A stretch of 63,208 nucleotides of DNA, counting the filler, from Stramenopiles sp. TOSAG23-2 (taxonomy: Eukaryota): the NCBI GenBank assembly GCA_900128395.1. It is 12 parts of 12 records of this genome, joined end to end, with 100 filler letters (N's around TTAATTAATTAA, not from the genome) between each part and the next. Parts side by side here need not be neighbours in the genome. Positions count along the whole stretch, not along the records: positions 11,290 to 16,829 come from LT650647.1; 11 more parts are not named here. One strand, written 5' to 3'. Below are positions 1-63,208 of the stretch, piece by piece (position 1 is the first letter of the stretch; each line of letters begins with the position of its first letter). Below the pieces are notes generated by a model that saw only the letters and a program-made list of their open reading frames with translations, was not told the origin of the DNA and made no database searches. Both the position numbers and the translations under genes were made by a program.

Positions 1-780
1 AGACCATATACCGTATACCTAAATCACCAATGTAAAACCAAAATGTCACCAAAAAAGGTTAAGTAAAACATGTAGAAGACGTTTTCAGTGCGGTCCGGAT
101 CCGGACCGGCGAAATAAAAAGTCAAGTTCAATTAAGTTGTGCAGTTGTTAACAAATATCTATGAACAACAAACATCTATGAAAATGATTCCTTATTGGTT
201 GATGTATTGTAATAGTGGTAAAACTAAACCTGTTGAATCATGTTGTCATAACTATGCTATACCAAATTTCTCATACTTGACAGGTGCACAGGAAGTTGAA
301 ATCGTTCCTTCATGCTATTTTAATTTCGGTGTAGAGCAAATTGTTTTTAAAATTCCAATTGTGCTGCTTGAAAAAATAACAGATTTGGCGTTTTGGGCAA
401 CTAAATTTAACAATACAATGGTATTATAATAGCGCTACAAAATGAACAAAAAGTTCCGCCCCTAGCGGGCGCTAGCATCAAAAATTGCAAAACTAGTAAA
501 ACTATATAACTGTTATTATTATTTGCGTGTAATTTGAGTTAGACCGGTCTATTATAATATTTAGTAGTACCTGTGGTAGTATATTATTAATAATATATTA
601 TTAATGATTATTAGTATGTATTATTTTAATTTGTACTGAGTAATAAGTTATTACTGATGCACTGACTGACTATAAATATAGCATTTACATAGTATGTATA
701 GACATACACTTGATCAAATTTAACCATTATAGGTGAATGATAACAAACATAGCAACATTTGTAAACACAATAACGAAATT

Positions 781-1611
781 ATGCCACATTTCGGTGATCC
801 GGAATATTGGAAGCGATACTTTGCTGAGCAAGCGCAAGACCCATTTCACAGTGAAGAGTTTCTGCAAGATTTTCAAGGTATAAAAAGACCAATTATGGCA
901 CAATTAAAGAAAAAAAGTAAAATACTACAAGTTGGTTGCGGTAACTCTTATCTAGGCGAGGATATATATGATTGTGGGATAGAAAATGTAACAAATGTAG
1001 ATATATCACCAGAAGTTTTGAATTTGATGAAAATTCGGAATCAAGTAGAAGGTAGAAAGAAGATTAAACACGTACAAGCAGATTTTACCAAAGAAGTTGT
1101 ACCTGGTTTCACGACACCAAAGTTTGACGTTGTTATAGATAAAAATGTTTTAGACTGTTTTATGTCTATTCCAAATGATCATAATACAACTGCAATGCGG
1201 TATGTAAAAAATATTGTAACACAACTGAAAGCAGGTGGTGTTTATATCATGTTGTCATATTGTTCAGAGAATGCACGACTGCCAATATTAGGTTATAAAG
1301 CAGACCCAGATTTTGTATATCGTTTGACTAAAGGCATCAAGTGGAAACGTGTAACTTGTATACGGATACCAAAACAACATACAGGAATGAAACATGGATC
1401 TGCTGAGAGAATTGAGGATGAGGAAGATATTTCACATTTTTTATACGTATGTGAAAAATCAGGTAAAACAGCGGTTCGTAGATACAAATGGGAAGGCCAG
1501 GCACAAAAAAAAGCAATTGTAGAAGCACTGGACAATGTATTAAGGCCAAAACATTCAGTTGATGAAGACGATTTATTTGGTGATAGCAGTGATGAAGATG
1601 GATTCTCATAA
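781..1611 (+). CDS. Class I SAM-dependent methyltransferase, EEF1AKMT4/METTL13 N-terminal-like
   Basis: The ATG at 781 gives MPHFGDPEYW..YF. Motif I ILQVGCGNS, motif VTNVDIS and FDVVIDK match this family. Confidence 0.8.
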   Translation: MPHFGDPEYWKRYFAEQAQDPFHSEEFLQDFQGIKRPIMAQLKKKSKILQVGCGNSYLGEDIYDCGIENVTNVDISPEVLNLMKIRNQVEGRKKIKHVQADFTKEVVPGFTTPKFDVVIDKNVLDCFMSIPNDHNTTAMRYVKNIVTQLKAGGVYIMLSYCSENARLPILGYKADPDFVYRLTKGIKWKRVTCIRIPKQHTGMKHGSAERIEDEEDISHFLYVCEKSGKTAVRRYKWEGQAQKKAIVEALDNVLRPKHSVDEDDLFGDSSDEDGFS

Positions 1612-1743
1612 CACAAAATTTCGTACGTATGCTTCACGCATATATAGTATATACGATCGTATATGTATATTATACGTTCTTTTAAATTTTATTATTTTTA
1701 TATAATCTTTTAAGTTTTCTTTTGTAACACACTTTTCTTCTTC

Positions 1744-4359
1744 TTAATGTTTTTTTTTTACAAATGGTGGACGGATTTCAATTTTTTTTTCACCAATAAT
1801 TTTAGGATCTGTGATGATACTACTTCCTGCACTACTTAAACTTAGTTGATGGTCATTTTGCATTAAAATCAAACTGCTATCACTAGTGCGTTTGCTTTTA
1901 CCTTTCTTATTCTTGGGCATTTTTCTTGTCAATGAAGCCAGTGGAGATGATTTTGGGCGAACATGATACTTGTATCTGCTTCCATTTTTACTATGTACAT
2001 TTGATATTGTTTTATTGTTTTTATTCAACATTCTTTTTAAGGATGATCGTGACGATGGTCTTGACGATGATCTTTTCATTGGTGCCGTGCTCGATAAAAC
2101 TTTTTTATCCCCCTTTTTTATTGGTGTGAACTTTGTTTGGAATTTAGCATTTTTACCACCATTCTTCATGCCTGGTTGTGAATTTGGTCTGGGTGTCGAT
2201 TTTTTGCTATTAGGGCGACTGGTGCTTTGTGAGGTATTAGGCCTTGATGAACTTGTGCTGCTTGCGCCACCTCTACTGCTTGGTCGGCTGTTTGATGATG
2301 AGGTTGATGGCCGTGAAGCTGAGTTCATGCTGTTGCTTCTACTTTTACCTCTAGATCGTTTGGACGACAGTGCCGTTTGAATTCTAATTGGGGGGCTATT
2401 GAAATGGGGGTCTACAATTTTATAAAAATTTTCACCGAAGCATCTACTACCATCTGTTTTTGAACATAATGGCCAACTTTTAGTGCCATCAGGGGATGGA
2501 TGTTTTGGCCCGCCACTAACATTATAATGTTGGCATTTATCCCCTTGATTACATCCACCGCAATCTGGGCATCTGCCGACACATTCGCCACGAGGAAAAA
2601 TGTGGTTGTGTTTTTTGCAAAGTCCAACATGTCTTTTGAATAGATTTCGCACAGATTTTGGTAAAAGCACATGTGCTTTAGGTTTGTGAAGAGAGATGCA
2701 CTTCTTGCCTTTGCATCTTGAATGCATCGGACCTGCACCACACCATAAACAAAAAATATTGCCTAATCGCATATTATTAAAATATGCTATCGCGGGTTGA
2801 ACCTCTACTGGCTCATTTTCACTATTCTCTTCGACTTCTTCGCCAACATCTAATACGTTGAAACCTTGAAATGGTCTAATTAATAAATACGGATCGTTTT
2901 GATTCTGTTGCATTCTTCTATAATATGAAGAAGAATCGCTGTTGATGCTGCTTGCATTATTTGTTTTACTCAATAAATGACTACCACCAATGCTACTTGT
3001 ATTACTTTTGCTTTCATCAATACTTATGCCTAATTTAGAGTTAAAGTTATTTACGCTATGATGATCCACGTTGTAATTAACAAATGCATGCTTATCATGT
3101 AAATTTACCAATCTTGCTTCGGAAGTTGTTGCGCCAATTTTACTATCCATTGTAAAACCTATGGTTGAATCATCGTTCGATAATGAGCTTAAATTAGCTG
3201 TAGAGAGTATCAAAATTCCATCTGTTGATGAGAGATCATTCGATTCACTTGTTGGTAGGCTCGAAAACCCAACTTTATCGTTAAAAGCATTTAACGTGTC
3301 TAGACTCCGGTGTGCTATATAATCATGTTCAACATCATCGATCGACATTGAAGTTGTAATTATTCTACTTTGTGGTATTACGCGACTTTTTGATGAGGAT
3401 GATGATTTACTACTTAAATATGGTGAAAAGTTGGCAGCTTTTGCACTTTTTCGTTTCTTTGTTTTTTTTAGACTTTTGTCCTTATTAGTACTGCCTTTAA
3501 TTAAATGTATATTTGCTCCAAGACTGCTACCGCCACTTAAACTTCCCATATTTAATGAGGAGGACGTGTTCAATAGGTCATTCGGTTTCTTTTTTCTCTT
3601 CCTCCTCTTCAACGAGCTGAAAGTTTCTGGTCTATATTTTTTCTTTTGTTTCAAAACCGGTATCCAACGTCTGCTTTCTACGTTACTTTTACGCATTATT
3701 GCCACTTTCTTGATACATTCTTCATTCGTACACTCGGTTATGCCACCAAATAGTTCTAGTTTACACAATGGACATATATACGTTATACCCCTTTTATAAT
3801 CAAATTTGTCCAATAAACTGTGAAACTTGTTAAAATATTCGGAACGAGTGATGATTTTGTTTTTATAATTATTTTCAAGAATGCCGATTTCTTCTATAAA
3901 GTACAAAGCGCGTTTCTGTAGGTATCTTGGATATCGTGAAGGTAAAGTAGATCCTAATCGAATGTCTATGTCATAATGCATGGACGTTAAGTCACCAATA
4001 TCTGCTTCCTCATTGGGTTTCTCTACTTGAAAAGTGCTTGTTAACTTATTGAAATATAGTAGCTCGTCGGTCTCCTCGATATAAACCTCTTCCCAGCCAT
4101 TTGGTACTTGATATGGAATATATGACAGGCCACCATGGTCTTTTCGATAGCTGTAACGTCTAGGATCGAAATCTTTTCTAACTTGTCTCCTCTCTATTAA
4201 TTTGGGCGTTGTATATGGACGATGATGCAAGTCACATCCATAGGTAAATATAAAAGGATCTGTAACTCTGTATTTATATTTCATACGTGGCCCACGACGA
4301 GGAGGCGAATGGTCATCATTGTCGATAGCCCCACCGGGGGGAGATAATGCGGAGGACAT
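1744..4359 (-). CDS. Hypothetical protein with WW domain, Cys/His clusters and Ser/Lys-rich low complexity
   Basis: 871-aa ORF. VPNGWEEVYIEETDELLYFNKLTSTFQVEKP is WW-like; several CxxC clusters follow. Confidence 0.65.
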   Translation of the reverse strand: MSSALSPPGGAIDNDDHSPPRRGPRMKYKYRVTDPFIFTYGCDLHHRPYTTPKLIERRQVRKDFDPRRYSYRKDHGGLSYIPYQVPNGWEEVYIEETDELLYFNKLTSTFQVEKPNEEADIGDLTSMHYDIDIRLGSTLPSRYPRYLQKRALYFIEEIGILENNYKNKIITRSEYFNKFHSLLDKFDYKRGITYICPLCKLELFGGITECTNEECIKKVAIMRKSNVESRRWIPVLKQKKKYRPETFSSLKRRKRKKKPNDLLNTSSSLNMGSLSGGSSLGANIHLIKGSTNKDKSLKKTKKRKSAKAANFSPYLSSKSSSSSKSRVIPQSRIITTSMSIDDVEHDYIAHRSLDTLNAFNDKVGFSSLPTSESNDLSSTDGILILSTANLSSLSNDDSTIGFTMDSKIGATTSEARLVNLHDKHAFVNYNVDHHSVNNFNSKLGISIDESKSNTSSIGGSHLLSKTNNASSINSDSSSYYRRMQQNQNDPYLLIRPFQGFNVLDVGEEVEENSENEPVEVQPAIAYFNNMRLGNIFCLWCGAGPMHSRCKGKKCISLHKPKAHVLLPKSVRNLFKRHVGLCKKHNHIFPRGECVGRCPDCGGCNQGDKCQHYNVSGGPKHPSPDGTKSWPLCSKTDGSRCFGENFYKIVDPHFNSPPIRIQTALSSKRSRGKSRSNSMNSASRPSTSSSNSRPSSRGGASSTSSSRPNTSQSTSRPNSKKSTPRPNSQPGMKNGGKNAKFQTKFTPIKKGDKKVLSSTAPMKRSSSRPSSRSSLKRMLNKNNKTISNVHSKNGSRYKYHVRPKSSPLASLTRKMPKNKKGKSKRTSDSSLILMQNDHQLSLSSAGSSIITDPKIIGEKKIEIRPPFVKKKH

Positions 4360-5075
4360 GGGAGTTCAAACCTATAGTATATTAACCACACTTAAGGAAT
4401 GCATTTCTTGTAAAGTTTTTCTTTGTCCATCCTTTATTGAAGAGGAGTATAATACTGGTATGATTGATAATAAATTAATATTTAATAATAAAATATTATA
4501 GTGGTTGCTAGTGTGCAATGGTACACTGGTACAGTAAAAGTAGGTTGTAATAATGCAACTTTTGGGTATTAATATTACCAGGTTTAAAAAAATATTATAG
4601 AAAGGCTGATGGAGGCGGGAGGCTGGAAGCTGTAGAAACCAGCCTATAAAATGTGGTGTGGTTTGCCAGCGGCCAGCTGGCCCTATTACTGTAAGGCTGG
4701 GCCAGCAATTAATATTCAATAGTAGCGATATTAATAGTTTATACCACGGTATTAATAGTGCACTGTGGTATATCAGACCATATCGTTGTCCATCTTTCAG
4801 TTTAGTGAGATAGATATTTAATTGTCTCAGTGTTATTGTATTCTTTCTGGAGAGTTCGTAGGAATTATCATGTGAGTAAATTAAAAAAATAAGTTATTGC
4901 ATTATATTAGTAAATACGAACATGTATGATGTATTCGTATGATGTATGATACATTATGGCAAAAAAATGCTTTCCCAGCTTTTTATTTCAGCTTTAATCG
5001 ATAGGCTGGGCTAATTATTTTTATATATATGAAGAAAGTCTTTTGCTATTCTTTAACATACACGATATAAATTTA

Positions 5076-5545
5076 TTATCTCGATTCATCGACATTATCA
5101 CCATCCATAACTTTAAATATAAAATGTTTCATATATATTTTAAATGATTTCGCGGTATCTAACAAATATTCGCCATTATCATTTTTAAACAATAGAGCTC
5201 CGTGTGCTGTCAATTGATTATAAGCCTCTTTTTCATTTTCATAACCCAACTGTTTCACAAGATATTGTAATGGCACACAGCCTGGACTGCGGAAAGTTTT
5301 TGTCATACATCTCAAACCTCTCCATCGCATAGCATCAGCGACATAAGACATAAATAAATAACTCATGTTTGGAGCATTATTGTATAATTGAAAAAACTTA
5401 TTGTATGCATTTAAAGCAACTGTTTCATAGACTTGCATTGCGTGTTGGACAGACGGTGAATTGTATATGTTCATTGGTAATTTTGGCAACATGGCATTTA
5501 ATTCAGCAGCCCCTTCGTTGTATTTTTCATTGGTGTAGATCAAAT
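5076..5545 (-). CDS. SAC3/GANP/THP3 (LENG8-like) PCI-domain protein, C-terminal fragment truncated by the contig end
   Basis: VQHAMQV..VALNAYNKFFQLYNNAPNMSYLFM..MRWRGLRCMTKTFR resembles the LENG8/Thp3 C-terminus. Confidence 0.7.
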
Positions 5546-5645
5546 NNNNNNNNNNNNNNNNNNNNNNNNNNNNNNNNNNNNNNNNNNNNTTAATTAATTA
5601 ANNNNNNNNNNNNNNNNNNNNNNNNNNNNNNNNNNNNNNNNNNNN
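5546..5645. other. Artificial contig-joining linker (N44-TTAATTAATTAA-N44). Repeated at 11190-11289, 16830-16929, 22468-22567, 28105-28204, 33735-33834, 39358-39457, 44979-45078, 50598-50697, 56215-56314 and 61826-61925
   Basis: Identical 100-nt spacer with stops in all frames. Contig lengths decrease monotonically (5545, 5544, 5540 ... 5511). Confidence 0.97.
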
Positions 5646-5969
5646 AATTAAGGGAATTAGAAAACAAAATAGTAAAATATAAATAAGTATATAATGATAT
5701 AGTATTGATGTACATAAATTATGTATTAAATATGTATGTACACAATAGTAAACAAGAATTTGCATAAGATTATATATTAGATATACTACTTAAAATTTCA
5801 AACTTTCACGGCACTTGGCACTTCTTTTTATTTTTTATTTATTAATGAATGAAGAAGAAGAAGAAGATCGTCAGACTCAATATTAATACATTGGAAGTGC
5901 ATGCCGGGTATGCCAAGAAGGCTACATATTAATACGTTGCTGTCCTGTACTGTAGACGATTACATAAAC

Positions 5970-7700
5970 ATGTTTAAGAAGGGAGCTGTTTTGCTTGCGT
6001 TGACCCTGTTGATTGGCGTACACGTTGTGCATGCTGTATCAAATGATATCAAACTTTCCATGACACGCTATGTTGACAAAAAAGTAAAGGATCTCTCTGA
6101 ATATGAGAAGTATGTCTGCAAACGCATTGGTACTGACCCAAGCTCTTTTGACTGCTGGAATAAAGACGGTGAACAAAGAAACGCTGGTGGTGCCTGTCAA
6201 TCACCAAAAGGATGTTTGATATACGAGACTCCATCCTTCGGTATGAAGAATAAATTGGTCTCTTGGTCTGGAAGCCAAACGTTTAACCAGTTGAAGAATC
6301 AATTGTTTAAAGCTTGGGGCCTTTCAAAAACGGCACTGGATGAAATTGAAATGGCAACACTGATGGAGAAGGGAAAGTTTGTGGACATACATGTATACAC
6401 TGAAACAAAAAAGAGCACGGGGAATTATAAGTTTGAACTTGCAACAGTAGAAACACACTCGAACGGCAACGTTAAAAATATCGGGTACATAAATATTAAG
6501 AGTAAAGGGTGGATTATTAAGCCTCGTAGGTGCATTAGTGTTAAGAAAAAGAAAGGTGGAGCATTTGGTAAAGGCGGCACAAAGCGATCGTGTAGTGAAC
6601 GCAGTTTAAGGCAAAGAGAAATTGACAAAGTTCGACGAACCTTGGAATTATATGCCTTTAAATCTATCGACTCCATGATTGGTGGCAGCAAAGCAATAAC
6701 TCCTCCATGCAAAAAGGAATTCAATTGCTATTGCTACATGGAACAAAACAAAGGTAAAGTGCCTAGTGGGGGAAGCGAAGAATGCCTAGCTGCATATGAC
6801 CATTTCGTAAAGAAAGGGAAAAAACAAGGTTTGAAAGCTACCTGTTGCGCTCATGGAGCTAGAGTTCAAGCTGCTGACAATAATGCTCAGTTATTGTATG
6901 GAAAGAAAAATTGCAAGGAAGGGGTGACGTGGTACCACGATAAAAAAAAGAAAGAAATTAGAGTGTCTGATGGATGTAAGGGCACGTTTGAATGCAATGG
7001 CGATATTTTATCATGCGAATCTAGTACTTGCGAACAAGCGACGGCAAGCCGTGCTAGATCAGTTAAATTTCGTCGCCAAGCTTACTCAAGCTGCAAAAAA
7101 CGATGTGGTTTTGATACTCGAAAAAGAAAATTTTCATACAACCCGCAACCTGCAGGCAGAGGAAAATACAGACAACGTTTAAATCATCGCCAATATTTAT
7201 GCACACAAAAGTGCAAGAAGGATAAAACGTGTTACAACGTGTGTATTCAGTGTCTTGAAGAATGTGTTGGTTGTTCGAAAAATTGTAAATGCAAGAATGT
7301 AAAAGTTCGACGAAGGCTGAGCCATCCTGAAATGCTAAGCTCTGAGATTCCTAAACCATATGCAAGAAAATTGTTTAAAGATTTCAGCAAGTATAGTAAC
7401 AATCATAAAGTGCATGTTTTAAGAAGCCGTGGCACAGATGCATTTGTTTCATTGATGCTGGATGATGATGATAGTATTTATCAAACATATGGGAGGAATA
7501 TGATTGATCGTCGAAAATCTGTTGCTGATGCCGAATATAGCGATGACAACAGAAGCAAGAGGAAACTAATGCACACTGGTTTAATTGACCCAAAATGGAC
7601 AAGAGGAAATGAACAAGGGGAAAAAATGTTTCTTGATGAAGGCACTGATCCTTATTATGGAATGTTGAACCCTGACAACGCTGATGATTTTGAGTATTGA
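5970..7700 (+). CDS. Secreted Cys-rich multidomain protein with a DUF3011/ADEL-lectin-like segment
   Basis: ATG 5970 gives the signal peptide MFKKGAVLLALTLLIGVHVVHA. KNCKEGVTWYHD..IRVSDGCKGTFEC resembles DUF3011. Cys-rich C-terminal half. Confidence 0.65.
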   Translation: MFKKGAVLLALTLLIGVHVVHAVSNDIKLSMTRYVDKKVKDLSEYEKYVCKRIGTDPSSFDCWNKDGEQRNAGGACQSPKGCLIYETPSFGMKNKLVSWSGSQTFNQLKNQLFKAWGLSKTALDEIEMATLMEKGKFVDIHVYTETKKSTGNYKFELATVETHSNGNVKNIGYINIKSKGWIIKPRRCISVKKKKGGAFGKGGTKRSCSERSLRQREIDKVRRTLELYAFKSIDSMIGGSKAITPPCKKEFNCYCYMEQNKGKVPSGGSEECLAAYDHFVKKGKKQGLKATCCAHGARVQAADNNAQLLYGKKNCKEGVTWYHDKKKKEIRVSDGCKGTFECNGDILSCESSTCEQATASRARSVKFRRQAYSSCKKRCGFDTRKRKFSYNPQPAGRGKYRQRLNHRQYLCTQKCKKDKTCYNVCIQCLEECVGCSKNCKCKNVKVRRRLSHPEMLSSEIPKPYARKLFKDFSKYSNNHKVHVLRSRGTDAFVSLMLDDDDSIYQTYGRNMIDRRKSVADAEYSDDNRSKRKLMHTGLIDPKWTRGNEQGEKMFLDEGTDPYYGMLNPDNADDFEY

Positions 7701-8262
7701 GCTCTTTTCATTAACGTCGAAGGATCTAAAAGTATTAATATGCTTCTTGATTCCTTTCTCAGTATACCCACAAAAAAGAAGTACCACACGTTACGTGTAT
7801 TTCTTTTTTAAAAGATACTCATACATGTAATACTGAAAAAGTGCAAACATATACATTTAAATATTTCATTTTATCATCAACCATTTCGATGTGTTGATAA
7901 ATGTATGGCTTATTATAATGTTTCGTTTTGAATATACGATACACCTTCGTATAAATATTATCTCACGAAAGAGAATTTATATATTTAAAAAGGTTTTTTT
8001 ATATTTTTTTGAAAAAAAGAGAGAGAGGTAGAAGAGGTATATCATACGAGAATCTTCTCTTATTTTAAAAAGACACTTTATATAATACTGGGTGTATGTT
8101 TTTTCAAAATTTATTTTATGAGACGACACACACACACACACACGCATAAGAGAATACAACTTCATACACATACAAACTCTCCGTAAAAATATACGTTCGC
8201 ATTATTTTTATAGACACAAGATGTATGATGTACACATTCTTTTCCGGCCCACAAGGTTTTCC

Positions 8263-9147
8263 CTATCTACGATCTTTTTCAATAAATGCACTAAAAATAC
8301 CATCCGATCCATCTTTTAATGCATCCTTTACAACTTTCTGCGTTGAACTTACGACTTGTTTTGCTCCTGTATTTACACCCAGTGCAACCGTTTCAGCAGT
8401 TAATACGACAGCAGCACCAGTTGTAACACTAAGATCATCAACTTTTTTGTTATTAATTTGACTTATTGGTAATGTTGATACAACATCTTCTACTTCTTTT
8501 CCTAATGCATTGACTCCACTTTGAATTCCTTCAACTGTTGCATCGACGACAGGTTTTGATACATTGGATATCGAACGTGCTGTTCTATTAATCACAGTAA
8601 AACTACCAGATAATACATCTCCAGTAGCAACAAGAGCCGCATTAGTTCCACTACTTAATGTGGTAGCAGTACCATCAACAACAGTTTTCCCAGTTTCAGA
8701 AAGAAACTCACCACTAGCAGCAAGTAATTGATCCAACTGATTTAAAAGGTTAATATCATTTGGATCCGCCATCTCAATACCAGTCATACTCATGCGTTTG
8801 GTTGCTTTGCGTTTTAAAGTTTGAATCAATGTGCGTGTAACTAATAGCCGTTTTGTTGCTTTTTCCTTTCGAGACTTTAATTCACTTTCTTTTTTATAAA
8901 GTCGTACTTTTTCATCCCATTCTTTTGATGTTTCTGTTACATCATCAAATTCACCCATTTCCACAGCAATATTATCTAAAAATTGATCAAGATATATTAT
9001 TTCTTTTAATAAATATTCATGTTCTTTAATATTCAATTGACCTTGTCGATATTCTTTATCTGTTAATTGTTGCAACAATACGGATGTACGCCTTGCAGTA
9101 CGTTTTTTCTTTCCATTTTTTGTTGTAGTAGTGGCTTTATTTCCCAT
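8263..9147 (-). CDS. Hypothetical protein, possibly N-myristoylated, with an amphipathic Thr/Val/Gly-rich C-terminal region
   Basis: 294-aa ORF starting MGNKAT; coiled-coil N-half. Confidence 0.6.
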   Translation of the reverse strand: MGNKATTTTKNGKKKRTARRTSVLLQQLTDKEYRQGQLNIKEHEYLLKEIIYLDQFLDNIAVEMGEFDDVTETSKEWDEKVRLYKKESELKSRKEKATKRLLVTRTLIQTLKRKATKRMSMTGIEMADPNDINLLNQLDQLLAASGEFLSETGKTVVDGTATTLSSGTNAALVATGDVLSGSFTVINRTARSISNVSKPVVDATVEGIQSGVNALGKEVEDVVSTLPISQINNKKVDDLSVTTGAAVVLTAETVALGVNTGAKQVVSSTQKVVKDALKDGSDGIFSAFIEKDRR

Positions 9148-9233
9148 GATAAATGTTCTCTCTCTTTAATATCTCTTTTTTATACCCGTCTTTTTTAACC
9201 ACCTTTATCAGATGGTACAATATTTTGCTTTAT

Positions 9234-9425
9234 CACACACACACACACAAATAGTTCTTGCTGATCGTCACGGACACACAAATCGTTCTTGATGATCGTT
9301 ATCCAAAACACACGGACACACAAATCGTTCTTGATGATCGTTATCCAAAACACACGGACACACACAAATCGTTCTTGATGATCGTTATCTAAAATATACA
9401 CCCACCAAATGTTCTTGATGATCAT
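9234..9425. repeat. Minisatellite, ~42-bp unit, about 4 degenerate copies
   Basis: Unit CACACGGACACACAAATCGTTCTTGATGATCGTTATCCAAAA repeated in tandem upstream of the 9147 start. Confidence 0.85.
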
Positions 9426-9982
9426 TCTCTTTTCTTCTTTTTAACAAAGTACTCATATCGATATTTGTAAATGTGTACATCAGATTTCACCTTAATCAAA
9501 CTAAATTCTAATATAGCATAGACACAAGCTTAGATTTTACTATTATTTTATCGATAAATTCCTTAATAGCATTCCTTTTTGTTTCAGCATTAGCTATAGC
9601 CGGGCTATAATCCACTGCAATATTTTTTAAAAAAAACAATTTATCATAAAAATGGAAATTGATAGATATAAAATATGAAAATTAAAAAAATGAGAATTAA
9701 TATCTAATCATCATCGATTATAATGATATTGCATATAAATACAATGTTCAAATAAAACAACAATTTTTTAGTAAAAACAATGGAATTTATATTAAGATTT
9801 TTATTAAAAAATATCTAATATAATAAAATAAATTACATTTATTACATTTAATTTTATAAAAACACAAATATACATTACATTGGAGGAGGGAAGAGATCAT
9901 CCATCAATATATCGAATAGGGATTCAACGAGGAAAATAGAACAAACCATAAAGTAATAATATAATAGAATATAATAAACAAG

Positions 9983-11189
9983 ATGGCAACATTTACTACT
10001 AACAATAGTAACAATGGAAATAATGACATGTCATCACCTACGTCTATGAATAATAATGATAATAATAATAATAACTCTCCTTCTTCAAATGATGAAGGTG
10101 GTTCCGTAGTAGATATCGTAGTAGTTGATCATAAAATTGTAAATACAGATAGGGAACATTTAGAATTTAAATTAAAAGTAGATATATCTACTGGTACATA
10201 TTATGATAATAATAGTGAAGAAAATTACGAAGACTTCGTATCTATACATATATGGAAAAGATGGACAGATTTTTATTCATTAGGGCGTGTTTTAAAAAAA
10301 AAATTCCCAACAGCAAAGTTTGACCAGTTAATAAAACCACAACGTAATGCAATGACTACAGGTAAATTTGATTTACGTTATGTTACAATAAAAAAAGCAG
10401 CAATTCATCAATTTGTACAAGGTTTGTTTGACCATCAAATTATTATAGCATCTGATGAATTTGTAGATTTTGCAACACACAGTGGTAGTACAGTTTCTAC
10501 ACCAGAAACAGAAGCGACAACGTTAAGTGCAATAACTAAAATATTGGGCAACGAACCATTTACTGAACTGAATTTATCTGCTGGCTGTGTACAAAAAATA
10601 TCTGCAGATATAATAACTGCTGGTGAAATGTGTGTTTGGGAATTTTCATCTATTAAACATGATATGGGATGTTCAGCGCAATTCAAACCCAGTGTTGCTA
10701 ATTCTTCTACACAGGTGGTAATGCCACTTTCTCGCTATGCATCGCAAAGAAAAAATATTCAATTAAATTGGGTATCTACTGTTGCAGGAGAAATTACAAT
10801 CGTTTTTGATAATTCCTACTCTCGTTTTCGTTCGAAAGTGATGAAATATAGATTAAAGGTTATTAGCAAAGAAATGGCAGATAAAGCTGTAGCAGAAGTA
10901 GAAGAAGAAGCGAAATTACAAGCAATTGAAAATAAAAAGAAGAAAGATAGCAATGCAACGGATGGTGGCGATGAAAAAAAAGATGGATCAGATTTATCAG
11001 GTAATGAAGATGAAGAAGAAGGTATTGGCGATTTGATAATAAATCTTAGTAATAATAATAATAATAATAATAGCCAAAAAAAAAATGAGCGGAACAGCGG
11101 TCTCGTATTGTCTTCTTCTGATACTAATAGTAGCAACTACAAAACGCGTAATGGCAGTGTTACAAATAGACACAATCGTGCCGGTAGTG
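9983..11189 (+). CDS. PX domain + GOLD domain protein (3'-truncated at the contig end)
   Basis: PX signature IWKRWTDFYSL...LKKKFP. GOLD signature WEFSSIKHDMG...GEITIVFDNSYSRFRSKVMKYRL. Confidence 0.8.
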
Positions 11190-11289
11190 NNNNNNNNNNN
11201 NNNNNNNNNNNNNNNNNNNNNNNNNNNNNNNNNTTAATTAATTAANNNNNNNNNNNNNNNNNNNNNNNNNNNNNNNNNNNNNNNNNNNN

Positions 11290-11344
11290 GGGAGGGGGCG
11301 TCGTGTTTTTCAAGGTGGGCCATGTTGATCGCAAACTATTTGTA
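11290..11344. repeat. Dispersed repeat end, probable DNA-transposon terminus followed by TA; second copy at 39458-39515
   Basis: GGGCGTCGTGTTTTT.CA.GGTGG.CCATGTTGATCGCAAACTATTTG|TA begins two unrelated contigs, and similarity stops after the TA. Confidence 0.65.
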
Positions 11345-11520
11345 ATATAAATAGAGTATATAAACTAAAAATAAATATAGAATAGCAAACAACACAAAAC
11401 CAAGATTCAATCCATCGTCGGTTCCATCGTGAACTAGCTCATCCAATTGCAGTTGATTTATACGTTACCAGTAATAAATCCTTGTCGTCAACACTTTTAT
11501 TGCTTTGCATTATGGTATTT

Positions 11521-12692
11521 TTCATGCATAACGTTTTACCAATAGTAGTATCAATTATTGTTTGTGTTCTATCGTTGTTCGTCACGGCGGAACCAAACTT
11601 CCCAAGTGACTGGACGGCAAATGTAGAACAAAACAGTATTACTTGGACTGGAGGTTCGTATAATGCTACGTCGGGGCAAGCGTGTTGTGCAATAAAGGCT
11701 CCACAGTGTCAGGTAAAGGCCCTGGGCGAATCTGTAACTGAGTATGTCGATGGCAGTATGAACGCCTCTCTTTTGACCAACGGCGTAGCAGGCGTGTTGA
11801 GCCTGTATGAAAAGAAAAAAGTGATGCAAGTTGTGCGGTCCAAAACCGGCAAAGGGTGGCATTGTCAGACCTACTGCAAAGTATCCAAATCCGACTGGGT
11901 GTCACCCTTGGCGTTTTTAAAGGGCGCAAAAGACATGGGCTCCGTAGAGATGAACGGCAAAACACTCGAAAAGTACGTGGCTTACGATGGCATCGGGCCA
12001 AAAATTCATATGGAGCGCTTGACCTACTACGTAGATCAGAGCAACCCGAAACAGAGTATTCCGTACGAGGAAGTGGACCAGTTAATACCGTTCAATGGAC
12101 CTGAAATATCTGAAGCACATATTGTTTACAACGGCTTTAAAGCAGGGAAACCTGACCCGAGTCTCTTCATAGTTGATAACTTGGACTCTTGTGAAAAGGA
12201 CTCAAAATCGGACTGTGATGACGATGTCCGAGGCAGTGCCCTTCGCTTCCTTGCGTCGGTGTCCGATAAGAAAACTGTTTTGTACCACAGTGCCAAAGCT
12301 GCTGGGAGAAAAGTCTCCCCACAAAAAGTAACAAATGCCCACAAAAGCAAGTATAAGTGGCCCACAGACTGGTCCAGTGTTCAGTCGATTGACGTGGTGC
12401 AGAACCAAGGGGGATACGAAATTGATGGGGGACAAGAGGCATGCTGCAAAGCTGACTATTTCACCCAATGTCAAGTACAGTCGCAATATCGTATTGCTAG
12501 TTCATACCATGATGTCACACACAATCGATCTCGGATTGAGGATCCAGTGATGGGAGTTACTGTGAGTGATTATAATGCATTGAAATTGATGACCATTCAC
12601 AATAATGGGACTGACGACGTCTGCTACGCATATTGCCCGATCGATCCTAGTGACACCATCGGAACTGGCCCTGGCGAATTTCTTCCTGCCGA
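11521..12692 (+). CDS. Secreted protein with two internal Cys-containing repeats (ependymin/EPDR-like, tentative); 3' end broken by an inverted duplication
   Basis: Signal peptide after MHNVLP. Repeats PNFPSDWTA...ACC..PQCQV and YKWPTDWSS...ACC..TQCQV. After 12692 the ORF reads the antisense of its own 12310-12437. Confidence 0.6.
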
Positions 12693-12820
12693 TCTTGTCC
12701 CCCATCAATTTCGTATCCCCCCTGGTTCTGCACCACGTCAATCGACTGAACACTGGACCAGTCTGTGGGCCACGTATACTTGCTTTTGTGGGCATTTGTT
12801 ACTTTTTGTGGGGAGACTTT
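12693..12820 (-). repeat. Inverted duplication of 12310-12437 (about 128 bp, 2 substitutions)
   Basis: Reverse complement matches AAAGTCTCCCCACAAAAAG...GGGGGACAAGA, with differences CAA/CAG and AAG/ACG. Confidence 0.9.
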
Positions 12821-12863
12821 ACAGTTCAAATTAGGGTTTTGATGTTTTGATGAGTACCTGGAG

Positions 12864-13241
12864 AGTAGTATATAATAGATAAATTCCTCTTTTAACCTAA
12901 GAACAACTCTATCAATTTAGCAGGTGAATATGCTTAGGAAACGCAAAAAAGTGTAAATATACCTTATTTTTTAAGGTTTTTCTATGGCATTTTGAGGTCC
13001 AATTGAAAGAAAAAAGAGAAAGAGAAAAAGAGGGGGTAAAAGAGTGGAGAGAGAGTGGAGATGATATATGTAGGTAAAAATGAGTGAGAGAATAACGAAG
13101 ATTGTGACGATACAAATTGAGGTCCAATTTGAGAGTGAAATCAATGTAGGTTAAAAATATTTTGGTTTGTGATGTTGGGTGGTGAAATTCAATCGCGGTT
13201 AAAAATTTTTTCATTTGTGATGTTGGGTGGTAGAAATTCAA
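12864..13241 (+). repeat. Left TIR of the Maverick element, with ~49-bp tandem subrepeats at the inner end (extending to ~13274)
   Basis: Reverse complement of 16011-16389 with about 5 substitutions and 1 indel. Subrepeat GGTTAAAAATTTTTTCATTTGTGATGTTGGGTGGTAGAAATTCAATCGC. Confidence 0.93.
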
Positions 13242-13336
13242 TCGCGGTTAAAAATTTTTTCATTTGTGATGTTGATAATTCATAAGTTTATTTAAGGTTT
13301 TTCTGGCTTCACAAACAATAATACTGTGTAATGATT

Positions 13337-13456
13337 GTAATTACTAGCTTGGTTGTCACGAAAATCTTTAGACATTTCAGCCAGTGCTAAAATGTTTTGC
13401 GATTGCTGATAATTTTGTGTTTCCGAAACAATAGCACCATTAGCAGTTAGCGAAAT
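13337..13456 (-). pseudogene. Inverted internal fragment of a Polinton-type major capsid protein
   Basis: ISLTANGAIVSETQNYQQSQNILALAEMSKDFRDNQASNY resembles, from recall, the Maverick MCP segment 'lNGqeie...gqattilnLleYsdDf...q.ln'. Confidence 0.5.
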
Positions 13457-13460
13457 TCCG

Positions 13461-13736
13461 GCAGGTGCTCGTAAAGCTAGAGCAGGATTACAACAGTTAA
13501 GTAAAAAGGCAGAAGAGAAATTAGCTGGATTATTGGGAAAAAAGACTAGTAAAAAAATTAGCAAAAAAGCCAAGAAAATGTTAAAAGATTTAGTAAAAGA
13601 AAATAAACCAAAAATAAAATTACCGAAAAAAGTAAAAAAAAATTTAACAAAAACAGAACAACAACAATTAAGTAAAGGAGGTGAAAAAATAATAAGTAAT
13701 TTGCTATATGGGCGTGGATTAAAAAGAATGGCTTGA
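13461..13736 (+). pseudogene. 5'-truncated basic core-like (pVII/pX-like) protein of the Polinton
   Basis: Lys-rich reading frame AGARKARAGLQQLSKK...IISNLLYGRGLKRMA*. LYGR|G fits the adenain cleavage consensus (M/I/L)xGx|G. Lies directly upstream of the MCP start. Confidence 0.55.
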
Positions 13737-13772
13737 TTATTTATATTTTTTATCTAATGATTAAATATAGTA

Positions 13773-13943
13773 ATGTCATTAAAACACCCAATGTTAGATG
13801 TGTTTAGAACTCCAATGGAAGATAATTCCATAGAAAGTATGGAATGGATACCAATAGAACCTGATAGTTTTCAAGCAGGAACCACCTTAAACCATATCTT
13901 TTATTTTAATGTGACGCTTAAGTCTCATCGCGAACAGTGTTGA
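13773..13943 (+). pseudogene. N-terminal fragment of a Polinton major capsid protein (not in the ORF track, 56 aa)
   Basis: MSLKHPMLDVFRTPMEDNSIESMEWIPIEPDSFQAGTTLN matches the recalled Maverick MCP N-terminus pattern L.vf..P..DnSIes.e...yeP...LN. The frame ends soon after. Confidence 0.65.
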
Positions 13944-14498
13944 TATAATTTTTCTCATTGTATTTCTATAAGATTAACTCTTTTCATTTTATTTTGGACG
14001 GATGATGAATGAGGAAATTTCTTCGTATAACATTTTGCTTGTTGCGTCATACTAATTTTTTCTTTTCTGGAAAAGTATTATAATTTTTACCTCATAATTT
14101 TGTTTAGATTTTTTGGATCACTTGCTCCCCTTACCACGATGTGTTTTTTAATTTTAAAGCACTTTCTTTTTTACAAATGTCCTTATTTATTTTAAAAAAA
14201 CATATTTTTTCACACTAAACACTTCTTCTAAAATTTTGAACCAGTTTCTATAAGGTTTTTTAAGTCTTAAAAAATATTTCGGCAAATGACCTCCACCCAT
14301 TTTTAGCTACTATAAGGATATCATTATACTCTTCTAGAAGCTTCATCTTCAACATTTTTGCTATTTTATTTTACATAAAAAACTAAAAAATAATTTACAT
14401 AGAAAACATACATACCTTCGGTAGAAAAAAGAAGTTTTGTTATATATGTTCAAAACAATATTGTTAAAGTGTTTCTATGTATTAATTAGGTGTAGACG

Positions 14499-14957
14499 AT
14501 GACACGAGCGTCACGGTTCCAGTTAGCATTGCTAAAATATAAAATATCATTACTTAAAAAAAAGGTTCCAAAGCATGTGTTGAAAAAGTATAAAGAGAAA
14601 AAGTATAAAAAGGTGTGGATAGAGCGTCAGCTTAGAAAGATGCCAAAGAGAATTTTAATATTACATTTAAAAATAAAAAAAGCCATTAACTTAAGAGATT
14701 TTTTGAATAAATATTTAGAAGAATGTGCGAAAATTGAAGAAGCCATAAACTTTTTAGAATGGAAAAAAAAAAATTTATATTTTTATTTATATTCATGTGC
14801 TGTGTGGCAAGCTGATGTGTGGAGCGTAGCGGAAATGAAATGGCAACAACTACAAAACTCGTTTACAAAATATTATGTAGCAAATACTGGTTATGTTAGC
14901 AATATTGGACAAAAAACAAATGTGTTTTTTTGTCACGAGCATTATGTGGATGAGTGA
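14499..14957 (+). CDS. Basic hypothetical protein inside the Maverick element
   Basis: 152-aa Lys-rich ORF with a C-terminal C...CHEH cluster; no family recognised. Confidence 0.45.
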   Translation: MTRASRFQLALLKYKISLLKKKVPKHVLKKYKEKKYKKVWIERQLRKMPKRILILHLKIKKAINLRDFLNKYLEECAKIEEAINFLEWKKKNLYFYLYSCAVWQADVWSVAEMKWQQLQNSFTKYYVANTGYVSNIGQKTNVFFCHEHYVDE

Positions 14958-15108
14958 CATATGGTATAAATCGTAAAGATTTATTGTGAATATTAAAATT
15001 GATAATCACCCGATTATGAATTTTACATTAGATAGGAACAAAAATAATATAGATGTATCGCAAATAATAAGAATTTCTTAACCCCCCGATTATGAATTTT
15101 TTTTATTT

Positions 15109-15297
15109 TTAAACATCGTTTTCGGCTACTGTTTTTTGTGCTATCTCTTTTAACTTTTTAGCCATACACTCACTTCCAGTTAAACAACAAATTAAAGTAT
15201 GAATAATACCGTTTCCCTTCGTTCTCTTGACTAAACTTAATGCTTCGCTTACTAAAAGTAATCCAAATCCTACATATGTTCCCATTTCGTAATCCAT
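15109..15297 (-). CDS. Small predicted membrane protein of the viral element
   Basis: MDYEMGTYVGFGLLLVSEALSLVKRTKGNGIIHTL: hydrophobic helix plus an SE.L.....K.NGI.H motif recalled from small dsDNA-virus proteins. Directly downstream of pPolB. Confidence 0.55.
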   Translation of the reverse strand: MDYEMGTYVGFGLLLVSEALSLVKRTKGNGIIHTLICCLTGSECMAKKLKEIAQKTVAENDV

Positions 15298-15346
15298 TAT
15301 TATAATATAATGAATGATTTTTATTTTTGTCTTCATTCAAACATAC

Positions 15347-16009
15347 TTATAATTTAATTACAGGTTTTGTCTGGATATGTTTTTTATTGCTGTTATAATC
15401 AATTACTCGTTTATCATTTTTCCAATTTAATTCAAATCTTTTGCGATTGGGAATAATATATATACCATCGTTTTTCTTTACTTTGAACAATGATTTCATA
15501 TTTACTTCATTTGTTTTATCACTAAAACCCGCTTTCATATTACCTTGGTCATATCCATTTTGAACCATATGTTTCATTGTTTCAAAATTAATTGTTTCTT
15601 TTACCACCGCATCTAACTGATACCCTTTTGCTTTCGTTTTGTATTTTTTTTTGTTATCTTTTGTAGTAATTTCATATGAATACATTTTTGGTGCTATACC
15701 CACAAATTGTGTAATCATACCTTTACATTTTTCTAACTCATCCGTTAAACCTCCTAAGTTTGATTGAATTTTTATTTTCCCGTTCTTAACAATAATTTCC
15801 TTACCTATATATTTATCATTTGTTTTAAATTTAAATATACAACTATCTGTGTCACACATCAAACAATTTTCATATCCTACTTTACGAAGTAAGCGATGTA
15901 ATAAAATTCTAGAATATGCTGTCGTAAAAGCAGCTATAGGCAAACACGAATTAGCTCCTTGCTTGTTATCGTTTAAATCTAAGTAACTTAATAAATAACA
16001 ATTACTAAT
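15347..16009 (-). pseudogene. pPolB: Protein-primed family B DNA polymerase, C-terminal fragment
   Basis: IAAFTTAYSR, CDTDS (motif C), LGGLTDEL, FVGIAPKMYSY, KAKGY and DKRV. The frame is open to the inner edge of the right TIR; exonuclease and motifs A/B are absent. Confidence 0.9.
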
Positions 16010-16010
16010 A

Positions 16011-16389
16011 TTGAATTTCTACCACCCAACATCACAAACCAAAAAATTTTTAACCGCGATTGAATTTCTACCACCCAACACCACAAACCAAAATATTTTT
16101 AACCTACATTGATTTCACTCTCAAATTGGACCTCAATTTGTATCGTCACAATCTTCGTTATTCTCTCGCCCATTTTTACCTACATATATCATCTCCACTC
16201 TCTCTCCACTCTTTTACTCCCTCTTTTTCTCTTTCTCTTTTTTCTTTCAATTGGACCTCAAAATGCCATAGAAAAACCTTAAAAAATAAGGTATATTTAC
16301 ACTTTTTTGCGTTTCCTAAGCATATTCACCTGCTAAATTGATAGAGTTGTTCTTAGGTTAAAAGAGGAATTTATCTATTATATACTACT
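16011..16389 (-). repeat. Right TIR of the Maverick element
   Basis: Inverted copy of 12864-13241 ending ...TATATACTACT, followed by CTGGAG. Confidence 0.93.
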
Positions 16390-16929
16390 CTGGAGTACAA
16401 TGTTTGTTAGAGCTTTGATGCTGGCCAGGCTGGCCTGGCTGGCTGTGGGCTGGTGGGCTGGCTGGCTGGCCAGCTGGGCCAGCTGGAGAATGCCAGAATG
16501 CCAGGAATGCCAGGAATTAATGCCAGAAAATGCAGCACAACAAATCAATGCCAATATTGTATATCTAAAACAAAAGACCCAAAACAAAATAAGTTAATTG
16601 TAAATGCATATACATTCCAAGACACTCACTCTTTTTTATATTCTTTCACACATAGACTTTGAAAGGATACTTTCATAGTTTATTACCTTTTTTGTATATA
16701 TATACCTCTATTACAATTTTAAAGAAGAAAAAAAATCATTAATAATTAATAATAGTTAATTTTCAACATCATCCATTTCTACAATTATATATCCATATAT
16801 ATTTTGATTTTTAGTTCATTCCTATTTTGNNNNNNNNNNNNNNNNNNNNNNNNNNNNNNNNNNNNNNNNNNNNTTAATTAATTAANNNNNNNNNNNNNNN
16901 NNNNNNNNNNNNNNNNNNNNNNNNNNNNN

Positions 16930-18199
16930 TAATAATAATAATAATAATAATAATAATGTAAAACAAAAGAAACAACAGCAACGATTACAACGTCGAAAAT
17001 TGCCTGACATTGTGATCTTATTTGCCGGGTTAAACGATTTAATCTTATCGTCGAAGGCAGAACATGGAAAACAAATTATAGATGATTTGCTTGCAATATT
17101 ATCAACCATATCAACATTAAAAATTAAAAAATGTATTTTGTGTACCATCCCAAAAATTCCAAAAGAAATTAATAATAGTATCATACAAAGGAATAGAATT
17201 AAATTAAATGAAGCTATACGGTCAATGAATGAAATTAATATTTTTCCAATAGGTTCCGTATTAGGCACAGAACCAGCTACGAGAATTGTAATATGTAATG
17301 TTGCAAAAGAAATAGATAGTGATAATGCTAAACATAGCTTATTGACTTGGTCAAATGATGGTGTACATATGAAACGGCATGGATATGAACGTATTGCAAA
17401 TTATATTTCACAAACATTAATTAAAACATCGACCATGTATATGAGATATAAAGTTGGTCGTGAAAAATATGAACGAGAGAAGAAGAAACAAGAAATTAAA
17501 CTACGGAAAAAACATGCAATTGAAAGCGAGAAACAAGAAGAAGAACGTTTAAAAGTTATACACCATGAAGCTGAAGTTAAGCGCAAGAAAGAATTAAAGA
17601 AGAAAGCAATGGCAGCTGGTTCACCAGCACGTGAAAATCGTTGGATGAGAATCGCAGATGAAGAAAGTAGATCGTTCGAATCATATTTTATGAGAGAAGC
17701 TGAAAAATTAAGACTAGCAAGGCAACGAGAAAAAGAACGCAAGGACACTGAGCTGATGGAAGAAGAAGATCGCTTAGTACGCGTATATGTAAGACATTTA
17801 AAAAAATTAGCTAGGGAAGAAGCGAAACTTGTCAAAATTGATAACAAGATAATCAAGCTTGTATCAAAAAGAGTTTACATAACAAAGCCTAAATTATTGG
17901 CTTCATTATTCGCTGTTTTACCATACCCTGTACCTGGAAAGGTTTTACAAAGTAGAATTAAAGGATTGTTTCTTAAAAAAAAATTAGAACGTGATAAAAA
18001 TTTTCCTGAAATAATTTTTCATCGACCCGCAATGGAAGAACATTTCCGAGCTAAAAAAGAGAAAGAAGAAGAAGAAAGAAAAAAAATACACGCAGAGTCT
18101 CTTGCAGCTGTTAAGAAAAAAGCATTAAAAACGGCTGAAGACAATAAAATGGAGTCATATGCAGAGAGATTGGCAAGATTAGGAAGGGATAACTTATGA
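16930..18199 (+). CDS. SGNH/GDSL hydrolase-like domain plus coiled-coil tail (5'-truncated)
   Basis: Block III IVILFAGLND and block V SNDGVHM..GY; long E/K/R-rich tail. Confidence 0.7.
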
Positions 18200-18624
18200 T
18201 ACGAATTCGTACGAAGTACAGTGTATATGATATATGCGAGGATAAAAGAGTATGGTATGGGATGGGGAGAAAAAATATTATAGAACAACACCACAGAGTC
18301 AATAAAAGATATGGAGAGCGATAGAATGGACAGCTTAAAAAAAATTACATTGAAAAATATACGACGGTTCGTATTATGATACGAAGCTTCGTACCGTAAT
18401 ACTAAAAAAAACTATTTTTTTTACGTGAGTGTATTTTTAATATCATACGCGTACTCGTATGATATAATTTGTACATTATGCATATTATAATGATGGTTAA
18501 AATCTAAGGTTATAATAATTTTCAGGGGGGTAAAAAAATATTTTTATCAAAAATATACTCAGATATACGAATATATTCTAGAGAGAGATATAATAATATA
18601 TTTAAAATATAAAAACGTTTTTTA

Positions 18625-21600
18625 TTATACAATCGGATTGCCATCCTTCTCCATATTTTTCATAATCCAATGTTTCAAAGTGCTACTTCCATAACCATAT
18701 TCCTTAGGTAATTTAACCAAATCTCTAGTTTGCATCAATGGTGGCTGCCCCCAATGGTTTGGGAAAGCTTTTGCCACATTCTTTTTACCTGACCTTTCAA
18801 CACTACGACCTTCATCACTACCAAATGGATGTCCAACTTCATCAATGTCATCAACCAATGCATCAAATGCTGCTACATCAAGAGCACTTTCGCTCGATGT
18901 AAAAGCTCCAACATTTTCTACTACTTTTAAATTCATCATTTTGGCTAATTTTGGAACTGTGTGAATGTAGCAAAGCATTCTTGCCTTTTGCTGCGCCGTA
19001 AAGACTTCGCGACATGTATCCTTTCCATACGACATGATGTTGTTGTATGGTGTTTCACCCCAATTGCTACCGCAAATGCCATCAGAAGACGGATTTTCAC
19101 ATTGGAATTGTTTTGGAATTGGTCTTGTATCAGAACAAAAATCACCAACACGATCACGGTAACTATCTGGTGCCCCTGGTGACTCAACACAAACCGGGCA
19201 ACTGCCTTGATCAGCAATAAATTCTAATGGATTTTCTTTCATTTCGTTTTTCAAATTCTTGAAACCTTTGGCGGCTAATGCTCTAGCTTTTTTCAAATTT
19301 CCTACTTTCGTTTTTTTCTTCAAAAGCTGTTCAAATTGATTGTTACGTTTTTTAACTTGTTCTTTTGTTTCGCCATCGAAAACTACATCACCATTTTCAT
19401 CATATACACCTTGTTCGTGTGTACCATGGAAGGTATGCCATAATCCAAGACTATGACCTAATTCATGTGGTAGCGTTGATGATCCTTTCGTTAACCTATA
19501 ATTGTTGATTACAACGGTGCCAAGTTCCAAGTCAGTTGCATGAGCAGGTGGAAATGCCCATCCTAAATATTTATCAACAGCAACATTGAATATGTAAAAT
19601 TGTAAAGCATTCGTTTCCTTTTTACGTGTACCCATTTTTTCAAAAATATCTTCAGTTGACATGTACGAACCATCCATCTTCACATTCAATTGTAATACTT
19701 TCTGTTCAGTAGTTGGTCCAGATTTACTAAAATCTAATTGTATTGCATACCAACCAGTTCCTTGTGGCTTGAATTCATATGCCGAATTTTCTAATTCAGC
19801 AAATGTTTTTTCGACCTTATCAACCACTTCACATGTTGGTGTCTCACTAGAAACTATTGGACATAACTCCTCTACTATCTTACATGTTGTACATTTATAT
19901 ACATAAATTGTGAATGCATCTGAAAATGTATCTGAATTTGCATCTGTATTTCCTACTGCTGGCGGAGAAGCTTCTTTCTCTAGAACTGTTGTTGTGGTAG
20001 TTGCTTCTTCCGGCTCCTCCACGGTTGTCTCTTTTTCTTTACGTTCATCCAAAAATAATTTAATAAACATCCTAGTTAATTTATGCTTTAACCGCAGCTT
20101 ATCCTTCTTATATGATTTTATAATTTTGCGATATTGTCGACTACGACGAGAATAGCGACTTCCATAGCTTGGTCGTCTTTGCCTTGGTGCTGGACCCCAA
20201 TATGGATGACTTCTTCGATTATATGGGCGTGGTTGGTAATATTGTCGTCGCTGGTTACCATATGAAGAAGATGCTGGGCCATTATATGAATGTCTTTCCC
20301 GATTGTATGTGCGTGGCTGGTCATAGCCGTACGTTGCTTGACGCAACATTCTACTTCTTTTTCCATGTTTACTTTCATCTTTTTTCATTTCATCAGCCGC
20401 TTTAGTTTCAATCAAACCTTCCTCCATTAACTCATCTGCAGCGAAACCTTTTTCAACAGAACGGTGTATCTGCAACGTATCCCCTGTTCGTAAATATTGC
20501 CAATCGTATTTACCTTTCATAACACTAAGTGGTTTCACTGGAAACAAGGTTTTTTGAGCATTGAAGCCTTTTTCAATTAATATATCTTGCACCATTGTGC
20601 CTTCTAATTTGCTTTTCCACGAGTCGATTGCGCCAACATTCATCATGAACAAATCATTGTTTTTTATACCTTTGATTTCACCATTGAATTCCAAACCCAT
20701 TGGACCGTATTTTTGATTTAACAAATCTATTGAGTCCGCAAAATCTGCTTCGACTCGACGAGATGGATAATTTCCATTTTCATCTGTTACTACGTAATAT
20801 TCCACAGGTATTTTGCTGGTAAGCTTCACGTTCAAAAATTTATCACGATTTTCTGGAATATCGCATTGATGGTATGCACATTGTGAACCGATGGAAGCTA
20901 ATCTTCTTCCATTGCTATGCTTAACTTTATTACCATTTTCATCTAGGAATTGACGTGGTTTCTTTGCTGCTCCACAAACACCGTCATCATGATCACCAGA
21001 TGGATTGTATGGATGCATTATGCCTTCGCTTTTCCAACGCTGCTTTTCTTTACTAACTATACCATTGGAATGTGTTTTTACCGTTTCCGTATGGTCATGA
21101 TCATGATGTTCCTCATGTACATTCAATCGATGGTCATGGTGATGATGTATTTTTTCTTCAATTGTTTTCGTCACTTTTCCTTCCTCGTGGTCATGATGGT
21201 GATGATGATGTTCTGGACAACCTGGTACATCACCATGCATATTCTCTGCACAATATTCTTCCACAGATTGACCATTGGAACATGCTAAACATGAAGCAAT
21301 ATATGCATTACAACATACTTGTCCAGACGCACCAAGGCGCCTCCTTTCAGGATTACTACTTAGTTTTTGTACAAAGTCAATGTTCATTGATGGTGTTTCT
21401 TCCATAGCAGGTTGTTTCGCACACATACCGCGAAAGTTTTCGTTATCAATAGTACATACATACCCTTTGGTGCAATCTGTGCTTTTTTTACAATGCCTTA
21501 TTGTTTCAGTTGGCTTTAAACATTGACCATGATACTCTTTTGCTCGTTCACTTTCATCTTCTATAACATCGTCTGACAAAAAGCACTCTAAATCACCAAG

Positions 21601-21897
21601 GCAGTCCTTATCGGTTTTGCATAATTTATACGTACTAACAGCAGCAGGAGCACCTTGATCTATCGGTATATCTACGTGAAATGCAACTAATACACCGGCA
21701 AGAACACCCATGAGTATAAAGAAGCCTGTACCAAGATACAGGTATTTCTTCTTTACTCCACACACTCTTTCCCTTTCTTGTTGTGATACTCTCCTAACTC
21801 TACCAGATGATTCGTCATATTTATATTGCATGATATTTTTATTTTTTTTACTACCTCCATCAACGATCCCAGATGGTGGATCGTACATGGTATCCAT
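18625..21897 (-). CDS. Membrane-anchored pappalysin-type (M43) zinc metalloprotease
   Basis: N-terminal TM helix; LGWAFPP; zinc motif HELGHSLGLWHTF; GDFCSDT; Met-turn NNIMSY; His-rich and Cys-rich accessory segments. Confidence 0.85.
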   Translation of the reverse strand: MDTMYDPPSGIVDGGSKKNKNIMQYKYDESSGRVRRVSQQERERVCGVKKKYLYLGTGFFILMGVLAGVLVAFHVDIPIDQGAPAAVSTYKLCKTDKDCLGDLECFLSDDVIEDESERAKEYHGQCLKPTETIRHCKKSTDCTKGYVCTIDNENFRGMCAKQPAMEETPSMNIDFVQKLSSNPERRRLGASGQVCCNAYIASCLACSNGQSVEEYCAENMHGDVPGCPEHHHHHHDHEEGKVTKTIEEKIHHHHDHRLNVHEEHHDHDHTETVKTHSNGIVSKEKQRWKSEGIMHPYNPSGDHDDGVCGAAKKPRQFLDENGNKVKHSNGRRLASIGSQCAYHQCDIPENRDKFLNVKLTSKIPVEYYVVTDENGNYPSRRVEADFADSIDLLNQKYGPMGLEFNGEIKGIKNNDLFMMNVGAIDSWKSKLEGTMVQDILIEKGFNAQKTLFPVKPLSVMKGKYDWQYLRTGDTLQIHRSVEKGFAADELMEEGLIETKAADEMKKDESKHGKRSRMLRQATYGYDQPRTYNRERHSYNGPASSSYGNQRRQYYQPRPYNRRSHPYWGPAPRQRRPSYGSRYSRRSRQYRKIIKSYKKDKLRLKHKLTRMFIKLFLDERKEKETTVEEPEEATTTTTVLEKEASPPAVGNTDANSDTFSDAFTIYVYKCTTCKIVEELCPIVSSETPTCEVVDKVEKTFAELENSAYEFKPQGTGWYAIQLDFSKSGPTTEQKVLQLNVKMDGSYMSTEDIFEKMGTRKKETNALQFYIFNVAVDKYLGWAFPPAHATDLELGTVVINNYRLTKGSSTLPHELGHSLGLWHTFHGTHEQGVYDENGDVVFDGETKEQVKKRNNQFEQLLKKKTKVGNLKKARALAAKGFKNLKNEMKENPLEFIADQGSCPVCVESPGAPDSYRDRVGDFCSDTRPIPKQFQCENPSSDGICGSNWGETPYNNIMSYGKDTCREVFTAQQKARMLCYIHTVPKLAKMMNLKVVENVGAFTSSESALDVAAFDALVDDIDEVGHPFGSDEGRSVERSGKKNVAKAFPNHWGQPPLMQTRDLVKLPKEYGYGSSTLKHWIMKNMEKDGNPIV

Positions 21898-23199
21898 TAT
21901 TACTATTATTATTGTTGTAGTAGTTTCTTTGTCAATTTTCTTTTCATAAATTTAATTCAATGTCTTGTTGTTGTGACATATTTATACTTCTTGTTGTTGT
22001 GACATATTTAGTTCTTTTACAAAACATAGTATTATTCAATGTTGTTGCAAAATAGATTTATAAAAAATAGTTGGAAACTAATACTCAAGCCTATGCCCAT
22101 GCTATTTTGTCAACAAAAATATTGATATCCAAATCATCTGCTGAAACAACAAAAAGCTGAAACAATGAAAATCAACCTAAAAATGAATCAGGATTTAGAT
22201 ATTGTTGGCTGAAAAAAGTGATAATCATAGGTAATGTTTATTATGTTTATTATACTACCAAGTACTAAATTATCCCCCCTTTTGTGCTTATCCTCAACAA
22301 TAATTAATGTTAGTTCTAGCCCAGTCGGTCCATTAATTACTGACGGAAAATTTAGCACTACATAGCACTAAAAACAAGATTTCAGGTGAAAATATTTTCC
22401 GTCAGTAAATGAATTATTTCTATACCTGGGTTTTTTAATTATGGAATTATATAGTCAAAATATAGCGNNNNNNNNNNNNNNNNNNNNNNNNNNNNNNNNN
22501 NNNNNNNNNNNTTAATTAATTAANNNNNNNNNNNNNNNNNNNNNNNNNNNNNNNNNNNNNNNNNNNNAACTGAATTTGCACTATTTGGAAATTCAGAAAT
22601 TAACGAATTGATATCGATTGAAGCACTCATTTTAATAAAAGGTTGAAGTTTAGTAAATATATACAAAGATGAATATATAATGTTGATTCTAATAATATAT
22701 CTTTTTATGACTGACGGGAATAAATATTTTGTTGTTGTTGTGCAGGATATAATAAAGTTTTTAAATAAATAAATAACTAATATAGGTTGTTATTAAAATA
22801 TTATACTAATAATAGTGTGCTATAATATTATAGTATAGTATTAATAGTCCTGGTATTTTAAACAGGGTATTTATTAGTAATAAACGAGAGAAGAAAAAGC
22901 TGGAAAGCTGGAAAGCTGCTGAAGGTATAACGAAACTACCACCATGGTGGTATACGTAGGCTAGAACATTAATAGCATTCTCACAGCACTAATAATGTCT
23001 AGACTTCACATCCATCATCGTAATCATTTTTTTTTGCAATATATGGTGGAGTGTGCGAGTATGGTGATTTACCACAGCAGCGTTGCAAGTGCAGTTGTTG
23101 TTTGCACGGAAAAAGATACTATATCTTCTACAAAAAATTATATACCAGAAAACAACGTTGGACAGAATTATTTGATGAAAAAATTATACTTGCTACAAG

Positions 23200-24339
23200 A
23201 TGAATTATCAAATTAAATTGAAACGAAATCCAACATCACGAATACCAAATATAGAAGATGATTTTGTATATCAACATGATGGCCTCGTTCCAAAACCAGA
23301 AAATGGGCAAGCACTTGTTAGAACAATTTATTTATCTTTAGACCCATATCAATGGTATCGAAGAATGAACGGAGTAGAAAAAATTGGTGATGTTTGTCAT
23401 GGACGGACTGTATGCCAAGTTGTTAAATCAAAAATGAAAGAGTATAACAAAGGTGATTATGTTTTTTGTACAAATGGATGGCAAGAATACAGATTAATAG
23501 GGCGGGGTATTAGTAACTTCAACTATATGTTTCCAAGAAAACTTGACATCAATATAGCGCCAATTTCAACAGCTATTGGAATCACCGGAATGCTTGGTTT
23601 AACTGCATATAGTGGCATGATACTACAATGTCAACCAAAAGCAGGGGAAACTGTTGTAGTATCTGCTAGTTCAGGCGGTGTTGGTCAATGTGCGGTGCAA
23701 ATGGCAAAAATTTTTGGCTGTAGGGTTGTTGGAATAGCAGGTGAAAAAAAAAAGGTTGACTTTGTGAAAACTTTAATTGATGACTGTGTTAGCTATAAAA
23801 GCTCGTAAGTAAATTATATTCCCGTAAACCTAATCATGATATCCTCTCTCTCTAACGCATCCCTCATTTTTACGCTACGCTCCACCAGCACTTTTGCCAT
23901 GGATTTAAAAAATGCTTGTCCAAATGGCATAGATTGTTATTTTGAAAACGTAGGAGGCGATGTATTTGCTGCTGTTTTACCACTATTAAATGAAAACTCG
24001 AGAATTAGCCTTTGTGGTTTAATATCACGAATGAACAATGACGATGCCCCCGATAATGCACATAAAGAATGGTTTCAACAAGGCAATAGTACATTTAAAA
24101 GTAAGAATGTTACGCCACATCGTTTATTTGTCGGTGATTATGTCCAATCACATCAAGATGAATTTTTAAATAAGATGGCCAGTTGGATTAAAGAAGGTAA
24201 GATAAATTACAAAGAAGACATTTACAGGGGCCTTGAAAATGCACCAAAAATATATAAAAACATGATGATTGGTGGCACATTTGGTAAAACGTTAATTCAA
24301 GTTGGACCAGACCCTACAAAAAGTGCTAGCAATTTGTAA
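23200..24339 (+). CDS. NADP-dependent alkenal/prostaglandin reductase (PTGR/CurA-like MDR); two exons 23200-23804 and 23889-24339
   Basis: LVRTIYLSLDPY, GMLGLTAY, VVSASSGGVG, CPNGIDCYFENVGG. Removing the intron joins the two track ORFs in frame (VSYKSSTFAMDL). Confidence 0.9.
23805..23888 (+). other. Spliceosomal intron (84 nt)
   Basis: GTAAGT donor, CTAAC branch point at 23852-23856, pyrimidine-rich tract and CAG acceptor; contains an in-frame stop. Confidence 0.88.
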
Positions 24340-24431
24340 GAAGGAATATCACATATTGATGTACCGTCTGCATTTTTAATATCAATACTTCTTTTGCAAC
24401 AGGGGGAGAAGTAATGCATAATATATATATA

Positions 24432-24604
24432 CGTCCAGCGCGTTCAACGAGTGCACATGGAAGGATAGAAACCTACTCGTGCTTGTGGAGTATTTAGTGT
24501 TTGCAGACGTGCATTTAGAGCTTCACTATTAGTATGATAGAATATTATTCTCTTGAGATTGAGTATTGAGCATATTATTTACCCCCCGGGAAGTAAAATT
24601 ATTT
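24432..24604. repeat. Diverged dispersed non-coding repeat; second copy at about 39538-39729
   Basis: Colinear shared blocks ACATGGAAG.ATAGAAACCTA, TGCATT(T)AGAGCTT, ATTGAGCATA and AAGTAAAATTATT. Confidence 0.7.
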
Positions 24605-24794
24605 TATAATAATAGAGATTTTAACCATCATTTTTAATACGTGTGATATACTGTACGTAAGTTCGTACGTAAAGTTTAAACTGCGCTGCTGAAAATTAAA
24701 AAATTTATTCTTTAAATACATATGGTGTAGATGATTTTATAATACGAAGTTCGTATTCACCTTTACTCCTCTCGCTGTCTTTCTCTTCCTCATT

Positions 24795-27700
24795 TTAATT
24801 AATTGGTCCATCTACAACGCTTGGTGCGGAACATACACCTAAATCGCCAACTTTCAACGGAATTCCTTTATATGTTGCTACTTTGTCCGCGTTTGTTTTT
24901 AAGTCTACAGCCATTGCAGGCCAAATTTTTTTCTTTTTCATTTTTGCAGGAGTAGCAACAGGGCCTTCGTGCCCTTCTACAACTACACGATCACCAGGCT
25001 TTGCACCTGCAGGTGGATCAACAAATTCAACTACACCTTCTGCATTCTTGGCACATAATACCATACCATGGGATTTGAAGTTTGCTAATTTTGCTGCTTT
25101 TAAATTGCACACAGTTAGTATCATCCTATCTTGCATTTGTTCCAATGAATAATGTGCACGTAAACCACTTGCTATTTGCCTAGGTGCATCTTCGCCAACA
25201 TCGATTTCCTCGCAAAATAATTTATCGCTTTCAGGGTGATTCCATACTTTCACAATTTTACCAACGCGGATATCACATAGAGAGTAAAGACTAGCATTTG
25301 GGTCAGCAGGTGCACCACCTTTTTTCTTCTTATTTTGTTGCCCTTTTTGATCTTGCCCTTTTTTACTATTTCCCCATTTTGGCTTTGGCTTTGGCTTTTC
25401 CCATACTTTTGATGCAACTTCTGCATTTAATTGCTTAATGACATCATCAACTTTAGTTCCACGCACTTCTTCCTCTTCGTCGCGTTTTCTCATCGACAAT
25501 GTATCATTAGCTTTCTCATCTTGGCCAACAACCATGATGTAATTGTATTGAGCAACCTGTGCAGAACGAATCATTTTCTTTAATGTATTGCCTGACAAAT
25601 CGACATCAACAAAAAAACCAGCTGCACTCATACGTGCCTTTACACTTTCAGCATATTCATTCAATGCTTCGTGTACTGGTATGATAATCGCTTGGCGAGG
25701 TGACAGCCACAATGGCCATTTACCTCCAAAATGCTCCGTTAGAATTGCAAACATACGCTCGACACTACCAAGCATGGCACGGTGTACCATCACTGGACGT
25801 TCCATTCCAGGATCTGGTTCCGCACGAGAATTTGGCATTTCTTTGTATATTTTATCCTTTTTAGCATCTACTTCACTATCTTTCTTGCTTTTATCAGCGC
25901 CAGCATCTTGTGATTTGTCGCTNNNNNNNNNNNNNNNNNNNNNNNNNNNNNNNNNNNNNNNNNNCCAGCATCTTGTGCTTTGTCGCTACGATATTGTAAA
26001 TTGAAACGAATAGGAAGAACAAAGTCCAATTGTACGGTAGCACATTGGTGGACACGATCCATGCAATCGTACACTTTAATATCAATTTTAGGGCCATAAA
26101 ATGCGCCATCACCTGGATTGTCACGCCAATTTCCTGGTCCAGCAAATTTATCTAAAGCTTTTGCCAATGCATCTTCAGCAACATCCCAACGTTTACGGCC
26201 ATCTTCCGTATCTACTCCAATTGCTTTTTTTGGTCTGGTGGATCTTTCCAATTTAAATCGCATGCCCATAATGCCATAAACACTTTGCATGAATTCTAGC
26301 GCACCAATAACTTCATCCATGATTTGATCAACACGGCAAAAAATATGCGCATCATCTTGTTGAAAGCGGCGTACTCTGGTCAACCCAGTTAATGCACCTT
26401 TAAGCTCGTTCCTATGCAACACACCGAAATCAGCCATTCGAATTGGCAATTCTCGGTATGAACGCTGCCTGTGGCGAAAGACTAAACAATGCCCGGGGCA
26501 ATTCATTGGTTTCATTGCGTATTCTTCTTTGTCTGCAGTATTGAACAAAAACATGTCGTCCTTGTAATGCTCGTAATGGCCACTAATTTTCCACAAATCT
26601 GTACTGAAAATATTTGGCGTAACTACTTCTTGATATCCACGTGTCCAATATTCTGTTTTGATATAATCAACTAATTTATTATATATTCGAGCACCATGTG
26701 GCATAAAAAAGCAACTGCCTGGACTAAGTTCATGGAAGAAAAATAACTCTTGCGCCGTACCTACTCTGCGATGATCGTTTTTTTTACGCATTTCCATATC
26801 TGCTTCCCATTTCTTCAATCGCTTTTTATCAGGGAAAGATATAGAATATACACGTTGCAATGAATCTGCTTCTGCATCACCCATCCAATATGTTGCACTA
26901 TGTTTATATACTTTCATAGCTTTAATGTTATTTGTATTTGGAACATGAGGTCCTAAACATAAATCAACAAATGGTCCATTGCGATATACGGTAGTGCTTG
27001 TTCCTGCTGGTACTTTTGTACGAATAATTTCCCGTTTGAATACGTTATGATCAAACATTTCTAACGCTTCCTCTTTTGTTACTACTAAACGTTCAAAACT
27101 TTGTTTTTCACTAACAATTTTTTTAATTTCTTTTTCAAGTTTTGGGTACCATTTTTCCTCCGTACATACCTCTGTACCACAATACGTGTCATAATAAAAT
27201 CCTCCTTGAATTGGTGGTCCAATCGTTAAATGGCCACCAAATTGTCGCTCAATGGCTTGCCCAAGTATATGAGCACTACTATGCCAAAAGACCATTTTCC
27301 CGATATCATCATCAAAAGTCAATAGACGTAAGGTACAATCCCCTTCTAAAGGTCTTAGTAAGTCGAATAATTCAGATTTTTTATCGGCATCACGTTGTGC
27401 TAATTCGTCGTCTTCTGTTAATTCTACTTGACAAATTTTATCCTCGCCGTAACGCTCTCCAGTAAACAAAACTTCAGCCACGACTACCTTCTTTGCAAGA
27501 CTATTTGATATTTGTTTTGCAATATCCATAGGCGTTGTTTCCCACGATACACCTTCTTTCACGCCACCGTCTGGCATAGTAATTTTAATAGGATTCTTTG
27601 GTTTTTGTGCAACTAGGTCTGCACGTGCTGCTTTTACTCGATCAAATATAGCAACACGATCTACCAAAAATTTTGGATTTTCAGTCACAGCAAAATCGCC

Positions 27701-27865
27701 ACCAATTTTACCTTTTGCATCCAAAGTGTGTCCTTTACTTTCAATTAAACGTTCCAATTTACGGCCAGATACTTTTTTCTCTACGTCACCACCATCCGAC
27801 TGTGCTACTTTCAATTGTGCAAGCTCAGCTTCCAATTCATTTATACGATCTGCTATGGATGCCAT
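24795..27865 (-). CDS. TARS1: Cytosolic threonyl-tRNA synthetase with a C-terminal EMAP-II/Trbp111-like tRNA-binding domain (one gene spanning the N gap at 25923-25965)
   Basis: TGS domain; editing FWHSSAH and DLCLGPH; KPMNCPGH; LTRVRRFQQDD; GAFYGPKID; HRAMLGSVER; anticodon-binding domain; then DIRVGKI..HPESDKL..RQIASGL..CNLKAAKL..SHGMVLCA. Confidence 0.95.
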
Positions 27866-29114
27866 TGTAAAAAAACTTTATATATAAATTATGTGTGTGT
27901 AAGAGAAAATTTTTATACACGGAAGTGTATATATATATATAAAAATATTTACGTTCGTATGTCATATATAATTTTCGTACTTTTTGTTCGTATCAGTATC
28001 AAATATCATTTTTTACGTAAATTAATATTTGTTTGTAATGGTCAAAATCATAAAATAAAGCGAAAGAAGATTGTATCTTTTAATATTTTTAGACAAAGAT
28101 CAGTNNNNNNNNNNNNNNNNNNNNNNNNNNNNNNNNNNNNNNNNNNNNTTAATTAATTAANNNNNNNNNNNNNNNNNNNNNNNNNNNNNNNNNNNNNNNN
28201 NNNNCACTAATTAGGCCGCAATAGCAGGTAATTTTTCGTCAAAATAGTGCTGTGACGGCGTAAAAAAGTCTTAACATAGACATAGCATTAAAAATGAATG
28301 AAAAGGGGCGTGTTTTCCAATAGAGTTGAAATTACTTTGGAGGCTGCTATGTACCTGTTAGTGAAAATACAAGAAACAGCAAAATTCATGATATCGTAAT
28401 GCAAAGTCACTTAAAACACTCATAAATCTCCTTTATTGTACGCCTTTTGGTTAAGGAAAAAAATTAGTAGCAAACATTTATTGTCAAGAAAAGGTGTACA
28501 CTTCCACCGAAAAAACCGATTCTCACATAACAAAAAAACAAATCACCGTAAAAACCGATTCTTACATAAGAAAAAAACAAATCTCCGCCTTTTGGATACT
28601 CCTAATGAAGTTATAACACTGCTATATCGCACTTCTAGCCAACTACAATTCCATTAACACAGGTAAAAATTTATTCTTCTGTGTTAATGAAAGCCTCCTT
28701 AACTTTCTCCTTGTTTACGACATTTCCATCGTTTTTACATAAATTCAGGGCAGGGGTCCTTGCCTTTCACGGCACTTGGCACTTTTATTATTTATTATAC
28801 AGGGAAGTGCAAAAACGCAGAAATAAGGATAGAAAAAAAGAGGGGGAGAGAGAAATTTTTTGATGGTATTTTCATTGTGTTTTTTACCATTCTTCTGGCA
28901 CATGTTTTTGCAAAAGCAGCAAATACTACAGAGAATACGAGAATACAGTATTCAGACATACCAACAAGAAATACAAAAGTATACAACGATATATGGTAAC
29001 CAATAGACAGAGAATATTAGCCGTAAATCAAGAACGCATTATATACTAAAAAACCGTTTCAACACTCTTCACTTATAAATTTAAATTAAATATAACTAGA
29101 GTAAAAAGATTACA

Positions 29115-32100
29115 ATGTTTAGTTTAATTCGCTTCTTATTGATTTTAGTGTTTTGTTTTTTAAGTGTAGCTAATTCGCTGGAAAATTCAGCTCAAGTAGC
29201 TACTCCAGGCAAGGCTACTAATACTGAAGAACTAACTGAGAAACTTGCAGCTTATGAAATTAAACCAGTTAAAGATCCATACGCCGAATGGATATCATAT
29301 GATGTACCTGAAATTTTAAAAACACAACTACCAGATTCTAAGGGAGTGGTGAAAGACATAATTAGTCGGAAATGCACTTTAGAAAATGATGAAAAAGTGT
29401 TTCCTTCAGAAGCTTGTTTCAAAAAATGTTCTGAACCAGATAAAAAGTTATCAAAACATGATAAAAGACAGAATGAAAAAATAAAATTAGACAACGAGAA
29501 CAAAAGAAAGATGTGTGAGCGAGCAAAGTGTAAACTTGGATTCGTATGCTATTTTCAAGCATCAAGATTAGTGAAAGACGCCATCTTTGACATTCTTGGC
29601 TCTGGTGTCTGTCGTTTAATAGATAATGTTTTCACTGCAGATAATAATGACGTCAGCGAATCTGTTGTGACTAGCTGTAAGCGCCAAACTAATTATCGAA
29701 TGAGTGACGAATGGTACGGGAAAGGTAAGCGTGCTTATGTATTGGGAAATGGTGATGTCCTAGCTGCTGAAACTTGGGAAAAAGCACAACAGATGTTTCA
29801 CGAATTAGGTATGGGAATTGAACAAGATTTAGAAGAAGAAAAACGAAAAACGAAAAAAGTCTTTTGCAATTCAGAAAACGAGCCGACCAAGGACAAGTTG
29901 GACAAATTCAAAAAGGAAATTGAATCTTGGACCAAATACGTTTATAAAAGAATTTATGGCGATATCTTACAAAATGTGCAATATCGTTATAAAAACGATG
30001 AAAATCAGCGTAAAAAGGCAACGACTGCTGCTGAAAAAACAAGTAAAATGATTGCGACACTTTACTATGCGTTGATGTCATCTACTATTGATATAGTTCA
30101 AGAGGGCAGTAAGCTAGTGAAATATATACCTAAGAATAGTCGCAATTGGTGTGATTTGACAATGGACGTTCAAACGGCTTCAAGATACCATTTGCTATCT
30201 TCTAATTCAATGTTGTGCCATCACTGGTGTAAACAACCGAAAAATTGGGAAGCAATGATTAAGCACGTGTCGTTAAATATTGATATTTTTTCAAATTGTT
30301 TTTATGAAAACTTCCAAGACAAGAAGCCGTGCAAAAAGGAAAATTTTGAAAAATCAATAAATGATTTGCAAGAGTATGCGAATGAAATCAATTCTCTATT
30401 TCAGAATGCAAAATTTAACGAAATCAAGTTGAACATAGGAGACAAATTGAGGCCCGAAGCGAAAGCTAACGAGAAGGTTGTATTCAACAAAGATACAAAA
30501 ATGTCTACAAAAATGATATCCTCACGGTCAAAAGATAGTGTTGGAGGTATTGAGTTTACGTTGCCAGAAAATGCAAATAAATACAAAGGGTTGCAGGTTA
30601 CATTTGTTGATTTGTTTAAAAATCAAGCCAACTCTCATGAACATCGGTTTCAATTGACATTAAAAGAAGACCAATCTGTCGACTTTTTTGAATTTAGAGA
30701 AAGCCCAATAACAAATAAAAATATAAAATGGAAACACGGGGATAAGTTTAAATTATCATTCGATGCAAACAATATTTTTCACATTTTTTACAATGACGTA
30801 AAAGTTGAGACATTTAACCGGCCGGCATTATCATTTCCGTATTTAATTAAAGTGTCAGATATGAATAATGCAATAACAGATTTAAAAATGAAATTTGTGA
30901 AGAAAAAATCTAGGCATATTATCACTGGAAATGGTATGAAAGCGAATAGCAACGAAATGGCATTTTTACAAATTTCAGAAAATAAACAAGCATTAGCTGC
31001 AACTGGCGCCCAAGGCCCAAAAGGAGACAAAGGTGTAACCGGCCCCGAAGGAAAACAAGGCAAAAAAGGTTCTACTGGCCCCCAAGGAAACAAAGGTAAC
31101 AGTGGTAGAAACGGGGAAAAAGGTGCAACTGGCGCCCAAGGCAACAAAGGTAATCAAGGCGAAAGTGGTAAGAAAGGTGTAACTGGTACAGAGGGTAAAA
31201 TGGGTAACAAAGGTGATAAGGGCGCAGAAGGCAAAAGAGGTGAGAGGGGTATCACTGGCGCAGAAGGAAAAAAAGGTAATGACGGCACCGGTTTAAAATT
31301 GAAAGAATTTGCTGTAGGTAATAACTATACAAAAGGTGATTATGTATTTGCAAAATCAAGTAAGGATAAACATGATTCGATGTACGTAGCAGAAAAATCA
31401 TTCGTAGCAAGTAAATTACCATATTTGGATTTAAACTCTGGCAATTGGGTGGAATTTCGTGCACCACGCGGAGCAGAGGGAGCAAAGGGTGCTACCGGTA
31501 TAGAGGGAAAACAAGGCGAAATGGGTGGAAGAGGTGCAACAGGCGTTCGCGGGGAAGTAGGTGACAAGGGCGCCACTGGTATTCGAGGATTAAAAGGTGA
31601 TAAAGGGGCGACAGGTGCTCCTGGTAAATCAATCGCTGGACCCAAAGGTATCACTGGAAATGAGGGTAAAAAAGGTGTGAAAGGTCAACAAGGTGTGAAA
31701 GGTGTGAAAGGTCAACAAGGTATAAAAGGAAAGCAAGGAGTAAAAGGGCCAGAGGGAAAGCAAGGACCTATGAGAACGGATGAATTCTTTGTATGTAAAA
31801 AGAAAAGTCTATTTGTAGATGACATTAAACAAACCAATGAAAGCACCTGGTTACAAGCAAATCGCGAGAAAGTGGACTTGTGGTACAACAATATGTTTAA
31901 AAAACTTGAATCTATGAAAAAAGATTTATGTGATCTTGAATCTGTGAACGATATAAATGATATGTTCAATAAAACAAACATGCATAAAAATATACCGGAA
32001 AAACCAAAAGCGGATATTGGTACAATCATTCAACCAACGTCAGAGAAAAACAAAATTGTAAATGAAACTTTCCAAAAGCAAGAGCAAGATGCCGCAACAA

Positions 32101-33734
32101 AAGATATAGCTATACATAGAAAAATTAAAATTTTAAACACGATCATAGACAACTCCAACAATCCCGAGGAGATTAAATTGGCACTTTCAAAGGAAGCTCT
32201 TTATGTGAAAAAATTACATAAAGCTATGGACGAAATGACAAAAGATGGTAAAGAATCGGCGTTACAATTGAAACAGGTGTACGATGCTATTAATCCAATA
32301 GCAGAAGCAAAATCGAAAATTGCAGAATTGGAAGGGAATATGTCATCTGTAAAAACAGTTGTTGAAACCTTCAAAAACGAACATGAGAATGCATTACGAT
32401 CCGTTGATGGATTTAGCAATCAGGTTTCATCTGTTAAAAACCAATTAACAACCGTTATTGAAAAAATGATCACAATTGAAAACAAAACCGATCAACGAGA
32501 CGAGAGAGATGCAGAGAAGATGAGAAAAGAACAAGCAGATCCTACGAAAAGCAATGTACAAGATTTGATGGAAAAAGTTCAAACGATAGAGGGAAAACTA
32601 GAAGCTGAAGCAGCAGCCGCTGGAGTTGATACTAATAACAATAAAATGCCACTGGTATGTAGAGAGCCCATTGAGCTATATTCAAATTGCGATTTTAGCG
32701 GCAATAATAAAGAATCGCATTTATTATCAATGTCGAAGCAACAAGCAACATCCGCCCGGAACTATTTGACAAACATGAAAGATGTTCATGGGAATATTGA
32801 TGTAAACTTAGAGTCAGATGGTGGTGTAATCCAATACATTAAGACTGCCACTGTTCATGGTGTAAAGATACCAAATGGTTGCGCGACAACATTATATTAC
32901 AAAACGAAACAACTAAGTGGCAGTGCTTCGGAAAAGACTTTGTACAATGGAAGACGAATTGTTGGCCCACAAAACATTTGCATAAGATATAATCCAAAAA
33001 AAGTATTAGCAGCTGTGAAAATTGACGATATTGCAACTGTCACAAATCTAGCATCCAGCGTCGAAAATCTGGAGAAAAAAGTTACAGTTTTGTTACGAAG
33101 TGGCAAGAATAGGAGATCATTGTTGTCAATGCGTTTCACACATGGTGTTTTTCAGGGTAGTAATGCAGCAGAAGGAACAGGTATTGTTACAAGTTCACAA
33201 CATATTGCGAGTGCAATAAAAATGGCATTTTTACAAATTTCAGAAAATAAACAAGTATTAGCTGCAACTGGCGCCCAAAGCCCAAAAGGAGACAAAGGTG
33301 TAACCGGCCCCGAAACCGTTGTACTAGATTCTTTAAAAGATAACCTAAAGAAAAAAATTCAAGAGGTATACAAGGAAGAGACATCATTTGAAAATAATGT
33401 TGATTTAACACTGGGAGCTCCAAGTACATTTGAGCAAAATGAGTTAAAATACCACGAGCAATGGAAGCTGGACGAATTTACACTAAATCAATGCGCAAGT
33501 GCTAGAGATAATTGTGACATGGCAAATGAAACGGCAAAAGAGGTATTGGCAAGTAAACTTGCTTTATCGAGGGCTAATTCACCAACGCAAAAGCACTGTA
33601 AAATAAAAGAAAATAAGGATAAAAAATACCGTTCGAAATGTTTTTCGAATATAGAGTATGTAACCGATACGAAAACCATTAGGAAAGAGAAAATTAAGCA
33701 ATTAAGAGAATGCCTTGAGCAAGATTACTGCACG
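29115..33734 (+). CDS. Large secreted collagen-repeat/coiled-coil protein (3'-truncated)
   Basis: Signal peptide, Cys-rich N-terminal region, two Gly-X-Y tracts (about 31005-31290 and 31465-31770) and a coiled coil. Confidence 0.8.
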
Positions 33735-34657
33735 NNNNNNNNNNNNNNNNNNNNNNNNNNNNNNNNNNNNNNNNNNNNTTAATTAATTAANNNNNNNNNN
33801 NNNNNNNNNNNNNNNNNNNNNNNNNNNNNNNNNNTTGTTAATGTTGTGATTGTATATATTGTAAACAACATAATGGATCACCTAATGCACGATAACCTGT
33901 ACCTGTAAAGCGAAGCGTGGCAATTATTGTTTGTATAAATAAAAATAAAAGTGATAATATCTATTATTATAGATGTAATTAGTTGTTCTATAGAATTATA
34001 TATGATTCTTTTTTGATATGACCGCTGTTCTTGAATTTCGTTTATATCTTAATCTATAAATGTTCATCAATCTGGCAATAAATATTATTGTGCAGAAAGA
34101 AAAAAAATATAATAGTATAAAAATTAAAGTAAAAGGAATATTGTAAATTAGCATACTACTCCAGTTCACAAATCTCCATTCAATTAGTAGTAGTAGTATA
34201 TATATACCATTAACAATCTCTTCTTTTTCCCCTTCTTTTTCCTTTTCTCTCTTTTTCTTAATTTAAATTTGACTGCACACACGAGAAGAAGTGCTGCTTA
34301 TAATATACTACCAAGTACTGAAAAAAAAACATATTATTATTATTATTAATTACACCTGTATGTATTCTAATTATTTAGTTATAATACACACATGTATTAT
34401 ATAATACATTTAGGATCTCAACAACAAAAACAACACGGAGGATGTGAAATTAATAAGAATCAACAACTACATCGATCGTTCTGTTTTTATTATTATTATT
34501 ACACATTTACTTGGAAGACAACCATTGACGTTTCATTTCATTCGCATTGTATATATATATAATACATTAATTTGTCCATACTCCGTATATATATAATTTA
34601 GCATAATATATTTTTTAATAATCCACAAACAACGGTGCAAATTACATACATAGCATC

Positions 34658-36055
34658 ATGAGTCAACAACAACAACAACAACAGCAGCAGCAATATTATA
34701 GTTCACGAAATGATATAAAAGTTACGATACCTACATTAGAAATGCAAAACGATGGCCCAAAATCGAAATTGTATATTGCATATTTTGTAGAAGTAAATAA
34801 AGATAATGATGTTTGGCGTGTACCACGACGTTTCCAAGATTTTAGAACATTACATAAAATATTAAAAAGTCAATATCCATCTGTTGCAAAGGATTTACCT
34901 GCTTTACCAAGTAGAGGTTTAAAAGGAGCTTTTTCTAACAAATTTGATCCAAAGTTCACTTTAGAAAGAAGGCAATTACTAGAAGTATATATATGCCAAG
35001 TATTGGATCAATTGAATGTCGAAAATTGTGCAGAAATAGATGATTTTTTAGAATATTCAGAGCATATGATATATTTTAGTATTAATAAACTTGGTGCATT
35101 GGATGGTGTACAAGATATTATTGAAAATTTAAAACATGTATCAGAAACAGATACTCAAGTAGCAGCCTTTCATAATGTAAATAATAATAACAAGATGTCA
35201 TCAAATATGAATAATGATGATGAATATGATGATGGGATGACAAATGTAAATAATGATAATGACAACAACAACAACAACAACAATAACGTAAATAATGACA
35301 ACAACAATACCACAACGGGAAGATTAAGAAAAGGTAGCTTAATGAGACGAAATAATTCAAGTGAAATTGAAAGTGTATTAGAAGATACTGCGAAAAAAAT
35401 AAGATTGACAATGGAACACATGGATTCCATGCGGGAAGATATGCAAGCTGGAATCCATACAAAGACAACAGTATTAGAAATGTTAAAGTCACAATTAGAA
35501 TCAGAGCAAGATAAATCACGTATCATGCGAGTTTCACAAACAAAAGATCGAAATGTTAGTGAAACTAAATTGCAAGAAGTACAAGTACGAATTAAACGAT
35601 TACAAACAGAGAAAAAATTATTAGTTGGTGAAATTAAATCGTTAAAGAAGAAATCAATACAATTACTACAAGACAAAGAACGTTATAAAAATGATTATGT
35701 AAATAAATCGAAGGAAATGAATACCTTAGAACATAATATTAAAAAAGATAGAAAAAATAATTCCAGTAATTTCAACAAAACTGAATCTGAACGCATGATA
35801 TTAAATATCAAATCATGGATTGACCGATTAAAAAGTATGAAAAATATTAAAGATTTACAATCTACATATTCTAATGTTGATGAAGTAAATCAATTACAAT
35901 TATATACAAATAATATCAACCAGTGGATAGCAAATGGTTTTAATTTAAAAACAAATAATGCACATGAATTATTGGGGCAAAAATTAGAAGATTTATTAGG
36001 TGATAATTTAAATATTCGAACAAGTTTGTATAATGAACGTTTGAAGATGGTTTAG
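34658..36055 (+). CDS. PX domain + coiled-coil protein (sorting-nexin-like)
   Basis: WRVPRRFQDFRTLH...LPALPSR...ERRQLLEVYI; poly-Q/N tracts; C-terminal coiled coil. Confidence 0.85.
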   Translation: MSQQQQQQQQQQYYSSRNDIKVTIPTLEMQNDGPKSKLYIAYFVEVNKDNDVWRVPRRFQDFRTLHKILKSQYPSVAKDLPALPSRGLKGAFSNKFDPKFTLERRQLLEVYICQVLDQLNVENCAEIDDFLEYSEHMIYFSINKLGALDGVQDIIENLKHVSETDTQVAAFHNVNNNNKMSSNMNNDDEYDDGMTNVNNDNDNNNNNNNNVNNDNNNTTTGRLRKGSLMRRNNSSEIESVLEDTAKKIRLTMEHMDSMREDMQAGIHTKTTVLEMLKSQLESEQDKSRIMRVSQTKDRNVSETKLQEVQVRIKRLQTEKKLLVGEIKSLKKKSIQLLQDKERYKNDYVNKSKEMNTLEHNIKKDRKNNSSNFNKTESERMILNIKSWIDRLKSMKNIKDLQSTYSNVDEVNQLQLYTNNINQWIANGFNLKTNNAHELLGQKLEDLLGDNLNIRTSLYNERLKMV

Positions 36056-36230
36056 CATTTTCAACGAATATGAAATATATATGTGCGGAGTGAAGGATAA
36101 TACATAGAAAAAGCATATCTAGAGAGAGTATACGCGTAGCAGCTTTTTTAATTTTTTACACGACGGTTTAGGTTCGCGTGTGCGTTCGTACTAATACGAG
36201 TATATTTACAGAGAGAGAAAATTCTTTGTT

Positions 36231-38264
36231 TTAAAAGTGCTTCTTAAAATTTCGCTGATTTTTTCTTTGATTTTTTTTCTTTTTATCCACTCTCCGTTTA
36301 TTTAATTGTTCTTTCTTTTTTTTTAATTTCTTTTCAGCTAATTTTTCACGCTCTTCACTGTTCATAGATCGACGATTTGTGAAATGTTTATTACTATGCT
36401 TGGTTCTTCCTGTTTCGTTATTATTATTATTATTATTATCCTCATCACCATCATGTTCCCGTTTCATTAATTTATTTAAATATTCATCCTTTTGATTCAC
36501 ACCAAACATTTTTGCCAACATTTTAACAAACTGAAATCCGTTCTCATCACAATTATTGTACATTTTTTTTAATTCACGACGCAAAATTGTAAATACATTC
36601 TCTTGACTACGATTCTGCTTTGCCCAATCATCACGATTATAGCCTTTAGTATTTATAATTTTTCTCATTATTTCTACATCTTCGTTCCTTGCACCTGATC
36701 GATCGATCGATCTCTCATTGAAAATGTCTATCAGCATATAGAATAAAACATTATTGCCATTACGATCAGTTGGATTTTCTATTACACATAATGGATAATT
36801 TTCAATTAAAAGGGTGAGATGATGTAATCGACGCAATGGACTTAATGCAAAGGATATGATGAATGGAACAATTCCAGCATTTGAATAATTTAAATAAAGC
36901 GCAATTTCTTTTTGTGACAACATTTGATGCATTTCGAATTGACGACAATATTGAAGAACTAATTCGAATATTTGGTGAAAATATTCCTTCCATTCGTCTG
37001 TAAGTAAAGTTGCAGAATTTTTATATTCACGGTATTCAAATTCGAAACCCTCTCGCTTGTATTTTTTAATTGGATTAGAAACCTTGAAATCTAAAGGATT
37101 CTTCCAATGTTTATATAAACATGATAATAAATGTATATTACCACCACAATATGGATCAATTGTAGATTGGCAACGACTAAATAGTAAATTGAAGATATCG
37201 TATTGGCGATACACACAAGCACATTTAATGGCTGTATTGTAATAGATACTAGCTTTTGTGACGAAATTAACATCAATATTTTTTTGTAACAATAAAATTT
37301 CCATCATCTCAAAACGACCATAAATAGCACACATCATCAATGGAGTATAGCATTCATAATGTACAGGTAGATTTACATCGATATCTTTGTGCTGTAATAA
37401 TAATTTAAAACACTTCATACGATTATGTTGAATAGCAATATGTAATGCAGCCCCATTAATGGAGCCCCGTATTATGTTTTCTTTTGATATTTCAAAATTT
37501 ACATTTAATTCATTCATTTTAAAAAGTATTTGAAGAATATGTACATGGCCAAGTGCCGTTGCAAGTTGTAATGCAGTATATGATGGTTGTAATAATATTC
37601 CTTCAAAGTGTTTTAAATGTTTGAGATTAGTGGTAAATAGAGTCACCTTATTTATTTTTCTAACACGTGGTTTTCCATATAAAAATGCTTTTATAACAAT
37701 TGGTTTATTCCAATATATTCCAGCCAATAAAATTGTTGTTGGGAGAATTCTCTTTCCACGTACTTTTTTTAATGGACCATGTGTATGAATCTTTAGTTGA
37801 GCTAATGATTTGGAATGATTCAATTGAAGCAATTTTTTTAAACAAATACCTGCACTACATTTCACTAATCTTTTTCTACCAATTTTGCATATACGTTTAG
37901 AACGAATTAAAATATTGTTCCATGCGTCAAGATAGGTAATGTGGGGAAAATTTATGCTGTGAATTTTATCAGCAGCATAATTACCGCTAATTGCTAAATC
38001 ATTTGCTAATTCCTTTTCAACAAAATTATCATATTCTAAAAATGAGTTAATAATGCGTACTAAAGGCAATTTTCCAAGCACAGGATGTTGTATTAATGTT
38101 AATGATTGTGCTAATGTATTCACAGATCCATCATCATTAGCACCAATCATGATGGTATTATCAGCATCATTGTCTTCGTCATGACTAAGTGAACGTACTA
38201 ATAATAATTTACCTTCCTTTGATAATTGCCGTTTTAATGTTAGTGGCAACAAATTATCATTCAT
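36231..38264 (-). CDS. Ankyrin-repeat protein
   Basis: TALQLATALGH, AALHIAIQHN, TPLMMCAIYG and DIDVN repeats; basic C-terminal tail. Confidence 0.8.
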   Translation of the reverse strand: MNDNLLPLTLKRQLSKEGKLLLVRSLSHDEDNDADNTIMIGANDDGSVNTLAQSLTLIQHPVLGKLPLVRIINSFLEYDNFVEKELANDLAISGNYAADKIHSINFPHITYLDAWNNILIRSKRICKIGRKRLVKCSAGICLKKLLQLNHSKSLAQLKIHTHGPLKKVRGKRILPTTILLAGIYWNKPIVIKAFLYGKPRVRKINKVTLFTTNLKHLKHFEGILLQPSYTALQLATALGHVHILQILFKMNELNVNFEISKENIIRGSINGAALHIAIQHNRMKCFKLLLQHKDIDVNLPVHYECYTPLMMCAIYGRFEMMEILLLQKNIDVNFVTKASIYYNTAIKCACVYRQYDIFNLLFSRCQSTIDPYCGGNIHLLSCLYKHWKNPLDFKVSNPIKKYKREGFEFEYREYKNSATLLTDEWKEYFHQIFELVLQYCRQFEMHQMLSQKEIALYLNYSNAGIVPFIISFALSPLRRLHHLTLLIENYPLCVIENPTDRNGNNVLFYMLIDIFNERSIDRSGARNEDVEIMRKIINTKGYNRDDWAKQNRSQENVFTILRRELKKMYNNCDENGFQFVKMLAKMFGVNQKDEYLNKLMKREHDGDEDNNNNNNNETGRTKHSNKHFTNRRSMNSEEREKLAEKKLKKKKEQLNKRRVDKKKKNQRKNQRNFKKHF

Positions 38265-38613
38265 TTTGTTTAAAAATATTTTTTGATTTTTTTATTAAAT
38301 ATTCGTTTGATCTATATTATTATTATATTTATCCCTTTACGAATTCGTTCTCTCTCTTTCTTCCTATATCCTTGCTTCTCTTCCGTTTCAGACTTTTTTT
38401 TCTTTTGTTGTTTCTCTCTTCACATATAGCAGCTTATATCTTTTCTTTTTCTATATTCAGTTTTTTTGTGCATGTAATGAGAAATAATGTTGTTGTTTAT
38501 GCCATTATGTGGGTGTATTATGTCAAATAATTATAAATAAAATTACTTATAAAATAATACTATTTCCCTGCTATTGCTTCGCATTAAGGTATAATATATA
38601 TTAATTTTATTAA

Positions 38614-39357
38614 TTACACACACTCTGCTTCTTCAAGCCTTTTTGCTAATGTACCCATTGTTGTATTATCATTATTATTACTGACACCATCATTGGTCTT
38701 ACTAATTGACTGTACTTGATATTGCAAACATTCATCTGGTACAAATCGTTCTGGTAATAATTTTCTGACTGCAATATAATGTTCTGTCATTTTCGTTATC
38801 AATGTCATTTGACCACGTCCACCATCACCATTTGATAATAATGTATGTTCTTTTTCGATTTCATTTTTAATGGTAACTAATACATGTGCTAAACCACGGA
38901 CTTCACGTACAGGCACAGATTTCTTACCACTTTCTTTCCCTTTAACCATATTGTACAATGTCGGTGCTATACTACATAATAATTCCTTTGCTTTAATTTC
39001 CATCCTCATGTTTTTCATGGTTTGCAATAATTCTCCACGATGACGACTTTGATTATTCATAAACCATGTTTTGAAATGAGTTGTTTCCACAAATTTATCA
39101 TATAAACGCAAAAATTTACTTTTCATACCAACCATTTTAAATGCATTAGGCATACCGGATTGTTTTAAATACTTTAAAAAGCTTTTCTTTTCAAAACTTG
39201 GTAGATTTAAACATTCAACACTATATGGACCGAAGCCAACAAGTGCAATTCCATCCGTTCCATCTACATTCAATTGCGAACTTTTATTATTATTATTATT
39301 GTTGTTATTATTATTACCAGTCTGCGCACCAAAATCAATACCAAAATATCTTTCAAA
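38614..39357 (-). CDS. DENND6/FAM116-like protein, C-terminal fragment (tentative)
   Basis: LPSFEKKSFLKYLKQSG...LRLYDKFVETTHFKTWF resembles the DENND6 C-terminal segment; truncated at the linker. Confidence 0.55.
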   Translation of the reverse strand, partial: FERYFGIDFGAQTGNNNNNNNNNNKSSQLNVDGTDGIALVGFGPYSVECLNLPSFEKKSFLKYLKQSGMPNAFKMVGMKSKFLRLYDKFVETTHFKTWFMNNQSRHRGELLQTMKNMRMEIKAKELLCSIAPTLYNMVKGKESGKKSVPVREVRGLAHVLVTIKNEIEKEHTLLSNGDGGRGQMTLITKMTEHYIAVRKLLPERFVPDECLQYQVQSISKTNDGVSNNNDNTTMGTLAKRLEEAECV

Positions 39358-39829
39358 NNNNNNNNNNNNNNNNNNNNNNNNNNNNNNNNNNNNNNNNNNN
39401 NTTAATTAATTAANNNNNNNNNNNNNNNNNNNNNNNNNNNNNNNNNNNNNNNNNNNNGAGGGGAGTGGGCGTCGTGTTTTTCCAGGTGGCCCATGTTGAT
39501 CGCAAACTATTTGTATATCATATTTGAATGAACCCGACGTTCAGCCCGTTTGACGAACGAACATGGAAGTATAGAAACCTATACTTGTACTTCTAGAGTC
39601 ATTAGAGTGCAGATACATGCATTAGAGCTTTACCACTTGTTAGTTCGTAAGGGGATCGTATTACATCTCTGAGATAGAGCGAGTAATATTGAGCATACGA
39701 TAGTATTTATCACGGAAAGTAAAATTATTATTTCGTACGAGTCGTATTTATAAATATTATAATGATACACAGTTATCTATTTTTTATATATTTTAAAATA
39801 ATCTTCTACAAACCGTAGTCTCACCTTCA

Positions 39830-44978
<5,149 letters not shown>

Positions 44979-45189
44979 NNNNNNNNNNNNNNNNNNNNNN
45001 NNNNNNNNNNNNNNNNNNNNNNTTAATTAATTAANNNNNNNNNNNNNNNNNNNNNNNNNNNNNNNNNNNNNNNNNNNNATGACTAATACGACGTGTTTCC
45101 AATATATATGCATTTGTATTATAAAACAATACAGATGCTTGATTGAATTCATCCACTGTTATACTTTTTAAAGTAGAATCAAAATGATC

Positions 45190-45579
45190 TTTCACTTCTT
45201 TTGTTGTATTTATGATTTTAAATTTATTTATTGGTGTGATAACAACTAGTATGAATGAAGCAAAGGAAGAATTATTAAATGAAGCAAAAGAAGCTGAAAA
45301 AGAAGATAAGGAAGAAGATAAACATTTAAATGAACAACAAAGCTATATGCAAGCAAGATTGTTGCAAATAGAAGAAATCATACATACAATGGCAGAGGAA
45401 TTTCAAGAATTAATATGCAAGCAAGATTGTTGCAAATAGAAGAAATCATACATACAATGGCAGAGGAATTTCAAGAATTAGCAATGAAAGAAAAAGAACG
45501 TGTTTCAACTGAAGTTATTTTTTTATCCAATAGAGTAAAACGGAACGATGAGAATGGTGGTGGTGATGATGATACTTAA
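45190..45579 (+). CDS. C-terminal fragment (S6 helix and coiled-coil tail) of a voltage-gated cation channel; interrupted by a 68-bp tandem duplication
   Basis: FVVFMILNLFIGVITTSMNEAK is a typical NaV/CaV/CatSper S6. Removing one copy of 45345-45412/45413-45480 restores the frame to TAA at 45579. Confidence 0.7.
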
Positions 45580-46095
45580 TTCAACACAAAAAAAAGAAGT
45601 AAAAAATAAATATAATATATTAGCATTACTAGCTTGATGAGATAGAATCCTCGCAATAATTTTAATATATCTAGGTTAATACTTTCCGTAATATTTTTAC
45701 TTCAAGTTCACAAACAAAAATAAAAATGCCTCTCCACATAAATAAATAATATTTTTTATTATGCACTTATGATTTATTTATTATAAAATAATATAAGGTG
45801 TTTTTTTAATTTCCTCTTTCAAGTATAAATTATGGTCCTTCTTTAATAGGCAAATTTGATATTTTATAATACGAAAAAATATAGAAAAAATTATTATTAA
45901 TTTTTTAATTTTTTTGAATTTTAATGTATCTATGTATATATATATATAATACACACAAAAGGATAGATAGAAGGTTGAAATAATCATTCAAAATAAACAA
46001 CAAATACATTTTGATCTCCCTTATCTCGCTCTCTCTCTGTCTCTTTTTAATTATATTTTTTTTAAGTCGTACGGAATACTTATATATTACAAAGT

Positions 46096-47037
46096 ATGTC
46101 TTCTTCTAGTGACTCAGATGATGACGTACCACTATCACAATTAAAGAAAAGTTTAACACCAGGGAAAACGAAGAAGAAACAAACACCAGCAAAAAAGAAG
46201 AAAACACCAGCAAAAAAGAAGAAAACACCAGCAAAAAAGAAAGCACCTGCGAAAAAGAAAAAAACACCAGCGAAGAAAAAGAAAGTAGAAAGTTCATCTG
46301 AGGAAGAATCGGAATCAGAATATGAGGAAGAATCGGAGTCGGAAGAATCATCATCAGACGAGGATTCTTCTGATGATGAAATTTCCTTAGCGGACTTAAA
46401 GAAGAAAATGAAGAAAACAGCAGCAGCTAAGAAGAAAAAAAAGGCAGCGGCAAGCAAAAAGCGTAGTAGAAGCAAAAAACCAGCGAAGAGAAAAAAGAAG
46501 AAGAAATCGAATACAAACAAAGCGAAAAGTACTTCAACTGGTATTTTAGGAACTACACTTATAAGTACATATAAAGATGCTGATGGTGCTAGACAGACAG
46601 TTAAACTTAATAGGTTGACAAAACAACAAATAGTTACAGGTGTTTTGTGCAGATGGCGGTACGCTTTTGATTGGCCTACGGCTGAAAACTTGGAACAAGC
46701 AAGGAATGAAATGGAAGATACCAAGAATTACAGGGAAATGGCTGGAATGCCTGGCGTATTTATTTGTATTTTAGGTGAAGATACAGGAAAGATCATTGAT
46801 AAACGTGATTTTAAAAAAGGGATTGTACCATCCGTATCAAGTTTAATGAAACGACCAAGTGGTGAATTGCTTGATTTATGGATCAAAGCATTGAATGGAC
46901 AAATCAAAGCATTGGAAGAAAGTGAAGCGGAAGATAATCCAAAATTATTGGAAGCATTAAATAAAGAATTGAAAAATGTAACAGGTGCAAACAGAGAAAA
47001 AATTGAAAATGCATGTGTAAGGCAAAAAACATCGTGA
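46096..47037 (+). CDS. Probable nuclear protein with TPAKKK repeats, an acidic tract and a globular C-terminal domain of unknown function
   Basis: DDVPL motif, histone-H1-like TPAKKK repeats, and LCRWRYAFDWP...GMPGVFI. Confidence 0.7.
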   Translation: MSSSSDSDDDVPLSQLKKSLTPGKTKKKQTPAKKKKTPAKKKKTPAKKKAPAKKKKTPAKKKKVESSSEEESESEYEEESESEESSSDEDSSDDEISLADLKKKMKKTAAAKKKKKAAASKKRSRSKKPAKRKKKKKSNTNKAKSTSTGILGTTLISTYKDADGARQTVKLNRLTKQQIVTGVLCRWRYAFDWPTAENLEQARNEMEDTKNYREMAGMPGVFICILGEDTGKIIDKRDFKKGIVPSVSSLMKRPSGELLDLWIKALNGQIKALEESEAEDNPKLLEALNKELKNVTGANREKIENACVRQKTS

Positions 47038-47525
47038 ACATACATATATATATAATTATATATATATGATATAATGATTTAATATCGTATCAATAAATAC
47101 TTTTAAAATATAAAAAATGGAGGCGGGAAGACAATCGATCGTATTGTAAAAAGAAAAAGATATATCGTTTTTAGATTACACACTTTAAAATTAAAACAAA
47201 ACATGTGTGGAAAGAGAGAAAGGAATACACCACACATACATCTAGAGATTACATCTTGACCTTGTGTACATTACAAAAAGATTGTGTTCTATAAAACATA
47301 TATGTCTGTTTTATTTTATAATTCTATAGAGTGTTTTGCTCTAGTATAGTTGTGATTATATTTGTATTTAATTCCATTTTTACCTCTCTTCTCGTCCCTT
47401 TTTTTACGTTCCATTTGACTTTGTAAGGACCAACAATTGAACTAATATACTAAGAAAAGTATAATAGTAGACGACATACACATACAGAAATATATATATA
47501 TAGAAATACATATATAAACCAAAAT

Positions 47526-48839
47526 ATGGCATCTACAACTACGAACGATGACACGGACGCACCACGCTGTCCTATTACGGGAATCGCACGTATACGTACT
47601 GGGGAAACGTTGGATATGAATAATAATAACAATGATAATAATAATAATAATATTGACGGAACAACAACACCAACTAAAAATGGGGAGAAAACAAATGGAG
47701 TTGTGGAAACACCAGTATTACCTGGACGTGGTGGAAAGCCTGTTTATTACCACTCGTATTTGCAATTGGACAAAGTGTTAAATGCACAACAAACCATGAG
47801 CGGCCTTGCTGGCGTAGGCGATGGAAAAGGTGCTCATGATGAACATTTATTTATTGTAATACATCAAGTATATGAATTATGGTTTAAGCAAATTTTACAC
47901 GAATTAAATGATGTTGTGAAAATATTCTCACAGCCAGAAGTACGCGATCCACAGATGGGAACGGTTATACATCGTTTACGACGCTGTACTGAAATTCAAC
48001 GGGTATTGGTAGATCAATTGACGGTCTTGGAAACCATGACACCACTTGATTTCTTGGATTTTAGAGACTATTTATTTCCTGCCTCTGGTTTTCAAAGCAT
48101 GCAATTTCGTAAAATTGAAAATATACTTGGATTAAATCCAAATACACGTATGCGTTATAGTGGCAAACATTATTGCGCATATTTAAAAGAAGATCATGCA
48201 GATACGATCAAAGAGTTGGAGAAACAGAAATCATTGTTTGATTTAGTAGAAAAATGGTTGGAACGTACACCATTTTTAGTAGTGGATGAATATGATTTCT
48301 GGGCAAATTATTCAAAAGCAATTAAAGTGATGTTAAATCGAGATCGTGAAGTAATTGAAAAACAAGCAAAGGAATTAGGTTTATCAGATGAGCAAAAAAA
48401 TGAACAATTAGCTAGTATTGATGTGACTGCAAAGCATTATCAATCTTTGTTAAATGAAGAGGAATATGAAAAATTACGTAAACGTGGTGATCGTAGGTTA
48501 TCCTTTGGTGCAATGAAAGCTGCTTTATTAATAACATTGTATCAAGATGAACCAATGTTGCATTTGCCATTTCAAGTATTGCAATTACTTATGGATATTG
48601 ATGAATATTTTACAAATTGGAGATATCGCCATGCATTGATGGTGCATCGTATGATTGGTATTAAATTAGGAACTGGTGGTTCCAGTGGATATGCATATTT
48701 ACGTGCAACTGCGCAACGGCATAAGATATTTGGTGATTTATTTAATTTATCAACGTTCATTATACCACGTTCATTTTTACCACCATTGCCACAAAATTTG
48801 AAAAGGCGATTAAGTTTTGCTGGTACATTGACTGGATAA
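47526..48839 (+). CDS. TDO2: Tryptophan 2,3-dioxygenase
   Basis: YLQLDKVLNAQ, HDEHLFIVIHQVYELWFKQ, LETMTPLDF, PASGFQSMQFR, WRYRH..MVHRMIG.KLGTGGSSG. Confidence 0.97.
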   Translation: MASTTTNDDTDAPRCPITGIARIRTGETLDMNNNNNDNNNNNIDGTTTPTKNGEKTNGVVETPVLPGRGGKPVYYHSYLQLDKVLNAQQTMSGLAGVGDGKGAHDEHLFIVIHQVYELWFKQILHELNDVVKIFSQPEVRDPQMGTVIHRLRRCTEIQRVLVDQLTVLETMTPLDFLDFRDYLFPASGFQSMQFRKIENILGLNPNTRMRYSGKHYCAYLKEDHADTIKELEKQKSLFDLVEKWLERTPFLVVDEYDFWANYSKAIKVMLNRDREVIEKQAKELGLSDEQKNEQLASIDVTAKHYQSLLNEEEYEKLRKRGDRRLSFGAMKAALLITLYQDEPMLHLPFQVLQLLMDIDEYFTNWRYRHALMVHRMIGIKLGTGGSSGYAYLRATAQRHKIFGDLFNLSTFIIPRSFLPPLPQNLKRRLSFAGTLTG

Positions 48840-49006
48840 AACAAAATACTTACAACATCATGCGTTCGTAGAGGTAGTATGATAATAATGTGATGAGGAG
48901 AAGGTGTATAATGATGTGGTTTTTATATTAATTATATATAAATACTTTTATTATTTTTATTTCTCACACCAAAATAGAGTTTAAATACGCATATTTTATA
49001 CGTCTT

Positions 49007-49189
49007 CTACTTCTCTTTTTTATCTTCTTTTTTCACGGTACGTACTGGTCTTAAACCTCTATCTAAATTATCTGGTGCAGTCAAATCTGCAACTGTTAAA
49101 TATGTAACTACGATAAATACAATGAGTGTAATACTCCACATAATGATTCGTTCAGTAGTAAACTCAATATCATTGAAAAAATTAGACAT
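49007..49189 (-). CDS. Small single-pass membrane protein
   Basis: MSNFF... with one TM helix (IIMWSITLIVFIVVTYLTV) and a charged tail. Confidence 0.5.
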   Translation of the reverse strand: MSNFFNDIEFTTERIIMWSITLIVFIVVTYLTVADLTAPDNLDRGLRPVRTVKKEDKKEK

Positions 49190-49491
49190 GTTGTTGTTGT
49201 TTACAAAATTGTTTAAAAACAAAAAAATACTATATATATATATATATATATGAAGTAGTAACTGATTAAATATCTAACACTAGATAAATGAATGTGCGCT
49301 TTAATGTCTATTTGAATGTAAATGGTTTTCTCTTTTCTACATATTCTACTACTGGTGTTGGATGAAAATCACTCTCTCGTATATATATATATATGATTGA
49401 AGAATGTTCCTTTTGATGAGAGGAATTTTCTCTCTGGAAGAATTTTTGATGAAGAATTTGTGGTATGGGCGGGTATTTTAAGGTTTAAATA

Positions 49492-50449
49492 TTGCTATTC
49501 CATTTTGAAGCACAGAGCTGCCAACGTTAGCACATTTTGACGTTAGGATGTTGCTTTTTCCAAATGGAGTTGTTGGTTGTTAGCAAACGACCCCCATGAT
49601 ATTTACCTGTATTATTTTTAAACGACCCCAAACAACCCCAAACGACCCTTAATAGAAATAGCAGGTACGACCCCTAACCTCCAAAACGGAAATTCCAGAA
49701 AAAATTGAAAAATATCTAAAACCTTAAAACATTTCCACATAATTAATTTATTCATAGTTATAAAATCATTTTCATGAAAAGATATTTTTTTTATATTTGG
49801 ATTAAAATAGCACTAAGATCATATAAATTATTTTGCGATTTTTACATAAGGTAAAGATCTCTAAAATTTTACTTTACATATTAGTATACAAATATAAGGT
49901 GGATTTATAAAACGACCCCACATAGGGGAGAAAAATAGCCGAATTTGGTCAATTAAAATACGTTTTACCTTTTGCCAAAAATTTACCTTACATACTCAGG
50001 GGTTATTAGGGGTCGTTAGGGGTCGTTAGGGGTCGTTGTGGGTCGTTGCTTTTTGGCACTTTGAACGTTAACTAACGTTAGCTAACGTTGGCAGCTCTGT
50101 TGAAGCAAGACATTGAGTGTTGAAGATTTGACCTTAAAAGTCTCCGGGGAAAAAAAAGTGTCCGAAATTTTAAAAAAGTGATATAGGAATATTAAACTGT
50201 TTATACTTAGTAGAATAACACAATTATTTTTCTTTTTGCAATATATTATTTATTTAGGTTAGGCTTTAGCTTAGTAGTATTATGATAAAATATATTAGTA
50301 AAGAAAAATAATTTTGTTATTCTACTAAGTATAAACACTTTAATATTCCTATATCACTTTTTTAAATTTCGGACACTTTTTTTTTTCCCGGAGACTTTTT
50401 AAGGTCAAATGTTCAACACTCAATGTCTTGCTTCAAAATGGAACGACAA
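49492..50449. mobile_element. Foldback/MITE with ~160-bp arms, flanked by TA; left arm split by a nested MITE
   Basis: 49492-49512 plus 50108-~50247 is the reverse complement of ~50290-50449, around a ~40-bp spacer. Confidence 0.75.
49513..50099. mobile_element. hAT-type non-autonomous element (587 bp)
   Basis: Perfect 19-bp TIR CAGAGCTGCCAACGTTAGC; 8-bp TSD TTGAAGCA at 49505-49512 and 50100-50107; subterminal AACGACCCC arrays in inverted orientation. Confidence 0.9.
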
Positions 50450-50846
50450 TACAACATGATGGAAATACCAAATTATTACAAGTACCTCAAGCATCAGAGA
50501 GCAATTGAAAAGAGTTGTATTATATATATATATACATTGTGATGGACAAGAAAACATAGTCAACAGAGATACATGAGTGTGGATTGAAGGACAGATTNNN
50601 NNNNNNNNNNNNNNNNNNNNNNNNNNNNNNNNNNNNNNNNNTTAATTAATTAANNNNNNNNNNNNNNNNNNNNNNNNNNNNNNNNNNNNNNNNNNNNTAT
50701 TAGGTAGATATCATATTTAAATTGGATCTTTGTCCAATTGAAACAAATATATCAAGCCCACTTATTGTATTTCCATATAATCACATATCGTGTTAAATAT
50801 CAAACAACAAACCATCTTGTACATACAATCACATTCATCCCATGAT

Positions 50847-53800
50847 ATGTCTTCTTCACCAACAAAACGACCATTTTCTGCACCAAATATAAAAAAAAGT
50901 TGGAATGTACATAACGATTTATTATCCAACTTGCAAAATAAAAAGCAAATACAAGACCCTAGTCTTAGCTATGATCTAAACTCTACGCCATCTATACTAT
51001 TGCGTGGTAGATATGCACTACCAACGCTGATGACACCACCAAGACCCAGTTCTGGGTATACAGAAGGAAAAGATTTGAGTCAAAGGATGGAGTATAATAA
51101 TGATGTTGCCAATCGTAGGGCAACGATAGCTATATTGCATGCGGAAGATAAATGGAAAGGTAAAAATAGAAAATTAGGAAATAGAGACATTGACGAGACA
51201 TTGAGAATGGAGGTGAAACAATTAAGGAAACAACGTTTAAAAGCACTATATTCGCCAAATTGGGGTGTAAGTGGAAATGATTTACCTGGTGAATTGGAAG
51301 ATTTATCACTTGTCGTTAAAAAAACTCGTCCACGAAGTGCACATCCACGTCTTCAACAAAAATTGAAAAAAAACAATCTCAAAAGCCGTCCATACAATGA
51401 AAACAAAGATCCTCTTCTTGCTAATGTAAAATTTTCGAATACTTTGAAAGTAATCGAAGCTGGTAAAATACAATACGCAGCGTTAAACAATGCTGATTAT
51501 AATATATTATATGATGATACGGAAGAGATATTTGCTACGAAAAGTGCATTAGGAAGGAGCCAACGATTGGATAAATTAGTCGATGAAGTTGATACAATTG
51601 AAAAAACTCGTTACAAAAAGCGTTTGCGGTTATATCGACATTGCAAAGAGCGCCAATGGCATACATTGATGAAATTAGCAGATGTTATGGCAAACACTAG
51701 ACAAGATGGCAGCCAAGGCCAACATATGTTTGCTGCATTATCTGCTGGATTTGCTGCTAATGAAAGCGCATTGGTAAATGTTGAACAATTTGTTAGTCGA
51801 TGTACATCCTTTGGTTTACCATGGTGGCAAGCAGAGCCCTTGTTACGTGCGTTATTTGTAGCGTTTGATAAAGATTTCAATGGCTACATAGATTGGCGTG
51901 ATTTTGTATCTGCATTGAGAATTGTAGTGAAGCCAAGAGAATCGATGGTAAAACGATTAAGGATGTTTTTTAGCTTATATTGTGACCATACAAAATTTAT
52001 GAAAACCAAACAATTGCTTGAAGTCATCACGTTACATGTAGCAACACCACAAATTAAGCGTAGTTTAGAATCAATTATATTAAATTGGCTCGCTGATAGA
52101 GGCACTGAACATGGATGTCATATTAATGAATTTTTCTCTTTTTTGCTATCAAAAAAAGCAGAGGAAACATTGCGCCTTTTAGCTGAAGATTGGTTCCAAG
52201 CAATGCCGGACGGCTTACGTTTCCACATAGTACATTTAAATTACAAAGATAGTGTCCATGAATTGCAAAAAGCTGATGATAATATAAAAATGAAAAAAGC
52301 ATTTGAGTTATGGATGGGAATGGAGGAAAATAAATTTTTTAAACGTTGGTGTTATGCCATACATTTAATACATTGCGAACGGCAAGGTGCTCGGCATTTT
52401 AATTTTACTGGTAGGCATAGAGGTTTAAAAGCTTGGTATGCCTTGGTAAAACGGAGAAAAGGAAATCGTGAAGATACGCGTAAAGCTGATAAATTTATGT
52501 ACGAGTGGTTAACAATGCGTGTATTTAGGTGGTGGAAAATAATGTACAAATTTTGGATAAAGCGAAATATTGAATACGAAAGAAGAGCTATCGCGATGAT
52601 TGAATTGACACGCAAAGAGCGAAGTATGAAAATTTTGAAACGGTATTTAGCAAGGCGAAGGCAAAAAAATAAAGCCATTGATTATTGGGAAAAATTTGAA
52701 CGAAGAAATTTACTTCGAACATGGAGAGCAAACGTGAAAGTTATAAAATATCAAAGGCAAATTCAAGAATCTTCTGGAGCACTACGGGCTGAAATGTTTG
52801 AAAAATCAAGCGATGCGTTTGTTGCCGCACAGAGGAGAGACGAAAGCGAAGGTTGCAAGAAGAAGAATGGGCCCGTTTGAAGGCAAAGGCAAAGAAAGAG
52901 CAAACAGAACGAGTGGATAAAATGATGGACAGACTTGAAATTAGTATACGCAAATTTGCAGAGGCGGAAGCACTCGATTATATGGCAACTGCGGAAGGGA
53001 AGAAGATGATTGCATTAGAAATGCAAAAAGTGAGAAAAGAAGGTAGTTGGGGAGGCGATGAATTGATGGCTGAAGGTTCCCCTGCACCTGCTGAAGGAGA
53101 AGATCCAGATGCATGGAATGCTAAGCAAATGGTATGGGCGATGAATAATGGAAAAGAGATGGTGAAAATGATAGATGCTGTTGTGGGTGAGGTATTCTTT
53201 TACAATGTTAATACAGGAGAACGCCTTGGAACAGAGGCATTATCTACTAGAGAATGTCGAAAAGTTGCACGGACAAATTACATTAACCGAAAAGTTGCAG
53301 AGGCATTGAGAGCAATGCGAGAGCAACGTGCTATTGATGAAAGGAACGCGTTGGAGAACAAATCATCAACAATAATAACATGTTCTTTCCGTATTGTACA
53401 TTGCAGGAGAAAATTGAAAAATATGGCTAAAAAAGTTTTTACATTAAGAAGCGATCTATATACAGGAGCACCATATTATTACAATACTCAAACAAGAGAA
53501 AAAGTTGCGAAAAATAGGAAGCCATTTGCATTAGGCAGTTATAATTTAGCGCTACCCGAATGGATAGTAATGCGTACGGAAGATGACCAGCCATACTATA
53601 AACAAACCATCGAGCCATTTGAAACGCAATGGACGAAACCGGAAGGCTGGATCCCATGTATGCGTTGTCAAGTAGAATTTGCTGAGCGTCGTTGTAGATA
53701 CTGCGGTTTTGATGAAAACAAAGGTGGAGAAGTATTTTGTCTATTTTGTTGGGAAGAACATCATCCAAAAGATATGCCCCCACCAAATCATTTATATAAA

Positions 53801-53930
53801 GAAGTTCGACGTATGTCGACATATTGTAGTATGTGCCGTACGAAAGTCGCTACAAAACTTTGTTGGGAATGTGGATGTGATACATTCTGTACTTCACATT
53901 TTAATTTAATGCATACCACAAAGCGACGAT
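50847..53930 (+). CDS. EF-hand + Sfi1-like repeat + WW + B-box protein; one gene split by a frameshift near 52830, 3' end uncertain
   Basis: EF-hand FDKDFNGYIDWRDF; AX7xxX3(F/L)X2W repeats; WW-like YYYNTQT and WIVM..PYY..TQWTKP; B-box CMRC..C..C..C..C..HH and CSMC..CWECGCDTFC..H...H. Confidence 0.7.
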
Positions 53931-56214
53931 ATAAAAATGAATTACTGTCCATACCATACATTCTAATTGCCATATCAATCGGTAACTCTAATGGCAATCT
54001 TGTCCTATGTCCTTGCAAATTCTCCAAGTGTTTAATCTTTGACATGTTATATGGAAAAATACGTGCACCTGCCTTTATCAATAATACCACAACTTCGTAA
54101 TGATTATTTAAAATTGCCCAATGCAAAGGGCAACGATTCCATCGATCAAGAGAATCTAAAAACGTTTTTTTCATTTTTTCATTTTCAAGAATCAAAAGCT
54201 GTACACTTTCAAGATTACCTGAACGTGCCGCAAAATGTATAGCTATTTGTTTGTTTTGATCCTGTGCCAAAAGTGGCACATTCAAGTCTATAAATCGTTT
54301 TAACAATGTTGCATCCTTTGACGCGGCATAGTGTATAGGTAGTATCCCACCAGGCGCAGGCAGTGTTAATTTTGCCCCATTTTCATACAATATATTGACT
54401 ACTTGAACATTACATGCCAAATGTAGTGGTGTCGTTCCCGGTTTTTTCCTCGAAATACTACAATTAGGATCTACTTTTTCTTCGAAGAGCAAAAATTTTA
54501 TAACATCTAAATAACCACATCTAGATGCTTCTCGAAGTGCCAACATATTTTCATCCATTACTGCGGTATTTTCTTCCTCTTTTCTTTTCTTATTTTTGCT
54601 ATTTGTAGTAGGAGTAGTATTATCATCTATGATATTTAAACCACTTTTTTCTATATAAACAGCAAAATCTTTCAATATAGGAAACTTAATTAATAATGAA
54701 GGTGATAATACACTATCAATATCTCCATATTGTGATGTTTTTTGATAAAGCGTCTCTTCACCTTTGCTAATATAATCCTTCCATAAAAGTCGAACACATC
54801 GTAATGCCCCAAGACTATCACCACCAAGTCGAAAAAAATGATCATATCTTGATATTTGTGTAGTACCAGTAATAATGGACCAAACTTTTGATATGGCTAC
54901 TTCTACTTTTGTTACTGGCGGGGTTTCATTTGGTTTTGCTGTTAAAATTGGATCTATCTTTTTTAATATCTTACGATCAATTTTCATACTGGTTGTTTTT
55001 GGTAATGTATTTTGATCCTTTAGTGCCACAATTTTATGAGGTTGCATATAGGCTGGTAAAACACGCAAAAAATAGCTACGAAGAGTACTGGTATGAGCCC
55101 AAGACCATATATTCTTTGTTGCTGGTATGATATAAACGATTAACAACAGGTTATCCTTTTCATTACTATGTTCAATAGTACATACACATTCTTTTACTAG
55201 GCATGATTGCAAACAAACATGTTCAATCTCTTCAAGTTCTACTCTATAACCACGTATTTTTACTTGATTATCTATTCTACCAAATAATTGTAGAGTTCCA
55301 TCTTTTTCATCAATCTTGCCTAAATCACCACTTCGAAAGCAACGAATTGTACCATTATTGTTATCATCACTATCATTATCATCATCATTACTAAATTTTG
55401 ACATTTGAAAATATTTCTTATTTGTCAGTTCTGGACGTTTATAATAACCACGAGTTATTTGCATACCAGCAAAAACAATTTCACCAATTTTACCAACTGG
55501 AAGCAATTTCAAATTATTGCCATAAATTGTATTATTGTTGGTTTTTGTTTCAGGATCAATTATAAAAATTTTATTACCATGCATTGCTTTACCAACACAT
55601 GATCGATTTTTATTATTCTGGTTCTTGTTATTATTATTATTATTATTATCATCATTGCATATATATTGCATTTGGACAACAGTAGCTTCCGTAGCACCAT
55701 ATGTATTTATTAATGTTAGCTTTTTACTACTACCCCAAATTTCTAATTGTTCCTGCTTCATTTGTTCTCCCCCCAAAGCTAGACATCTTAAACAAGGTAA
55801 TGTATCTGGATGATACATTCTTGTATTTATAGTTGACCACATCGTTGGAGTGGCAAAAACATGCGTTGCTTTTGTTTTATATAGACATGAATGCAATGAT
55901 GAATGCATTACTGTCTTTGGAGCTAAACAAATAGTCCCACCAGCCTGTAACGTTGCTAATGCATCACCTATATATGGATCAAATGTAAACGCTGTACACA
56001 AAAACACACGAGAATTTTCATCTATATTTTGACCTTGTATTTTTGCATTCATAAAGCACATAATATTTTGATGTTCAACTAAGACACCTTTTGGTTTTCC
56101 AGTAGAACCAGATGTATAAATCATATAACAAAGTGAATCCAAGGATATAGATTGTATCATAGCTAGAAGTGATGCATGTATGTTGTCAATGTTGTCGTCG
56201 GTGGTGGTGGTGGT
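53930..56214 (-). CDS. NRPS-like adenylation-PCP-ankyrin protein (5'-truncated, 3' end uncertain)
   Basis: A-domain motifs YMIYTSGSTGKPKGV, FTFDP, NTYGATE, GEIV, FRSGDLG, GRIDNQVKIRGYRVELEEIE and LPKTTSMKIDRK; PCP FFRLGGDSL; about 5 ankyrin repeats. Confidence 0.9.
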
Positions 56215-56423
56215 NNNNNNNNNNNNNNNNNNNNNNNNNNNNNNNNNNNNNNNNNNNNTTAATTAATTAANNNNNNNNNNNNNNNNNNNNNNNNNNNNNN
56301 NNNNNNNNNNNNNNGACGTAGAATGTCCAAAATCAGGACAAAACTTATTTTTCAATATCAGAATACCAGATATGGTTAAAATCTAAGTTCGTAGTATAAT
56401 ATATAATACACAAAATATAAAAT

Positions 56424-57116
56424 TTACAAGCTAAACGCACTAACAAATTTTTCTGCTAATCCAGCAAATAATTGTGTCATAGTGGAAGATGTTGTTTCTT
56501 CTAACACATCTTTCATTTCTTCCTCTTCTTGTGTTTCATTCATTATTGTTGGTGTTATCTCTTCTTCTTCCAATAATACACGTTCTTCTACCTCTTTCTC
56601 TTCTTCTTCTTTTTCAGTTACAACAGCAGCAGGTTCAAATGTTGATGGTGAAGCTTTTACTTCAAAGGTCTGTTTCTTTGGTTCTGGCTTTTTATATGGA
56701 TTTAATAAGTACAATTCATAATCACCATCTGGTGGGAACGCAAGAAACCATTGTTTATCATTACCTTCAGGAATATTCGTTGGAAGACTTACTTTTACTT
56801 GTCCACTAAAAGTTATAGGTTTTTCCAATTTTTTACCACATTCAGGTTCGTTACGTGACATAATGATAAAAGCAACATTTCCAGGTTGACCTTTATCCAT
56901 ATTTGTTGTCGTAAATGTTGATCCACCATTTGCACAAGTTGTTTCATATGTTACCTCAGCAACTATTTTATTATTCTTTACAAACGGTGGTGTAACCATA
57001 GCACCAATACCATGAAGTTCATACATGGCACCAAACTTCGCTGCATATTCTTCTTTTGAACATGCATTCACAGTGAGCACTAATGTACTTAATAATAATA
57101 TGATAGATTTATACAT
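56424..57116 (-). CDS. Secreted hypothetical protein with an acidic tail
   Basis: Signal peptide MYKSIILLLSTLVLTVNA; 230 aa. Confidence 0.65.
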   Translation of the reverse strand: MYKSIILLLSTLVLTVNACSKEEYAAKFGAMYELHGIGAMVTPPFVKNNKIVAEVTYETTCANGGSTFTTTNMDKGQPGNVAFIIMSRNEPECGKKLEKPITFSGQVKVSLPTNIPEGNDKQWFLAFPPDGDYELYLLNPYKKPEPKKQTFEVKASPSTFEPAAVVTEKEEEEKEVEERVLLEEEEITPTIMNETQEEEEMKDVLEETTSSTMTQLFAGLAEKFVSAFSL

Positions 57117-57324
57117 ATTGTAGTATTTTTTTTCTTTTTATTGTACGTTATCGTATATATATATTATCGTGTCGATTATTATATTATATATGATGACTAT
57201 TCAACGAGTATACCTACTTTTTACACATACAACTGTATATATAAACATATATATATATCTCAGTCCATCATCATCACGGTGATTGCTATATCAGTTTTTC
57301 CCCATACTGTGTAGTGTTATTTTA

Positions 57325-57344
57325 ATGCACGTGCGCACGTGCAT
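57325..57344. promoter_or_regulatory. Perfect 20-bp palindrome containing two CACGTG boxes
   Basis: ATGCACGTGCGCACGTGCAT in the divergent intergenic region. Confidence 0.4.
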
Positions 57345-57986
57345 AAGAGTGCTTCGAATTCCAAAACACATCAATATTATTATACATAAATTACAAATTT
57401 ATTTCCATAGTAATTTTATAATATATTATATCCGATAAATAGTTTTATAAAGAAAGGAAAAAATAGTCATTTTGTAGTCTAATAGATTGTTTATTTGTCT
57501 TTTAAATCATACACCAAATTCCATTTCTAGCTGACTGGGCAGGGGAGATTCTACACAAAATGCTTCATTTTATCATTACAGGTGTGAGAGCTGACTTTAC
57601 TCTCTGATGGAGAAGGGATCCACACACATCCAGGGATTTTCCATCGAGATGAAAATCGCCTTTTAAGGAATTTGTATACAAAAGTATAATTCTGACTTTA
57701 CTAATATTAATACTCCCTTATAGTGTCCGGATTTTGGGCATGTCGAGCGCACACTGCCTTAAAAATGAAAATGGAAATCGTTATATTATCGATAGATAAA
57801 ATAATATTTATAAAATTAATTAATGTAAAAGTATTAACATGCATATACATTCTCATGCTGTTATATATTATTTATTTGTTCATGTACATTACGTTAAATG
57901 GTATACGTCGGCGATTCTAGCACAGTTTGGTAAGAATTTAAAAACCCTACATCTCTCTCCTCCGTATATATATATATATATATACA

Positions 57987-58913
57987 ATGTTAGAAAATAT
58001 GAATAATATCGTAAATGATATATTATTTATACAAAAAATGGATTTAAGTCATATTATTAGTAAAGAATATCCAATACAAATACAACATGCAATGTATTTT
58101 GGTGCATATTGGTTGTATTATTATGTTTTTATACATATATTGTATTATGTTGGTGGTTTAGTCATGATAACTATGTTTAAAACATTTTATCCAAAAGCTG
58201 GGACGTTGAAAATATCACGCGAATTGATAATTGAACAAATTAAATTATCAGAAGTTGCATTTCCTTTATATTGTGCTATACCTGCATTAACCATGCTTTT
58301 TGTCAGGTTAGGTATATCTAAATTACGCGACTCCATTGAGGATACTGGTGGATATGCGAAAAGCATTTTGTATTTTTCCATTTATTTATTTTTAGTGGAA
58401 GGAATGATATATTACGTACATTATTGGTTGTTACATAAATGGAAATGGGGTAAAGATCATTTAAAGCATGATTTACACCATAGTTATAAGCACGAGTCAG
58501 AAATGGCAACTTGGAGTGGATATGCCTTTGAAGCAATTGATGGTGCATTGCAAGGCTTCCCATTAGTGATAGGCACGTTGATCATTCCAATACCAACGGT
58601 ATTCTATGCATTAAGCGGTGCGTTTATAGGGATGTGGACAATGTACATTCATACTGGTACATCTGTGAAATTACCATGGCCATTGATGGGTTCTGATTAT
58701 CATTTGATACATCATGTTTACAATTGGTATAATTTTGGTTTGTATACAATGTTTTGGGATTGGTTGTTTGGTACATTGAAACATCCATCATCAAAAGTGG
58801 ATCATTTTATTCAACAAACAAAAGAAAATCCAAAGTCATTAGAGGAATTGCATACGATGTTTCATTCTGATGATGTATTTAATAGTAAAAATATGAGACG
58901 GAAGAAGAAGTAA
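57987..58913 (+). CDS. ERG3: Delta7-sterol C5-desaturase (ERG3/STE1/DWF7-like, fatty acid hydroxylase superfamily)
   Basis: His boxes YYVHYWLLH, HDLHH and HLIHH; GYAFEAIDGALQ; YNFGLYTMFWDWLFGTL. Confidence 0.8.
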   Translation: MLENMNNIVNDILFIQKMDLSHIISKEYPIQIQHAMYFGAYWLYYYVFIHILYYVGGLVMITMFKTFYPKAGTLKISRELIIEQIKLSEVAFPLYCAIPALTMLFVRLGISKLRDSIEDTGGYAKSILYFSIYLFLVEGMIYYVHYWLLHKWKWGKDHLKHDLHHSYKHESEMATWSGYAFEAIDGALQGFPLVIGTLIIPIPTVFYALSGAFIGMWTMYIHTGTSVKLPWPLMGSDYHLIHHVYNWYNFGLYTMFWDWLFGTLKHPSSKVDHFIQQTKENPKSLEELHTMFHSDDVFNSKNMRRKKK

Positions 58914-59265
58914 AGGGAGAAGGGGGAGAGAGGAGAGAGAGAGATCATTCAAAAAATTTAAAATGCGAACTTAAATTTTAAATATGGTCATATTTGATTT
59001 TTCAAGGCCTATTAAATATCCAAGTGGTATAGTAAAATGTAAAATGACGATAGTAAAATGTAAAAAAGAAAGTCTAAAAAATTAAATTTTTCTCCCTCTC
59101 TCGCTCTAATTTCTCAACACAACACACAACGCTTCGTACTTTTCATCATCCTTATCCCAATTCCCAACAATATCAATATTAGTGTGTGTGAGTTTTGAGA
59201 TTTTCGGTCTTTCTTTCGCTTTTTCGTTTTGAATTATTCGTCAGAGTATTATAATAAATTGTGTT

Positions 59266-59740
59266 TTAAAGCCTTTTGAGTACTGTGGCTTCTTCTTTGC
59301 CAAATTTCTCTGGTGTATTTGCACGAAGATTGGTCTTCCTTTTCACTTTTGGTCTGCATGCATCTCTTTTCCATACACATGCTACACGGGTCCTCTTAGC
59401 AGATGCAACTTTGGTCTTATATCCTTTATCAACAAGGTCGTTGAAAGTTAAGATGTTACATTCACTTTTTTTTGTTGTTGCTGATTTACATGCATCAGCA
59501 TATAATTCATATCGTGCTTTTTTGCTAACCTTGCTTGCACCACCAATCTTTGTTGTGACACGTCTTGTTGCACGTCTTGTTGGCGTTGGTTCATCCTCGT
59601 CTTTATCTTCTTCAGTAGTAGTAGTACTAGTTGTCTCCTCTTTTTTGTCTTCATCTTCATCTTCATCATCAGTAGTAGTAGTTGTCTCTTCTTTTTTCTT
59701 TTTACTGAACAATCCTTTTACTTTTTTACCAACATAAATC
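59266..59740 (-). CDS. Hypothetical protein, last exon or fragment
   Basis: Thr/acidic linker plus a small Cys domain; the upstream part of the track ORF looks intronic. Confidence 0.45.
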
Positions 59741-61269
59741 TTTATCTTATAAATAAATATAAATATGAATCTGTATTGTATGTCTTTCACTATATATCTC
59801 TCTTCACTTGTTCTTGTACATATAGTATGAATGGTGTATTTATGAAGATTGTGATGCACATATGGCAAATGATCTTTTTTAAAATAACACTACACATCAT
59901 TGAAAAACATTGCCATATTTCGATGTGGCCTCCACCGCCCCACTTTTTTATCCTCTGCAGTAATTCGAAAGAAAAACACCTCGTTTTTCAGCCGATTTTT
60001 GGAAAGACGAAAATAGTACAATAATCACTAGTGTAAATACAACTTTTAGTTCTATCAAACCGAGTCCCGATCTCAAAACGAGGTGGAAAGGATGAAAACA
60101 TATATTTTGATTTTTTTCAGGATTTTAATTTTATTAAAAAGGAGGGGAGAAATCGTCATTCGGTACAACAAAAAATTGATCGTGAGATAAGTTCAATACT
60201 ATTTCTATGTTAATTGGATTTGAGATGAAAAACTCACGCTGAACATTTGTATTTTTGTTAATTTTAGTGCTATTTACCTGCTATTTTATGGAATCAATTA
60301 GCAGGTACATACCATTGAAAATGTATATATATTATAAACACACAAACATACATGTACATACATGTGTACAAATACGATATGAATATACGATGTCAAATAA
60401 ATCATATTGTTCAAAAGGTATATTAAATATAATCATTCAATAACCAAATCAAAAAGATAAATAGATTATTTCGTTAAGAATAATATATTATTTATTTACA
60501 TTTGTGTGAAAGAGAATTTAAATCAACACATAATTTGAATCAACGCATTTTATAAATTAAGCAAATTGGAAAATGTTGTTCATTTTACGTATGAAAATGA
60601 AAGTATTAAATATTGTGGCTTTATTAATGGTATTGCATTTACTGGTGTCATCTGTTGTTAGTGGTGTGAGTGTTACTTGTAAAGCTGGTTATGGTGCTTC
60701 AAGTGGAAAGATATTTACATCTGGTGATGCATCACAATGTAGTGGTATATCTAAAATAACAACATGGCAAGAATGTAAATTCTTCCATACCATTCACCCA
60801 TGTCTTTAATTCAGTAATTTGTTCATCTTTTACCTCATCACTACTAGTAATTTTGATTTTTATTGGCTTGTTTGCATCTAGTTTATCGACCATTTGAAAT
60901 TCCATTCCACTTGTAATGTTCTTTCCATACATATCTTTTTGTCCGTACATATCAAGATGATTTGGGATACCACAAGTTCCTTGTGATGGGTCAACTGGGC
61001 GCAAACTTGCTGCTTGATCATTGCCAAGTTGTTGCCATAGTAATATACACTTTTCTTTTTCATCCGACTTAGAATCTCTCAATTTTTTGTTGCAGTTAAA
61101 TGCTATGTATTCGTTTACTACTTTTTCCTTGTATAAACAAACGGATGCACCAAAGTTACCAAATGTTTTTTTCTTGTTAATTACATGAGCATGACGTTCT
61201 TCTGGGGATTTTGCAATATACCCAATCGGGTTTTTATTCATCTCTGCTGCGTGTTCTTTACCAACCATC

Positions 61270-61737
61270 ATGGAAGAAAAAAATGAGAAACAACAAATAT
61301 TTGCACCATGTGATATCAAATTTATGCAAAAAAAATCAAGTGAAACATCAGCATCGCCAGATCCATTACTTACGTCAGTAATATTTGCAACACATGATGA
61401 AATCAATACAATGGAAGATTTAACTGATCAATTTATTGTTTTGACAGGTAAAATGGCTGAAATGTTTGATGGTAAAATTTCAAAATCAAGTGAAAATAAA
61501 ACTGAGGCAAAACGTTTAACAAAATTACTTGGTGGAAAATGGAGTAGTAGTATAAGTGGTAAAACAACCGTATTAGTTGTTGGACCTCGTGCATATTGGA
61601 AATGCAACGGGAAGAAAACACAAGCTGCCAAAAAATATCGTCGAGAAGGTGGAAAAATTAAATTTTGGACATCGAAACAATTTGGATGTTATTTATTAAA
61701 TCGTTCTGCATCAAAATCAAAGAAAGCAAAGCCATAA
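61270..61737 (+). CDS. BRCT-domain protein or fragment (RFC1/ligase-type BRCT)
   Basis: LTDQFIVLTG...EAKRLTKLLGGKWSSSISGKTTVLVVG...KTQAAKK. Confidence 0.7.
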   Translation: MEEKNEKQQIFAPCDIKFMQKKSSETSASPDPLLTSVIFATHDEINTMEDLTDQFIVLTGKMAEMFDGKISKSSENKTEAKRLTKLLGGKWSSSISGKTTVLVVGPRAYWKCNGKKTQAAKKYRREGGKIKFWTSKQFGCYLLNRSASKSKKAKP

Positions 61738-61925
61738 AAGGTATGTACGGTTGGTATTATTCATTGTATCATTAAAATACACTCTCATCTGAATGAAGAA
61801 GAGGAAAAAAAGAAAAGGAAAAGTANNNNNNNNNNNNNNNNNNNNNNNNNNNNNNNNNNNNNNNNNNNNTTAATTAATTAANNNNNNNNNNNNNNNNNNN
61901 NNNNNNNNNNNNNNNNNNNNNNNNN

Positions 61926-63042
61926 CAATTTCCTTATCATTTAGTAATTTTAATTTTTCCACCGCTAATAATAATTGTTCATCATCAATTAATGCTTTAA
62001 TTTGCATTGGAACTTCTTCTACTGGTTTTTCTTCTTGTTTCTTCGTTTTGGAATTATTATTATTATTATTATTTGATGGTGCTACATTCATTGCAGAAAA
62101 AGTTGATGCTGGTGCCTTTACAACATCATTTGTATTCTTCTGATTCTTTTTTGTATTACTTTTCACTTCTTTTTTAATAAATTTAGTAGCCCATGAAATT
62201 TTTTTTACATCTTTGATTTTACTACAATGAAATTCCATTAACATTTCTCGTTCCAATTCATGCATTTCACCTACGATTACTAAAGAATGTAATGGGCCAC
62301 CAAAATCAATCGTTGCTAATTCACCTAATGTACCAGATATCACTAATTGATCATCCCTTCCAACACGTGCTAAACCTACACACATGGTAGAACGATCATA
62401 AATATTTTCTTTACGTATATTTTCTTCAACATATATTAATTGTTGTACGGCATTTGCTATTGACATATAACGTGGGGGCAAAAATACTTTTTTTCCTCGA
62501 CATAAAGCATCCAAATCTGGTTCTTTAACTTTTATATCTAATAGACATAATGTATGCAAACCATGTTGCCGATTAATTTTAATTTTCTCATAGTAACTAG
62601 TTGGTTGTGTTTCATCTGTACTTGAATCTCGAAAAAAGCAAATAGAGATCGTTTGGCCATAGTTGTATAATTGTAAGCCACAACAACCTATTGCACTCAT
62701 AATACAAGCATTATGAAAAACTTTTACCTGTATACCAAGTGCACGTGCTCTTAATGCTAAATCAGTATGTGTAGTTGCACAATACGGATCACCAACGACA
62801 AGGAATGATACATTTTTCTCTTTCGCTTCATTTAATATCCTATCGCTTTCAGACTCCACACATTCACGATCAGCTAATTCTACCTTTTTACCATAATATT
62901 TTTCCAATTTTTCCGTATCTACACCTAATATTGATGTATATGATTCTAAAAATACTTTTTCACTTTTTTTAATTGCATTTAATCCATTGACAGATACATC
63001 ACATTCGTTCCCAAGACCTAAACCTACTAAAAATAATGGCAT
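61926..63042 (-). CDS. DPH5: Diphthine methyl ester synthase (3'-truncated, extended C-terminus)
   Basis: LFLVGLGLG, FLESYTS, LVVGDPYCATTHTDL, GLQLYNYGQTISI, GLHTLCLLDIKVKE, DFGGPLHSLVI. Confidence 0.96.
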
Positions 63043-63208
63043 CTTGGCTTATGGCTTTAATTTAATATATATGTATGTATTAGAATTGTCTTTCTCTTCT
63101 TATTTTTTTTTATCTTGTTGATATCTCTTTTCTGTATACATTAATATGATTGCATGTTGATGATCTCTCTACTCTATATATATATATCCTGGATGATCAA
63201 TAATGGAT

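What the first reader, a model, noticed from the sequence alone, without database searches (positions are those of the whole stretch)
12858..16395. Miniature Maverick/Polinton endogenous virus with both ends and a perfect 6-bp TSD
Seen: termini AGTAGT...ACTACT, ~378-bp TIRs about 98% identical, identical CTGGAG on both flanks, and a pPolB fragment. Known: AG...CT termini, long TIRs and 6-bp TSDs are hallmarks of integrase-encoding Mavericks/Polintons, normally 15-25 kb. Inference: this 3.5-kb copy lacks integrase, ATPase and protease but keeps the cis ends needed for protein-primed replication and integration. It may be a defective or satellite element mobilised by a full-length helper in this protist. 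The TIR mismatches and the TSD argue that the insertion itself is real.
Basis: partly seen in the sequence, partly recalled or inferred. Interest (0 to 1): 0.8.

Follow-up and report, generated by a model that had tools for sequence, protein, structure and literature searches.

The report
Scrambled remnant of integrated Polinton virus
A small DNA virus once inserted itself into a marine protist's chromosome, and both ends of the insertion are intact, but what lies between them is a short patchwork of broken, partly flipped viral genes, so it looks like a dead remnant or an amplification artefact and not a working mini-virus.

Summary
Observation confirmed. The element spans 12864-16389 (3,526 bp), with 379/380-nt TIRs 98.2% alike and CTGGAG on both flanks. 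It holds the last 221 aa of a pPolB 90% identical to a full-length 1,861-aa protein.

The interior is not one clean deletion. It also holds two major-capsid pieces, one inverted and moved upstream, and a core-protein tail, so at least 4 junctions. The host flank next to it is scrambled in the same way.

No helper of this lineage, no second short copy and no empty site were found in the incomplete assembly; one other 127-nt TIR stub exists. No listed contig from three other runs crosses an internal junction.

The integration is real and the satellite idea is unsupported. Odds: about 0.5 rearranged in the cell after integration, 0.33 shortened by whole-genome amplification, 0.1 defective genome integrated with a helper's enzymes. 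Truncated TIR-flanked endogenous virophages are already described (PMC8547959). The scan had not noted this sequence on other DNA.

The parts
12858..12863 (+). left copy of the 6-bp target-site duplication CTGGAG
12864..13242 (+). left TIR, 379 nt; its inner part is a 48-49-nt tandem unit that runs on to about 13274 (2 full units and the start of a third)
13275..13327 (.). about 50-nt linker of unknown origin; at least one junction lies here; best match is 14 nt to the TIR (E 0.009)
13328..13456 (-). internal piece of the major capsid gene (aa 97-139 of P0025, 91% identical), inverted and lying upstream of the gene's own start
13457..13736 (+). 5'-truncated lysine-rich core-type protein, the gene that precedes the capsid in related viruses; 42% over 83 columns to the C2383 homologue; the junction lies between 13457 and 13496
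13773..13886 (+). first 38 codons of the major capsid gene (95% to P0022), then cut
13887..14495 (.). unassigned AT-rich stretch; 14040-14406 matches a contig of run X13 with 5 differences, so that part has close relatives elsewhere
14499..14957 (+). 152-aa lysine-rich ORF of unknown function, 80% to P0021; missing from the X13 relative (707-nt skip)
15109..15336 (-). 75-aa hydrophobic ORF just downstream of pPolB; no family found
15347..16012 (-). C-terminal 221 aa of the protein-primed DNA polymerase B; the first 1,640 codons (about 4.9 kb) are absent and the cut end abuts the right TIR
16010..16389 (-). right TIR, 380 nt, broken inside its second tandem unit
16390..16395 (+). right copy of the TSD
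11386..12693 (+). host gene (ependymin-like by a weak Atlas lead), cut at 12693; its native continuation is on contig C7050 and in run X4
12693..12820 (-). 128-nt inverted copy of 12310-12437 of the host gene (98.4%)
12821..12857 (.). 37-nt left target flank; shares the motif TTTGATG with the first 45 nt of the right flank (about 0.01 expected), which fits one interrupted site
16396..16829 (.). right host flank: a dispersed CTGG-rich host repeat, then 16562-16826 matching C658:489-752 at 94%

Best explanation
A Polinton/Maverick-type virus integrated here at full or near-full length and left a 6-bp duplication. The ends and TSD are shown; the integrase is inferred from the TSD. After integration the locus went through serial template switches or microhomology-mediated repair in the living cell lineage (inferred). 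These removed most of the viral interior, at least 4.9 kb of pPolB and about 80% of the capsid gene, with no integrase, ATPase, protease or penton left, and flipped short pieces (shown). The neighbouring host genes were deleted and flipped in the same way (shown for run X1). The result is a dead relic. It cannot replicate, package or integrate itself, and nothing shows that it has moved since.
For: Run X1 (probably the source, so not independent) tiles the interior with two unbranched contigs, 13245-15468 and 15444-16070, at depth 18.4 and 14.5. Flanks are at 23.3 and 11.6 and the collapsed TIR at 37.5. None of its 5 listed loose ends leads into the missing viral genes (10 records laid, 8 shown). 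The missing parts were not found in the assembly with P0001, P0002 or P0025. At least 6 junctions in about 4 kb has Poisson P of 4e-8 to 4e-6 at published MDA chimera rates of 1 per 22 or 10 kb (PMC1855051). Other polinton-like capsid modules in the same assembly are intact and colinear (C2383, C6681). A second insertion is also reduced, to a 127-nt TIR stub. The TIRs differ at 7 columns, which suggests time in the chromosome. Contigs around this locus differ structurally from one another at 92-94% identity. TIR-flanked truncated virophages of 5-15 kb occur in Illumina/PacBio assemblies of cultured Cafeteria (PMC8547959).
Against: No listed contig from X2, X4 or X13 crosses an internal junction. 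X2 contigs leave the match at about 13886 and 16014, exactly at two of the junctions (many pieces not shown). Inversion with deletion between segments under 10 kb apart, with short microhomology, is the typical MDA chimera (PMC1855051). All identified gene pieces are free of stops and frameshifts, as expected of an intact provirus cut up in a tube. The Poisson figure assumes independent events and ignores that the locus was picked after the fact.
Confidence: 0.5

Rival explanations
1. The cell held a full-length provirus at this site. Multiple-displacement amplification of one cell made a multi-junction chimera that dominated the locus, so the ends and TSD are real but the 3.5-kb length is an artefact.
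For: The best-matching runs have only 8-9 Mb of contigs with very uneven depth, which suggests single-cell amplification (inferred; library not on record). The junction pattern fits MDA: 85% of chimeras are inverted with a deletion, mostly under 10 kb apart (PMC1855051). About 5 nt of overlap at the pPolB/TIR junction is inferred from the X2 match end, and there is 4 nt at the C2935 stub. The host gene is intact in X4 and on C7050 but scrambled in X1. 12 of 40 other contigs sampled by number carry near-identical duplications of 40 nt or more (20 in 212 kb).
Against: No unrearranged template was seen in X1 or the assembly. Junction density is far above published rates. 18 of the 20 background duplications are direct, which MDA rarely makes at short range (11 of 475 chimeras, PMC1855051). 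Other viral modules assembled intact.
Confidence: 0.33
2. The short form arose before integration, as a defective genome made by template switching of the viral polymerase. A helper's enzymes then replicated and integrated it.
For: Both ends are complete and the TSD is perfect. Two junctions sit at the inner edges of the TIRs. Insect Polintons lacking polB appear to have amplified (10.1101/2025.02.07.637071), and an N-type family name, Polinton-1N1_DR, appears in PMC9341505.
Against: There is one copy only. The other TIR end is joined to an unrelated dispersed repeat. No helper pPolB, close capsid or Polinton integrase was found; the only rve hit is an LTR-retrotransposon pol. The TIRs are not homogenised. 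It does not explain the scrambled host flank. The assembly is incomplete, so absence is weak evidence.
Confidence: 0.1
3. The assembler stitched pieces of several copies or cells together through the TIR repeat.
For: The contig is a mosaic on its left: X1 leaves the window's sequence at 12432, while X4 covers 11397-12693. Short-read assemblies handle such elements badly (PMC10120064). The 380-nt TIR breaks the X1 contigs, so pairing of flanks with the interior is not read-spanned here.
Against: An independent assembly of X1 gives the same interior and both TIR-flank joints. The matching TSD and the motif shared by both flanks would be chance under mis-pairing.
Confidence: 0.07

Closest known systems
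Maverick/Polinton elements (polintoviruses)
   Same: Several-hundred-nt TIRs and a 6-bp TSD (e.g. 584-bp TIR and 6-bp TSD in Anolis, PMC3014272), pPolB, and a double-jelly-roll capsid gene (P0025 hits PF21738).
   Different: 3.5 kb against 15-25 kb (PMC6431247); no integrase, ATPase or protease found; pPolB and capsid are fragments; the internal order is scrambled. The closest full-length pPolB (1,861 aa) is longer than the more distant P0004 and P0005 (1,298 and 1,392 aa).
Truncated EMALEs (endogenous mavirus-like elements) of Cafeteria burkhardae, PMC8547959
   Same: Shortened endogenous pPolB/integrase-type viruses still flanked by TIRs, in a marine protist; 3 of 33 complete elements.
   Different: Those are virophages of 5-15 kb; no inversions are mentioned in the passages read. 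This one is shorter and has a Polinton-type capsid.
Polinton remnants at C. elegans eri-6/7 (10.1101/2024.01.15.575659)
   Same: TIR plus pPolB-end remnants tied to inversions and deletions of the adjacent host gene.
   Different: Those are confirmed across many strains; here one cell, unconfirmed, and both TIRs plus the TSD are kept.
MDA chimeras (Lasken and Stockwell 2007, PMC1855051)
   Same: Inversion with intervening deletion, local segments, short microhomology.
   Different: Published rate is 1 per 10-22 kb; here at least 6 junctions in about 4 kb with no parental form seen.
Polinton-type capsid modules on C2383 and C6681 of the same assembly
   Same: Same order of core-type protein and capsid gene on C2383; homologous proteins.
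   Different: Only 28-29% capsid identity to this lineage and no TIR match, so a different virus and an unlikely helper.

Membership tests
Maverick/Polinton | long terminal inverted repeats | tested here: met
   379/380 nt, 98.2%
Maverick/Polinton | 5-6-bp target-site duplication | tested here: met
   CTGGAG on both sides. Caveat: AG precedes AGTAGT at all 3 ends found, so the true end could be 2 nt longer.
Maverick/Polinton | protein-primed DNA polymerase B | tested here: met
   As a fragment only: 221 aa, 90% to P0001, which hits PF03175 at E 4.5e-26
Maverick/Polinton | retroviral-like (rve) integrase, part of the definition in PMC5499653 | tested here: not met
   None recognised among the element's ORFs scanned (5, 23; the four right-TIR ORFs mirror left-TIR ones and were not scanned). 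The only rve hit in the assembly is an LTR pol.
Maverick/Polinton | the parent virus encodes an integrase | not testable with these tools
   The DNA of the contigs that encode P0001, P0022 and P0025 could not be fetched; scans found no related locus
Maverick/Polinton | double-jelly-roll major capsid protein | tested here: met
   As two fragments, about 82 of about 426 aa
Maverick/Polinton | packaging ATPase, cysteine protease, penton | tested here: not met
   No Pfam hit; no hit better than E 0.19 of the C2383/C6681 penton or proteases among 142 element peptides
Maverick/Polinton | 15-25 kb length | tested here: not met
   3,526 bp
Non-autonomous (helper-mobilised) derivative | several insertions with the same internal structure and different TSDs | tested here: not met
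   1 copy; the second TIR end is a stub with a different interior; the assembly is incomplete
Non-autonomous (helper-mobilised) derivative | autonomous partner with matching TIRs in the same genome | tested here: inconclusive
   None found, but the assembly has 9,146 contigs and the searches score only top candidates
MDA chimera | junctions private to one amplified sample | tested here: inconclusive
   Seen only in X1 among 4 runs laid, but coverage in the other three is low and patchy
MDA chimera | unrearranged parent present in the same sample | tested here: inconclusive
   Not seen in X1 contigs; contigs drop rare variants and raw reads were not available

The most novel reading that the evidence does not exclude
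The 3.5-kb molecule is a defective genome that a polintovirus made by template switching of its own polymerase, and that a helper's enzymes then replicated and integrated. It would be a defective-interfering-type mini-Polinton in an uncultured marine protist, with viral ends that also act as hot spots for scrambling neighbouring host genes. Weak hints: both TIR-adjacent junctions sit in the tandem units; a second copy is cut within its TIR; all 11 other close capsid relatives examined (65% or more to P0025) are partial, and one with non-capsid sequence on both sides recurs on 4 public contigs from JGI and ENA. That sample is biased towards fragments and may be one dataset filed several times.
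Probability: 0.1. Interest if true: 0.65.

Novelty: new member of a known kind. Interest (0 to 1): 0.3.

Why it matters
As it stands it gives one solid but ordinary fact: this marine virus lineage (1,861-aa pPolB; relatives in seawater runs) integrates into a protist chromosome with long TIRs and a 6-bp TSD. That links an environmental virus to a host and defines its ends. It is also a warning: intact ends and a perfect TSD do not prove that the length between them is biological. If the junctions recur in unamplified DNA, the locus becomes a compact case of how such proviruses are destroyed and how they damage host genes. If several copies with the same interior turn up, it becomes a helper-dependent mini-Polinton worth a study.

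Tried and rejected
Looking for the parent's DNA: scans of viral contigs with P0001, P0025, P0029 and a TIR pattern and of JGI metagenome contigs with the pPolB piece and a TIR pattern found nothing. These tools may leave out records close to this genome.

Empty site: only the window's own junction matched exactly, with 4 two-mismatch hits against 3 for the control pattern; no joint skipping the element appeared. The thin cover there in X2, X4 and X13 is no evidence either way.

More copies: of 65 hits to the terminal 20-mer at up to 3 mismatches (control 110), the 3 exact hits are the known ends. The one-mismatch hit on C2958 does not extend and was rejected. The 48-nt match on C2317 (85%) lies in an otherwise host-like contig and was not resolved.

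Helpers rejected: the PF03175 hit on C2453 lies in a cellular family B polymerase (read as Pol delta from recall). The rve hit on C6140 is an LTR pol. The three A32 ATPase hits (C2422, C2965, C1829) show no TIR match.

PDB and Pfam searches with the pPolB piece alone gave nothing. The Atlas gave no usable lead for the 75-aa ORF. A two-sequence profile of distant capsids missed the inverted piece; closer relatives found it. No structure or complex prediction was run, because no claim depended on one.
Full report
Setting. The window is a chain of contigs of about 5.5 kb separated by N runs. The finding lies in one 5,540-nt contig, window 11290-16829, which is G000:C3649. G000 has 32.8 Mb in 9,146 contigs. 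The 20 runs listed as holding part of the contig are mostly marine or seawater; the best one, X1, holds 74% of the words and has only 8 Mb of contigs. I infer a single-cell amplified protist and treat X1 as the probable source, not as independent support. Other notes of this scan call the host MAST-4-like; I did not test that.

Observation. The element is 12864-16389, 3,526 bp. The TIRs are 379 and 380 nt with 6 substitutions and 1 indel, and CTGGAG stands on both flanks. A 6/6 match has a chance of about 2.8e-4. The 37 nt left of the site and the first 45 nt right of it share a 7-nt motif expected about 0.01 times, which fits one interrupted sequence. The interior is 28% GC against 45% and 34% in the flanks. 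The pPolB piece is aa 1641-1861 of P0001, 199 of 221 identical. P0001 is 1,861 aa, hits PF03175 and a PHROG endonuclease at aa 1298-1356, and lies on a 13.5-kb ENA contig. AG precedes AGTAGT at all three ends found. So either the integrase prefers CT..AG targets or the free end is 2 nt longer; two sites cannot settle this.

Anatomy. Window 13773-13886 is the first 38 codons of the major capsid gene (95% to P0022). Window 13456-13328, on the opposite strand and upstream, is aa 97-139 of P0025 (91%). P0025 hits the double-jelly-roll family PF21738. Between the two pieces lies the tail of the lysine-rich protein that precedes the capsid on C2383 (42% over 83 columns). The order is: left TIR, linker, inverted capsid piece, core tail, capsid start, unassigned stretch, two small ORFs, pPolB tail, right TIR. 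That needs at least 4 junctions, two of them inverting. At least 4.9 kb of pPolB and about 80% of the capsid gene are gone. No integrase, ATPase, protease or penton was recognised: 0 Pfam hits among 23 ORFs, and one sub-threshold hit among 5 element ORFs.

The host flank. The host gene at 11386-12693 continues natively on C7050 and in run X4. In the window it turns at 12693 into an inverted 128-nt copy of itself, then at 12820 into the 37-nt target flank. In X1 the piece starting at 12432 is preceded by sequence from C3594:888-917, whose native continuation leads to a phospholipase D gene. C7050 and C3594 share 331 columns at 93%, so these pieces are probably about 5 kb apart natively (inference across haplotypes). 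The process therefore acted on the chromosomal locus, virus and host DNA alike. This is the main argument against a satellite that was shortened before it integrated.

Copies and helpers. A DNA search of the assembly with the element gave 7 matches: 3 to itself, 2 to a 127-nt TIR end on C2935 with one difference and a different flank, and 2 to a 48-nt stretch on C2317. X1 also holds the C2935 joint. That stub joins a dispersed host repeat through 4 shared nt. P0001 and P0002 match only this contig; P0004 matches nothing. P0025 finds two capsids at 28-29% and one fragment at 25% besides this contig. The only rve hit is an LTR pol. No empty site was found. All of these are lower bounds in an incomplete assembly.

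Other samples. Four runs were laid, all as contigs. X1 tiles 12432-16826 except part of the left TIR, which collapses onto the right one. Its interior contigs are unbranched and none of its listed loose ends enters the missing genes (10 records laid, 8 listed). X2 and X13 hold both host sequence and close viral relatives. X2 contigs stop matching at about 13886 and 16014, at two of the junctions; the first is only 87% alike, so divergence could also end that match. An X13 contig skips 707 nt (14407-15113) that an X2 contig partly covers, so the family varies in nature. No listed piece from X2, X4 or X13 crosses an internal junction; 275 pieces were not shown.

Real or made in the tube. For an amplification chimera: the pattern matches Lasken and Stockwell (85% inverted with deletion, mostly under 10 kb, 2-21-nt pairing; PMC1855051), the gene pieces have no stops, the junctions are private to X1 so far, and 12 of 40 contigs sampled by number carry near-identical duplications (2 inverted, 18 direct in 212 kb). 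For a cell-borne event: no parent form is visible, at least 6 junctions in 4 kb is improbable at published rates (P 4e-8 to 4e-6; this assumes independence and a locus not picked after the fact), other viral modules are colinear and intact, the second copy is also cut, and the TIRs have diverged. I put it at 0.5 cell-borne, 0.33 amplification, 0.1 helper-integrated defective genome and 0.07 misassembly.

Relatives. Of 544 capsid relatives at E 0.001, 150 were listed. Among the 14 proteins I inspected, all 11 that are 65% or more identical to P0025 are partial, several with non-capsid extensions. P0029, P0177 and P0178 share the same two ends on 4 contigs from JGI and ENA. Clustering at 50% hides full-length members, many of these contigs are under 2 kb, and the three may come from one dataset. 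I count this as a hint only.

Comparison with what is known. Polintons are 15-25 kb and by definition encode pPolB and an rve integrase (PMC6431247, PMC5499653). This copy fails that test as an autonomous member, but it derives from a virus that works like one. Three TIR-flanked truncated virophages of 5-15 kb are described in Cafeteria (PMC8547959). Polinton remnants with host inversions are described in C. elegans (10.1101/2024.01.15.575659). polB-less Polintons that amplified are reported in insects (10.1101/2025.02.07.637071). PMC10120064 warns that apparently degraded protist copies are often assembly artefacts. My searches listed no description of a scrambled mini-Polinton under 5 kb with both TIRs and a TSD; the library lacks most subscription papers, and I did not see the 2006-2007 founding papers. 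The AG...CT terminal rule is recalled, not checked in a call.

What I saw of each paper: passages plus section 7 of PMC10120064; passages plus section 10 of PMC8547959; passages only of PMC1855051, PMC5960468, PMC3014272, PMC6431247, PMC5499653, PMC11296320, PMC9341505, 10.1101/2024.01.15.575659, 10.1101/2025.02.07.637071 and 10.1101/2024.03.18.585575. I read no supplements; Supplementary file 1 of PMC8547959 lists TSDs and may bear on the size comparison.

Verdict. The insertion is real and the remnant is dead. Its 3.5-kb length is unconfirmed and the satellite reading is unsupported. It is a new member of a known kind; interest 0.3.

Noticed in passing
L009 (G000:C2935):4371-4500: A second integration end of the same family: 127 nt of TIR with one difference, 4 nt after a host stop codon, joined through 4 shared nt to a dispersed, TA-rich repeat found on many contigs.
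   Followed up: partly
window 12858-12869, 16384-16395 and L009:4367-4378: AG precedes the AGTAGT terminus at all three ends, and the TSD begins with CT and ends with AG: a possible target preference, or a 2-nt longer free end.
   Followed up: partly
L017 (G000:C2383):3507-7242 and L018 (G000:C6681): Two intact Polinton-type capsid modules (putative penton and core protein on C2383; capsid, two small basic proteins and protease on both), only 28-29% identical to this lineage's capsid. C2383 also has a 617-aa ORF of unknown kind upstream.
   Followed up: partly
L059-L098 (40 contigs of G000): 18 near-identical direct duplications of 55-382 nt, mostly tandem, on 10 of 40 contigs, and 2 inverted ones; whether these are host biology or library artefacts is open.
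   Followed up: partly
L054 (C3594), L055 (C658), L023 (C7050): These contigs share blocks at 92-94% identity but branch into different genes, which suggests an assembly of divergent strains with structural differences at this locus.
   Followed up: partly
window 30955-31775 and 33220-33335; 40241-44867: Two contigs with long 9-nt-period, collagen-like repeats; the first has a 95-nt 98% duplicate of its start 2.3 kb downstream, the second a 150-nt tandem duplicate.
   Followed up: no
L009:527-1441 and 2202-3896: A divergent pair of paralogous host genes (70% nucleotide identity) with no Pfam hit for the longer one, next to the TIR stub.
   Followed up: partly
proteins P0023, P0029, P0043 (public collections): Capsid fragments of this lineage fused to unrelated sequence; P0029's two ends recur on 4 contigs.
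   Followed up: partly
window 11290-11344: A 55-60-nt repeat at the contig start occurs on more than 30 places in the assembly and probably causes many contig breaks.
   Followed up: no
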